Positions 1 to 64,000 of a stretch of 64,000 nucleotides of DNA are shown here, piece by piece (within the stretch, counting starts at the first letter, position 1; each line of letters begins with the position of its first letter). The notes under the pieces are model-generated. The model saw only the letters and a list, made by a program, of their open reading frames with translations. It had not been told where the DNA came from and made no database searches. This stretch comes from the human T2T-CHM13v2.0 reference genome, Homo sapiens. The position numbers and the translations under genes are program-made. Location of the stretch: the NCBI RefSeq assembly GCF_009914755.1, contig NC_060929.1. The stretch is one strand, 5' to 3'.

Positions 1-292
1 GCTCTCATTGCGATGACTTGGGCTCTCTGCATGGTTGTGGGGCTCACTGGGATCTGGTGAAACTGATGGCAGCAGCCCTGCCCACCCTAAGGGCAGCTGC
101 TCTTCATCCTGAGGATGTCTCTATCTGAGGGCATTTGGGTGCAAAGCCACAACCCTGGGCAGCCCGCCCTAGGCAAACAGTGCTATTTAAGTACCTACAG
201 AATATCTTTGATTTTGCCTCTGGGTCTGCAGGGCCTAAAATATTTACTATCTGGCCCTTTACGGAAAACATTTGCCAACCTCTGCTTTACAT

Positions 293-623
293 CTGCACTG
301 TTCATTATGGTAGCCACTGGCCACGTGTGGCTTTTGAGCACTTGAAATGTGACTAGTCCAAAATGAGATGTGCTTTGTGTATACTTACACATGCTGGAAT
401 TCGAAGGCTTGGTACCAAAAACCCATAAAAGAGCTCAATAAATTTTTTATTTGATTACATGTTGAATGAATATTTTGGATATACTGGGTGAAATAAAATG
501 TATTATTAAAGTTAATTTTACTTATTTCTCTTTACTTCTTTTTCATGTGGCCACTAGCAAATTCAAAATTACGTGCATGGCTTACATTTGTGGTGCGTAT
601 TATATTTCTGTTGTCCAGTGCTG
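293..623 (-). mobile_element. MER33 (hAT-Charlie non-autonomous DNA transposon)
   Basis: Termini ctgcactgttcattatggtagccactggccacgtgtggc ... tatatttctgttgtccagtgctg match the reverse complement of the MER33 consensus; about 330 bp. Confidence 0.8.
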
Positions 624-693
624 ATCTATAATATAGCATCCAAGTTTATTGTCTACAGACTTCTGTTTTCATGGAGCCTCTTGAATAAACTGA

Positions 694-1002
<309 letters not shown>

Positions 1003-1269
1003 TCGTGTTTCTTGTGGTACAAGTTTAGCAAACATGACTGATCCCCAACATGTTTTAGGTTAGGGTTTGTGTTTTGTTGACACCTAAGCTATAATTTAAT
1101 TGATGTAAACTCTTACTTTTAAATAAAGATTATACTTTCCTTTGTGTTTTCTAGATCCAGATGTTTATTATGCTCTGTTTTATTTTAAATCAGGTATTCC
1201 TTTGTTATTCTTCTATCATATGTGTTCTTAAAAATCTATGAGGTATACATTTTCTGTGATGTAAAAATT

Positions 1270-1500
1270 ATGATCTTATCATGTCTAATCTTTGATCCAG
1301 CAACTCTACTTCTAGGATTATGACCTAAGGAAACACTTGTATTAATGTGCCAAGGTGTGTGTATAATAAGTAGGCTCATTAGAATGTTGTCATTAATAAT
1401 GAAAAATTGAATACAACCTCAATGCCCGACTATAAAGATTGAGTACTTAAACTATGGATTATCCACATAATTGTATTTTCAATGTAAATGATGGTAATGA
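1270..1500 (+). mobile_element. Ancient L1M 3' fragment
   Basis: tttgatccagcaactctacttctaggatta ... acaacctcaatgcccgac resembles a degenerate L1 ORF2 3' end. Confidence 0.55.
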
Positions 1501-1564
1501 GTTATTAGAGAGTCTCTATAGAGGATCAATATTTTAAAGATAAATGTATGAATTTGTACTTTTA

Positions 1565-1969
<405 letters not shown>

Positions 1970-2574
1970 TCATGCTTATTTATATGGTCTATTTTTCTGT
2001 AGTAGACTTGTGTATCTTATATAATCAAAATAATTATTTAGCCATTTAGTAATTGATATACGATGTAGCTACATAACAAGTTCAAAATTCTAAGTGAAAA
2101 TATTTTTGTGGCATGAGAATTTATAAAAGTCTATTTTATTGTCACATAATGAAGGATGTTAGATAAAGAGCATTAGCCCCAGAGATTAGTCACGTGTTGC
2201 AAACAAATTGTTTTGGTAGTAAAGTAAGGAGTAAAGAAATGTGTACTCTCTAAAAAATAAAGTTCTTATTTAAGCACCTTCTGAGGTCTACCCTGGATTC
2301 TCTGTTTTGCTACAATTGTGATCGCCAGTGACTTTCCCACTAAAATAATTTCCTGAATATTTAAGTGTTTCATGGCTAGTTATTTTTAAGTGACCCAGCA
2401 CAGGAAGGATGTGGAGGGGGTGGAGTATTATGGGAACTCCTGCCAGTTTGTGGAAAAATTGAAAGTGAACTAAGGCCACCAAAAGGAGTCTGAAGAGAGT
2501 GTTAGGTATGAAGCAAAGATTTTTGTTGTGGAAGATAAATATAGAGTGTGTGCTTGACTCCAATAGGTCTTTAG

Positions 2575-2604
2575 GTGTGTGTGTGTGTGTGTGTATGTGT
2601 GTGT
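2575..2604. repeat. (TG)n microsatellite
   Basis: Read directly from the sequence. Confidence 0.9.
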
Positions 2605-3339
2605 AAGCGTTTTATTTGTTTCCATGGTGAAATTCAATACAAAGAGTCAGTTTAACAGTTGAAACTTCAAAAGGTAAGAAACTGGTTTTTATTATAGTAG
2701 TTAACAGGTGAGCCCTAGCTAGCAAGCAGAGCTCTACTATTGGGATTTACCTTTCACATTCACAATATTAAATAAAACTTTATAGATGCCATCACATAGT
2801 CTATATCTGAAATTATATGTTTTGGGAAATTTAGGTATAGCTTCAGCTAAGTTAATGGGAAATGTCACTGGCAATATGCACATCATTTAAAAAATTGGTC
2901 ATAAATCTTTTAGATCATTAAGACATTCATGGAGTTAAATGCTACCTTCTCAGTCCCAACCAAGCACTCTGGAAGTCTCCTTTGCACACCCACTGCCCCA
3001 TACACAGCTCTTATAGCACTGGGATATTGTTGGTTATTATCTGTGTATCTGTCTGTCTTTTATTCAACTCTGAACTCCTTAGAACTGTATCTTATTTGCT
3101 TTTGCATTTCTAACTACCAGTACAGGTATGTAGTTAGTTTCACATAGTCAATGTTTACTGAAAGAAGGAAAGTAGGAGAGGGGCATTCTGTATGGTAAAA
3201 TTTTTAGTCTCCATATTCAAAAGGCAGTAGTCTGAATAGTCTGAATTGCTCCATAGTGGATGCCTTGGGGACATAAGGAAACGCAACAGTCTCTAACTTG
3301 GAGTTTAAGCTACGTGTTGCAAGGAGAAATCTACCATTT

Positions 3340-3950
3340 GTATCTGTTAAGGTTCATCTTTTCATCTTGCTCATCACTGCTTGATTTCAAACCTTTATAT
3401 TACCTCAGTTGAACCGCTAGGTGACCTCCACACCTCCTTTCCAATTCATTCTCCACATTGCCATGGCACCTGTTTCTCTAAATTGGTCAGATCATGTTAT
3501 TTTCCTGCTTAATATTTGCTGTTGGCTCCTTGTAACTGCTAGATAATCCACCCTCTTTCCAGAACCTTGAAGCCCTCGGAGGTCTGGCCCCTTTACTCAC
3601 ACTGCCCCCATATCTGGGCCCCAGTCACACCATACAAAGCTAGTCATCACTGCTTAACAGGCTGTGTGCATTGCTGTTTTCTTTGCTTGAAATGCTCTCC
3701 AGCTTTCTCCTTCTGCCAGATGAGCTCCTTTTCTACAGAAGACCAACTCTCTGACCCTCTGGGAAGTTTGCCACACCTTGCCAGTGGTCTCTGCATAGTA
3801 CTTACTAACTCTTTGATTTACAGTGACCTTATGGGTCTGTCCTTTGCTTCTGGACTTTTTCTTTAAATTCCCATTGTTCAGCTACAGTGCTCAAGAGGTA
3901 GGAGCTCCCATTTGTTGAGCACTGACTGTGTGCCAGGCATTGTGAGAGAC
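3340..3950 (+). mobile_element. Degenerate L2 / MIR fragments
   Basis: ttccaattcattctccacattgcc ... tcagatcatgttattttcctgctt is L2-like; tttgttgagcactgactgtgtgccaggcattg is MIR/L2-like. Confidence 0.5.
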
Positions 3951-4645
3951 TTGGTTCCCACTGGATTAAAAAGTCCTTGCGGGCAGGAACCACAGTTTAC
4001 CCTAGGCTAAGCATTCGGTCGAGTGAGAGCTCTTTAAATAAAACACATTGGTTGAATGTAGACCTCCCCATCATCGTTTTAAAATAGACAAGTAGTTCAG
4101 TCGTTTGAATTCAACACTAATTTTATTTCAGCTTCATGAAAAGACAATTTTTGGAAATAAGTGCTGGGTGATTTGTAGTGACGTCACTTATTTACTCTGC
4201 TAGTTTGTTTTTGAGCACATGATGCATGCTTGTGGGAGAGCAGACAAGGGAGGGAGCACAGGGAGCTGGCTTCCACTTAATACTCAGAAGGTTGCTCTGG
4301 AACACTGGGGAAAGAGGGGATAAAGTCAGAATAGTGATGAGCATACAATGTAGATTCTTCGTTAAAGAAAACCACTGTGAAATAGCTCATCACAGTTTCA
4401 TATAACTTGAAATACTTCATGACATACATTCTATTCTCCAGCTGCCACCTCCATCTCTCCTGTTCCTTTTTGCCTCTGTTTTTGATCACGGTGTGAAATT
4501 CTCTTCTCCCATCACTTTCTAATCCAAGCATTATTTTCTTAGAAAGCTACTTAGAGATCACCTCCACAACACTTCCTGTTATATCTGTCATCTTTCTCTG
4601 TGTTTCATTTGTACCACATTATCATCTCTACTCATGTGTAGTTAA

Positions 4646-4993
<348 letters not shown>

Positions 4994-5229
4994 TATCATC
5001 TCTTTAATTAGTCTGCAAAGTCCTTTTAGCCAAGGACCATGTCTTATTTTTCTTATAAGTTACCTAGAGTTCTTAGTACCATTCTATGAAGGTTGTTAAT
5101 AAATGTTAGAGTCTTGCTGAATTAAGTCATTGTTATGTGTTTAAAGTCTTAATTGATGTATATAGTCCAGGCCCTGGTGGATACTTTCTGCACTTCTCTG
5201 TCAATTGCTACTTAATAGCAATTGAGAGA

Positions 5230-5460
5230 GCCACTGTCTGCTTTCAGATGCTGACTTTGCCAGGTATTAGCAGTCTAACCTTTCTGTGCTTCTGCTTTCA
5301 TCTCTTAATGAGGCAGAAGTAACATCTCCTCATAGAGTTGAGTCAGGGATAATGTAAGAAGGCATTTGTAAATATGGCTTAACAAACATTCCTTAAAAAT
5401 GTTGTAATGTTGCTTAATAACGTCTGGCACATAACGAATGCTTGATAAATAATAGCCATT
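5230..5460 (+). mobile_element. MIR
   Basis: ctaacctttctgtgcttctgctttcatctcttaatgagg ... tctggcacataacgaatgcttgataaat is a MIR core. Confidence 0.65.
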
Positions 5461-5625
5461 ATGTATAGTTTGTACATACAAACAAAAATAAAGCATAACA
5501 AAATAGGCATAGTTTGGACATACATAATTTGCCCTAATGATTGTAAATTTTACTTTTTAAATTGCAGACATTAAAAAATTAAGGTGACATCCATTGAGCA
5601 TCAGAAAGTTGAGCATCATAATTGA

Positions 5626-5913
5626 TTTTTTTTTTTTTTAGACAGAGTCTCGCTCTGTCGCCCAGGTTGGTGTGCAGTGGTGCAATCTTGGCTCACTGCA
5701 ACCTCCACCTCCGGGATTCAAATGATTCTCATGCCTCAGCCTCCTGAGTAGCTGGAATTACAGGCATCACGCCTGGCTAATTTTTATATTTTTAGTAGAG
5801 ATGGGGTTTCTCCATGTTGGCCAGGCTGGTCTCGAACTCCTGGCCTCAAGTGATCCCCCCGCGTCTGTCTCCCAAAGTGCTGGGATTACAGGCATGAGCC
5901 ACTGTGCCTGGCC
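5626..5913 (-). mobile_element. AluSx-like
   Basis: Poly-T and both arms; flanked by ataattg on both sides. Confidence 0.93.
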
Positions 5914-7737
5914 ATATAATTGGTATTTTTTTTTAAAAGAAAGAACTCCTTTACTTTGTGTTGATATTCAAAATCAGATTAAGTTACTCTAAATCAGATG
6001 AAGTCAGTTGTATAAAGCCTTACCTAAGGGTACCAGATGTTAAAAGAATTGATCCAAACATACTTATGGAAATGTTACTGATGATTTTGCTCATTTCTGT
6101 TTGGCTATTGTTTTTTGTTTAGACATTCTACTGTAATGGGGGATGCTTAAAGACTCCTTTGTGTGGAATTCTGTATTGGAGCAACCTTTATCATCAGAAC
6201 AACTAATAATGTTGTTGCAGACTTTGGCGCTACTACTGTAGAGTGAAAAAATGTTTTCATAAAGTGCCACATCGTGTTAGTAAATGAGATCTGGAAGATG
6301 GAGATGGACTGTGAACAGAGAGGGAGCTAGCCTGCTCTCCTCACGTGCTGAAATAAAAGGTTCCATTTTGAAGCCTGGGCTTCACTATATTCTTGGATTT
6401 TGAAACATATACTATGATGGTCATTGTAACACAGTGTAGTTATACTGTAGTTAATCATGCTACCAGTCAACTTGTTAAACTTAGTATAATTATTTGGTGG
6501 TAAAATACAATTACAATAAGAGTTATAATGAGGTGAGAGGGATGGTGAGCCCTTGGAGAGCTATTTCCTCACTTCAGACCACTATTGTTTGTCTGGATTG
6601 CTTATTGGACTCGAGAATTCCTCTGCTCATGTACTCTGTGTTCCCCTTCTCCCCACCACCTACCTTAGAGGCTGCCAAGGTGGAGAGGGCAGATGGCTTT
6701 GTGTATAAAGGCTGCATACATGTTTTTGCTGGGGACAAGCGGGAGCTGTGTCCCCTGGAGAAAGTAGGGTCATTTTCTTAGAACACAGGTGCCTTCTATT
6801 TGCTTAGCCCAGTGCTCTGTCGCCTAAAGGAAAGACCTCTTACTAATTTGACTGCCAGATGTTTTTTTTTTTTTTATTTTCTTTTTCTGCTCACTGGAGC
6901 ATCATTGATTAAACTGCACAAAGGCACCAATGTGTTGTTTAGTGGTGGCTTGATTTCCACGTTCTGTAGGAGGTAGGTGAGCTTCCCTCGTGCCCAATTT
7001 CATGTCCAACCCAGAGCCAATACTTGGAATCCTGAGAATTTTCCAAATACTCTTGTCATCCTCTTGCCAGTGAAAGGAGTCGGGAGGGGGCTCCAGGAAG
7101 AAGTCGTCTAGACCCCCATTGCTAAGCCAAAAAATTTCTGCTGTTAGGGCTTCCTATCTGCCGGGGGCATTTTCCCTTCTCTAGCTGGCTTCTGTTAGGA
7201 GCTCTTTGTGGCAGGAGCCCTGTTATGTTGAGCAGGGCTGTCGGTCCACACCTTTGCTGCCTCACCCCAGTGCCCCACTGGGCTCCTGTTTGGTGTTGTC
7301 CTTTTGTACTTCCAGGCTAGGTTTTTCCTTCCCATGGGTTGAATTGCTGGCTGGCTGGCGTCTTTCACATTCTTGTGGTTTCTAAACTCCAGTGGGAATT
7401 CCTTGGTGTAAATCTGGGAATGAGCACAGGTAAGGACAGTGACTTCAAATGTCCATTGTACACTAGAAGTGCTGACTGTTCTAGTACATGAAGGTTCACA
7501 AAAGGTGAGCTGCATAGCTCAGGTTAGTGATAGTGCTTTTGTGGGTCATAGGAGTTTGTCAGTTTGTAGGTCATAGGAGTTTGTCAATTAGACTAGAGCA
7601 GGAAAGTTATTTACCTTGAGAAATGGCATAATCTCATTTTTCATATCACTGTAGATGTCTGGGACCCATTATTTTTGTCAGCACTTCTTAATTTTATAAG
7701 TTCACTGACAGAATATCTGAACTTCAGGTACCTTAGA

Positions 7738-8140
7738 GCCAGGCCTCTCAAACCTTACAAAGATCTGCAAATCCCCTGGAGGCCTTGTAAAATGCAAACT
7801 TGGGGCCAGGTGTGGTGACTCATGTCTGTAATCCCAGCACTTTGTAATGCCAGCAATTTGGGAGGCCAAGGCAGGCAGATTGCTTAAGCCCAGGAGGTTG
7901 AGACCAGCCTGGGCAACATGGTGAAACTGCATCTCTACAGAAAAGTGTGTGTGTGTGTTGGGGGGCCTGAGGTGGGAGGATCATTTGAGCCCAGGCGGTG
8001 GATGTTGCAGTGAGCTGAGATGGTGCCACTGCACTCCAACCTAAGTGACAGATGAGACCTTGTCTTTCAATAAATAAATAAATAGCAGAATCTCAGGCAG
8101 GACCTGAGAGTCTGCATTGCTAACAAGGTCCAGGAAGACC
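7738..8140 (+). mobile_element. AluJ (7804-8083) nested in a MER5-like DNA transposon fragment
   Basis: The Alu has an internal 16-bp duplication and a TG-rich deleted linker. Flanks atcccctggaggccttgtaaaatgcaaac and acctgagagtctgcattgctaacaagg are MER5A-like. Confidence 0.75.
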
Positions 8141-10157
8141 TTATCAGCCTTTTCTCACTCAACAGGACTTTGACCTTTTTCACCTTTTTCCAGTTTTACC
8201 CCAAAGTCCCACCTTACATATCCATTTTTATTTTGTTTTATTTTATTACTAGAGCCATCTCTAGTGTGCCTGTTTGCTTTAATATCAATGAGATGTATAT
8301 TGATGTACATTTTTAAAAAACCTTCTGAACTATTGAATGCATTTCCAAGATAATATATACAAAAAAGTAGTTGCTCTTATTTTTAAAATATTTTTCTCTT
8401 TAAGTTATGTAGCCATGTTCAAATTGTACAGAAATGCTTTTTTGAGCACCTGTAGCTTACGTAAACCCTTTGCCAGGGACAGTGGCTTTTAACCTGACTA
8501 ACAACACATGTGAATTCTGGAGGCAAAAGGCCCTTAGGTAAGAAAGTGCTGCCATGGCAGGTGAATTTAAAATGTAGGGAGACTGCATGGACAAGGGAAT
8601 AATGACTCTTTGGATGAGATGTCCTGGGAAGAAATTCCCATTAGGAAGGTCATAATGCATACGGGCTTCATATCGATGCCTGCTGTGTCTGTTCCCACCC
8701 TCTCCTGGCACCATGATGTCTCCACCTCCTCCCCTATCCTGGACCAGAGAAGGCCCAGTGCCCCAGCTGAATTTCCTTTTAACATGCAGAATATCACTCT
8801 TCTTTCTGTTACATGCACACACAGATACACACACACACACAGAGACAAGAGAGAGGAGAGAGACTCTAAGAGACCAAGACTCTCAGTAAAGCCAGTACTG
8901 TCCTTGGTAGGTCCCTGCCTCTTAAGGTCTGAATGCTTCCCTTAGTGTTGAGACTGCAGGAGAAAATTGTCTCCCCAATCCCACTCAGGGGCATCAGTGG
9001 CCTTCACATCCCCATGCCTGTAGGGAATTGACTTTTTTGAGGGTTTCTGCAAGTTTACTCAATGTAGTGTAGTATTTGCTCCACCTTTATTTCTGGTTAA
9101 TAAAGTGAAAAATGAGTGTTCTAATTTGCAGAAGAGAATAGGAGGGAGATACAATCAGGTTCTTACTTGTGAAAGAGGGAAGAAACTCTCTGACAAACAG
9201 AAAACAGTTGGTTCCAGGATAAGCCTCAGGGTAAGTTATAAAAGTTCTCATTCCAATTTGAGCTTGTTTATTGTTTTAATGGAGTAAATATAGATTAAGC
9301 TTCATGAGGAAAGATACATGTCACTATTTTCAGTCTTTTTTGAAAGTTCATTCTGAATTTATCCCTGCCTCATTTCAAATGGATTTGATACAGCCCACAA
9401 AGATACACCTACAAAGATTAAAAAATAAAACAAAATACACAAGGAGATGAGGTGGAAAGAAAAGAAGCAGGGAGTATGGTCAGCACATGAAACATTTTCT
9501 AGAAGATGCTATTTACTTGTTAGAAGTGAGGTACAAATTTGGCCAAGAGCTTCCAGGCTCCTTGAGTCAGTGATTGATAGATTCATAATGTTGAAAAGAT
9601 TAAGGTAAAACCATTTTTTCCTGGGCTGAGACTCGAAAGAAACACCTCATAAAAGGAATCCTGTGTGTGTTTTGAACTGTGTTCTCAGCAACATTACTGA
9701 AATAAATAGCATAGTGTTTTGTGGGGCCATTTTTCAATCTGTCCTTTGCTAGAGGTTGATGGCATAATGTCTATGCATAATTTAGTGAAGGCTTTTCTAT
9801 AGGGGCCCAAATGACAGAGTCTAAGCCTGCACCTCCCTGGCTGCCTCCAGGGATGAAATGACAGTGTCTGGAAATGGATGGACACCATATCCATGATACA
9901 TTCTTCCGTGAATATTATTTTGCTCAACCAAACCATATTTTTAGAATATGTTAAGTTAAATGGAAATATTTTAAATTAATCAGTGGAACATTTGTGCCTA
10001 AAGCTTTTGATAGTAGAAAGTCAACAACTTTAATTTCAGGGCAAGTATATACAAAATAGAGTAAATCCAGTGGTTTCTACTCATCACTCCGTTTCCTAAT
10101 TTATGTAGTGAGAGCATTTAAATGTTTCATCAAGGTCCTTTTTGTCTCAAAGCCCTC

Positions 10158-10590
10158 TGTAGTAGCCAGGATCTTGGCAAGAAAGAGCTGACATTCTCAA
10201 ACTGGGCAATTGAGGCACATTCAATAAAGAGATGATTTACCAAGGGAGGGCAGGGCTTTGGGAACCAATAAGGCCTAGTGCAGTGCCCAGGGCTGGCTAG
10301 AGCAGGGAACCATTCTCACCTGTAGGCCTGAAGGCAAGAGGGAAGGGAGTGGTTATAGAAATTAGAGATTAGCTTTAGGGAATTATTTGACAAAAGCCAT
10401 AGAGGGTTGCAACCAATCGTGGTAGGGAGTTGAGCTGGAGAGATGGCTACCTCAGTTTCACCCCTTTCCCCTCTCATCTCTTGATGGTGGCCGCTGTGGG
10501 TCAAACCCAGCAGGAAGCCAGAGGGTTTCCATGTACCTTGGCCTCCAGGGGCACAGATGGGGTGAAGAAGGTTGGAGAGGGTGGAGGGGC
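10158..10590 (-). mobile_element. LTR33-like ERVL solo LTR
   Basis: Start tgtagtagccaggatcttggcaagaaagagctgacattctcaaactgggcaattgagg...aataaagagatgatttac resembles the LTR33 terminus. Inner boundary approximate. Confidence 0.55.
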
Positions 10591-10765
10591 AAGTGGAAGA
10601 CCCCTAGCACTTTCCATAACTTCATATTTCTAAACAAATGCTTTGAGTCTTTCCTCAAGGTAAGGAAATTCTGCCTTCCTGTCAGCTTCAGGAGGGCCCT
10701 TATCTCTGTGGTTACCAATGTGGCTCCAGGGCCCCCTGCGAAGTACACTTTAAGAAGGGGTAGTC

Positions 10766-11026
10766 TGGGAGGCCAGGGCGGGCGGATCACGAGGTCAGGA
10801 GATCGAGACCATCCTGGCTAACACGGTGAAACCCCGTCTCTAATAAAAATACAAAAAAATTAGCCAGGCGTGGTGGTAGGCGCCTGTAGTCCCAGCTACT
10901 CAGGAGGCTGAGGCAGGAGAATGGCGTGAACCTGGGGGGCCGAGCTTGCAGTGAGCCGAGATTGCACCACTGCACTCCAGCCTGGGCGACAGAGCGACAC
11001 TCTGTCTCAAAAAAAAAAAAAAAAAA
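10766..11026 (+). mobile_element. 5'-truncated AluY
   Basis: AluY diagnostics gagatcgagaccatcctggctaacacgg and aatggcgtgaacc. Degenerate TSD ending in ggtagt. Confidence 0.93.
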
Positions 11027-11489
11027 GAGGTAGTAGGTCAAAGCAACGATCGAACTCTACAATGCTGAAGAAATCAAACAGAAATGACGAGCTGATGGCT
11101 TTGTCAGATTTCTTCAAGTCTTTGTTGTCCTAGTCCTAATCTGTAAGAAGATAGTTTTCAGGCTGGAGGGTAAAAATAAAACCTTCATAAAATTTCATTT
11201 GCTGCTTTCTAGTGTTGGAGAAAGATCCCCATTTTCTGATCCATACATCTCACAGATACGTGATAATATGGTATTGTGGACTCTCCTGTGTGACTGCCTC
11301 TCCTGTGAAGAACCCCCTCTGAGCTTGTATTCACTGATGTGAGAGCTTGAAACAACATTGCCTATGCCACAAAAGCATTATGATTTGAAATCAAGCATGG
11401 GTATGTACTCTCGAGGGAATTACAGTGGATTTTCCCCAGGCTTTTCAAACCATTAGTGCAATTTTCAAAAAGTTTGGTTGGGGTATAGA

Positions 11490-12020
11490 TTATAGACAAG
11501 AAAATTTATCCATTTTAAGTGCTCATCTCCCTGAATTTGGGCACACATATACAGTTGTGTAATTACCACCACGATTAACATATGGAATATTTTTTTCACC
11601 TCCAAAAGTTTACTTAGGGCCGGGCATGGTGGCTCACACCTGTAATCCCAGCACTTTGGGAGGCTGAGGTGGATGGATCACGAGGTCAGGAGATCGAGAC
11701 CATCCTGCCTAACACGGTGAAACCCCGTCTCTACTGAAAATACAAAAAATCACCCAGGCGCAGTGGCGGGTGCCTGTAGTCCCAGCTACTTAGGAGGCTG
11801 AGGCAGGAGAATGGCGTAAACCTGGGAGGCGGAGTTTGCAGTGAGCCGAGATCGCGCCACTGCCCTCCAGCCTGGGCGATAGAGCCAGACTCCGTCTCAA
11901 AAAAAAAAAAAAAAAAGTTTACTTAGGCCCCTTTGTGGTCATTCCTTCCCTAACTCCAGCTCTAAGCAACCTCTGATCTGACTTTTGTCACTTTAGTTAG
12001 AATTTCATATAAATGGAATT
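11490..12020 (-). mobile_element. L1M 3' fragment interrupted by AluY (+, 11618-11912)
   Basis: AluY with a clean TSD aaaagtttacttag(g). Flanks are continuous antisense L1MB/ME-like sequence. Confidence 0.85.
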
Positions 12021-12021
12021 T

Positions 12022-12022
12022 C

Positions 12023-12061
<39 letters not shown>
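12022..12061. repeat. (AT)n(AC)n compound microsatellite
   Basis: Read directly from the sequence. Confidence 0.9.
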
Positions 12062-12293
12062 GGCAGGCACACATATATGAGATACATGATATTCATATTT
12101 TAGAACCAGCTTTTATACGTGGTAACAATATTTATTCAAATATATACACATGGTAAAAATGACCTGGGTAGTATAAGAGGGTTTAAAATAAAAAGATGAG
12201 TCTGCCATACCCCACTCTTTCTCATTTCTAATCCCACTTCTCAGAGCCAACAGCATGTAGCTGTCTCTGCTTTAGTTCCTCTGGAGGTTTTAA

Positions 12294-12635
<342 letters not shown>

Positions 12636-13111
12636 CCAAACCATTGTTTCTTGACAGTAACTAGTGATGATTTTGCTCATTGCATTACCCCCTCCACTCT
12701 TCCACCTTATCTCTTCCTCCTCCTCCTCCTCCCTATAGTTATTAGTTAAATCACTATTTTTTATTGCCTCTTTTGCTTACCTTTGAACCTTAAATGTTTA
12801 TTCTTGATTTTACAACTTAAACTTGCACTTTGAGGAGGAAAGTAATTACAATTTTTGCACTTTGTAGAATATTCTTTATGTAAAATAACCACATAAACTG
12901 TAAAATTCAGGAGTGGAGATCAGGCATGACCAGTTAAGTTATTTTGCTATTCTCTCTCTCTCTCTGTGTGTGTGATAATTTATACGACTCACTTTTGTTT
13001 CCGTTCTGTATACATATTACAAAATAGCTCAAATAGACCTCTGATATTAATTTTTGTAAACATAACAAAGAAAATTCAGAAGAAACTGCAGGATACTTGG
13101 AAAATGTGTAA

Positions 13112-13591
<480 letters not shown>

Positions 13592-14331
13592 TAAAAGCTT
13601 GAGGCACATGATAAAAATTAGCTGGCAATAAAGATTTTATAACTAAAGTCTCCTTATTTGGCAATTAACTGAGTCAACATTTTCAGCCAATATTACAAAA
13701 ACAAAACTTTCAGAGGACTATTTATGAACTTGAGGCTACTTTCTTCACATTTTTATAAACAATCATCTTTTAGATGACTGTGGTTTTCCCTCTAGGTAAG
13801 GAGTTGCAGGTGCAAACAGGATGTCTTAGCAATTTACCTTCTTGAAATCTTGGAAGTTGTAGGATTTGACTTCATCATCTAGCATCTGGCTTCCAGTTTG
13901 CAGGTCCACCTTCTCCATGGATGCTGCAAATTAGAATGTCTTCACTAAGCAGAGGGTCTCTTTGGTGCTCAAAGATACTACTAACTGATTTGCCAATGCT
14001 TGAGGACCTCACTTAAGGTGAGTACAAGGAGACTTCTTAATACAGAAACAGACCCCTCTTACAGCAACCACAGTTAAAAGAAATTTGTTTAATTCAATCT
14101 AACAACAACAAAGTGTGATCTTAATGAAGCCCAAACAACTATTTGTCTTTCTTGGTGTATTTATCCAGGCAAGTTGGCTAAAATGGGAATTCACTGAAAC
14201 AGCAATAGCTTCACAGTTCACATCAGGAAACTTACTGTTTTGTCACAAAATGAAATAGTTTCAGTAGTTCATATAAAAGTGAGATGTAAAACATGGAAGA
14301 AAATCAGTGAATATTTATTTTTAAAGTTGTT

Positions 14332-14875
<544 letters not shown>

Positions 14876-15329
14876 TTATAACTTTTAATAATACTGGTAA
14901 ATTTCTATTTCCTGTTTCATCTACTTTCAACAGTACCTTTTGATTCTCTACTTTCTGCCCTACCTCTTCCTTTCTTCCTCCCACCTTTACTGTGAGGCTA
15001 TTATGTTTGATACCGTACATTCTGAGATTTAAATGATCATCTGGGCTTTACATGTAGGTTGATTCTTGAAAGACAAAAGCCGAAAATAGGTTTTGTTGCA
15101 GCATATAGGGGTATACTCTGATTGATTTCTTTCTCTGTGATTCCAACACCACAGCTTCTTTATCTTTAAGAAATGAGTTTAAATACATTCTCTTTCCAGT
15201 GTGCTCACTGCATCATGCCACATTTTAGCAGGCTTCCTATTTGCACTGTGACTTTCTTTTACATTTTCCCCTTCCTGGAGTTTCTTACTGACTTTCATTT
15301 TTCTCATTGGAAGACACATAAGTGCCTTC

Positions 15330-15770
15330 TGCTGTGCGTTCTACACCCACGCTCCACCCTTTTTCACCCTGCTCTGCCTGTATAAGTTGCATCAGCAGAC
15401 AGCCAGGCTTGGGGGCTTCTGGCCTGGTTCAGCCAACAAGCAGCCCAGTAGGCGAAGAGCAGGAGTGGGGAGAGTGAGCTTGAGGTTCATTCTGCTGTGA
15501 GATTGCCTCCGTTTGGCTGTGTACATCTGCTGAAAATCACTTCCCCTCTCAAGATAACTTTTTTTCTTTTGGTAACGGACTCTTGGCCTTTTCCACTTGG
15601 GTAAAATACTCTCTTGGTCCCTGGGGCTTAGAGGAGTGACAGTTCCACTTTTGCTAGCCCCTCGTTATTGTACTATCTCTTTTTCTTTTTCTCACATTTT
15701 GGCAAATAGACCCCAAATTATCCTAATCTGAGGGTGCCACTGGCTTCCTGTTGGGATTTTGACTGATGCA
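15330..15770 (+). mobile_element. LTR33-like ERVL solo LTR
   Basis: Ends ...agggtgccactggcttcctgttgggattttgactgatgca, an LTR33-type 3' end. Left boundary approximate. Confidence 0.55.
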
Positions 15771-15969
15771 ATGGGGTTGGAGGAGGAAGCAAGGTATATT
15801 CAGAGATCAGAGTTTGTTCACCCATTCCTATTTAAGATGGAAGAACCAAGAGGGCTGACAGGTCTCTCTGTGTACCTGGCTGGGAGGATCTTCACTTTAT
15901 GGGGATAAGATGGGGAGCCCTGTATCAGGCACTACATCTCACCCCCAGAGCCACCTCTCTCCTTAACCA

Positions 15970-16302
15970 TTTTTTATTTTATTTTATTTTTTGTTTTTAG
16001 AGACAGGGTCTTGCTCTGTTGCCCAGGTTGGTTGGAGTGCAGTGCTGCGATCATAGCTCACTGTAGCCTCAACCTCCTGGGCTCAGGCGATCCTTCCACT
16101 TCAGCCTCCTGAGTAGCTAGGACTACAGGTGCGTGCCACCATGCCTGGAATATTTATTTTTATTTATTTATTTATTTATGTTGTAGAGATGGGGTTTTGC
16201 TGTGTTGCTGAGGCTGGTCTTGAACTTCTGGGCTCGAGCAATCCTCCTGCCTGGGTCTCCCAGAGTGTTGGGATTACAGGTGTAAGCCAACCATACCAGG
16301 CC
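15970..16302 (-). mobile_element. AluJ
   Basis: atcatagctcactgtagcctcaacc is J-type; expanded (TTTA)n linker. Confidence 0.92.
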
Positions 16303-16499
16303 AAAATGATAACAGTCTTCATTCTGGGCGTGGGTGGAAGTGGGTGTGGGTTTTATATCCATGACATCTGCCTCAGTTCTCCTTAGTTCGATTTCTTTAA
16401 TGAAGAGCTTTCTGCGTTTTTTATTTTGTTTTGTTTTTTGTTTGAGCCTGCTGATAAACTGCTTAAGCTTTGTGCCCTGAGGTGGGAAAAGCAGAGAGG

Positions 16500-16860
16500 A
16501 GTTGGTTTCATAACAAACTAACCCACCTCCCCCACGGCATTTTAGCAGTTTAAAACATCAATCACTTTATTATGTTCACAGATTCTGTGGGTTAGGAATT
16601 CAGAAAGGGCATGATGGGGAGGTCTCTTCTGTGTTCCACGATATCTGGGACCTCTGCTGGGGCTGGAGTGGCTGGGGCTGGAGTAGCTCGACTGGGAATG
16701 GCCAGGATTGCAACAGCTGAGGCTGGAGGAACCACTTCCAAGGTGGCTTCTTGGTTCACATTCTGGTACCTGGGCTGGGGTGGCTGAAGGAAGGACTTGC
16801 ATATGGAGCCCTGAGACTGTGTAAGCAGCCCACCTGCCCTGCAGATGCCAGGCTGGAGAG
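16500..16860 (-). mobile_element. MLT1-family MaLR LTR fragment
   Basis: gcagtttaaaaca...ttattatgttcacagattctgtgggttaggaattcagaaagggc is a typical MLT1 motif. Confidence 0.65.
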
Positions 16861-16903
16861 ACCACATATCCATGCTTTCCTTTAAGTTCCAACCTCAGTC
16901 TGC

Positions 16904-17219
<316 letters not shown>

Positions 17220-19703
17220 TGAGGCTCTCGTACTAAGTCATTAACAATAATTTATGTTTTTTTTTCCTTAGTAAAAGTTAATGTGTCAAGAGCATATCCG
17301 ACTTTACCCAATGCTGGTGTTTGTCAAAGCATAAGACTGCTCTGATGGCATGGGACTGGTGTTTGAATACAGCGAGTTTCACAGGGTGCATTGCCTTGGT
17401 TTTGTCCTATGCATCTCTACACGTCAGCCACTTTAGCAAAGAAAGGCTCTGTTCAATCTGGATTTCTTCAGCATGATACTCAAAATACAGAACAACGTGC
17501 GTAACTGGACATAGCAGCTAGCTGCTGAATCTAGCCTCCGTCACTCTGAAGACATGTTCTTAAAAAATAAGAATCTATTAGGAGGATGATGAATTGTTGC
17601 ATTGCCAAGTTATGCACCAGTGAATGCAGTCTCAAATGATTAATATATTTCCTCATTTACTGTTTAGATAGATTGGGCATGTCTACCAGACCCTAGGATG
17701 CATGCAGTCTTAGTTAAGAAGTTAAGAAGTACTGTTCTAAAAAGATGAAGCTGATATTTGGATCCTACAGAGATTTGTTTTCTGTTGTTCTTTGTGTCTT
17801 CACTCCTGGGAAATACAATTACTTCCCAGACAATAGCCTTCCAGCAGCAGTCTTTTTTATTAGATTTACGAATGAAGCTAGACTTGATTAGATGGGTCTT
17901 CTCTAAGATAATTTTAATCAAGGATAAGGTACTAGGAGCTAATGAGGCTTTTGAGCGGTGAGTTGCCTTTGTTAGGCTTCTTTGCTGTCTGAGTTTGAGT
18001 TCACAACAGGCCTGTGTTCCTGAAGGACCCCACAGACTTCAGGTGCACTATTTGGTATCCTCACACAATGCTTCTCTGCATTCTTGGTGTGCTTTATCCT
18101 TTTTACATGTAAGTATGTCTGTTTTCACTGCCATTCTGGGCCTCAGATCTTGTTATTTTTCCCTTGGGAACATGAAGATGCTTCTTGACACTCTTGAGAG
18201 TCAAGTGTTGCCCCCATTTTGAGCATGGACCCTATTCCTGGGCTATTGAAAGGATATAATGTGAATGCTTGATGCCCAAAGAGCCTTCCCACAGTCATCT
18301 ACACATACTGTTCTCCTCTTGTGAAAACCCAGAGCAACCTTTTCGAGACAATTGTACCCTGACTTGTATTTATTTACTTGTTTTCTTGCCTCTGTTCTGC
18401 TGTGGGATTGTAACCTCCTTGAGGGCTGCAAGGAGGAATTTCTCATCTTAATAGACAAACAGTGCCCAGCAGAGATTCTGCAATATGGTAGACACTTGGA
18501 AATCTATGTTAAATAGAAGGGAATTCTGGGTTTCTCCTCATCGACTGGTTTGAACAAGGTCTTTGTCTTCTATGTCCTATTGAGGGGTAACAGAATTGGT
18601 AGCTTCTAGGGGAACTGTTTATAATTTGGTCAGTTTATCTACGAAGAGACATGTATGTGTGATAATTTGGTTATCACTGTAGTTTTTTAGCAAATGGCTT
18701 TGCAGCAGTGGTCCAGTTGGTGAAATACTGTATATATTCAGTGGTAAATCTATTTTTGAAAAGGATATCAACCAACTTTTTTTCCTCCTAGTTTTGCTTT
18801 GCTGGAGGAAGTAAAGATAGCATATTTAGCATTTAACATCCATTCCCATTTATAGAGGGAGTAGTTATCTAAGCTGTCAACTTTCTTTTCAGGGCTTTTT
18901 TCTTGTCTGTAATACATCCAATTATTTAGTTGCATTTTCCCTCCTGCAGTTGTATGCTGGGTATTGGATTTAGTGCTTTGTTTTGATCGAAGTATTTACT
19001 AGAGTAAGTAGATGATGATTAAGATGCCATTCATTTGCTATCTGTTTTAAACGAATAATGATGAGGGATGAAAACAAAACTATAACTGAGGGATAGCCAA
19101 GGAACATCTGGACAATAATTTGTGGCAACCTGTCCATTTTTAATATTTTCTGTGACTCAGAAAACATGATATTATCATTGTAAACAAGGGAAGGGCCTTT
19201 AATTACTACTGGGTAAATGCATCTTTGGAAGAAGTAAAAAAGAAAAAGCCATTTTTGCTGTGCCTTTAGTAATGATCTAGATTTTTAAATGTTTGTATTT
19301 ATTGAATATCAAGACTGTATAAATAAGATGATCTGTCGTGCCGATCTGGAAATTTTGTAATTAAGCCATAATCTTTCAGGATATTGCAAGGTATTATCTT
19401 ACTAGGCGGAATGAAATAGAATATTTGATAATAGGGTTATTTTCCCTGACAATAAATTATTGGCATCATATTACATTTATTATGACAGGGTTGGCAGCTA
19501 GAATGGCAGAACTCACTTTGTTCATCGAGCTGCTTATGGGGAAAAAATGCCTTTTGGATATCTTCAAACCACATGGAAGCTGTCAGTGAGGGTTCCTTGA
19601 ACTCTTTTGTTCAGTTGACATGAATTTGGTCAAAGTAATTAATTATTTGCCAGAAGAGGGTAGCTATGAAGTCTCAATATTTTTTAATATCACAAAGAGA
19701 CTA

Positions 19704-20304
<601 letters not shown>

Positions 20305-21589
20305 GAGACAATTTTTTAAATAATGGAAAAATAAGTTGGCTTGGATTTTAAGGTTTATTCATAAAAATATTAATAAAATGTTTACTTGCAGGTATCAAAA
20401 TAGAAATCTGTGTAACACAGGGCCAGTGCTGAGGCTGAACTACAGACCTAAAGAAATAGAATGTCTGCTTTTTCTGCATTTTAGGAAATAGAAGCCTGTA
20501 TGTTTTGCCCCAAACCATGGTGAGCTGAGCCTTCTGAAATGTTTACAGTTGTGTTAGATCTTTGGCGAGAGTCCTGGAGATCACAATTAGGAGACTTTAA
20601 CTAGAGAGGGGATCATTTAACTTTACATCAGTGGTGCTAACAAGGGTGCTAGTCAGTTGCACATGGTCCCACCCTCCAGTTTAAAAATTTCCTCTTGAAA
20701 GCAGGGTCCCTGCCCCAGAGCTGTTGTTGATACGTGAACTGGGAGTTGACTTCTGTGCCTTGTGTTTGTGTTAATGTTGGCAGGCACCTCTGATCACAGC
20801 CTAAGAGCATGTAAGGTTCTCTGGAAGGATTTGAGGCCTGTAGTCAGAATAAAGTTCCCACTTGCTGCTAAACGGTAAGCACAATGAGCAGTTTCCTGTC
20901 ATTTAACAGGGGAGACAATTATGCTCAGCTACTGTTTTTGATGTATTTGGATTATAGGTCTCCTCCTTTATCTGAAATGTAATAGGATGTGGCACGTTAT
21001 TTGTTGCAGCCCTTTTTGTATCTGGGCAGTGGCTGACCTACTGATCACAGAGTGGTATTTACTTATCAATGAGTTCACGGACTTCGTGGGAGAGAAGTGG
21101 GCTTGCAAAGAGGCTGTGTTGGGTGTGGCAGGCCATGAGGCTGCATGTCCAATAGCAGCATTCCAACATTCCACCAATTTGGCTTGTGAGAGAATCACCA
21201 GACACATAATTACTTGGTCAAACCATTTGAAGCAGATTCATTTCTTGCATCTTAATAATGTACTTTTCCTTAAAGCACGTGGCTGTCTTGGCCAAGCCTG
21301 GCTTGTTCCTTGAGGTGGTATACACAGCAATTTAAGGTGGTCATTCCATCAGTTGAAATGGCTCTGGAGAATTTATCATTTTGGCAGATAGAGGCAAGAA
21401 TCCAAACTTAGGTAACACAACCAAATGCAGTGCAGCAAATATGGAAAAGGTACAGATGCCCTGATTGAAATGATAATCTATGTAGCTGATTGTTCTTTCC
21501 TCAATGTGACGTTATCAGTATTGTTCTTTGCTTGGAACAGAGTGCAGTACACGTTGATATTAGCATTTGTTTTCAGCTGCACCTGTCAC

Positions 21590-22410
21590 CATACTGAATT
21601 TCCAAACATTTTCATTACCTCAAAAAAGAAACCCCTCAGCCCTTAGCCATCATCTCCTAATTTTCCAAACCTACCCCCAGTCCTAGGCAACCCCTAACGT
21701 ACTTGTTCTGTATAGATTTGCCTATTCTGGACATTTCATGTAAGTGGAATCATACATTATACCGTCCTTTGTGTCTGGTTTCATTTAACATTAGTGTATT
21801 ATTCTATTCCCACGCTGCTAATAAAGACATACCTGAGACTGGGCAATTTAGAAGGGAAAGAGGTTTAGTTGACTCACAGTTCACCATGGCTGGGGAGGCC
21901 TCAGGAAACCGACAATCATGGCGGAAGGGGAAGCAAACATGTCCTTCTTCATGCTGGCAGGAAGAAGAAATGCGAGCGAAGGTGGGGAAAAGCCCCTTAT
22001 AAAACCGTCGGATCTCGTGAGAACGCACTCACTATCACGAGGACAGCTTGAGGGTAATGGCTCCCATGATTCCATTACCTCCCACCAGGTTCTACCCACA
22101 ACACATGGGGATTATGGGAACTGCAATTCAAGATACGATTTGGGTGGGGGGCACAGCCAAACCATATCAGTCAGTGTTTTTAAGATTTATTCATATTGTA
22201 GCATATTTGTATTTCACTCCTTTTCATGGAGAAAAAAAATCCCATTGTATGGATATACCACATTTTGTTTATCCATTCCTCAGCTGATGGACTTTTGGGT
22301 AGTTTCTGCTATTTGACTTCTATGAATAGTGCTGCTGTGAACATTCGTGTAGACATTTTTGAGTAGACATATATTTTATTTCTTTTGGGTACATACTGAA
22401 GAGTGGAGAG
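21590..22410 (-). mobile_element. L1MB-like 3' fragment interrupted by a THE1 LTR
   Basis: gatttgcctattctggacatttcatgtaagtggaatcatac ... cccattgtatggatataccacattttgtttatccattc. Confidence 0.8.
21795..22169 (-). mobile_element. THE1 (MaLR) solo LTR
   Basis: tgtatt...gctgctaataaagacatacctgagactggg ... acagccaaaccatatca; about 375 bp. Confidence 0.9.
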
Positions 22411-23251
22411 ACATATTTTGCAGTACTTTTTTTCCTTTCTATCTGGAAGATTGAAGGGGAGTATTCCTTGGTGAGGTGGGCTCTGTCTGTGATAGAGAGG
22501 GCATTAAGTCAGAGGTAGGAATTGCTGATTAGAGTTCCAGGTCAGCGCCTGACTGGCCATGTGTTTGGAAGTTCACTCTGTTTCCTCAGCTGTAGAATGA
22601 AGTAGTTTTATCGGACAATCTTTAAGGTCGCTTCCAAGTTCAAATGTTCCAAGTTCAAACGTTTTCCTGAGTGAGATTGAAAGGCTTTCAAGATATGAAG
22701 GGAAATATTTCAAACAACTTGGACTTTAATATTTATTTATTTAATTAAGTTTTGTGTTTTTAATAAAAATAAATCTTTAAAAATTGTATGGCTATAGAAC
22801 CAACCTTACTCAAATTTGTATTACCCAAGGACATCTACTTTAATATTTCGGTGTATTTCCTGTCGAATTTGCCCCTTTAGGTTGTTTAGTTGTTTATTGG
22901 GCTGTAGTCATGCTCAATGCACAGTTTTCTATGGGGATCCTGTTTTGATTGCCCTTCAGACTGGTCTTGATTTCACTTAATATGCTTCTAACTTTGGTTG
23001 AAGGACCTTTGAAAGTGAAAAGTCTTTTGAGTTAAGTGGTTTTGGTAAAGCCATGATAGTTTTGAAAGTGCAAAGGTGTTTCTGAAAGTATGTTACCTTC
23101 TAGAATAGTCAGTAGAAAGCTTCATATGTAGTAGGCAGAGATAAGGCTGTAAGTGTGTCAGAATCTAATAGTTCCATACCCCAGAGCAGCTAACCCACTT
23201 CTTCCTCCTGTGTTTTGGTGATTTAGAAGCCATCAAAATGCTTATTCCCTT

Positions 23252-23883
23252 TGCTGGGGTTCAGAAGCTGATGCCCCGAACTATGGTGCTTTGACATGCT
23301 GAACCGAGGAAGGAGCCTTGAGACCTCTCGGATCCCCCTTTCCCCACTTCTCCGTCTGCCCCAAAGCACAGGATAAAATTGTTCTCTGAAGTTCCCTTAT
23401 CTGCCTAAAGTCCAGACCTGCTGAAGAAGAAAACAATTACTTCTGGTCACTTTCCTGAGTTTTCATTAACTGAACACATGTCTCAGAAAGAAAGATTCCA
23501 AGTCCATCAACACACTTTTATAGACTTGTCACAAACCATTGTCTGTTCTGCGGGCCCACGAGACATTGTCCCAGGCCATTGTATGTTCCTCGAGTCCATG
23601 GCATTCTCCTAAAAATGGTTTACTAACCCCCTAAAATAAGCCTCACTTCCCCATCTCCCTTTCTCCTCAGAAGGGTATATAACCATTAACCATCTGTACC
23701 TCATTGCGTGGTGGAGTAATCACTGTGTGATCCGCCTGCCTCCGTACACATTTATAAATGTGTATATGCCTCTTCTCCTGTTAACCTTCCTTTTGTTAGA
23801 TGTGGCTTCTCATTCGGGAGGGGGTGTAGCTTTCAGGAAACCTGCAGAAGGTGAAGGGGAGGAGTTTTCCCTTGGCCTCTACA
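23252..23883 (+). mobile_element. MER39-like ERV1 solo LTR
   Basis: TG...CA termini: tgctggggttcagaagctgatgccccgaactatggtgctttgacatgctgaa ... ttttcccttggcctctaca. TATA-like gggtatataa at about 23673. Confidence 0.75.
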
Positions 23884-24538
23884 CTTTCATAATGCTCAAA
23901 AAGTTTCTGATTGTGGTTTCAAATTATTTCCTGTGTTGGAGGAAGGTTGAACTTGTTTTTCTTTTTGCCTACTTTCTGGTTTTCAAGCTCAGCAACTTCA
24001 TTAACTTTTCTAGCTCCTGAGAGACCACTCTGTGCAGTGAAGCAGGCTCTTCTGCCCTGAGGAAGGGGTTCATTCTTTCCCAGGGACCCTCTCCCTGGAG
24101 CTGCCTTGAGGCCAGAACACCTCCACACTGGCACCAAGTGTTTAGAGAGCCCTATTGTCAGCTGCCCCGGGATGTCATTTTTTCCTTCATGGTGAGGGTT
24201 AGTTGGCCATATACTCCCTCGCTTTCTTTTTTCCATTAAGAAAAATTCACGCCAACAAACTCAACTTTCTCAGGGTGGTCCTTGCATTTATGGTAAATAT
24301 TGAAGGCTGATTTAGGACGAGGAAAGTGAACTATTCAGATCAGCTGCCCCTCCACGATAACTGCTTGACTTGCTCACCTAATCGCAGGTGCAACTGAGAC
24401 AGAAGGATAACCATGTATTGTTCTTCAAAGGAGTGACCTCATCCATGGAGGAGTCACCTAGTAAATGCAAAATGCTGAGCAAGCAGATCCGATGCAGCTT
24501 CTCATTTGGGAGGGGGTGAACTGAAGAGAGAGACGTGA

Positions 24539-25173
<635 letters not shown>

Positions 25174-25739
25174 TAATTTAGCTTTTCAGCTAAACTGTAA
25201 TCTTCTTAAGATCAGTATATGTGTGTCTATAAAATACATACCAGCATGACACTTTCAAAAATAAGATGGTTGATAAAATAATGGATAAAATGGATTCCTC
25301 CCCTCTTCCTTCTCTTCTTCCCTCCCTCCTTCCTCTCCCTTTTGTAGCACCTCCTGTCTCTTAGGCTGCTGATTTAATATTAGAAATGAGAACAGAAATG
25401 GCTAGGGTGGCATCTAGAACCATTATAAAATTCAAGGGCAGAATAGAATTTTGTAGACTTGATGATTTTTTGGAAATTTATTTTCTGGACATACTTCTTA
25501 TCTATACAGGCTCCAGCCCATCTATTTCTTCCTTTCCGTGTGATCCATCCTTTTGTGGTTGATTGTCTCAGCAAGTAGAACTTCAAGTCAGAGTCCTGGG
25601 TTTTGGACTCATGATCTGGTTGGCTTTGCCACATAGATAGCTTTCACAACAGAGACTCACAACAGAGTGTGGCAGACCAGTGGGAGTCCACTACTACCCC
25701 TGGGCCTGCAGCTGAGAGCACATGCCCTGATGGGTTGTG

Positions 25740-25890
25740 GGTGATTGTCCTGCCTCTTTCAGCCTGTTTCCTCATCTGTAAAAGGGGAATAAATTATGGG
25801 CTCATGACGAGAACTCGATGAGAAAATGCAGGATGGATCTCAGAACAATGCCTGCCATATATTAAGCACTGAGTGGATATGTAACCATTT
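25740..25890 (+). mobile_element. MIR
   Basis: gcctgtttcctcatctgtaaaaggggaataa core. Confidence 0.65.
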
Positions 25891-26506
25891 TCATGCCTAG
25901 ATAGGCAGTTAATGAATATCATCATATACTGCCCAGGTTAGTGAACTTCCCTTATACCCTGAGAGCAGATGTAAGCTTCTAGAGGGTAGGAGCCATCAAC
26001 TGCCTAGAATGTCCAGATATAGCATCACATATGGGGCCACTCAGTCGCTAAAATTGTGATGTGAGTGTTGTTCAGTAGCTTATTATCATGTCTGTCAGAT
26101 GGAGCATCACATCAGACTTGGCAAACATGAGGAGCAAATATCCCTAAAGCAAGTCTAAAAACAAACTTCCATAAACCAAGTTATTCATGTCTTTCATCTG
26201 TTCTTGAGAATCTCCACCAATGGAGTAACCCAAAAGTCAAATAAAAAATTGTATATACCAAGATTTATAAGGAATAATTAAAAACCTTCCAAATGTTAAA
26301 ATAGGCAAATGTAATTTAAGTAAATATTTAAGTAGTATATCATTTCTGTGTAACATTATGTACACTTTATAAACGTTTACTACAGTTTTAAGTAATATGG
26401 AAAAATTCTTAAGTTATCATGTGACCTGAAAACTATGCTGGAATAGCATTGCATATGCAGCATGAGCATGACTGTATTAAAATGGTTTTAGAAAATAGAT
26501 TGGAGA

Positions 26507-26800
26507 GGCCGGGTGCGGTGGCTCACACCTGTAATCCCAGCACTTTGGGAGGCAGAGGCGGGCGGATCACAAGGTCAGGAGTTCGAGAGCAGCCTGGCCA
26601 ATATGGTGAAACCTCGTTTCTATGAAAATGCAAAAATTAGCCGGGCATGGGGTTGGGTGCCTGTAGTTCCAGCTACTCGGGAAGCTGAGGCAGGAGAATT
26701 GCTTGAATCCTGGAGGTAGGTTGCAGTGAGCTGAGATCGTGCCACTGTACTCCAGCCTGAGTGACAGAGTGAGATTTCATCTCAAAAAAAAAAAAAGAAA
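26507..26800 (+). mobile_element. AluSg/Sc-like
   Basis: Full Alu; TSD agaaaatagatt(g/t)gaga. Confidence 0.94.
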
Positions 26801-27984
26801 AAGAAAATAGATTTGAGAGCTATACATCAAGATTTAACAGTGGTTGTCTTTGGATGATGGTAGGATTATGAATGAATTTTCCTCTCTAATTTTGCCTCTC
26901 TGTATTTTCCGTATTTATATATGTGTATTATTTTCACGGACGAAAAACTCAAACTTTTTCTTAAGAGGGAAATAATGTGCATAGATGGTGGACAGAAGCC
27001 ATGGTATTTGGCTTGTATTTTTACAATGAAAAAAGGCCAAATGTGTAAGGCACAGAACTGAATTATTTGTTATGTATGAGAAGAGTGTGGTGTGAGCTCA
27101 ATGAAAAACGCATTACTCTGGAGAGTTCGAGAGAAGTTTTGCTTTTTGAAGATTTTTGGAGAAGCAGCAAAAATGTAAAGTTCTAGGTAGTGCACATGAG
27201 CAAGTGCCAATTTTCTTTTCCAGCACCGAAGTTTGGTATTCTTAGCCATTCTGATTTTGGGTGATTTGAGACTGTCATTTTCTTCTAAAAGTCTGACAGC
27301 TGTAAGCTTTCAGCTATCAGCAAATGAGGTGAAAATGTATTTTTAATATTAAAAGTCTTCTTAGGGAAAGAGGCCCAGCAAAACCATCATTAGTAGTCAC
27401 ATTCAGGCAACATGGTAAGTGCCCTTCCTAATCCTGCGCCTGTGGTTTTTAATAGCCAGACATGTCCACCAGATGTGCTTCATGTTCTTTTATTTACATA
27501 AATGTTTCCAGTAACTCATTGTATATTTTTCTACTTCTAAATAAATGCATACCAAATAGCTCTCTTTTTCACATTGCTATGTTGCAGCATTGCGTTTGTA
27601 TGTTTTAAAGCAGGAAAATGTTCAGTAAGCCCTGAATATTTTTCACATCTTTACTGCACATAGGACTGTTGACATATTTAAGATGTATGTGGTATACTCA
27701 TTATGGCTAATTTGAAAAATGCACAAAATATATGGATAAGAAGATAAAAGTTACTCAGAGGTAACCACTAAATTCATTTTGGTATATTTACTTCCAGTTA
27801 CTTTTATGAATACTTTTTCATAAATGTTACTGATTCTGTATTTTTTCTCTAGCTTACTATTTTTTTTTATTGCCTGTCCTATTTATGTTGGTACATGTAG
27901 ATCTAACTCATTCTTTGAAACTATTTATTCATGATATGACTGTGTTATAGTTTATTTAGCTATCGCTTTATTGGTACACATTTA

Positions 27985-28409
<425 letters not shown>

Positions 28410-29083
28410 TTACTTGGAATTGGCATTTACATAACTTACATTTTCCTCATTTAGCATGTGCTTTCAGTATTTTTCTTTATCCATTTGCAAACATACACAT
28501 TATATATACATAGACATTATATATATTTCTTTTTCTTTTAGAGTAAAGGGTCAGTTCAAAATTGCTCAAAATCTTGCTTTTTGTCACCTATTGACATAAA
28601 TGCAGAAGCTCTACAACGTTGCTGGTGGCCTGAACTTTTATAGCAGATCCATGATGCCTGGAGCTATGACCGTGAACTTGTCTTCGAGCATCCCAGCTTT
28701 TAAAAGCTTTACATTTTGTTATTATTTCAAACATCAGGAAAACTGCAAGAGTAGTACAAAGAACTTGTTACGTCCTTAATCCAGATTTCCTAGTTATGAG
28801 CATTTTACCCCATTTGCCTTTATACTCTCTGTCTGTATAAACTTGTAATTTTTTTCTTGACCTTATTTACTTGGGTATGATGCTATCTGCCAGAGCTCTC
28901 CATGATAAAGTGATTTTTTTTTCTGTGGAATTAATAGTAATTTATGGGGAGATTCATTCATGTTGTTGTACGTATCAGTAGTTATTTTTCTTGCTGAACA
29001 GTTTTCCAGTGCATTAACATACCACATATCATTTATTTACCTGATGATAGATACTTGGGATTTTGCTAGACACGGAGACATTT

Positions 29084-29310
29084 ACATCCAGCAGATCTCT
29101 GCCTCAGAGAAGGAGTTGCTCCCCAGCCGTAGCGTGTGGTCAGTAGACGGAATCTAGACGGCGTCTGTCGGCGCCTTCAGAGTCACTACAGCTGTAGAGA
29201 GCTACCTTGTCCAAGGTTATGCCCTTCCTGAGGCAGCCCACATTCAGTGCCTGAGTGAGGGGTGATGTAAAGGTCCAGCCACTTCAGACTGAGGTGGGAC
29301 AACTCCGACG
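29084..29310 (+). mobile_element. LTR16-family ERVL LTR (5' part)
   Basis: cagctgtagagagctaccttgtccaaggttatgcccttcctgaggcagcccacattcagtg ... gggacaactc. Confidence 0.65.
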
Positions 29311-29379
29311 CAGTTTTTACTATTCACCTCCATAGCATCCACCACTGTTAGAACAGCACCCCTTTCTCAGCGAACACTT

Positions 29380-29700
29380 ATTGCTGTCTAGGGGATCCTG
29401 TACAAGCAGAGGAGGCACAAGGAAAAAGCCCAAGCTTGGGTTATGGATGGCTCAGCTCAATATGGCCTTGAAAGACTGTGTGTGACAAGGTCGTGCACCT
29501 GGTCATCCACTTTGGGTGGGAAGAAAAGCTGCCTGATGTTCAAGTACATACAGAAGCAAGGCAGTGGTGAATAGCCTGGCTGGAATCAGGGGATTGGAAG
29601 GAAAGGGACTCAAAGTTTGGAGACAACAGATTTGGGAAGAAGCATATGAATGGACATATAGGAGCAGGCCCCAAATACGGTAATGGCTGCAACACCCCCA
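29380..29700 (+). mobile_element. ERVL (ERV3-16A3-like) pol RNase H remnant
   Basis: caagcttgggttatggatggctcagctcaatat translates to QAWVMDGSAQY (cf. AWFTDGS). Degenerate YTDS..AV.N.LAG and 'GDKEIWG' segments follow. Confidence 0.65.
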
Positions 29701-30369
29701 CAGAGTTTTAAGACACTCTATATTCTGTTATTTTCCTCTGAAGAGTGTTCATTTTAACTCTAGCAGGCAGTTTACTTGGCTGACTCAGTCTCCAAACTCT
29801 GTCTTTCCTATAGTAGGTAGCAGCTGAAATCTTTGATCAGTTTTTCAGTCTTCCAGCTCTTGCTTTCTACTGGGTTCCTTGGAACTTCCCTTCACAATTC
29901 AGGGTCCAGCCAAAGATTTGAGCAAAGTTTCTAAGGCAGATTTTAGGACATCCTCTCTGCGATTCCCACCTTTTTCCATACTTTCTCCCTTAATTTCTGT
30001 TACTCGGACATATCTCAGTTCTGTCCTCAGTTATTCCTCAGACCAGTGAAACTGTGGCTTTCTGCTTGACTTGTGGCTGTGCCACACCACCTGGGCTGTG
30101 GTGTGCCCTCATGCGAAAAGCTATATAGACACGGAGCTCATGCACAATTCCCTTCTTTCAACAATCAAATCCTCTCTTGAATTTTGTTGTCAAATAGTTA
30201 TATATGTTGTCCCAAATATATTTGTTATATATATATATATATGTTATGCTATGTATTATGTTGTGTATGTGTATATATATATGTTATTCTAAATATATGT
30301 ATGTTGTATGTATTATCCCAGATTTCTAATTGTTTTCTACTAGAGAGTTAGTGAAAGCTACTATTACTG

Positions 30370-30840
30370 GAACTAGAAACTTATTTAAAATTCTAATAGA
30401 TATTATCAAATGACTCTCTGCAGTTGGTGTTATCAGTGTTCTCTTACCAGTGTTGTATCGGTGTTCCCATTTCCCCATGTTCAATAATAATTTTGTAAAG
30501 CTGTTATCATAGTACCCTGTCTGATGGGTGACAATGTTTTGATTGGCTTTTCTCTAAATTCTAGTGAGAGTGAGAATGTTTTTATACTCATTAGAAAGTT
30601 CTATTTTTTATTTTGTAACTTGCCTACTTATAGTTTTGCCCATTTTCCTATGGATCGTCTTTTTTTTATTGATTATATATGTGGATAATAATCAGTTAAC
30701 CCTTACATTGGAAATAACTTCTTGTGGTCTATTTTCAACTTTGTTCATGGTGTATTTTATCCTACAAAAGTTTTACATTTTTATGTAAAATTTCTCTTTT
30801 ATGTCTTCTGCTTCCTTATGCTAGTGCTTTTCTAGACATA
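30370..30840 (-). mobile_element. Ancient L1ME fragment
   Basis: T-rich antisense L1 ORF2 3' motifs (gtgttcccatttccccatg, agttttgcccattttcctat). Confidence 0.55.
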
Positions 30841-30868
30841 TTATTATTTACAGAATTTGTTTCATACT

Positions 30869-31224
30869 TGTATTAGTCTGTTTTCACACTGCTGATGAAG
30901 ACACACCCAAGACTGGGCAATTTACAAAAGAAAGAGGTTTAATGGACTCACAGTTCCACATGACTGGGAAAGCCTCACAATCATGGCAGAAGGCAAGGAG
31001 GAGCAAATCACATCTTATGTGGATGGTGGCAGGCAAAAGATGAGAGCTTGTGCAGAAGAATGCCTCCTTTTAAAACCATCAGATCTCGCGAAACTTATCC
31101 ATTGTCACAAGAACAGCACAGGAAAGACTTGCCCCCATGATTCAGTTACCTCCCACTAGGTCCCTCCCACAACACGTGGGAATTCAAGATGAGATTTGGG
31201 TTGGGAAACAGCCAAACCACATCA
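30869..31224 (-). mobile_element. THE1 solo LTR
   Basis: tgtattagtctgttttcacactgctgatgaagacacacccaagactggg ... acagccaaaccacatca. Confidence 0.9.
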
Positions 31225-31547
31225 ACACCCAGTCACCAAACCCTGTATTCCCTGTGGTGGGCAGCAACTGAAATGTGCTAATATGATATTTTACAACTTG
31301 CTTTAAAACTTATTAAAATAAGGAATGTTCCTATGAAGAATCCTGAAAATATTCTTAGGGAGCATGATTATTAATTTAGTTGCTCAGGGTATTCCAGTAT
31401 AAATATTCCACAGTTTATTTAACTTGTCTCCTATTGTTGGACATTTTTATTATTATTAATGATGCTAAGAACATTCTTGTACATAGTCATTATATATATT
31501 TCCAAATATTTTATTGGTATAGATTCCTCTATAAAAATGAGAATTAT

Positions 31548-31714
31548 TTATTTATGTATTTATTTTTGAGACAGGGTCACATTCTGTTGCCCAGGTTGGA
31601 GTGCAGTGGCATAGTCACGACTCACTGTATCCTTGACCTCCCGGACTCAAGCAGTCCTCCAACATCAGCCTCCCAAAGTGTTGGATTACAGGTGTGAGCT
31701 ACTGAGCTTAGCCT
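31548..31714 (-). mobile_element. Monomer-length Alu (FAM/FRAM-like or internally deleted AluJ)
   Basis: Right-arm sequence joins directly to the left-arm end cctcccaaagtgttggattacaggtgtgagc. Confidence 0.8.
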
Positions 31715-31842
31715 GGGGATCTTTTAAAGCCTGTCATACAGATTGCCAACCATCTTCACAAAGATGGTAGCCATTTTTATTTCAATCGGCACACTACACT
31801 TTCCAACTCTAGATTTTATTATTTTTAAAAAGTTGTAATTTG

Positions 31843-32089
31843 ACTGTAATAAACATACGTGTGCATGTGTCTTTATAGTAGAATGATTTATAATCCTTTG
31901 GGTATATAGCCAGTAATGGGATTGCTGGGTCAAATGGTATTTCTGGTTCTAGATCCTTGAGGAATCGCCACACTGTCTTCTGCAGTGGTTGAACTAATTT
32001 AGAATCCCAGAACTTAAAGTAAAATTAAAAAACCAATAATAAATAAATAAATAATAAACAAAGGAATCAGCTCAAAGAGCTATTTATAA
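31843..32089 (+). mobile_element. Short 5'-inverted L1PA (L1PA7/8-like) insertion with 16-bp TSD
   Basis: TSD aaaaagttgtaatttg at 31827-31842 and 32090-32105. Antisense L1 ORF2 segment followed by sense cccagaacttaaagtaaaat and an A-rich tail. Confidence 0.85.
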
Positions 32090-34447
32090 AAAAAGTTGTA
32101 ATTTGGCAAAATTGTCTTAATGTACATTTCTTTGATTATCAGTGATTTTTTTTCACATTTTCTGGTGTTTTATAATTTTTTCGTTTTATTTGTGGGCATG
32201 TGAATATTCTGTTCCTTTGCCCACATTTCTATTGGTGTATTTAGCTTTTTCCTATTGATTTTGAAAACCTCTTCATATATTAAATACATTAATTAGTCCT
32301 TTTATATTGTTGTTGCTTCATGAGCATATGACATTTTGGATATATATGATAATTTGATTATTATATGATTATTATTAGGGCTTCCATCTCTGAGTGTTGG
32401 TCAATGAATTTGTGTTAGTTATTGCACTTAAATTCATTGAGTAGTTAGCACTTAAAATGCAAAAAATGAAACAATGTTTTTAAGTATTCTTTCTGGCACT
32501 TTGATAATGTAATTAACCCAATGCTTCCGATTAAAATTAATCAATGCAATGGTGTTTCCAAGCTAATTTGATAAGTGTAACTGATGATTACCAATATAAA
32601 CCAGGCACAACCTTATAAAAGACTTAGTCATCACACTGTAAGAGAAGATGGTGACAATGGCGACTGAACTCATATGTGCGCTCAGTCAGTGGCTCTGAAG
32701 CTGACGAGAGTTGGCTATCTCTCTGTAAACAAGTAAATGAGAGAGCTGGGAGTGGGGTGAAGAGAATCATATAGATCAAATGTTATCTTCCACGTCAATC
32801 CCTAGCTGGAATGATAATACAAGAGAAAGACAAAAACTTGTATGAGAATTTAACAAAACAGAGAGGAATCATTGTCTTTCTCTGCAAACTGGGGATTATG
32901 ACTTAAGCCCCCATGCAGCAAGCTTCCCTTTGCATAAATCTCAATAGGCCTGGTGATTTATGGCAGCTCAGATTCTCAGATTCCTTGGTTGATGAAAGTT
33001 TCTCTGTCCAGATTTTTATGATAGGCTCTCAGAGATTTGAAGAGCAACTTAATATATTAAATTCTCTTAGGCATTCTTAAAATGACAGGCTTTCTGACTC
33101 CTTATTGTCCTTGTCACTCTCCAGTGAGCACAGTTTAATTTGCTTCAGTTGTTTGTAAAATTTGGAAGCCAGACTGAATGTGTTTTTCCTGTTGTGGGAG
33201 AAAACCACAATAGGATGCAGCCAAACTCCATGAGCTGGATTCTAAGTGGAATTCTTGCCTATCAAAATGTATTTAATAGAATAATATATTCATTACTTCT
33301 TTGAGAATGTAAAAAATAGAAATAAAGGAAGAATATATTTTAAGACAGTGTATAAAAGCTGATCTAGTAGCACAGTGTGGATTTTATGAAGGCTAATGCT
33401 TTGCTTTATTCATAATTTCAAATTTCTACTCTATGTGTTGTCTTCTATTGGGATAAATGATGTAGAAAACTCTTGCATGTCATTCAAGCTTAAAAAATAT
33501 AAACTCCTCTCTAAGCCTTTGGGAGAATCAGAACTGTTTTCAATATGACTATTAAACATCCACCTAAAAGTCCACAAAAACAAAACAACTAACAACCACC
33601 CCAACAAAGATAGTATGACCACACTGGGTCGTACTGTTTTTGTATGTGCTGGTTGATAATTGTCATACATCCCTTTCTTCTTTTCCTCATGCATGAACAC
33701 ATTTATCTGAGGCAAGAAGGGCAAAAAAAGGAGAGAAAGCTGAAATTACCCAGTTTCACAGCTCCGGCAGGAGTCCAGTGTCCTAGGCAGCCTGGAGGTG
33801 ACTGGTTTCCAGGTGCACTCTGGCAGTTCCACTATTACAGCAATGACAGGATGCACTTCATGCTTTTCAAGGCATGTTGATGTGTGTTACTGCATTTGAT
33901 CCTCACCTAGAGGTTAGTAGGAAAGGTGGGCTTGTTTCCAAGAACAAACTGAGCACAAAGTGGGACTTGCCAGAGTTCACACTGTTTCCCTGAGAGAATC
34001 CTGATGTCTGCTTTCTAGCCTCTGGCTCCTGCTGAACCACACTTGGCCTGCTCAATGCTGGTATGAATAAAAGTTGGCTTCTAGTGAAGCAAATGTGCCC
34101 ATGGCAAGGCCTCTGAATTGAGGTTTAAAGGGAATTGAACCAATAGGGTGGAGGTGCTAAGAATTCAGCCTCTTAGATCTTTGTTCCTCAGAAGATGCGG
34201 AGGTGGCAGCTGGAAGATTTGACAATAAAGAATGAACTTTAACGTACTGTGTAACCATGATATGAAAAGATAGACTCTATAAATGAGTTGGAAAGTCAGT
34301 CTTCTTTAATTCACACAGAATATTCTTGAAGTTAAACCTGCCCATGGGATAGAGTTATGGTAAACACCAGTCACTGAGCCACGAGATGAAATATTTCTGC
34401 TCCTAGAGACAAGCTGGGACCAAGATAAGACTCTAGACTTTTCTGGA

Positions 34448-34776
<329 letters not shown>

Positions 34777-35432
34777 AAAGACTCTAGGCTTTTCTTCTTC
34801 AGTTGGTGCCCCACCAGCTGGCACAATGATCAGCTGGGATAGGTAGAGAAACCCCTTGCAAGTAACATTTTAGTAGTAAGAAGTATGAAGGAGTAGAAGT
34901 GTGAGGAGAAGGGGAGGGAATGGTATCAAGAAACAAAGTATTTCCCCCTGTTTTATGCCGACCTTACTGTTATTTTTGTTCTGCCTCGTCTTAGTTCTCT
35001 CTCTCCCATTTGCTATCCTACAGTGGCAGCAAGTCAGATTTAGAGTGAGTTCTCTGTGCCTCTACGGCTCAGGGATGGGATACTTTACCCTTCTGAAGGG
35101 CCAGACGTACCGGGAAAACATTAGTTGAAGCTCCCATGAGTGTTAAAGACAGCTCACTTGTCAGTTTGGGTTAAGTACTGAGATATGTGAAGATTAAATT
35201 CAGAGCAAACATTAGAATAAAGGAACATAAAACCCAGTTTCATCAATATATCCAATGTTTAAAATGCATTTCATTTCTACCTCACAAGCAGCTACAGAAA
35301 GAAGAAAGGGAAAAAACAAGAAAGAGGAGGAGGTAATGAATTATACGGTGAATAACATGACCACATACTTTTTTACTGCTTTTGAAATGTACCTAGACTG
35401 GAGAATTGCTGTCTGGTTTTGTCCATCTGCAC

Positions 35433-35730
<298 letters not shown>

Positions 35731-37434
35731 CATCTGCACATCTTGAAACACTTGGAATCTCTCTTCTGACTGGGATGGATGGTCATGGCTGCCCACAGGA
35801 TGTCAGGGAAAAGAATACCCTGGACTTCAGAGGACCACTCAATAGCATTATTCAAATTTCTGGGGAGTAGGAAGGCTGGACCGCAAGGCAGGTGAGATGG
35901 AGAGCTTTGCCTCACTTTTGGGCCCTGATGGAATCTCAGAGGCACTGCCCTCCAGGCTGCTGTGTTACTGTTACTATGATGGAACAGTAGTCCCCTGTGC
36001 GTTGAGATAAGTCACGGAGCCAGGCATGTGTCCTTTGAAAGGCAGCCACTTCTTTATCCATCTAGCATCTGACTTGTGAGGTTAGGGGTCCCACAGCCTG
36101 AGAGGAGGTGGGAACCTCCCATCCTTCCCAGCAGGAGCCTCGATGGCTGCACAGAGAGGGCTGGAGTATCTGTGAGAGGCGAGGCTTTCATTCTCTTTAT
36201 CTGAAACTGAAAAATGTAAAGAACGTGTGTAGTAATTTAAAACCCTGCATTACTGTCCAAATAGTAATATGTGTGGAGCAGCATTTTTTTTAGAAATTAT
36301 TTTTCTGCTGTATGCTTTTAAAGAAAACCAAAAATGTTTTTTAATCTTAATTTAAACATCACTGATTTGACCAGTATCATTTACTATCTATAGATATATG
36401 GGCAATATTAGAAGAACCTGCACACAGTTTTGAAAATTGAATAAATATCTTTATTGCTGATTATAAAGTGATACACGTTTGTTATAAATGATTCAAATGA
36501 TACAGAAATGTGGAAAGGGGAAGTGGCCTGGCAATACCATTCTCTGGAAATTGCCACTGTTAGCTATAAGTCTGTTGCAAAGCTGCAGAAGCTTAAGGAC
36601 CAGAGTTTTAAGTGAGCTTGTGTTCTCATATTGGGTTACATTTGTTCTCTGTAAAAACACATAGCATGAACAGCAGAAAACACATTATAATAAAAACCAG
36701 AAGACTGAAAATGAAAATTCACACAAAGCTACAATTGATGCCAATAAGACCCAGACCTTTGCATTTCCTAGAGGTATTGATTTTGTTGTCTTTCTGGCAT
36801 GTTATGGTTTTTGTAGATAAGAGGAAGAGTCTTTCGTGAACCTGCCAACCTACAGTATCTGTTCTTACTGTTCTACTAAGGATTTGTGAGATCATTGTAA
36901 TGTTCTGGTTTTCCATGGCTTATGATAAAAAGATATATTGGGAGGCTTAAGGGGGTCTTTTTTTTCTTTGAGTAATTTACCTGTAATCTTTTAGAAATCT
37001 GTGTATAAATCCCTTCTCTGGATGACTACCTGCATGTGACTGTGTAGTCATCATCGTGTATGACTGCGTGAAACACATTTATTAGGTTCATTACATCTCA
37101 TGTTTCCTTATTGATGATCATTTATTCACCCAAATATTATTAAGGGCTTTCTGTGTGCCTGGCAAAGTGCTAGGATTGAGGGTACCACAGGACAGGGCTG
37201 GCTGGGAAGAGAGACACATTAGTGGACAGCTCTCAGCCAGTGTGAGAAAAGAAGGTGCAGAGGAGAGAGGGACTCCTTTTTGCCAGAAGGCTCCAGGGGA
37301 GGATTCTCTTGGAGTCCTGGTGTTACATTTCAGTGACATGAGTCAGAAAGTCCAGCAAGAATCTGTAGGTGCGGAATGGCCCAGGGATGAAGGAAAAATC
37401 AAAATATGTCAAGACAAAGAGATACACTAATAGA

Positions 37435-37625
37435 GAAGGGAGTTGACATTTGTTAAGTGTCTACTGGGTGCCAGGCACTGGATGTCAGCTGCACTCAGTC
37501 CTACGAGGTACTTAGCATTGTCCTCATTTTGCCCATGAGGAAACTCAGGTTCCAAAAGATGAAGTAACTTGCTCCAGGTCTCATAACTTGAGTTACCACC
37601 TGGAGGCATCAGGATTCACATACCG
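37435..37625 (-). mobile_element. MIR
   Basis: cctcattttgcccatgaggaaactcaggttccaaaagatgaagtaacttgctccaggtc. Confidence 0.75.
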
Positions 37626-38188
37626 ATGTGAACGCACCACAGATTACGCTGTCACAGCACAGGCTGAGGAGAGAGCTTGGCTTCTTTGGGGAGTGATATG
37701 TTGCTGGGGCTGGAGTATGGTGTGCATTGGAAGAAACTGGCAGAAATGAAAACATGGAGAATGGGGCCAGTTTGTGAAGGGCGCTTGCAGCCTATGTAAG
37801 ATTTGCTATTAGAGTTTGAGAATACCAGCAAAAGTTTGTAAGCAGATCTGACAGCTCAGATTTATCTTTTAGAAAGAAAACCCTGGCTGCCTTGTTTGGG
37901 ATGGAAGGATTTGAGAAAATTGGAGGAGGGTCACAGATTTATCCCCACTATGCTTAGATATACAAATAAAATATTTTTCTAAATTTCTCCTTAAGACCTC
38001 CTCCCCACTGAATAAGTAGAGAAAAATGAACCTGCATTTAGTGGAGAGTAATCAACTCAGTTAGATGTTGAAATAGTAAACTCTAATAATATAAAAGGCC
38101 CCTTTTAGTAATTCACGTGTCCTCCTGTGCCTCACTAAAATAGTGCCATAGTAAAAGAGGGCTCACATGTTCTTGAGATTGTGCGAGC

Positions 38189-38212
38189 GTGTGTGTGTGT
38201 GTGTGTGTGTGT
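38189..38212. repeat. (TG)n microsatellite
   Basis: Read directly from the sequence. Confidence 0.9.
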
Positions 38213-38334
38213 CTATCAGAGGGTGAGGCAGGGATCTTGCTGGTGCTGACTGGGAGCTGGCATTGCTCTGCTCAGCCTTGGCCATTTTGTTAATATCTGT
38301 TGCTGAAGTGTGTGGCTGCTGTAATATGTGGTTC

Positions 38335-38850
38335 TATAACCACAATCCGTTCATTTGCCCAATGCACAGTGAGTCAGTGTTCCAGGGCACTGGGATATAG
38401 CAGAGAAGGAGTTTAATAATCATAGGGTGGCCAATGAGGAGATGGGAAGAAACCCCAAATTCACCTCCCTGAAAGGTTTGGGGATAGGGTTTTTAAAGGG
38501 TCTGGACAGGGCTGAAGTATGGGGATCACTGATTGGTCAAGAAGTGAGAGAAGTCATGGGACAGGGAGGTGAAAAAATTGCATTCTTGTGCTGAGTCAGT
38601 TCCTTGGTGGGGGTCTTCAGACCGGTTGGTGTCAGCCATTCCACTGGAATTCAGAATCTGAAAAACACCTTAAACGATTCTTGAGCAAAAAGATCTTATG
38701 ATTGGATCATCAGAGATTCAAAGTATAGGAACGATGGGGGAGTGGTAGCAGATGGTCAGCATGCTACGTGACTCTCCCTCAGTAGCTGCAGGAGAGTGGG
38801 TTGAAGTGCACCAGTGCACAGGTCAGTGACTAACTATGATTCTGCCCAAA
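38335..38850 (-). mobile_element. ERV1 (MER4-group) LTR fragment
   Basis: gcagagaaggagtttaataatcatagggtggccaatgaggagatggg ... tgctgagtcagttccttggtggggg ... gaatctgaaaaacaccttaaa. Exact family not resolved. Confidence 0.65.
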
Positions 38851-40880
38851 GCAGTGAATTCTCTCCCAGGTCTCTCTTGCTGGGGCTTCATGACTCCAGG
38901 CCATGAGTTCTGATAGTGCACTTCCCTCCGCAGTCATCCACAGGATAGTTGGGAGCGTCCATCCCACGGAGATGCTCAGGGAGGCTCTGGATAGACCCTT
39001 TCTTTACCTAACTGCTGGGACACCAATCTTACTGATTTACAGGATGTGGTCCCCACCTCTAGGGTCACCACCCATATTGTCATGAGGCTTGGGGTGGAGC
39101 AAGAGGACATTGTGTGAGAGGATGTCCTCCAGAGCCCCTGAGGGAAGTGGCACTGAAGCTCTTTGGCATCAGCTTTGTCATCAGTGCCTTAAGCTCCTCA
39201 TTCTTCTCTAGGAATTTATCCAAGTGGGGAGAAGCTGTACCACGTGTGTCCCTGCCTCCCTCTGTTTTCTCCACGTACCTCGGACCTCTCCTTCTTGCCA
39301 CACTCCTCCTTGTGCTCCCAACTCACTGGGACTTCCCTTAGTTCATGCCGTCCTCCTCCCTGGGAGAGGGGGGCACTAGCTTCGACCTTTGGGCTGTAAT
39401 GGCAGCTGGGATACAAGGAGAGAAAGAGACCTGCTATCAGACAGAGCAGCATAGATTGGAAAGTGTTTCACCGCTGTGACATCTGCTATCCCAGTGACAA
39501 AGGGTTGCGTCAGTGGGTCTAGTTCTAGGTGAGGGCTAATAAATTCCAGAAAGAGTCCTAGGACAGGGCACTGGTGAAACCAAATGGGCAAGGGCTGATA
39601 AGGGGGTAGAAATTGGAGATAACTTTGAGGTTCCTAGGTGGAGCAGCTGTTGAGTCCAGATGCACTTTTCTTGAGAGAAAAGACAAGAGAAGGAATAGTT
39701 GTGAGTGCGGAGGGTAGAGGGTGGGAGGGAGGGAAGGAAGGTAACAAGTACATTCCATTTTGGATGTAATAGGAATGCTGTTTAGTGTAGAAATGTAGGG
39801 CTGGTGCCTGGGAGAGAATCTGCCTGGAGAAATAGATTTGGAAACTGATGAGAATATCCAAGGAGAAAAAAGAAGAGGAACTTATTGTCATTGTAGATAT
39901 TGAATTTAAAGACACAAACAAGGTCATAACTCTGTTTTAATTATTTCTTTCACTTTGTGATGACCCAGTACTTGGTAATGTCTGCTCCAGTTCCTGTATT
40001 AGGACAGGTGAAAGGTTACAGAATACCATCCAGGGTGTCTGCTGCTATTTTCCATCCTCTAGGGGACCTGTGAAGCCCCAGATCTGAGACAGATCTGTGA
40101 TGCACTGAGTTCTTATCAGAGTGAGACTAGACATACAAGACTCTTTGATGAGCGGCTACAAATAATGATTTGCAGGCACATGCAGAGGCAGTGTTTGATT
40201 TTTTTGTGATTTAGCTGAATTTGTTTAACTCCTAAAAGTGTAACATGTAGTTATTGTAACTCTTTCCATCATTGTTATGCCTCAGACACGCTTTAACCTT
40301 TGGATGTACTCTGCTAATGTAATTGCCTTGCTGTCTTTTAAAGGCTGCTTTTAATTGGGTTCCCAAGCAGCAGCTGCTGTTAAGGTGCAGGCTGCAGCCT
40401 TTGGATACATTGGGCTAGTTCATTAAGTGTTTCCTCTCCCCATACTGGGCATTTGGGTTTGGATGGCAGCCAGCAGTTACTGAAATGCCATCAGTTATAA
40501 GATTGCCCTTTAAGCCACTGATTTGTTATTGTATTGAGTTTTGACTCTTTTCCTCTCAAATTTAAGTGGAGATTTATTGAATATAATGTTAACCTCAATA
40601 CTTCCCATTCCCAGTTGTCTTTTCGTAAGCGTTATTTTCCCCTAGTTTATAAGTCTTCAGTCCTCTGCCTGAACTTGAGAGTTAAGAACTAAAGACAGCT
40701 GTCATTTATGGGGCTCATGACTGTCTGGGAAGCGTGGTGGATTATCTCATAGGCATGGCCCAGAGTCCTCAGTCACTGATGACATGCACAGGTAAACTGA
40801 GAGGTCTCTTAGCTAATTTTTCCTTTTTGGTAAAATTCTGCTGAAAATTTCCCTCTCCAGGACTAGAGGTATTCATATAA

Positions 40881-41464
<584 letters not shown>

Positions 41465-42564
41465 TGATTAATATGTCCAGCCTCAGGCAGACGAATTTAA
41501 AGCGAAAGCTTCTCCCATCCCATCCCTGGCTGGAACTTGCTGCAGGGAAGGCCGATGCCGGCTGCTGGGTCTCCTCACCAGCTTCCTGGGCTGCTCTGAC
41601 TTCTCCAAGTTGGGACCCATCCAGCAGGGGTTTCCTCTGTGTGTGGTCTGAGTTTAAAGCTCAGTCTTTGGGGATGCTCCCCTTTCAAGAAGCAGGACAT
41701 GCATCTCCTCTGCCCAGTCTCCTATGATCCCCCATCCCATCTCCTTGGCACTGGGTGGGATTCCTGCAGCCTCTCTGTGCTGCAGCTTCTTGCCCTGCAA
41801 GCTGCCCTTTTCGCTGTCCTTGCAGCCGGCTCTAAGACAAGCCCAGCCTGGCTTTCTCAGGTGTGGCCAACTTCTGGCCCAAAGGAAACACTCCCTTTCT
41901 ACTTGCCGTTGGTGGGTGTATTACTTCCCACATGCTCCCAGACATTAGCCCTTCCGATTCTTGCACAGGCCAGACATCAACTTCGGAGGACACAGGAATG
42001 ACCCTTAGCAAGCTCGTTGGAGCTCCTCACACTAGCTTGAGGCCGAGAGAACACCCTTCCCCCTTCCCCAGGGTGTGTGTGTTGGGGCACAGGTGGTGGA
42101 AGTGGGGGACCTAGTGCACACAGTTCTCCGTGAAGAAATTTATGATCTCCAAGAGTTTGGCCGTTTCAAATCTAACTCTTTTATGGCCTTGAGTGAGTGA
42201 AAGTCAAAACCATTTTTAGCCACCTCCTTTCCAAGTCCAACATGGTGGTTGAGTACCTCACCTTGACACATGGCCATTGGTTTCTGTTTGTTGTCCGGAG
42301 GCAGCAGCTGAAACTGAAACACAAAGTCCCATTTTAATATTTGATTGCCTTTGGCTACATTGCCCGTTATATATAGTATGATTCTTAGAGACAAAATATG
42401 GACTGCTGCTGTCACTGTAGTTGGGGGCCACTGGAGGGAAAGGATCTCCAAAGTCTTTTGCTACCTCAGATTAGTTAGAAATGGTGATATTTTCCCCCCA
42501 CCAAGCTAGTTTACCTATTTGGTAACCTGTTTGTATGTTTTATTTTTTTGCACGATTAAACAAA

Positions 42565-42905
42565 CTCCCTCCCTCCCCACACGGCCCTTTCGCCCTCCTT
42601 CCTTCCCTCTTCCCTCCCTCCCTCCCTTCCTTCCTTTCTTCCTTCCCTCCTTCCTTCCATCCTTCCCTCCTTCCTTCCATCCTTCCCTTCTTCTCCTTCC
42701 TCTCTCCCTCCCTTCCTTCCTCCCTTCCTCTGTTCCTTCCTCTCCTTCCTCTCTTTCCCTCCCTTTCTCCCTTCCATCCTTCCTCCCTCCCTCTCTTCCT
42801 CCCTTCCTCCCTTCCTTCCTTTTTCCTTCCTTTCTTCTTCCTCCTATCTTCCTTTTTTTCTATTCTTCCTTTCTGTCTCCCCTTCTCTTTTTTTTTCTTC
42901 CTCTC
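42565..42905. repeat. (CCTT)n-type polypyrimidine low-complexity tract
   Basis: About 340 nt of almost pure C/T. Confidence 0.92.
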
Positions 42906-43654
42906 AGGCCTCTGTTCTTTCTCCTGGCCAGTGAAGGAGACTTTCTTTCTATCTTCTCTACTTAAGCTCCCTCAGTGGTCTCCCTAGGGCCAAGACTCTG
43001 CAATGTGTCCCCCAAGGAGCCTTTTTGCCTCTTCATCCAACATTTGCATAGGAGATGCTCCCCTCAGTCCTGTCTGGGATTTACATATGTACCCACACTG
43101 GAACTCTTGGCCCACATCCTGGAACCCATGACACCAATGCCTTCACTGCACTCTCAACACTCCCAATGCACGTACAAACAGAAAAGAAATAAGTAGGTAG
43201 AAGGCAGAATAGTGAATGGGAGAGAGAATGCTTGGGAAATGGTAAAGTAACTGTTGGATAAGCCTGCAATTCCAGTCAACTTCATTAATGTAGCTAATCT
43301 AAGCAGGAAATCCAGGTAAATTAACTAAAAATTATGACTAATGAAATGGTTTGAAAAAGCTGCGTATGTATTTTTAAGGGCGAAAAAAAAAGCAGGCAAC
43401 TTTTTGGAGGCAGAGGACAGGTTATATTAACTTTTTTATACTTTGAAGTCCTAATACAATGTTTTATCAGTAGTTGCAGGAGCCCAATAAACAATTATTT
43501 AATAAAAGACAGGTCAAAGTCAACCAGCTTGTTGAAGCTGAAACATTTTGGGGAAAGATTTCGTGAATAGATAAGAATGAGTGGAATTGAGTAAATCCAA
43601 GAATTTGCACATAGGTGTTTTTCCCCCAGTTTCCTGCTTCTTATTTTTTCCCCA

Positions 43655-44140
43655 TTTTTAAAAGTTGAGATATAAATCATATCCCATAAAATTCACCATT
43701 TTAAAGTATACAATCCAGTGGTTTTCAGTATATTAGCCAGCTTGTGAAACCATCACCACCGTCTATTTCCAGAATGCTTTCATCATTCAAAAAAGAAAAC
43801 ACAGTGATGGTGGTTGCATGACTTTGTACATTTGTTAAAACCCATAGAACCCTAATAAACTATGGGCTTTAGTTAATAATTATGCATCAATATTTGTTCA
43901 TCAACTGTAACAAACATGTCACATATATGCAAAATGTTAATAATGGGAAAAACTGTGTGTGGGGGATAGAGCATATGGGAGCTTCCTGTACTTTCTGTTC
44001 AGTTTTTCTGTAAACCAAATACTGTTCTAGAATGTCTGTCAATTAAAAAATAGTGATAAAAAAACTCCTCACCCATTAGCAGTCACTCTGCTCTGCCCAT
44101 TCCCCTCGCTCCTGGCAACCACTTACCTGTGTTTTGTCTC
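43655..44140 (-). mobile_element. L1MB-like 3' fragment with a nested sense L1MC 3' end (about 43802-44050)
   Basis: Host ataaaattcaccattttaaagtatacaatccagtggttttcagtata ... cctggcaaccact. Insert aaactatgggctttagttaataat ... ctgtactttctgttcagtttttctgtaaacc. Confidence 0.75.
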
Positions 44141-44720
44141 TTGCATGAGTTCTTTGAAGAAGCATTTAAGCCATTTGTTTTGGTAGTTACAGTTAAGAGA
44201 TTGCCGAGTGTTTCTGCATTAAAATATCACATCCTTATAACTCCCATCTGCCCTTGCTCAAAACATTAGTGAAGGATGAAATATGCTTTGAAAAATTAAA
44301 ATGCCATAGCTTTTCATAAAAATAGGAGAAAAATGAAAATCTTGTCAGTCTAAAAGTGTAGTAAAAACATTTCTGCTATGCGAAACCTGAAGTTCCAGGT
44401 CTGTAAACTCTGCAGCAGGCAGAGTCAGCTGCGAGTTTGAAACTATGGGACAGAATCACTGAGAAGCATTCTAAGAATGGCTTGGGATCACAGTCACACT
44501 CAGAGAACTTGAACTGGGAACTATGTTGAGGTCGTCCTGGAGCAACATGCATGTGGCAGCTTATCTGTAGTGGTTGAGAAATCAGTGAAAATAATAAAGA
44601 GATATACCTGTGTGGAGAGGCTCAATGACTATATCGGCAATATCTGCAACATCACCATGGAGTGGGGGTGGGGAGTTGGAATTTGATCTGCCAGTCAAAG
44701 AGCTGGTTCTGGTCTGGGAT

Positions 44721-45161
44721 TCTTGAGGGTCCAGATAAATATACAGAATTGGAGGGAAATCTTCCCACTCTAGACGAGCCTGAAAACTGAGATTCTAAGA
44801 CACCAGATTACCAGAAAGACATCAGAAATGCAAACAATTAGGAAATAAATTTTTCTCAATGAAATGCACATCATAAATTTTAATTTGCATTTAAAGTGCA
44901 AATCATAAATTTTAATTTGCATTTAAAGTGCAAATCATAAATTTTAATTTGCATTTAAAGTGCAAATCATAAATTTTAATTTGCATTTAAAGTGCAAATC
45001 ATAAATTTTAATTTGCATTTCACTGAGAAAAATTTATTTCCTAATTGTTTGTATTTCTGATGTCTTTCTGGTAATCTGGTGTTTTAGAATCTCAGTTTTC
45101 AGGCTCATCTAGAGTGGGAAGATTTCCCTCCAATTCTATATATCTATCTGGCCCCTCAAGA
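44721..45161. repeat. Long inverted repeat: 148-bp arms (44721-44868 / 45014-45161), 7 mismatches, 145-nt loop
   Basis: Manual reverse-complement alignment, ungapped, 141/148 identical. Confidence 0.95.
44865..45020. repeat. 32-bp minisatellite (tgcaaatcataaattttaatttgcatttaaag) x 4.9
   Basis: Units start at 44865, 44897, 44929, 44961 and 44993; one substitution in unit 1. Confidence 0.96.
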
Positions 45162-45341
45162 TGAGATATAATTTAAAAAGTACATTTGGGACTCATAAAG
45201 ATATGGAAATAGCATCCATGAAAAGGACAAGAAATTATAAAACAAAAACAGGTAGCTGTGAATAAAGGACAGGTAGATACGAAAATGATTCTACCAGAAG
45301 CCATGAAAATAAAAAATTTGCTATTAAAATAAAAATAACTT

Positions 45342-46352
45342 GGGAGGTTCCAAGATGGCCGAATAGGAACAGCTGCAGTCTACAGCTCCCAGGGTGAGCG
45401 ACGCAGAAGACAGGTGATTTCTGCATTTCCAACTGAGGTACCAGGTTCATCTCACTGGGGCTTGTCAGACAGTGGGTGCAGCCCATGGAGCGTGAGCAGA
45501 AGCAGGGCAGGGCATCACCTCACCCGGGAAGTGCAAGGGGTCGGGGAATTCCCTTTCCTAGCCAAGGGAAGCCCTGCCAGATGGTACCTGGAAAATTGGG
45601 ACACTCCCAACCTAACACTGCGCTTTTCCAATGGTCTTAGCAAACAGCACACCAGGAGATTATATCCCACGCCTGGCTCGGAGGGTCCCATGCCCACGGA
45701 GCCTCGCTCACTGCTAGCACAGCAGCCTGAGATTGGACTGCAAGGCAGCAGTGAGGCTGGGGTAGGGGTGTCTGCCATTGCTGAGGCTTGAGTAGGTAAA
45801 CAAAGTAGCTGGGAAGCTCTAACTGGGTGGAGCCCACCGCAGCCCAAGGAGGCCTGTCTGCCTCTGTAGACTCCACCTCTGAGGGCAGGGCATAGCTGAA
45901 CAAAAGGCAGCAGAAACTTCTGCAGACTTAAACATCCCTGTCTGACAGCTTTGAAGAGAGTAGTGGTTCTCCCAGCACACAGTTTGAGATCTGAGACAGA
46001 CAGACTGCCTCCTCAAGTGGGTCCCTGACCCCCGAGTAGCCCAATTGGGAGACATCTCCCAGTAGGGGCTGACTGACACCTCATACGGCCGGGTGCCCCT
46101 CTGAGATGAAGCTTCCACAGGAAGGATCAGGCAGCAACATTTACCGTTCTGCAATATTTGCTGTTCTGCAGCCTCCGCTGGTGATACACAGGCAAACAGG
46201 GTCTGGAGTGAACCTCCAGCAAACTCCAACATACCTGCAGCTGAGGGTCCTGACTGTTAGAAGGAAAACTAACAAACAGAAAGGACACCCACACCAAAAC
46301 CCCATCTGCACGTCACCATCATCAAAGACCAAAGGTAGATAAAACCACAAAG
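45342..46352 (+). promoter_or_regulatory. L1 5'UTR internal sense and antisense promoter; YY1 motif at 45351-45361
   Basis: caagatggccg intact. The 129-bp segment absent from L1PA2/L1HS is retained (46096-46224). Confidence 0.8.
45515..45778 (-). CDS. L1 ORF0-like antisense ORF, 87 aa, open
   Basis: MADTPTPASLLPCSPISGCCASSERGSVGMGPSEPGVGY... aligns with ORF0 (MAGAPPPASLPPCSLISDCCASNQRDSVGVGPSEPGVGY). Start context gcaATGG. Translation is not demonstrated. Confidence 0.6.
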   Translation of the reverse strand: MADTPTPASLLPCSPISGCCASSERGSVGMGPSEPGVGYNLLVCCLLRPLEKRSVRLGVSQFSRYHLAGLPLARKGNSPTPCTSRVR

Positions 46353-47373
46353 ATGGGGAGAAACAAGAGCAGAAAAGCTGAAAATTATAAAAATCAGAGC
46401 ACTTCTCCTCCAAAGGAATGCAGCTCCTTGCCAGCAATGGAGCAAAGCTGGACAGAGAATGACTTTGATGAGTTGAGAGAAGAAGGCTTCAGACGACTGG
46501 TAATAACAAACTTCTCCGAGCTAAAGGAGGATGTTTGAACCCAACACAAAGAAGCTAAAAACCTTGAAAAAAGATTAGATGAATGGCTAACTAGAATAAA
46601 CAATGTAGAGAAGACCTTAAATGACCTGATGGAGCTGAAAACCGTGGCACGAGAACTATGTGAGGAATGCACAGGCTTCAGTAGCCAATTCGATCAAGTG
46701 GAAGAAAGGGTATCAGTGATTGAAGATCAAATAAATGAAATGAAGTGAGAAGAGAAGTTTAGAGAAAAAAAGAGTAAAAAGAAACAAACAAAGCCTTCAA
46801 GAAATATGGGACTATGTGAAACAAAATCTACGTCTGATTGGTGTACCTGAAAGTGATGGGGAGAATGGAACCAAGTTGGAAAACACTCTTCAGGGTATTA
46901 TCCAGGAGAACTTCCCCAATCTAGCAAGGCAGGCCAACATTCAAATTCAGGAAATACAGAGAGTGCCACAAAGATACTCCTCGAGAAGAGCAACTCCAAG
47001 ACACATAATTACCAGATGCACCAAAGTTGAAATGAAGGAAAAAATATTGAGGGCAGCCAGGGAGTAAGGTCAGGTTACCCACAAAGGGAAGCCCATCAGA
47101 TTAACAGCAGATCTCTTGGCAGAAATTCCACAAGCCAGAGGACAGTGGGAGCCATTATTCAACATTCTTAAAGAAAAGAATTTTCAACCCAGAATTTCAT
47201 ATCCAGCCAAACTAAGCTTCATAACTGAAGGAGAAATAAAATCCTTTGCAGATAAGCAAATGCTGAGAGATTTTGTCACCACCAGACCTGCCTTACAAGA
47301 GCTCCTGAAGGAAGCACTAAACATGGAAAGGAACAGCCAGTACCAGCCACTGCAAAAACAGGCCAAATTGTAA
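46353..47373 (+). pseudogene. L1 ORF1, disrupted
   Basis: MGRNKSRKAEN... to ...PLQKQAKL*, broken by several stops and frameshifts. Confidence 0.92.
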
Positions 47374-47436
47374 AGACCATCAATGCCAGGAAGAAACCGC
47401 ATCAACTAAGGAGCAAAATAACCAGCTAACATCATA

Positions 47437-52071
<4,635 letters not shown>

Positions 52072-52299
52072 ACGATGAGAACACTTGGACATAGGGTGGG
52101 GAGCATTACACACCAGGGCCTGTCGTGGGGTGGGGCGAGTGGGGAGGGATAGCATTAGGAGATATACCTAATGTAAATGACAAGTTAATGGGTGCAGCAC
52201 ACCAACATGGCACATGTATACATATGTAACAAACCTGCATGTTGTGCACATGTATCCTAGAACTTAAAGTATAATTAAAACAAAATTAAAAAAAAAAAC

Positions 52300-52810
52300 A
52301 ACTTAATAGACTGGCTAAGTTTATGCTAGATACAGCTGAATAGAGAATTGGTGAATTAGAAGAAAGTCTTAGATAATTCAATACAGTGAACAGAGAGATA
52401 AAGAAATGGAAAATACGAATGTAAAGGTGTTGTTAAGGCATACAGACAGTGGATTGAAAGATTCAAACATACATCCTATGGGAGTTACAGAAAGAGAGAA
52501 TAGGGGGCATGGCAAATTAGTAATATTTGAAGAGATTGTGGCTGAGAACTCAAGCACTGAATTCAAGAAGCTAGAACCGCAGAACAAATATCCAAATAAC
52601 AGATGTAAAAAGGAATATGGAGAAGAAATTAATAACACAGAAAAACAACAACAATAATCAAGAAGTCCTACTTATTTCAGAAGACATTTTTAGAATTACC
52701 ATTTTTTAAAAAAGGCACAAATAACATTAAACATGGAGAAAATGTACCAACAAATGTTATAAAGAAAATAATTTGAAAACTTAGATGAAAAGGATAATTT
52801 AGAGGCAAAT
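52300..52810 (+). mobile_element. Ancient L1M ORF1-region remnant (host of the L1PA insertion; continues 45162-45341)
   Basis: agatacagctgaatagagaattggtgaattaga ... aatatttgaagagattgtggctgagaac (IFEEIVAEN). Confidence 0.7.
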
Positions 52811-53555
52811 GTTTTTCATTTTGGTCTTTTTTCTTTTCCTGGTACTTACCTTCATATTTTAAAATAATATGCTTATAGAGGTATTTCTTGGGTTATGAAT
52901 TTTAAATATTTCCTGGTGAATCGTTATAGTCATTGCAGATTTAGCTCTATTTTCCTCCTGCCATCTTCTTACCTTCTGCCTCCCACTCTCCTGTTCTGTA
53001 TATATAATTATATCAATAATTTTGGTAAAATCAGTAATTTTGATTAACACTATGATGGAAATATTGTTATTAATTCTTATTAACACTATCATTGGAAATA
53101 TTGTTTACTGCATAGCCATATAATATACACTATTTTTACTTTTACTTTTCTAGATAAGTTTATGTTTTCTTCCTGGAATTAATAATTGCCACCCCCAACA
53201 TCCAATTTGCTTAGTTTTCTATTTGTATGTCCTTATTTTTTGGTAAATATTTAAATATATCTGTGCCACTCTTAACTATAATTTTTTCACCAAATACTTA
53301 AGGACATTGTATACCTATTCCAGATATTTTATCAATTTTTTTTTAATCCCTAGTGGCTTCCTTTCTAGATACTCCCATCTTGTCCAAATTGAGCTGATTT
53401 CTGTCTGGATCTTCTATACAGCTGTCATTCAGAGATTTTCCTATGTTACATTCCTGTGTTGGAACCATAGTTTCCTGACCCTCTGTATTTCTATTTCTTA
53501 GTTAATCCCTTTATTTGCAAAAGAATACATACAAGGACTTCCTTAGGAAGGGATT

Positions 53556-53919
53556 TGTATTAGTTCGTTCTCATGCTGCTAATAAAGACATACCTGAGAC
53601 TGGGTAATTTACAAAGAAAGGAGATTTAATGGACTCACAGTTCCATGTGTCTGGGGTAGCCTCACAATCATGGCAGAAGATGAAGGAAGAGCAAAGGGAT
53701 GTCTTACATAGCAGTCACAGAAGAGAGAGCTTGTGCAAGGCAACTCCCATTTACAAAACTATCAGATCTCATGAGAATTATTCACTATCATGAGAACAGT
53801 ATGGGAGAAGCCACCCCCATGATTCAATTATCTCTCACCAGGTCCACACAACACATGAGAATTATGGGAGCTTACAGTTCAAGATGAGATTTGGGTGGGG
53901 ACACAGCCAAACCATATCA
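53556..53919 (-). mobile_element. THE1 solo LTR with a perfect 5-bp TSD (ggatt)
   Basis: ggatt|tgtattag ... accatatca|ggatt. Confidence 0.92.
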
Positions 53920-54449
53920 GGATTCTACAAGGAATATTTTTCAAACTGTTAAAAAATATGTATTCTGCCCTAATACTTGATTGGTAGTTTAGTTGAATAT
54001 AGAATTCTATGTTGAATATATTTTTTCCTCATGATATTAAAGGTGTTGCTCTACTTTCTTCCGGCAACTTCAATGCTATCCTAATTTCACATCCTTTTTA
54101 TGTGGCTTCTTTATTTTCTGTCTCTCTCTGGAAGATTGTAGGATCCTCTTTTTGTCAGTCCTCTTCTGAAATTTCATGATGATGTCCCTTTGTGTGGATC
54201 TTTAGTTATTTGTTTTAAATTTATTGCACAATGTTAAGATACAAATATAAAGAAAGTTTAATATTTGTGTACTTTCACTCAACCTGGGATATAAAAAGAT
54301 CAATACAAAATTGTTTATGTGAAATGATTGAGAGAAAGAGATTACAAATGAGGCAAAAAATGTTAAAAGGTGCACATAGGTGAAGTCTTTATTGTGCTCT
54401 CGGAACATTTTTGAAGATTAAAAAAAGTCAAAATAAAAAGGTTTTTTTA

Positions 54450-55810
54450 AAGAAGAAAAATTCAGTTGAAATCCCATGTACCCCTCCTTGAAACCTCTTG
54501 CTATCCTTTCTCCCCTAAAGAAACCCATTATCTTCAGTTTAATGTTTATGTTTCCTTGTACTTCTTTATATTTTTCTAACTGTATACATATCTAAAAATA
54601 AATAGCTTGATATGCATAGTTTTAAGCCTTATGGAAATGATATCATACTGTATATAGTCAGAAACATTTTTTGCTCAACATTGAGTTGGTTCATCTATGC
54701 TGTTCCTTGTAGCTCTAATTATTCATTTTAATTGCTTTATGATATATTATTATACAGATATGCCTTGTAGTATTTATCCTTTCTCCTGTTGGTGGACATT
54801 TGGATTGATTCCAGTTTTTTTGTAATTATGAAATGTGAATATGTTTACTTGTACCAATATGTGATTGTTTCTTTATGGTATATGTGGAGGAGTGATATTG
54901 CTAAGGTGAGAGGATATGTGCATCATCAGCTTTGCCAGGTTTTGTCAAATTGCTTTCCAAAGGGCTTGTGCCAATTTGTGCAGCCATAGTATATAATTCT
55001 TTCCGGTGCTGTCTCCTTGTCAACAGTATTGTCAGGTGTTTTAATTTCTGTCCATCTAATGGGAATGAACTGTTATTTTTTTTAGTTTTCATTTCCCTGA
55101 TTATGAGTACAATTAAATGTCTTTTAAAATTTATTAATCATTTCTGTCTCATCGTCTGGGTATGGTGTGTTCATATTTTTTGCCTGTATTTATATTGAGT
55201 TTTAAAAATATATTGATTTGTAAATATTTGCTTTTTTTTTTTTTTTTTTTTTTGTAGAGATGGGGTCTCTCTATGTTGCCTAGGCTGAAGTGCAGTGGTG
55301 GGACCATGGCAAACTGCAGTCTCAAACTCTTGGCCTCCAGCAGTCCTCCTGCCTCAGCCTCCCAGGCAGCTGAGACCACAGGTGCATGCCACCATATCTG
55401 GCTAATTTTTAAATTTTCTGTAGAGATGGGGCTTTGCCATGTTGCCCAGGCTGGTCTCAAGCTCCTGGACTCAAGCAGTCCTCCTGCCTTGGCTCCTCAA
55501 ATTGCTGGGATTACAAGCATGAGCCCCTGTGCCCGGCCTATATTCTTGACACTAATTTTTTTCAGTAAAATGTGTTGCAAGTATGTCTTTCAAATCTGTG
55601 GCTTGTCTTTTCACTTTTATGGGTATCATTTGTTGTATAAAAGTTTTACATTTTAATGCAATCAACATTTTCAATCTTTTTTTATGATTTGGGCTTTGTG
55701 TCTTGTTTAACAAATACTTTTCCATCCCAAGATCATAAAGATATTCTCTTATATTACTTTCTAAAAGTTTTAAAGTTTTACTTTTACCAGGATTTGACTC
55801 TTCCTTAGAA
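54450..55810 (-). mobile_element. L1ME-like fragment interrupted by AluJ (-, 55232-55539)
   Basis: ctcctgttggtggacatttggattgattccagttt and tttccatcccaagatcataaagatattctc; AluJ diagnostics. Confidence 0.75.
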
Positions 55811-55929
55811 TTAGATAATAACATTTTCTCCTTAGCCTATTCATATGGTAAGTTATATTAAAAGATTTCCTAGTATTTTACTGTATTTTGATTTTTCCAA
55901 CTTTCTGATAGGCTTATGTTTAAAAATTG

Positions 55930-56420
55930 AGTAAAAGTGATTTAAAAGGGATATACCTAAAATATAAAAAGAGAACATTAAAAATAAAGTGATAGAAGAG
56001 ACATAATAAGTAAACACTAACCAAAAGACAAAATTAGACTATGATGCCAAATGTATAATTTGGGCTAAAGAGGGCCACTATATCAATAAAATATTTAATT
56101 CATTAGAAAGTGTAGCAGGTCTAAACTTGTCCACACCCAATAATCTATATTATGCATTAAAACATGTAAAGCAAAAACTGACAGAACAAATGGAAAAAAA
56201 TGTAAAGTGCCCCATTACATTGGATTTTAAACTGGCTGTCATTAATATAAACATCAATCAAAAAAGAAAAAACAATATAGAGCATATACATCTTTCAACT
56301 TATGAACTATATAGATCTTTATACATAAAAGTAATACAACCATAGAGGTTGTAAATATTAGTAAATCCATTAATATAACTTACCATATGTATAGGCTAAG
56401 AAGAAAAACCACATGATTAT
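55930..56420 (+). mobile_element. Ancient L1M ORF2 endonuclease-region remnant
   Basis: taaagagggccactatatc ... ctaaacttgtccacacccaataat ... aaacatgtaaagcaaaaactgacagaac (KEGHY / LN...PNN / KQKLTE). Confidence 0.65.
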
Positions 56421-56659
56421 ATTTATTAATGATATTATCCTTTTTATACAAATTGCTTATATTTTTCCCACATGTCTTTATGCATTGCTTACAGTAGTTT
56501 TGTTATGCAGAAGTGTTTTATTTTTGTGTAATCAAATCATTAGTCTTAATGCTTCCGGATTTCGAGTCCTAGTTAGGACAGTTTGTCCTATTCAGAGGTA
56601 CAGCGTCATTCACTCATTTAAAAAAATACTCATATGGCTTAATTTTTTTTACATTAACT

Positions 56660-56965
56660 TTTTTGTTTGTTTGTTTTGAGACAGGGTCTTGCTCTGTTGC
56701 CCAGGCTAGACTGCAGTGGCCCAATTACTGCTCACTGCATCCTGCAGCCTTGACTTCCTGGGCTCAAGCAATCCTTCCACCTCAGCCTCCTGAGTAGCTG
56801 GGACTATAGGCATATGCCACCATGCCTAGCCAATGTTTTCATTTTTATTTTTGTAGAAACAGGGTCTCATTATATTTCCCAGGATGATCTCAAACTCCTG
56901 GGCTCAAGCGATCCTCCTGTCTCAGCCTCCAAAAGTGGTGCGATTACAGGTGTGAGCCACCATGC
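56660..56965 (-). mobile_element. AluJ
   Basis: ctgcagccttgacttcctgggctcaagc is J-type. Confidence 0.92.
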
Positions 56966-57684
56966 TTAATTTATTTTTTTAAGTGACTTGATACTATTCC
57001 TCAATTAGGGAAATGGAATTGTTGGGAAATAAGCAGAAGAGGAATAAGATACTTTATAATGTCTTACTACTACTGATAGTAATATTATAACTAGTATTTG
57101 ATATTGTTGTAATAATTATCAATACAATAGAGCATTAACGTTTCTGATGCATTTGGAAATTATCCTGGTGTATGGTAGAGATGGGGGAGAGTTTTTCTAG
57201 TCTCTGTTACACGGAGGTGGTAACCCTTCATATGTCCTGATGTTATGCATGGATCTTAGCTCCAACTTGGTGCCCTGCACAGGGCCAAGACCATGGGGGC
57301 CAAGGCCCCCACCCCCTTGGATGTTAGAACCTTGGTTCCTGTGCTTTTTGCTATGGCTTTGCCTCTCATTTTTGTTTCTACACCTGAGGATTCCTTTTTT
57401 CTCCCCCTGCTTTAGCTTGATGTATGTTTCACCCAGTTTGGGATTTTCCCTCAGCTTGGTTTACTGCTTTGCCATACTTTGGTTCACAGTGGTTAGGAAC
57501 TTGTAGAGGACATATCCTAAGGGGCTTGGAAATAAAATGGGGTAGAGATGAGCATTAACTCTGGAAGCACTATTAGTTTTTCTGAATCTAGTGGCTTGTT
57601 TTAAAGCATTTTGAAACTTTATAGGCTAGAGCATATCTTCAGATAGCCCATGTGTTCAATTACGACTTAAAAATGTCTGAGATT

Positions 57685-58089
<405 letters not shown>

Positions 58090-58374
58090 TCAAAGCACAC
58101 TCTAAACTCAATATACATATATATTTCTGCATATTTTACATGAGAATTCTCCACATCTTAACATAGATTATTCCAAGCTGATTGTAAAAAATTTCTGTTT
58201 TAGAACTGTGATCTGAGGACTCTCCTTGTTGTAAAGTTCCCCATTCCATGTCTGTCTTTGCTGGAACATGGAGTGGTTTAGTAAACTAGCATGAGTTTGG
58301 GAGTCTTTGAATCTTGGTTATATGATTATCTCTGTTGTGGAATCCTGAGAAGCCATTTACAAATTTTTATCTTC

Positions 58375-58800
58375 GTATTTATAGTATAAAATTGTCCCTT
58401 TTTTGGTGCACAGTTCTATGAATGTAAACACATGCTTGGATTTGCGTAACCTCCATAATCAGTATGTAGAACCATTTTATCACTGCGTAAGCTCCCTCAT
58501 GCGATTCCTTTGTGGTCACACACTCCCACCCCTGACCTCTGGAAACCCCTGATCTGTTCTCTATCCCTATTTTACGAATATCACACAACAGGAATCATAT
58601 ATAGTATGTAACCTTTTGAGACTGACTTTTCTATTCAACCTGATGCTTTTGCTCCATGTTATTGTTTTTATCAAGAATTCTTCTTTTTTTAATTGCTGAG
58701 TAGTATTCCATTGTTTGGATGTATTGCATTTATTTATTCACTCACCGATTAAAGGATATTTAGGTTGTTTCCAGTTTTTGGTGATTATGAATAAGGCTTA
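58375..58800 (-). mobile_element. L1MD/ME-like 3' fragment
   Basis: aattgctgagtagtattccattgtttggatgta ... ggatatttaggttgtttccagtttttgg. Confidence 0.75.
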
Positions 58801-59538
58801 TATGAGAGAAATTATTTTACCCCTGATAAATGCCAGTCTTTTCCCTACTTGAGCCCAGTTCCTTTCATCCAACAATAACTTACATTACACCTCTGCCAAA
58901 AAGAAATCCTGATCACATCTTGACCCCTAGGATGGCAATTACATTTCCTTTCCCGTGTCAAGTATGCATTCTGGAATACTGTGTTGAACAGAATTGCAAG
59001 GCTACCTCTGGGAAAACAGGGGTATAAGCAATTGATGACATCTGCTAAGGTTGCAGAAGAGGCAAATGGCAGCAATTGGACTGCATAATTATAGGCATAT
59101 TGCTTCCCAGAATGGAGAATAGATATAGAATAGAACAGACAATAAAATTAGCTAGTGCAGTGATGTAGACTTCTGCGTTCCTGCAGCTTTATCACACCAC
59201 AAAAAAGGAAAACCTTTTGGAAAATATCATATTACCTTTCATTTATCTGCATAGCCGAATTTGTGCAATATTATTTTTTGTACATTATAGAAAGGTACAT
59301 TAAAGGAGTGTTAAGGGTTGACCCTTACTGAGGTGTGTTAAGATGCAGTCTGTGGTATCTTCTAGGTGCAGAGTCATTGCCAACTGGACCCAGAGTGAAA
59401 TGTTACATTTTGAAATAAAATTTGCATAAGCACTGACGCATTTTGTAAATATGTACCCTTTGTAGGCAGATACTGTGTTATTATGCTGTTGTGCTTGAAA
59501 AATAGAACTAAGTTTTTTGTGTTTCTTTTTCTTTCCAG

Positions 59539-59645
59539 TATTACTTTACTGTTCTTTTTGGCCATGAAGGTCAGAAGCCACTGGAGCTGCGCTGTGAGGA
59601 GGAGCAGGATGGTAAAGAGTGGATGGAGGCCATTCACCAAGCCAG
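59539..59645 (+). CDS. RASGRF2: RASGRF2 coding exon 2 (C-terminal part of the N-terminal PH domain)
   Basis: Polypyrimidine tract and acceptor tttctttttctttccag, then 107 nt, then donor cag|gtatag. Phase-0 translation [35 protein letters not shown](S) matches the human RASGRF2 sequence as I recall it (...[42 protein letters not shown]...). The ORF track misses this frame. Confidence 0.96.
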
Positions 59646-59859
59646 GTATAGGCTCAGTCTTCCTGTGTAGTACTTGATTGTCTGGGTCCTGCATTGGGGT
59701 TATCACTGTTGGTGGTAGTTTTGGAAGAACTTGCAACTCTAAGATGAGTTTTCTCCTGGTACCTATTCCTTAGTCATGTGTGAGATCATTATTTGAGCTT
59801 TCCATGGCTACATTCCAGCTAAAGATTAATGGTAATAGATACAATGATAATAATAAGTA

Positions 59860-60090
59860 GTAGTAGTAGTCACTTTTGTGGATTTCTTCCTATGTGCCAA
59901 GCACTATTATATGTGCTTTTCAATTACAGAATGTATTGAATGTATTGACTCACTCTGTCAACAATCGGCAAGAGGGGCATTATAATTCCCCCTGTCTGCA
60001 GATAAGGAAACTGAGGCCTGGAAAGTTAGTTTTCCTGCCTGAGGTCACACAGCTAGTAAGCCACAGAGCTGGGATATGGCCCTAGCCTAG
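59860..60090 (-). mobile_element. MIR
   Basis: gcagataaggaaactgaggcct...cctgaggtcacacagctagtaag. Confidence 0.8.
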
Positions 60091-60739
60091 CCTACATTTG
60101 TAAACCCTGCTCTGTGCACCTCGGTTATCAAAAGAAGGGGATGACATCCTCTATTTAAAGAAATAGAACACTGTGATTTCGCTTCCCCCTAAGAAACATC
60201 AGGAAGGTGGAAATGTGTGTACAGGGTCTTAAACGGGAACTAGAAATCTGAAAGAGATACAAGGCAGGTCCCTCTCTCTTATTTTCCTATTCAATCCCTA
60301 AACCTGGTTCAGTTTTGTTTCCCATGGCTCTCAAGCTCTTGCTTTTTGCCTGTCCACTCCCTAATCCAGGCTGTTGCTCCACTACTCCCTGCTCTCTTGT
60401 CTTGCTCATCTCTTGGGTATTTTGGGGCAACACTCTAGCTGTGGCATGCTTTCTTTTTCTTCACCTGATGAGCCTTCCCTTCTCCATCTGTCTGTTCCTC
60501 CCTCTACCACTCCCGCCCTGAGACATCTCCCTGCAAGTCAGCCCTCACTGGCGCCCTCTTCAAATGGCTGCAGCACTTGCATTGTGTACTGCACGTGGGC
60601 GATTTAGCAATTCTGGTTATCATTACTTTTTTAATATAGTGAATGTGTTAGATTTCTGTTTCCTGAGTGGGATTGTATACACCTTGAGAATGAGGAGAGG
60701 GATTGGGGCACATTCATGTCTGAGTGAAGCGCATTGCTA

Positions 60740-61183
<444 letters not shown>

Positions 61184-61239
61184 TCACCTCTATTCTCCCT
61201 ACCCTCTTCAGCTACTTATATTTACCACCTTCTCTGACA

Positions 61240-61415
61240 AGCAGTGTGCCAAGTGTTTTATGTACTTATCTTTTTTTATTCTTCACAATAAGCTAATAGG
61301 ATATTATTATCCCCATTTTACAGAGGAGAAAACAAAAATTTGTGACAGGCATATTGGCCAAGTTCTAACACAAAGTTGTTAAGCTGCAGATCTGGGATTC
61401 AAACCCAAGTTGAAT
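61240..61415 (-). mobile_element. MIR
   Basis: attattatccccattttacagaggagaaaac ... ctgggattcaaacccaag. Confidence 0.8.
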
Positions 61416-63639
61416 TGGGTTTGGACTTCAGAACCTTTAGCTAATGTTCAATATTGTACTTATCTTCGTTATCCTCTTTATCACTACAGTCTTTTCTTGT
61501 TCTATTTTTTTTTTCTTTTCCTCATTCAAAGACGAAAGTAGATTAATGTGAGACTAGGGTTGAGAGTAGAAGATGTTATTTGCAAAATATTTCAGTTCCT
61601 TTTCTTTCTCTGAGATGCATGGGGCTGGCAACTAAGTGCCACTCTCCATGTGGACCCCAGGAGAGCTTGCCACGAGTCATCATGACCCCGGCACATGGTT
61701 CAGCCGTCCTTGCTCTTGGTGCTCTCTGTTTGAGGGTTTTGATCCAGACTTAGGACTAATGCAGAATGACTTGCTGTAGAAAGAAAGTCAGGCCTTCAAA
61801 GATGAAAGAAGCATCAAGCTGGCAAGGTAGAGCCCTTGGGTCATTTCCAGACACAATCTTTTCCTTTCTACAATCTCTATTCCTTTCTACCTAGGAGTTA
61901 AAATACATAATTTAAAACATGCCTGTTTTCCTATCTTTTTCATTCCAGGAGAGCAGGCACCATCAGTAGCCCAAATGCCTTTGTAGTTGTCAAGCAAATA
62001 TCTTGGTGAACCAAACACAAATAATGCAAATTGCTTTAAAGATGATTAGATTCCAAGTAAGAAATCTTTTTTTCTGTCCCAGGAATGCATTTTATCATCT
62101 ACAGGAAACTGAGTCAGTAATTATTTGGTGGTGTTTGACATACAGTCAAAACCAGGGCATGTGTGATGTTGTCAGGAGACAGACTTTAGAAACCACTTAA
62201 GTGGTTTAGATGATACAATGGTGAAAATTCTTTTCTTTTTAGATTTGAAGATTTGGTTAATAATTGACTTTTTCCCTTGATGTTTTGACTTTTTGGTCCA
62301 TTAGGTTTGCTTTTCCCTTGACTTGAGACCTAGGACTGGGTTCTTTGATAATTTCTTTTAATCTGACTGCTTTATACTGTGTTTTTATATTTTCTGTTTT
62401 GCATTGAGATATTTCTTAAATTTTTGTTTTCTAAATCAGGGAAGAAAACTTTTTTATCTAAGCTTGATTAAGTTGAGTTTTTGGTTTAAACTTGGATCTG
62501 CAAAATTCACCTTGATTTTGTTCATGTATGAACAAAGCCAGAAAGTTAATGAAGCTGATTCAGAGCAAGAATTATCAGCCATTTTTGCTTGGCATTGTAA
62601 TAAAACACAATTAATTAATTATGGTTGGTTGACTTAACATTTCACCCTCGAAAGACAGTCTGATGGCATTAATTCAGTACTGCTGCCTTTCTAATATAAA
62701 AGTTTTAAATACTCAATATTTATGGTTTTATTGATCCTTTTTTAAAAAATCAAAACTTTTGATTAGTTTAGCATGAGATGTTCTTTTCTGAGCTACAAAT
62801 CCTCCTGTAGATGCCACTTAGATACAAAGACTGCTCAGAACCCCTTCTCTCATTTACTTTTGTTTTCCTGGGATGGCTTTTCAGTACCAGCCTGGGTGTG
62901 CTGTCTTTGTGTGCTATGAACATCACATTGTTCTGTTGGCTTTCGTATCTCAGAGCAGAATCTACTTGCCCCACTTTGCCTTCAGAGAATCTTAGGGTCA
63001 TTTTCTGGGATGTCCCATTGCATGTTTTCTCCTTTAGATCTGGCCCAGAAAAAAAAAATCGTTTTGGAATTAACATTTTTCATTTTGAAGCTTTGACCAG
63101 TCCAAGAAGCTCATTTTAATGTTTTGCTTACCATTGGCCAATACTGCATTTCTAGAACACGGGCACATTTAGGATATCATTTTACCACATGTTATGGCAC
63201 TAGTTCAGGGGACGCTGCTACCGAGACCCAGTCTTGTTTTTGTCTGGTTGAGTTGAGGCCAGAGCCTTTTCATAGTAGTTAAGTCTATGCTTATTTTATG
63301 TGGTTGCTACTTGAGTATGGAACTCTGCACATAAAAAATAACCTGATATTTCTTCTTTGTTTTCTTGTCCATAAGTGTCCATCATGGTTGATTTAGTTGT
63401 AGACACTAGGACAATCAAAAACTGACCTGGTTGATTGTGAGTCCTTAGGGCTTGTTAGCTGAAAAGACAACTCTTCAATGTTTCATCTGCTAGAACATGG
63501 ACCAAGCAAAGTATCAGCAGTTAGGAGATAGTCATGGCCTGGACATGGATCCAGTTGTATATCTTCCAAGGGTCTTCCCATCCTTGACTAAGCCTAATAC
63601 CCACAGGACCTAGACTATGACATTTGGGAAGAAACGAGG

Positions 63640-64000
63640 AAGGTTCTCCAGAGATGTAGGGGGTAGACTTCAAGGGACTTTGTGACTATCTGGATTTGAG
63701 CAGTATTAGACTAGGGTGGCATCTAACACATCTCTCAGGCCCCTAGCTTGGACGGTGTCACTCATTGGGAGAAGAAATGATGAATGAGGACAGGTTTGTG
63801 GGCAAAAGATGATGAGCATTGGCCAGGAAATGTTGGGCAATTTCTGCTGGAAATTGGAAGAGTATGATTATCGCTGGGAAAGGAAGGAAACTGTGAGACA
63901 CTGAATTGATCCCTTGGCGTGTGGGGTATGAGAGAATGAGTATCCAGGGGGCTGATAGAGAAGTAAGGTGTATCCTGAGGAGGGAGGAGAGTTTGGGTTT
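63640..64000 (-). mobile_element. L2 fragment
   Basis: ggacaggtttgtgggcaaaagatgatgag and similar purine-rich L2 motifs. Confidence 0.5.

What the first reader, a model, noticed from the sequence alone, without database searches (positions are those of the whole stretch)
44865..45020. Hairpin loop is a homogeneous 32-bp array of self-complementary units with five perfect octamer (ATTTGCAT) sites
Seen: 4.9 copies of tgcaaat-cataaatttta-atttgca-tttaaag. Each unit is itself a 7-bp-stem mini inverted repeat, so these are hairpins nested in the large hairpin. There are 5 perfect ATTTGCAT, each preceded by TA to give TAATTTGCAT, plus 4 opposed one-mismatch GTGCAAAT. The units are almost identical, so the expansion is younger than the arm duplication. 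Established: ATTTGCAT is the POU octamer bound by OCT1/OCT4 and the neural POU3F factors. Inference: the ancestral tip was a single unit (about an 11-nt loop), slippage at the tip amplified it, and the result is a possibly copy-number-variable homotypic POU cluster about 320 bp from an L1 promoter.
Basis: partly seen in the sequence, partly recalled or inferred. Interest (0 to 1): 0.72.

Follow-up and report, generated by a model that had tools for sequence, protein, structure and literature searches.

The report
Hairpin-tip repeat in RASGRF2 intron
A 32-base DNA repeat with four copies in one human reference genome and five in another sits at the centre of a long fold-back sequence in a RASGRF2 intron; it likely arose from a copying error at the hairpin tip, and its five transcription-factor motifs are likely a passive by-product, since two published catalogues list no regulatory signal there.

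Summary
The array is real: 32 bp x 4.9, 99% matches, with five perfect ATTTGCAT octamers, between unique 151-bp inverted arms that are 95% identical. It is already catalogued as a VNTR (hg38 chr5:81,028,231-81,028,357): four units in hg38, five here, and a mean of 150.6 bp across 17 long-read assemblies. Those catalogues show no ENCODE TF or DNase cluster and no GTEx eQTL; short reads map poorly here, which weakens the ENCODE negative. The junction argues against simple slippage for the first copy. Each added unit begins with the reverse complement of the right arm's first 10 bases plus one G, not with a copy of the left arm. That fits a '4-before-1' template switch or a cruciform nick-and-fill, with slippage later. 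Octamer clusters are not special: 37 T2T loci have three or more, against 21 for a scrambled motif. The array pairs into the stem rather than forming a loop, so the likelier molecular activity is a long intronic RNA duplex (83 bp unbroken). Ape state could not be found. Verdict: an ordinary, likely neutral VNTR with an instructive origin.

The parts
44721..44871 (+). Left arm of a unique-sequence inverted duplication (151 bp, 36% GC)
   Evidence: 143 of 151 identical to the reverse complement of the right arm; only these two places match in T2T
44861..45020 (+). 32-bp VNTR, five unit-lengths in this assembly (TRF core 44865-45020), 19% GC; four units in hg38
   Evidence: catalogue rows
44872..44882 (+). 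11-nt tip segment of the hairpin (first of five copies, all in the same orientation, at 44872+32k)
44883..44903 (+). Unit junction (first of four): first 10 nt of the right arm followed by their reverse complement with one extra G; signature of a fold-back or break-and-fill event
44883..45018 (-). Five perfect POU octamers at 32-bp spacing (ATGCAAAT on the minus strand, followed by TA)
45011..45161 (+). Right arm of the inverted duplication; with the left arm it forms an 83-bp unbroken duplex (44776-44858 paired) in the sense transcript
45162..45341 (+). Decayed dispersed-repeat sequence continuing beyond the L1 at about 52300; resembles an old L1 ORF1 (resemblance recalled, only weakly tested)
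   Evidence: 70-86% matches elsewhere in T2T; tblastx to the neighbouring L1 ORF1 region E=0.027 only
45342..52298 (+). Full-length primate L1 with a CpG-depleted 5' UTR and a second, 5'-truncated L1 inserted at about 50810-51627

Best explanation
This is a polymorphic 32-bp minisatellite at the centre of a 441-bp inverted duplication in a RASGRF2 intron, which likely began when a template switch or a cruciform break duplicated exactly the hairpin tip, then likely grew by slippage, and which is likely neutral, its octamers being carried along passively. Steps: (1) shown: a single-locus inverted duplication with 151-bp arms. (2) Inferred: polymerase left the template 10 nt into the right arm, copied those 10 nt back on the opposite strand, and re-entered at the homologous end of the left arm ('4 before 1'), or staggered cuts at the base of a 10-bp cruciform were filled in. 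Either gives tip + 10 nt + reverse complement, with one G gained at the junction. (3) Inferred: with two copies present, slippage or unequal exchange gave whole-unit alleles. (4) Shown from catalogues: 4-unit and 5-unit alleles exist. (5) Inferred: no regulatory effect; the one octamer of the original right arm was multiplied.
For: Junction: removing one G from the 11 nt after the right-arm decamer gives its exact reverse complement, whereas a direct copy of the left arm would need 3 changes in 11 nt. Internal units carry the right-arm base A where the left arm has C. Direct microhomology is at most 1, 2 and 3 nt for 28-, 31- and 32-nt duplications. Walker et al. 2021 describe '4 precedes 1' events that look like one insertion made of direct and inverted repeats (PMC7954356 passages). 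[quoted passage not shown] Polymorphism; mean and SD fit only whole-unit alleles averaged per genome (6 mixes). Neutrality: TFBS no, DNase no, CpG island no; eqtl False and RASGRF2 absent from all 11 files searched; 37 loci with three or more octamers against 21 for a scrambled 8-mer; 10 of 35 other octamer loci examined have chains of five or more.
Against: One junction only, and the extra G is unexplained. No ape or other outgroup sequence was available, so the one-unit ancestor and the order of events are reconstructed. The C/A difference could instead be a later left-arm mutation. The locus was not found in the supplements of the two template-switch papers. Neutrality rests on negatives weakened by mappability (only 22-43% of 36-50-nt reads touching the octamers are unique) and on bulk adult tissue eQTL tests with read-depth genotypes.
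Confidence: 0.65

Rival explanations
1. Copy-number-tuned POU enhancer: five octamers bind OCT1 or POU3F factors and modulate RASGRF2 or the L1 antisense promoter in a cell type not well sampled.
For: Five perfect octamers with a TA flank, the only such 10-mers in the window; copy number varies; short-read assays are partly blind here. A precedent of similar layout exists: the IgH hs1.2 enhancer is polymorphic, binds octamer proteins and sits at a palindrome centre (PMC4000994 passages).
Against: No overlap with ENCODE3 TFBS clusters (25% of the genome) or DNase clusters (15%); eqtl False; no RefSeq functional element here (hub table); no Sox-Oct, MORE or PORE-like arrangement (motifs recalled); 30% GC with one CpG; comparable clusters arise for a scrambled motif.
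Confidence: 0.1
2. The element acts at the RNA level: the arms form a long duplex in RASGRF2 pre-mRNA that ADAR would edit, and each unit lengthens the stem, with possible small effects on splicing or dsRNA sensing.
For: RNA fold -284 kcal/mol, z=-32; 83 bp unbroken; four A-C mismatches in the sense strand; each unit adds about 8 kcal/mol in the DNA fold.
Against: No editing data seen; a search for RASGRF2 + editing + ADAR listed 11 papers, none on this by title or abstract start. The site is 14.5 kb from the next exon. Editing would depend on the arms, little on unit number. Editing here is compatible with neutrality. Rfam hits are all far below gathering scores.
Confidence: 0.12
3. Plain direct duplication of 32 nt by slippage or end joining, unrelated to the hairpin, with two or three later substitutions fixed before further expansion.
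For: The 11-nt tip keeps its orientation in every unit; the junction differs from the right-arm complement by only two transitions if read as 11 nt without a gap.
Against: It needs 2-3 changes within 11 nt in a region with 5.3% arm divergence, has at most 3 nt microhomology, and leaves the symmetry of the junction about the hairpin axis to coincidence.
Confidence: 0.13

Closest known systems
Catalogued human minisatellite VNTR (VNTRseek TRid 183012428; danbing-tk locus chr5:81028229-81028357)
   Same: Same locus: period 32, intronic, and the listed informative 21-mer occurs four times in this array; the unit core occurs as an array only here.
   Different: The catalogue rows say nothing of the flanking inverted arms, the junction or the octamers.
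Short-range template switch, four-point model, '4 before 1' type (Walker et al. 2021, PMC7954356; Monttinen et al. 2023, PMC10710096)
   Same: An insertion made of a local reverse-complement copy plus a direct repeat, in AT-rich DNA at a pre-existing hairpin.
   Different: Here the product went on to expand into a multi-copy VNTR; one G is unexplained; no outgroup polarisation.
PATRRs (palindromic AT-rich repeats; PMC7999016 passages)
   Same: Several hundred bp, intronic, AT-rich centre that could nucleate a cruciform.
   Different: 70% AT overall rather than over 90%; arms 95% identical with an imperfect 139-nt centre; no known translocation.
IgH 3' regulatory region hs1.2 enhancer (PMC4000994 passages)
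   Same: Polymorphic element with octamer sites at the centre of a palindrome.
   Different: hs1.2 is DNase-hypersensitive, conserved in position, binds several factors and lies in a palindrome of whole enhancer regions; this site has no listed DNase or TFBS cluster.

Membership tests
Minisatellite VNTR | Tandem units of 7 bp or more | tested here: met
   Period 32, 99% matches
Minisatellite VNTR | Copy number varies between people | tested here: met
   3.97 copies in hg38 against 4.9 in T2T; assemblies 150.6 +/- 12.3 bp, n=17
Template-switch product (4 before 1) | Inserted sequence contains a reverse-complement copy of adjacent DNA plus a direct repeat | tested here: met
   10-nt exact reverse complement after removing one G; tip repeated directly
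Template-switch product (4 before 1) | Ancestral state from outgroups and a significant pair-HMM score | not testable with these tools
   No ape genomes held; no row in the supplements searched; unreadable
PATRR | Over 90% AT, near-perfect palindrome | tested here: not met
   70% AT overall, 81% in the array; 88% complementarity over 220 nt
MITE or DNA-transposon palindrome | Dispersed copies and a target-site duplication | tested here: not met
   Only the two arms match in T2T (the search may skip very common words); no duplication visible at the outer ends
POU homotypic enhancer | Consensus octamer sites | tested here: met
   Five perfect sites; the octamer-POU link is established knowledge, recalled
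POU homotypic enhancer | Sox-Oct composite or POU dimer arrangement | tested here: not met
   0 matches in 44600-45340 to four recalled consensus patterns
POU homotypic enhancer | Open chromatin or TF ChIP signal | tested here: inconclusive
   ENCODE3 TFBS no, DNase no, but poor short-read mappability
POU homotypic enhancer | Expression depends on copy number | tested here: inconclusive
   eqtl False in GTEx with 812 genomes; bulk adult tissue, one lead VNTR per gene, approximate genotypes
miRNA precursor or known structured RNA | Rfam match at gathering score | tested here: not met
   9 hits at E<=1, best 37.7 bits against 144
ADAR substrate | Long duplex in the sense transcript | tested here: met
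   Predicted only: 83 bp unbroken
ADAR substrate | Observed A-to-I editing | not testable with these tools
   No RNA data held

The most novel reading that the evidence does not exclude
One template switch at a hairpin tip created, in the human or ape lineage, a common 4-versus-5-unit octamer array that titrates POU3F or OCT1 binding in developing neurons and tunes RASGRF2, and it has been missed because short reads cannot be placed inside a repeat nested in a palindrome. More broadly, duplication of hairpin tips would be a recurring way in which human minisatellites are born: 3 of 15 other homogeneous arrays examined have hairpin units.
Probability: 0.07. Interest if true: 0.65.

Novelty: new member of a known kind. 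Interest (0 to 1): 0.2.

Why it matters
As it stands it is a clear, datable example of how a minisatellite can be born: the junction still records a fold-back event at a hairpin tip, and ape alleles could test that in an afternoon. It also illustrates a blind spot, since repeats nested in palindromes are poorly seen by short-read chromatin assays. If unit number changed POU binding and RASGRF2 expression in neurons, it would be a common functional variant in a synaptic signalling gene (role recalled) that SNP-based studies may tag badly; nothing seen here indicates that.

Tried and rejected
Transposon origin of the hairpin: only the two arms match in T2T. Known RNA family: no Rfam match near gathering score. 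Unit as a dispersed motif: 5 matches here and one 2-mismatch site on C23. Octamer enrichment: 82 matches in 37 clusters (clusters counted by eye, one a C24 copy of a C23 locus) against 78 in 21 for a scrambled motif; same order of magnitude, although the octamer count is higher. The reversed-pattern control (52 matches) contains CpG and was not relied on. PATRR membership fails on AT content. Unit hairpin as something special: p=0.11; 3 of the 15 other homogeneous arrays pass p<=0.05, from 43 loci examined, 27 dropped for lacking a homogeneous array. Ape state: no row in the supplements of PMC13308034, PMC10710096 or PMC7954356; PMC3215961 lists the gene symbol only; the PMC12058530 file was an unreadable scan; PMC12124357 covers only 1-6 bp motifs; two older ape-comparison papers were not held. 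Locus-specific literature: searches RASGRF2+VNTR, RASGRF2+tandem repeat+human-specific, RASGRF2+editing+ADAR and VNTR+octamer+Oct-1+copy number+reporter (0 papers) listed nothing on this element; only listings and abstract starts were seen. Identification of the flanks as old L1 ORF1 stayed weak.

Full report
Observation. The array is as described: 44865-45020, period 32, 4.9 copies, 99% matches, with five perfect ATTTGCAT at 32-bp spacing and four GTGCAAAT. It lies between arms 44721-44871 and 45011-45161 that match at 143 of 151 positions without gaps. The arms occur only here in T2T, and the 25-nt unit core matches five times here and once, with two mismatches, elsewhere. The predicted fold does not leave the array as a loop: it pairs with itself and continues the stem, in DNA (-183.5 kcal/mol, z=-32) and in RNA (-284.1). 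A 7-bp stem within the unit is not significant alone (p=0.11).

It is a catalogued VNTR. The VNTRseek supplement (PMC8096271; I saw one row, and passages; the file was cut when stored) lists chr5:81028231-81028357 in hg38, period 32, 3.97 copies, intronic, TFBS no, DNase no, CpG island no, in the 'private' list with count 7. The danbing-tk supplement (PMC8275641; two rows; passages; three files too large to read) lists chr5:81028229-81028357, reference 128 bp, assemblies 150.6 +/- 12.3 bp (n=17), Vst 0.036-0.044, eqtl False. I reached these rows through a recalled hg38 position; the identity is confirmed by the period and by the listed 21-mer, which occurs four times in this array. The mean and SD fit no haplotype-level mix and six genome-level mixes of whole-unit alleles; the simplest is three 4/4, four 4/5 and ten 5/5 genomes. 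The 5-unit allele is therefore likely the common one. The 'private' label probably reflects that 150-bp reads cannot span 160 bp; that is my inference, and taken at face value the two catalogues disagree on frequency.

How it arose. In register, five copies of an 11-nt tip are separated by four identical 21-nt junctions. Each junction is the first 10 nt of the right arm followed by 11 nt that become their exact reverse complement when one G is removed. A direct copy of the left arm would differ at 3 of 11 positions, and the best direct microhomology for any placement is 1-3 nt. The added segment thus ends symmetrically about the hairpin axis and carries the right-arm base at the one position where the arms differ. 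This is the pattern of a '4 before 1' template switch, which Walker et al. describe as a single insertion made of direct and inverted repeats (PMC7954356, passages). Staggered cuts at a 10-bp cruciform with fill-in would give the same product (my inference). Once two copies existed, slippage or unequal exchange is the ordinary route to 4 and 5 (established knowledge). Limits: one junction, an unexplained G, and no outgroup. Arm divergence is 5.3% (95% interval 2.3-10.2%), roughly 10-50 million years at a recalled rate near 1e-9 per site per year, and a minimum if the arms homogenise. Four identical units have a probability of about 0.03 if they were as old as the arms, but that dates the last turnover, not the first copy.

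The POU question. The motif is real, and all five TA-flanked octamers of the window are in the array. But they are one site copied. Three octamers within 23-53 bp steps give 82 matches in 37 clusters in T2T, and a scrambled motif of the same composition gives 78 in 21. Of 36 octamer loci examined, 11 including this one have chains of five or more, up to ten in a 100% homogeneous array. By inspection of the coordinates, this is the only one of the 36 with long unique arms abutting the array; 11 others had some enclosing inverted match, within the array itself or between distant repeats. No Sox-Oct, MORE, PORE-like or TAATGARAT pattern is present (patterns recalled). The ENCODE3 clusters used in the VNTRseek annotation cover 25% (TFBS) and 15% (DNase) of the genome and miss this array. 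Against my reading: only 22-43% of 36-50-nt reads touching the octamers are unique, and 73-82% at 100 nt, so old ChIP and DNase data could miss a peak; the GTEx test used read-depth genotypes, bulk adult tissues and one lead VNTR per gene, and the row does not show that this locus was tested against RASGRF2, although intronic loci fall within the stated 100-kb rule. The neighbouring L1 5' UTR is CpG-depleted (observed/expected 0.24) and its frames are broken, so it is likely an old, methylated copy.

RNA level. RASGRF2 is transcribed on the + strand (hub table), so the arms would form a duplex with 83 unbroken pairs and four A-C mismatches, a likely ADAR substrate by established knowledge. This depends on the arms more than on unit number, lies 14.5 kb from the next exon, and was not checked against RNA data. 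No Rfam family matches at gathering score.

Comparison with known kinds. It is a VNTR by both defining tests. It works like a template-switch product, with membership unproven for lack of outgroups; such stems are numerous (31,007 in genic regions, PMC10710096 passage). It is not a PATRR (70% AT against over 90%; PMC7999016 passages). Ten literature searches (listings and abstract starts only) showed no paper on this element; subscription papers on human-specific repeats were not held, and unread supplements may give its ape state.

Verdict. Observation confirmed; interpretation partly supported. A known VNTR whose anatomy as a duplicated hairpin tip seems undescribed in what I could search. 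Likely neutral (0.65 for the full mechanism), RNA-level effect 0.12, plain duplication 0.13, POU enhancer 0.10. Interest 0.2.

Noticed in passing
window 45342-52298: L1 inside an L1: a 5'-truncated younger copy (about 50810-51627) sits in the 3' end of ORF2 of the full-length element, with a short duplicated target beginning AAGTCAGGA; the two 3' ends are 88.7% identical, and the 150-bp overlap keeps the frame, giving an 893-codon stop-free stretch at 48727-51406 across the junction.
   Followed up: partly
window 45162-45341 and 52300-52760: Decayed dispersed-repeat sequence on both sides of the L1 (70-86% matches elsewhere), resembling an older L1 ORF1 split by the insertion; the hairpin's right arm runs directly into it.
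   Followed up: partly
window 55824-55878 and 56353-56407: A second unique inverted repeat in the same intron: 55-nt arms, 89% complementary, 474-nt spacer, no other copy of the arms in T2T.
   Followed up: partly
L048 1010-1282 (G000:C8:122569409-122569681): A 26-bp x 10.5 array, 100% homogeneous, with ten perfect octamers and strongly self-complementary units (11-bp stem, p=0.005); a denser octamer cluster than the one studied.
   Followed up: partly
L073 750-947 (G000:C13:61631949-61632146): A 26-bp x 7.6 array, 100% homogeneous, whose unit is a hairpin (8-bp stem, p=0.02) and whose flanks continue a short stem; possibly another duplicated hairpin tip.
   Followed up: partly
L021 (G000:C3:200831350-200834457): A 50-bp minisatellite of at least 62 copies near the end of C3 carrying the octamer in many units.
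   Followed up: no
window 11745-11915 and 12337-12507: Inverted pair of probable Alu elements, 171 nt at 80%, 421 nt apart; another potential intronic RNA duplex.
   Followed up: no

What the first reader, a model, noticed from the sequence alone, without database searches (positions are those of the whole stretch)
44721..45161. 441-bp near-perfect foldback in RASGRF2 intron 1, not made of paired Alus or any MITE I recognise
Seen: two ungapped 148-bp arms with 141/148 identity around a 145-nt loop. Folded as + strand RNA, the 7 differences give 4 A-C mismatches, 2 G-U wobbles and 1 U-C. Established: dsRNA stems over 100 bp are ADAR and Dicer substrates and can engage PKR, A opposite C is a favoured ADAR context, and long inverted repeats can form hairpins in single-stranded DNA. 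Inference: the left arm shares the A-rich polarity of the flanking ancient L1M-like sequence, so the T-rich right arm is probably a copy made by fold-back template switching. The ~5% arm divergence points to a primate-era event or to arm-to-arm gene conversion. It is a candidate single-copy hairpin-RNA (endo-siRNA or editing) locus inside a neuronal pre-mRNA.
Basis: partly seen in the sequence, partly recalled or inferred. Interest (0 to 1): 0.8.

Follow-up and report, generated by a model that had tools for sequence, protein, structure and literature searches.

The report
Single-copy palindrome in RASGRF2 intron
A real, one-of-a-kind 441-base inverted repeat lies in the first intron of human RASGRF2; it is most likely a harmless relic of an old inverted duplication whose AT-rich centre later expanded, and nothing yet shows that it has a function.

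Summary
Arms 44721-44868 and 45014-45161 match at 141 of 148 positions without gaps. As + strand RNA the seven differences give 4 A-C, 2 G-U and 1 U-C.

The "145-nt loop" is not a loop. It is 4.9 copies of a self-complementary 32-bp AT-rich unit. The whole 441 bp is therefore a nearly spacer-less quasi-palindrome, with 220-nt arms, 88% match and 1 nt between them. In the RNA fold, 394 of 441 nt are paired.

In T2T-CHM13 each arm matches only itself and the other arm, by DNA, by translation and by a 24-mer search. Control queries found 70-86% identical repeats. No target-site duplication flanks it. It is therefore not a MITE.

Best reading: a neutral inverted duplication roughly 20-50 million years old, followed by a much younger minisatellite expansion at the dyad.

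A hairpin-RNA function is unsupported. There is no second genomic copy to target. The antisense strand folds better than the sense strand (-297.6 against -284.1 kcal/mol). The mismatch pattern fits neutrality.

It resembles PATRR-type palindromes but is only 70% AT. Which arm is the copy, editing, small RNAs and polymorphism could not be tested.

The parts
44721..44868 (+). Left arm of the inverted repeat (148 nt, 63.5% AT, A-rich at 40.5% A)
   Evidence: It is 141/148 identical to the reverse complement of 45014-45161. In the genome it matches only itself and the right arm.
45014..45161 (-). Right arm, the reverse complement of the left arm (148 nt, 64.2% AT, T-rich on the + strand)
   Evidence: It is the only second match of the left arm in G000, at C5:81513014-81513161, with 95% identity.
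44865..45020 (.). Central minisatellite: 4.9 copies of the 32-bp unit TGCAAATCATAAATTTTAATTTGCATTTAAAG. The stretch between the arms is 82% AT. Each unit is self-complementary.
   Evidence: TRF: period 32, 4.9 copies, 99% matches, score 305; units 2-4 are identical and unit 1 differs at one base. One search gives the composition. One search finds five ATGCAAAT motifs on the - strand, 32 bp apart.
44941..44941 (.). Dyad axis of the whole quasi-palindrome
   Evidence: arms 44721-44940 and 44942-45161, 220 nt, 88% complementary, 1 nt between them; 194 of 220 positions match.
44776..44858 (+). 5' side of the longest uninterrupted RNA helix (83 bp, includes 2 G-U), pairing with 45024-45106
   Evidence: (helices of the ViennaRNA minimum-energy fold).
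45170..45345 (+). Context: right flank. It is part of an old, diverged interspersed repeat that begins 9 nt after the palindrome and resumes after a LINE-1 insertion at about 52310.
   Evidence: 78-82% identical hits on C4 and C3; collinear hits in L047 to 45228-45317 and 52463-52548.

Best explanation
This is a single-copy inverted duplication of unique intronic sequence, not a mobile element.

Step 1 (inferred). Some tens of millions of years ago, about 150 bp was copied in reverse complement next to itself. The likely route is a fold-back or template-switch error of replication or break repair. This gave a roughly 313-bp palindrome with an 11-nt tip.

Step 2 (inferred from the sequence). 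The two arms then drifted apart neutrally to 4.7% difference.

Step 3 (inferred from the sequence). Much more recently, a 32-bp hairpin-forming segment at the dyad was amplified by slippage to 4.9 nearly identical copies. This gave today's 441-bp, almost spacer-less quasi-palindrome.

What it does. As DNA it can form a hairpin or cruciform, and its centre is probably unstable in length. As part of the RASGRF2 pre-mRNA it should fold into a long intronic hairpin. ADAR would be expected to edit that hairpin, and it would be discarded with the intron. No selected function is indicated.
For: Shown here:
- The arms are exactly symmetric and ungapped, 148/148 nt with 7 differences.
- The arm is unique in the 3.1-Gb genome apart from its partner. 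DNA searches gave 2 of 2, 2 of 2 and 2 of 4 scored candidates at the locus. The translated search gave 2 of 2. A 24-mer with up to 3 mismatches gave 2 exact hits at the locus and 1 hit with 3 mismatches elsewhere, against 5 hits for the reversed control pattern.
- The same tool did find 70-86% identical copies of neighbouring old repeats.
- No flanking direct repeat of 4 bp or more exists at any of 169 boundary offsets.
- The differences look neutral. Six of 7 are transitions and one is at a CpG. There are 2 wobbles against 4 A-C (p 0.69). The antisense RNA is the more stable one (-297.6 against -284.1 kcal/mol).
- The array is younger than the arms. Units 2-4 show 0 differences in each 32-nt comparison, where 1.56 per pair would be expected at the arms' divergence.
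- Seven fixed differences between the arms argue against an assembly fold-back artefact, which would give identical arms.

From papers (passages read):
- Template switching creates inverted repeats and hairpins in primate genes. In that study 31,007 of 53,666 putative events formed a new stem (PMC10710096; model in PMC5453318).
- Short inverted repeats next to a break can seed palindromes (PMC7999016).
Against: - No outgroup or population data were available. The event, its date, its direction and the recent expansion of the array are all inferred from one haplotype.
- Arm-to-arm gene conversion would make the duplication older than the divergence suggests.
- Template-switch events described in print are mostly tens of bp; a threshold of 14 bp is mentioned in the passage I read. 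An arm of about 150 bp is at the long end or outside that class.
- The repeat searches cannot see families diverged beyond roughly 30%. No Dfam or RepeatMasker library was on hand.
- Absence of function is not shown. Editing, small RNAs and protein binding were not testable.
Confidence: 0.6

Rival explanations
1. It works like a PATRR-type fragile palindrome. The nearly spacer-less 441-bp structure would extrude a cruciform or form a lagging-strand hairpin, stall forks, break at the centre and vary in length between people. It could take part in rearrangements. This is compatible with the best explanation as to origin; it adds a DNA-level activity.
For: - 220-nt arms at 88% with 1 nt between them.
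- DNA hairpin of -183 kcal/mol, z -35.
- AT-rich centre, 82%.
- Array units are nearly identical, which implies recent slippage.
- PATRRs are several hundred bp, nearly perfect, spacer-less and share little sequence with each other. One of them, PATRR17, lies in an NF1 intron (passages of PMC4940405, and PMC7999016).
- Long arms, high identity and a short spacer raise recombinogenicity (PMC7999016).
Against: - Overall AT content is 70% and the arms are 64%. The review gives more than 90% for PATRR11 and PATRR22.
- The central 145 bp pairs imperfectly.
- The PATRR sites listed in the passages read are 11q23, 22q11, 17q11, 8q24, 4q35.1, 1p21.2, 3p14 and 9p21. None is on 5q.
- The arms have survived with 4.7% divergence, which suggests long-term stability.
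Confidence: 0.15
2. It is a functional hairpin-RNA locus. The intronic stem would be a selected ADAR, Dicer or PKR substrate that yields endo-siRNAs or regulates RASGRF2 in neurons.
For: - The sense RNA folds at -284.1 kcal/mol with an 83-bp uninterrupted helix and 89% of bases paired.
- There are four A-C mismatches. That these are a favoured ADAR context is established knowledge, recalled here.
- The structure lies inside the RASGRF2 transcription unit on the sense strand (hub annotation).
- Template-switch hairpins in introns have become miRNA genes (PMC10710096).
Against: - The arm has no other copy in the genome, so no extended trans target exists.
- The antisense strand folds better than the sense strand.
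- The wobble to mismatch ratio is neutral.
- The best Rfam match scores 28.6 bits against a 230-bit threshold. RefSeq lists no RNA gene here (hub table).
- In mouse somatic cells, brain included, a perfect hairpin of about 0.5 kb was poorly processed into siRNAs, only slightly edited, and induced no interferon response (PMC3245926, abstract and passages).
- The stem is far below the 300 bp and 96% pairing class taken as MDA5-relevant (PMC7006430; PMC11838218).
- The same intron holds many ordinary inverted repeat pairs.
Confidence: 0.07
3. It is the last recognisable copy of a palindromic non-autonomous DNA transposon (MITE), with its arms kept alike by gene conversion.
For: - The overall shape fits: long terminal inverted repeats around a short AT-rich core.
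- No Dfam or RepeatMasker library was available to exclude a very old family.
Against: - No other copy appears in 3.1 Gb at a sensitivity that finds 70-80% identical repeats (with controls 49 and 59).
- No target-site duplication of 4 bp or more, and no TA or TTAA at the ends.
- 95% arm identity is far higher than expected for human DNA transposons. That these are all tens of millions of years old is recalled knowledge.
Confidence: 0.05
4. The central array is a cis-regulatory cluster of POU (octamer) binding sites, and the palindrome is incidental.
For: - Five perfect ATGCAAAT motifs lie 32 bp apart on the - strand at 44883-45018.
- The window holds 12 such motifs against 5.1 +/- 2.1 expected.
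- That this motif is the POU octamer is recalled knowledge.
Against: - The five sites are copies of one tandem unit, so they amount to a single event and not independent evidence.
- RefSeq lists no functional element here (hub table).
- No binding or chromatin data were available.
Confidence: 0.03
5. It is an assembly or sequencing fold-back artefact.
For: Palindromic chimeras are a known artefact of amplification and of long reads (PMC6218980, title and abstract in a search listing only).
Against: - The arms differ at 7 fixed positions with a transition-dominated spectrum. Artefactual fold-backs would be identical.
- The array is regular and the flanks are ordinary unique sequence.
Confidence: 0.01

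Closest known systems
PATRR17, the palindromic AT-rich repeat in an NF1 intron, and other PATRRs (11q23, 22q11, 8q24)
   Same: A locus-specific, near-perfect palindrome a few hundred bp long with essentially no spacer and an AT-rich centre. It lies inside an intron and has no sequence relatives elsewhere (PMC4940405; PMC7999016).
   Different: Only 70% AT overall, against more than 90% stated for PATRR11 and PATRR22. The outer arms are ordinary mixed sequence. The centre is a 32-bp tandem array that pairs at about 75-88%. No translocation is known at this site. The primary NF1 paper (PMC1310899) is not held, so details of that site are recalled.
Hairpins created by replication template switching (four-point model; de novo primate miRNA precursors)
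   Same: A reverse-complement copy of adjacent sequence, made in one event inside a gene's intron, gives an instantly perfect stem that then decays by point mutation (PMC5453318; PMC10710096).
   Different: The arm of about 150 bp is several-fold longer than miRNA-sized events. The ancestral state was not seen. No miRNA or small RNA is annotated. RASGRF2 does not occur in the 3 held supplementary files of PMC10710096.
Intronic inverted-repeat dsRNAs (inverted Alu pairs; long near-perfect inverted duplicates)
   Same: An intramolecular dsRNA in a pre-mRNA intron, expected to be bound and edited by ADAR and removed with the intron (PMC7006430; PMC11838218).
   Different: It is not built from repeats. 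About 90% of predicted human dsRNAs, and more than 99% of edited ones, are repetitive. It has no spacer, whereas the 19 other pairs in this window have 421-1853 nt between arms. It falls below the 300 bp and 96% cut-off of the published lists, and RASGRF2 is absent from the held supplement of PMC7006430.
hpRNA or endo-siRNA loci of Drosophila and mouse oocytes
   Same: A long inverted duplication transcribed into a hairpin.
   Different: Those loci derive from, and target, a parent gene elsewhere (recalled). This arm has no other genomic copy. Somatic mammalian cells process such hairpins poorly (PMC3245926).
AT-rich minisatellites of rare fragile sites (FRA16B, 33-bp unit)
   Same: An AT-rich, hairpin-forming unit of about 32 bp repeated in tandem.
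   Different: Only 4.9 copies (156 bp), whereas fragile alleles are expanded arrays (recalled). For PMC2875025 I saw only the title and abstract start in a search listing.

Membership tests
MITE / non-autonomous DNA transposon | Multiple dispersed copies of the element in the genome | tested here: not met
   The arm matches only itself and its partner in G000. Within the 64-kb window it also has only those two hits. Control queries found 70-86% identical repeats.
MITE / non-autonomous DNA transposon | Target-site duplication flanking the terminal inverted repeats | tested here: not met
   The longest exact flanking direct repeat over +/-6 nt offsets on each side is 3 bp. There is no TA or TTAA at the ends.
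MITE / non-autonomous DNA transposon | Termini matching a known transposase superfamily or a Dfam family | not testable with these tools
   No Dfam or RepeatMasker library was available.
PATRR (palindromic AT-rich repeat) | Nearly perfect palindrome of several hundred bp without a spacer | tested here: inconclusive
   441 bp with 1 nt between the 220-nt arms, but only 88% complementary overall. The outer 148 nt match at 95% and the central array less well.
PATRR (palindromic AT-rich repeat) | Extreme AT content (more than 90% stated for PATRR11 and PATRR22) | tested here: not met
   69.8% AT overall, 63.5% and 64.2% in the arms, and 82.1% in the centre. The criterion comes from PMC4940405.
PATRR (palindromic AT-rich repeat) | Lies at the breakpoint of a constitutional translocation, and is length-polymorphic in the population | not testable with these tools
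   Only one haplotype is held. No 5q site appears among the PATRRs named in the passages read.
Template-switch (inverted duplication) hairpin | One arm is the exact reverse complement of adjacent sequence, with ungapped symmetric ends | tested here: met
   148/148 nt ungapped with 7 substitutions and no indels.
Template-switch (inverted duplication) hairpin | Outgroup species show the one-armed ancestral state, consistent with four ordered switch points | not testable with these tools
   No primate genomes are held. G000 'has no relatives here'.
hpRNA / endo-siRNA locus | A long, stable hairpin in a transcribed strand | tested here: met
   -284.1 kcal/mol, z -32, with an 83-bp uninterrupted helix on the RASGRF2 sense strand. 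Transcription is inferred from the gene annotation only.
hpRNA / endo-siRNA locus | Homology to a target gene elsewhere | tested here: not met
   No other genomic match to the arm by DNA, by translation or by 24-mer search.
hpRNA / endo-siRNA locus | 21-23-nt Dicer products from both arms | not testable with these tools
   No small-RNA data were available.
Known miRNA or other Rfam family | Score at or above the family's gathering threshold | tested here: not met
   The best of 7 matches at E up to 1 scores 28.6 bits against a 230-bit threshold (MIR7533, a plant family). All 7 are far below their thresholds.

The most novel reading that the evidence does not exclude
The locus is an undescribed, actively unstable palindrome of the PATRR kind on 5q14, built from ordinary unique sequence rather than from extreme AT-rich DNA. 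Its 32-bp dyad array would be expanding in the human lineage, making the structure progressively more spacer-less. It would then vary in length between people, extrude as a cruciform, and act as a site of breakage or rearrangement. A further possibility is that it is a nascent small-RNA precursor inside a neuronal gene.
Probability: 0.12. Interest if true: 0.6.

Novelty: new member of a known kind. Interest (0 to 1): 0.3.

Why it matters
[quoted passage not shown] One catalogue counts 718 near-perfect ones longer than 200 bp (PMC7680136). Only about a dozen PATRRs have been characterised (PMC4940405).

This locus is made of non-repetitive sequence, so it can be genotyped, cloned and traced through primates without ambiguity. 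It appears to record two separate steps: an older inverted duplication and a younger expansion at the dyad.

That makes it a convenient natural case for three questions. How do palindromes arise? How do they persist? Does their centre evolve towards or away from symmetry?

If it proves to be merely neutral, it is one more intronic hairpin of little consequence.

Tried and rejected
1. Arm as an old LINE-1 ORF1 fragment. I thought I recognised ORF1-like residues in the left arm, from recalled sequence. This is rejected.
- Pfam gave 0 families for 6 X-read translations of the left flank plus left arm and of the right flank.
- The genome-wide translated search found only the locus.
- BLASTP against the ORF1 piece of the neighbouring LINE-1 gave no alignment at E up to 100.

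2. Right flank as L1M. The sequence after the LINE-1 insertion aligns in register with ORF1 only at E 0.39. Pfam found nothing in 3 frames and nothing in the two homologous loci. "L1M-like" is therefore unconfirmed.

3. Polarising the duplication from repeat-family members. I collected copies of the flanking old repeat and aligned 7 loci to 44000-45345. Homology starts at 45170, and no copy has arm-like sequence. The members are too few and too interrupted by other repeats to say which arm is original.

4. Centre array elsewhere in the genome. There are only 2 weak matches (79% and 71%), both to AT-rich loci on C14 and C22. This is likeness in composition and architecture, not homology.

5. 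Rfam found nothing near a threshold.

6. Literature on this site.
- RASGRF2 with 'inverted repeat' or 'palindrom': the only relevant-looking paper, PMC8492700, concerns megabase DHFR amplicons.
- RASGRF2 with 'A-to-I' and 'intron': 3 papers, none about this site judging by title and abstract.
- RASGRF2 with dsRNA, RNA editing or hairpin: none of the 10 listed papers, out of 1,027, holds RASGRF2. Papers lower in that list were not seen.
- RASGRF2 is absent from the held supplements of PMC7006430, PMC11838218 (1 file) and PMC10710096 (3 files).
- The full dsRNAscan tables were not available and may well list this hairpin.

Full report
**Observation**

The arms are 44721-44868 and 45014-45161. 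They are ungapped reverse complements with 141 of 148 matches. Of the seven differences, six are transitions and one is a transversion, and one (44775) sits in a CpG. As + strand RNA they read as 4 A-C, 2 G-U and 1 U-C.

The fold is far beyond chance:
- RNA, + strand: -284.1 kcal/mol against -81.5 +/- 6.3 for shuffles, z -32.
- DNA: -183 kcal/mol, z -35.

In the 64-kb window this is the top-ranked of 20 inverted pairs with arms of at least 60 nt within 2 kb. The other 19 are 72-90% complementary with 421-1853 nt between the arms. Most of them fall in the roughly 300-bp masked repeats listed by the hub, so they look like ordinary inverted Alu pairs. That reading rests on their size and on the recalled Alu signature of pair I20.

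**Anatomy: the "loop" is structured**

The 145 nt between the arms are 4.9 copies of a 32-bp unit at 44865-45020, with 99% matches between copies. The stretch is 82% AT. Each unit holds two 7-nt inverted words, TGCAAAT and ATTTGCA, separated alternately by 11 and 7 nt. The array is therefore complementary to itself.

As a result, the repeat finder reports the whole element as 220-nt arms at 88% with a single base between them (194 of 220). The minimum-energy RNA fold pairs 394 of 441 nt and leaves an 11-nt tip. Its longest uninterrupted helix is 83 bp, and the next is 30 bp.

With one unit instead of five, the element would be a palindrome of about 313 bp with an 11-nt tip. That is my reading of the sequence.

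Units 2-4 are identical and unit 1 differs by one base. At the arms' divergence, 1.56 differences per 32-nt pair would be expected. The array is therefore much younger than the arm duplication, or it is being homogenised.

**Copy number: not a mobile element**

The window's own assembly (3.1 Gb, 24 contigs) could be searched.
- The left arm finds itself (100%) and the right arm (95%) and nothing else, 2 of 2 candidates.
- A 769-nt query that includes 621 nt of left flank gives the same result, 2 of 2.
- A query of right arm plus flank finds the locus twice, plus two 80-82% hits that fall wholly in the flank at 45170-45278, 4 of 4.
- A translated search finds only the locus, 2 of 2.
- A 24-mer from the arm with up to 3 mismatches finds the two arms and one 3-mismatch hit. 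The reversed control pattern finds 5.

The tool does see old repeats. It returned hits of 73-79% identity over about 100-140 nt (588 candidates, of which 40 were scored) and hits of 70-86% identity (6 of 6).

No flanking direct repeat longer than 3 bp exists at any of 169 boundary offsets. The multi-copy and target-site-duplication criteria of a MITE are both unmet. Families diverged beyond about 30% cannot be excluded without Dfam.

**Origin**

Exact symmetry of two ungapped 148-nt arms in unique sequence points to a single inverted-duplication event. The divergence is 4.7% (JC 0.049). That gives about 24 My at 1e-9 per site per year or 49 My at 0.5e-9, with a Poisson 95% range of roughly 8-98 My. 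This assumes no gene conversion between the arms.

Template switching during replication is documented to create such reverse-complement copies and new stems in primate genes (passages of PMC5453318, and PMC10710096). Fold-back priming at a break next to a short inverted repeat is an alternative route (PMC7999016). The sequence cannot tell the two apart.

Which arm is the copy is also open.
AT skew is +0.26 in the left arm, -0.27 in the right arm, +0.38 to +0.40 in the right flank and +0.08 to +0.19 in the left flank.
- The right flank belongs to an old low-copy interspersed repeat. Detectable homology begins at 45170, 9 nt past the palindrome.
- That repeat continues collinearly after a LINE-1 insertion.
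- None of the 7 related loci examined has arm-like sequence.
- I could not confirm that this repeat is L1M.

**Function**

Nothing points to a selected RNA structure.
- The antisense RNA is more stable than the sense pre-mRNA strand (-297.6 against -284.1 kcal/mol). This is because four of the six transitions give A-C on the sense strand.
- Two wobbles against four A-C fits a neutral 1:1 expectation (p 0.69).
- No Rfam family comes near its threshold.
- The arm has no second genomic copy, so small RNAs from it would have no extended trans target. In that respect it differs from classical hpRNA loci (the comparison is recalled).
- In mice, a perfect hairpin of about 0.5 kb expressed everywhere was poorly diced and lightly edited in somatic tissues, brain included. 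It triggered no interferon response (PMC3245926).
- The stem is well below the 300 bp and 96% pairing class discussed as MDA5-relevant. That class has 197 human cases inside RefSeq transcripts (PMC7006430) and 2,018 genome-wide (PMC11838218).

What remains likely is this. The stem forms in the RASGRF2 pre-mRNA. It exceeds the roughly 30 bp needed by dsRNA-binding proteins (recalled). ADAR edits it to some degree, with the four A-C sites as good candidates. It is then degraded with the intron. That is inference; no expression or editing data were available.

**DNA level and comparison with known kinds**

The nearest named class is the PATRR. PATRRs are locus-specific, several hundred bp long, nearly perfect and spacer-less. 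One of them lies in an NF1 intron (PMC4940405; PMC7999016).

This element shares the size, the lack of a spacer, the AT-rich centre and the absence of relatives. It fails on AT content, with 70% overall against more than 90% stated for PATRR11 and PATRR22. Its centre pairs imperfectly. No 5q site is among the PATRRs named in the passages I read.

I therefore do not file it as a PATRR. It may still behave like a weak one. The near-identity of the array units suggests recent slippage, so length polymorphism of the centre is a concrete prediction.

**Verdict**

It is a single-copy element, not a MITE and not paired Alus.

The most likely account is a neutral, primate-era inverted duplication with a younger minisatellite expansion at its dyad. 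Its consequences are structural (a DNA hairpin or cruciform, and an intronic dsRNA) rather than functional.

I found no paper on this site (searches; supplement look-ups). Genome-wide dsRNA and palindrome catalogues whose full tables I could not see probably list it.

It is a new member of a known kind, of moderate to low interest unless it proves polymorphic, fragile or processed.

Noticed in passing
window 45347-52300 (+ strand): A near full-length LINE-1 starts 186 bp after the palindrome. It carries an endonuclease ORF piece (47547-48056, Exo_endo_phos, E 4e-10) and a reverse-transcriptase ORF (48769-51408, RVT_1, E 4.5e-45). Its ORF1 region is broken into several pieces (46254-47373). It ends in a poly-A at about 52290. 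It splits an older interspersed repeat whose two halves, 45170-45345 and about 52327-52650, hit the same loci collinearly.
   Followed up: partly
L009:1388-1730 (G000 C22, about 18,488,4xx-18,488,8xx): Another AT-rich palindromic locus has the same architecture. About five copies of a 30-bp self-complementary tandem unit lie inside 30-nt inverted arms that are 90% complementary and 283 nt apart. It surfaced as a 71% match to the central array. It lies on chromosome 22. I did not check whether it is one of the LCR22 PATRR-like sequences.
   Followed up: partly
window 44883-45018 (- strand): Five perfect ATGCAAAT motifs lie exactly 32 bp apart, one per tandem unit. From recall this is the POU octamer. 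The window holds 12 such motifs against 5.1 expected. They are copies of one unit and so are not independent evidence of a binding-site cluster.
   Followed up: partly
window 10791-16158, 24783-26799, 34500-35675, 56660-57982: The same intron holds at least 19 further inverted repeat pairs, 60-184 nt long and 72-90% complementary, with 421-1853 nt between the arms. They mostly fall in the roughly 300-bp masked repeats of the hub list. They are probably ordinary inverted Alu pairs that also form intronic dsRNA.
   Followed up: no
window 44721-45161, - strand: The antisense transcript of the palindrome would fold more stably than the sense one (-297.6 against -284.1 kcal/mol) and with a more regular centre. 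No antisense transcription unit is annotated over this position; RASGRF2-AS1 lies upstream of the window.
   Followed up: no
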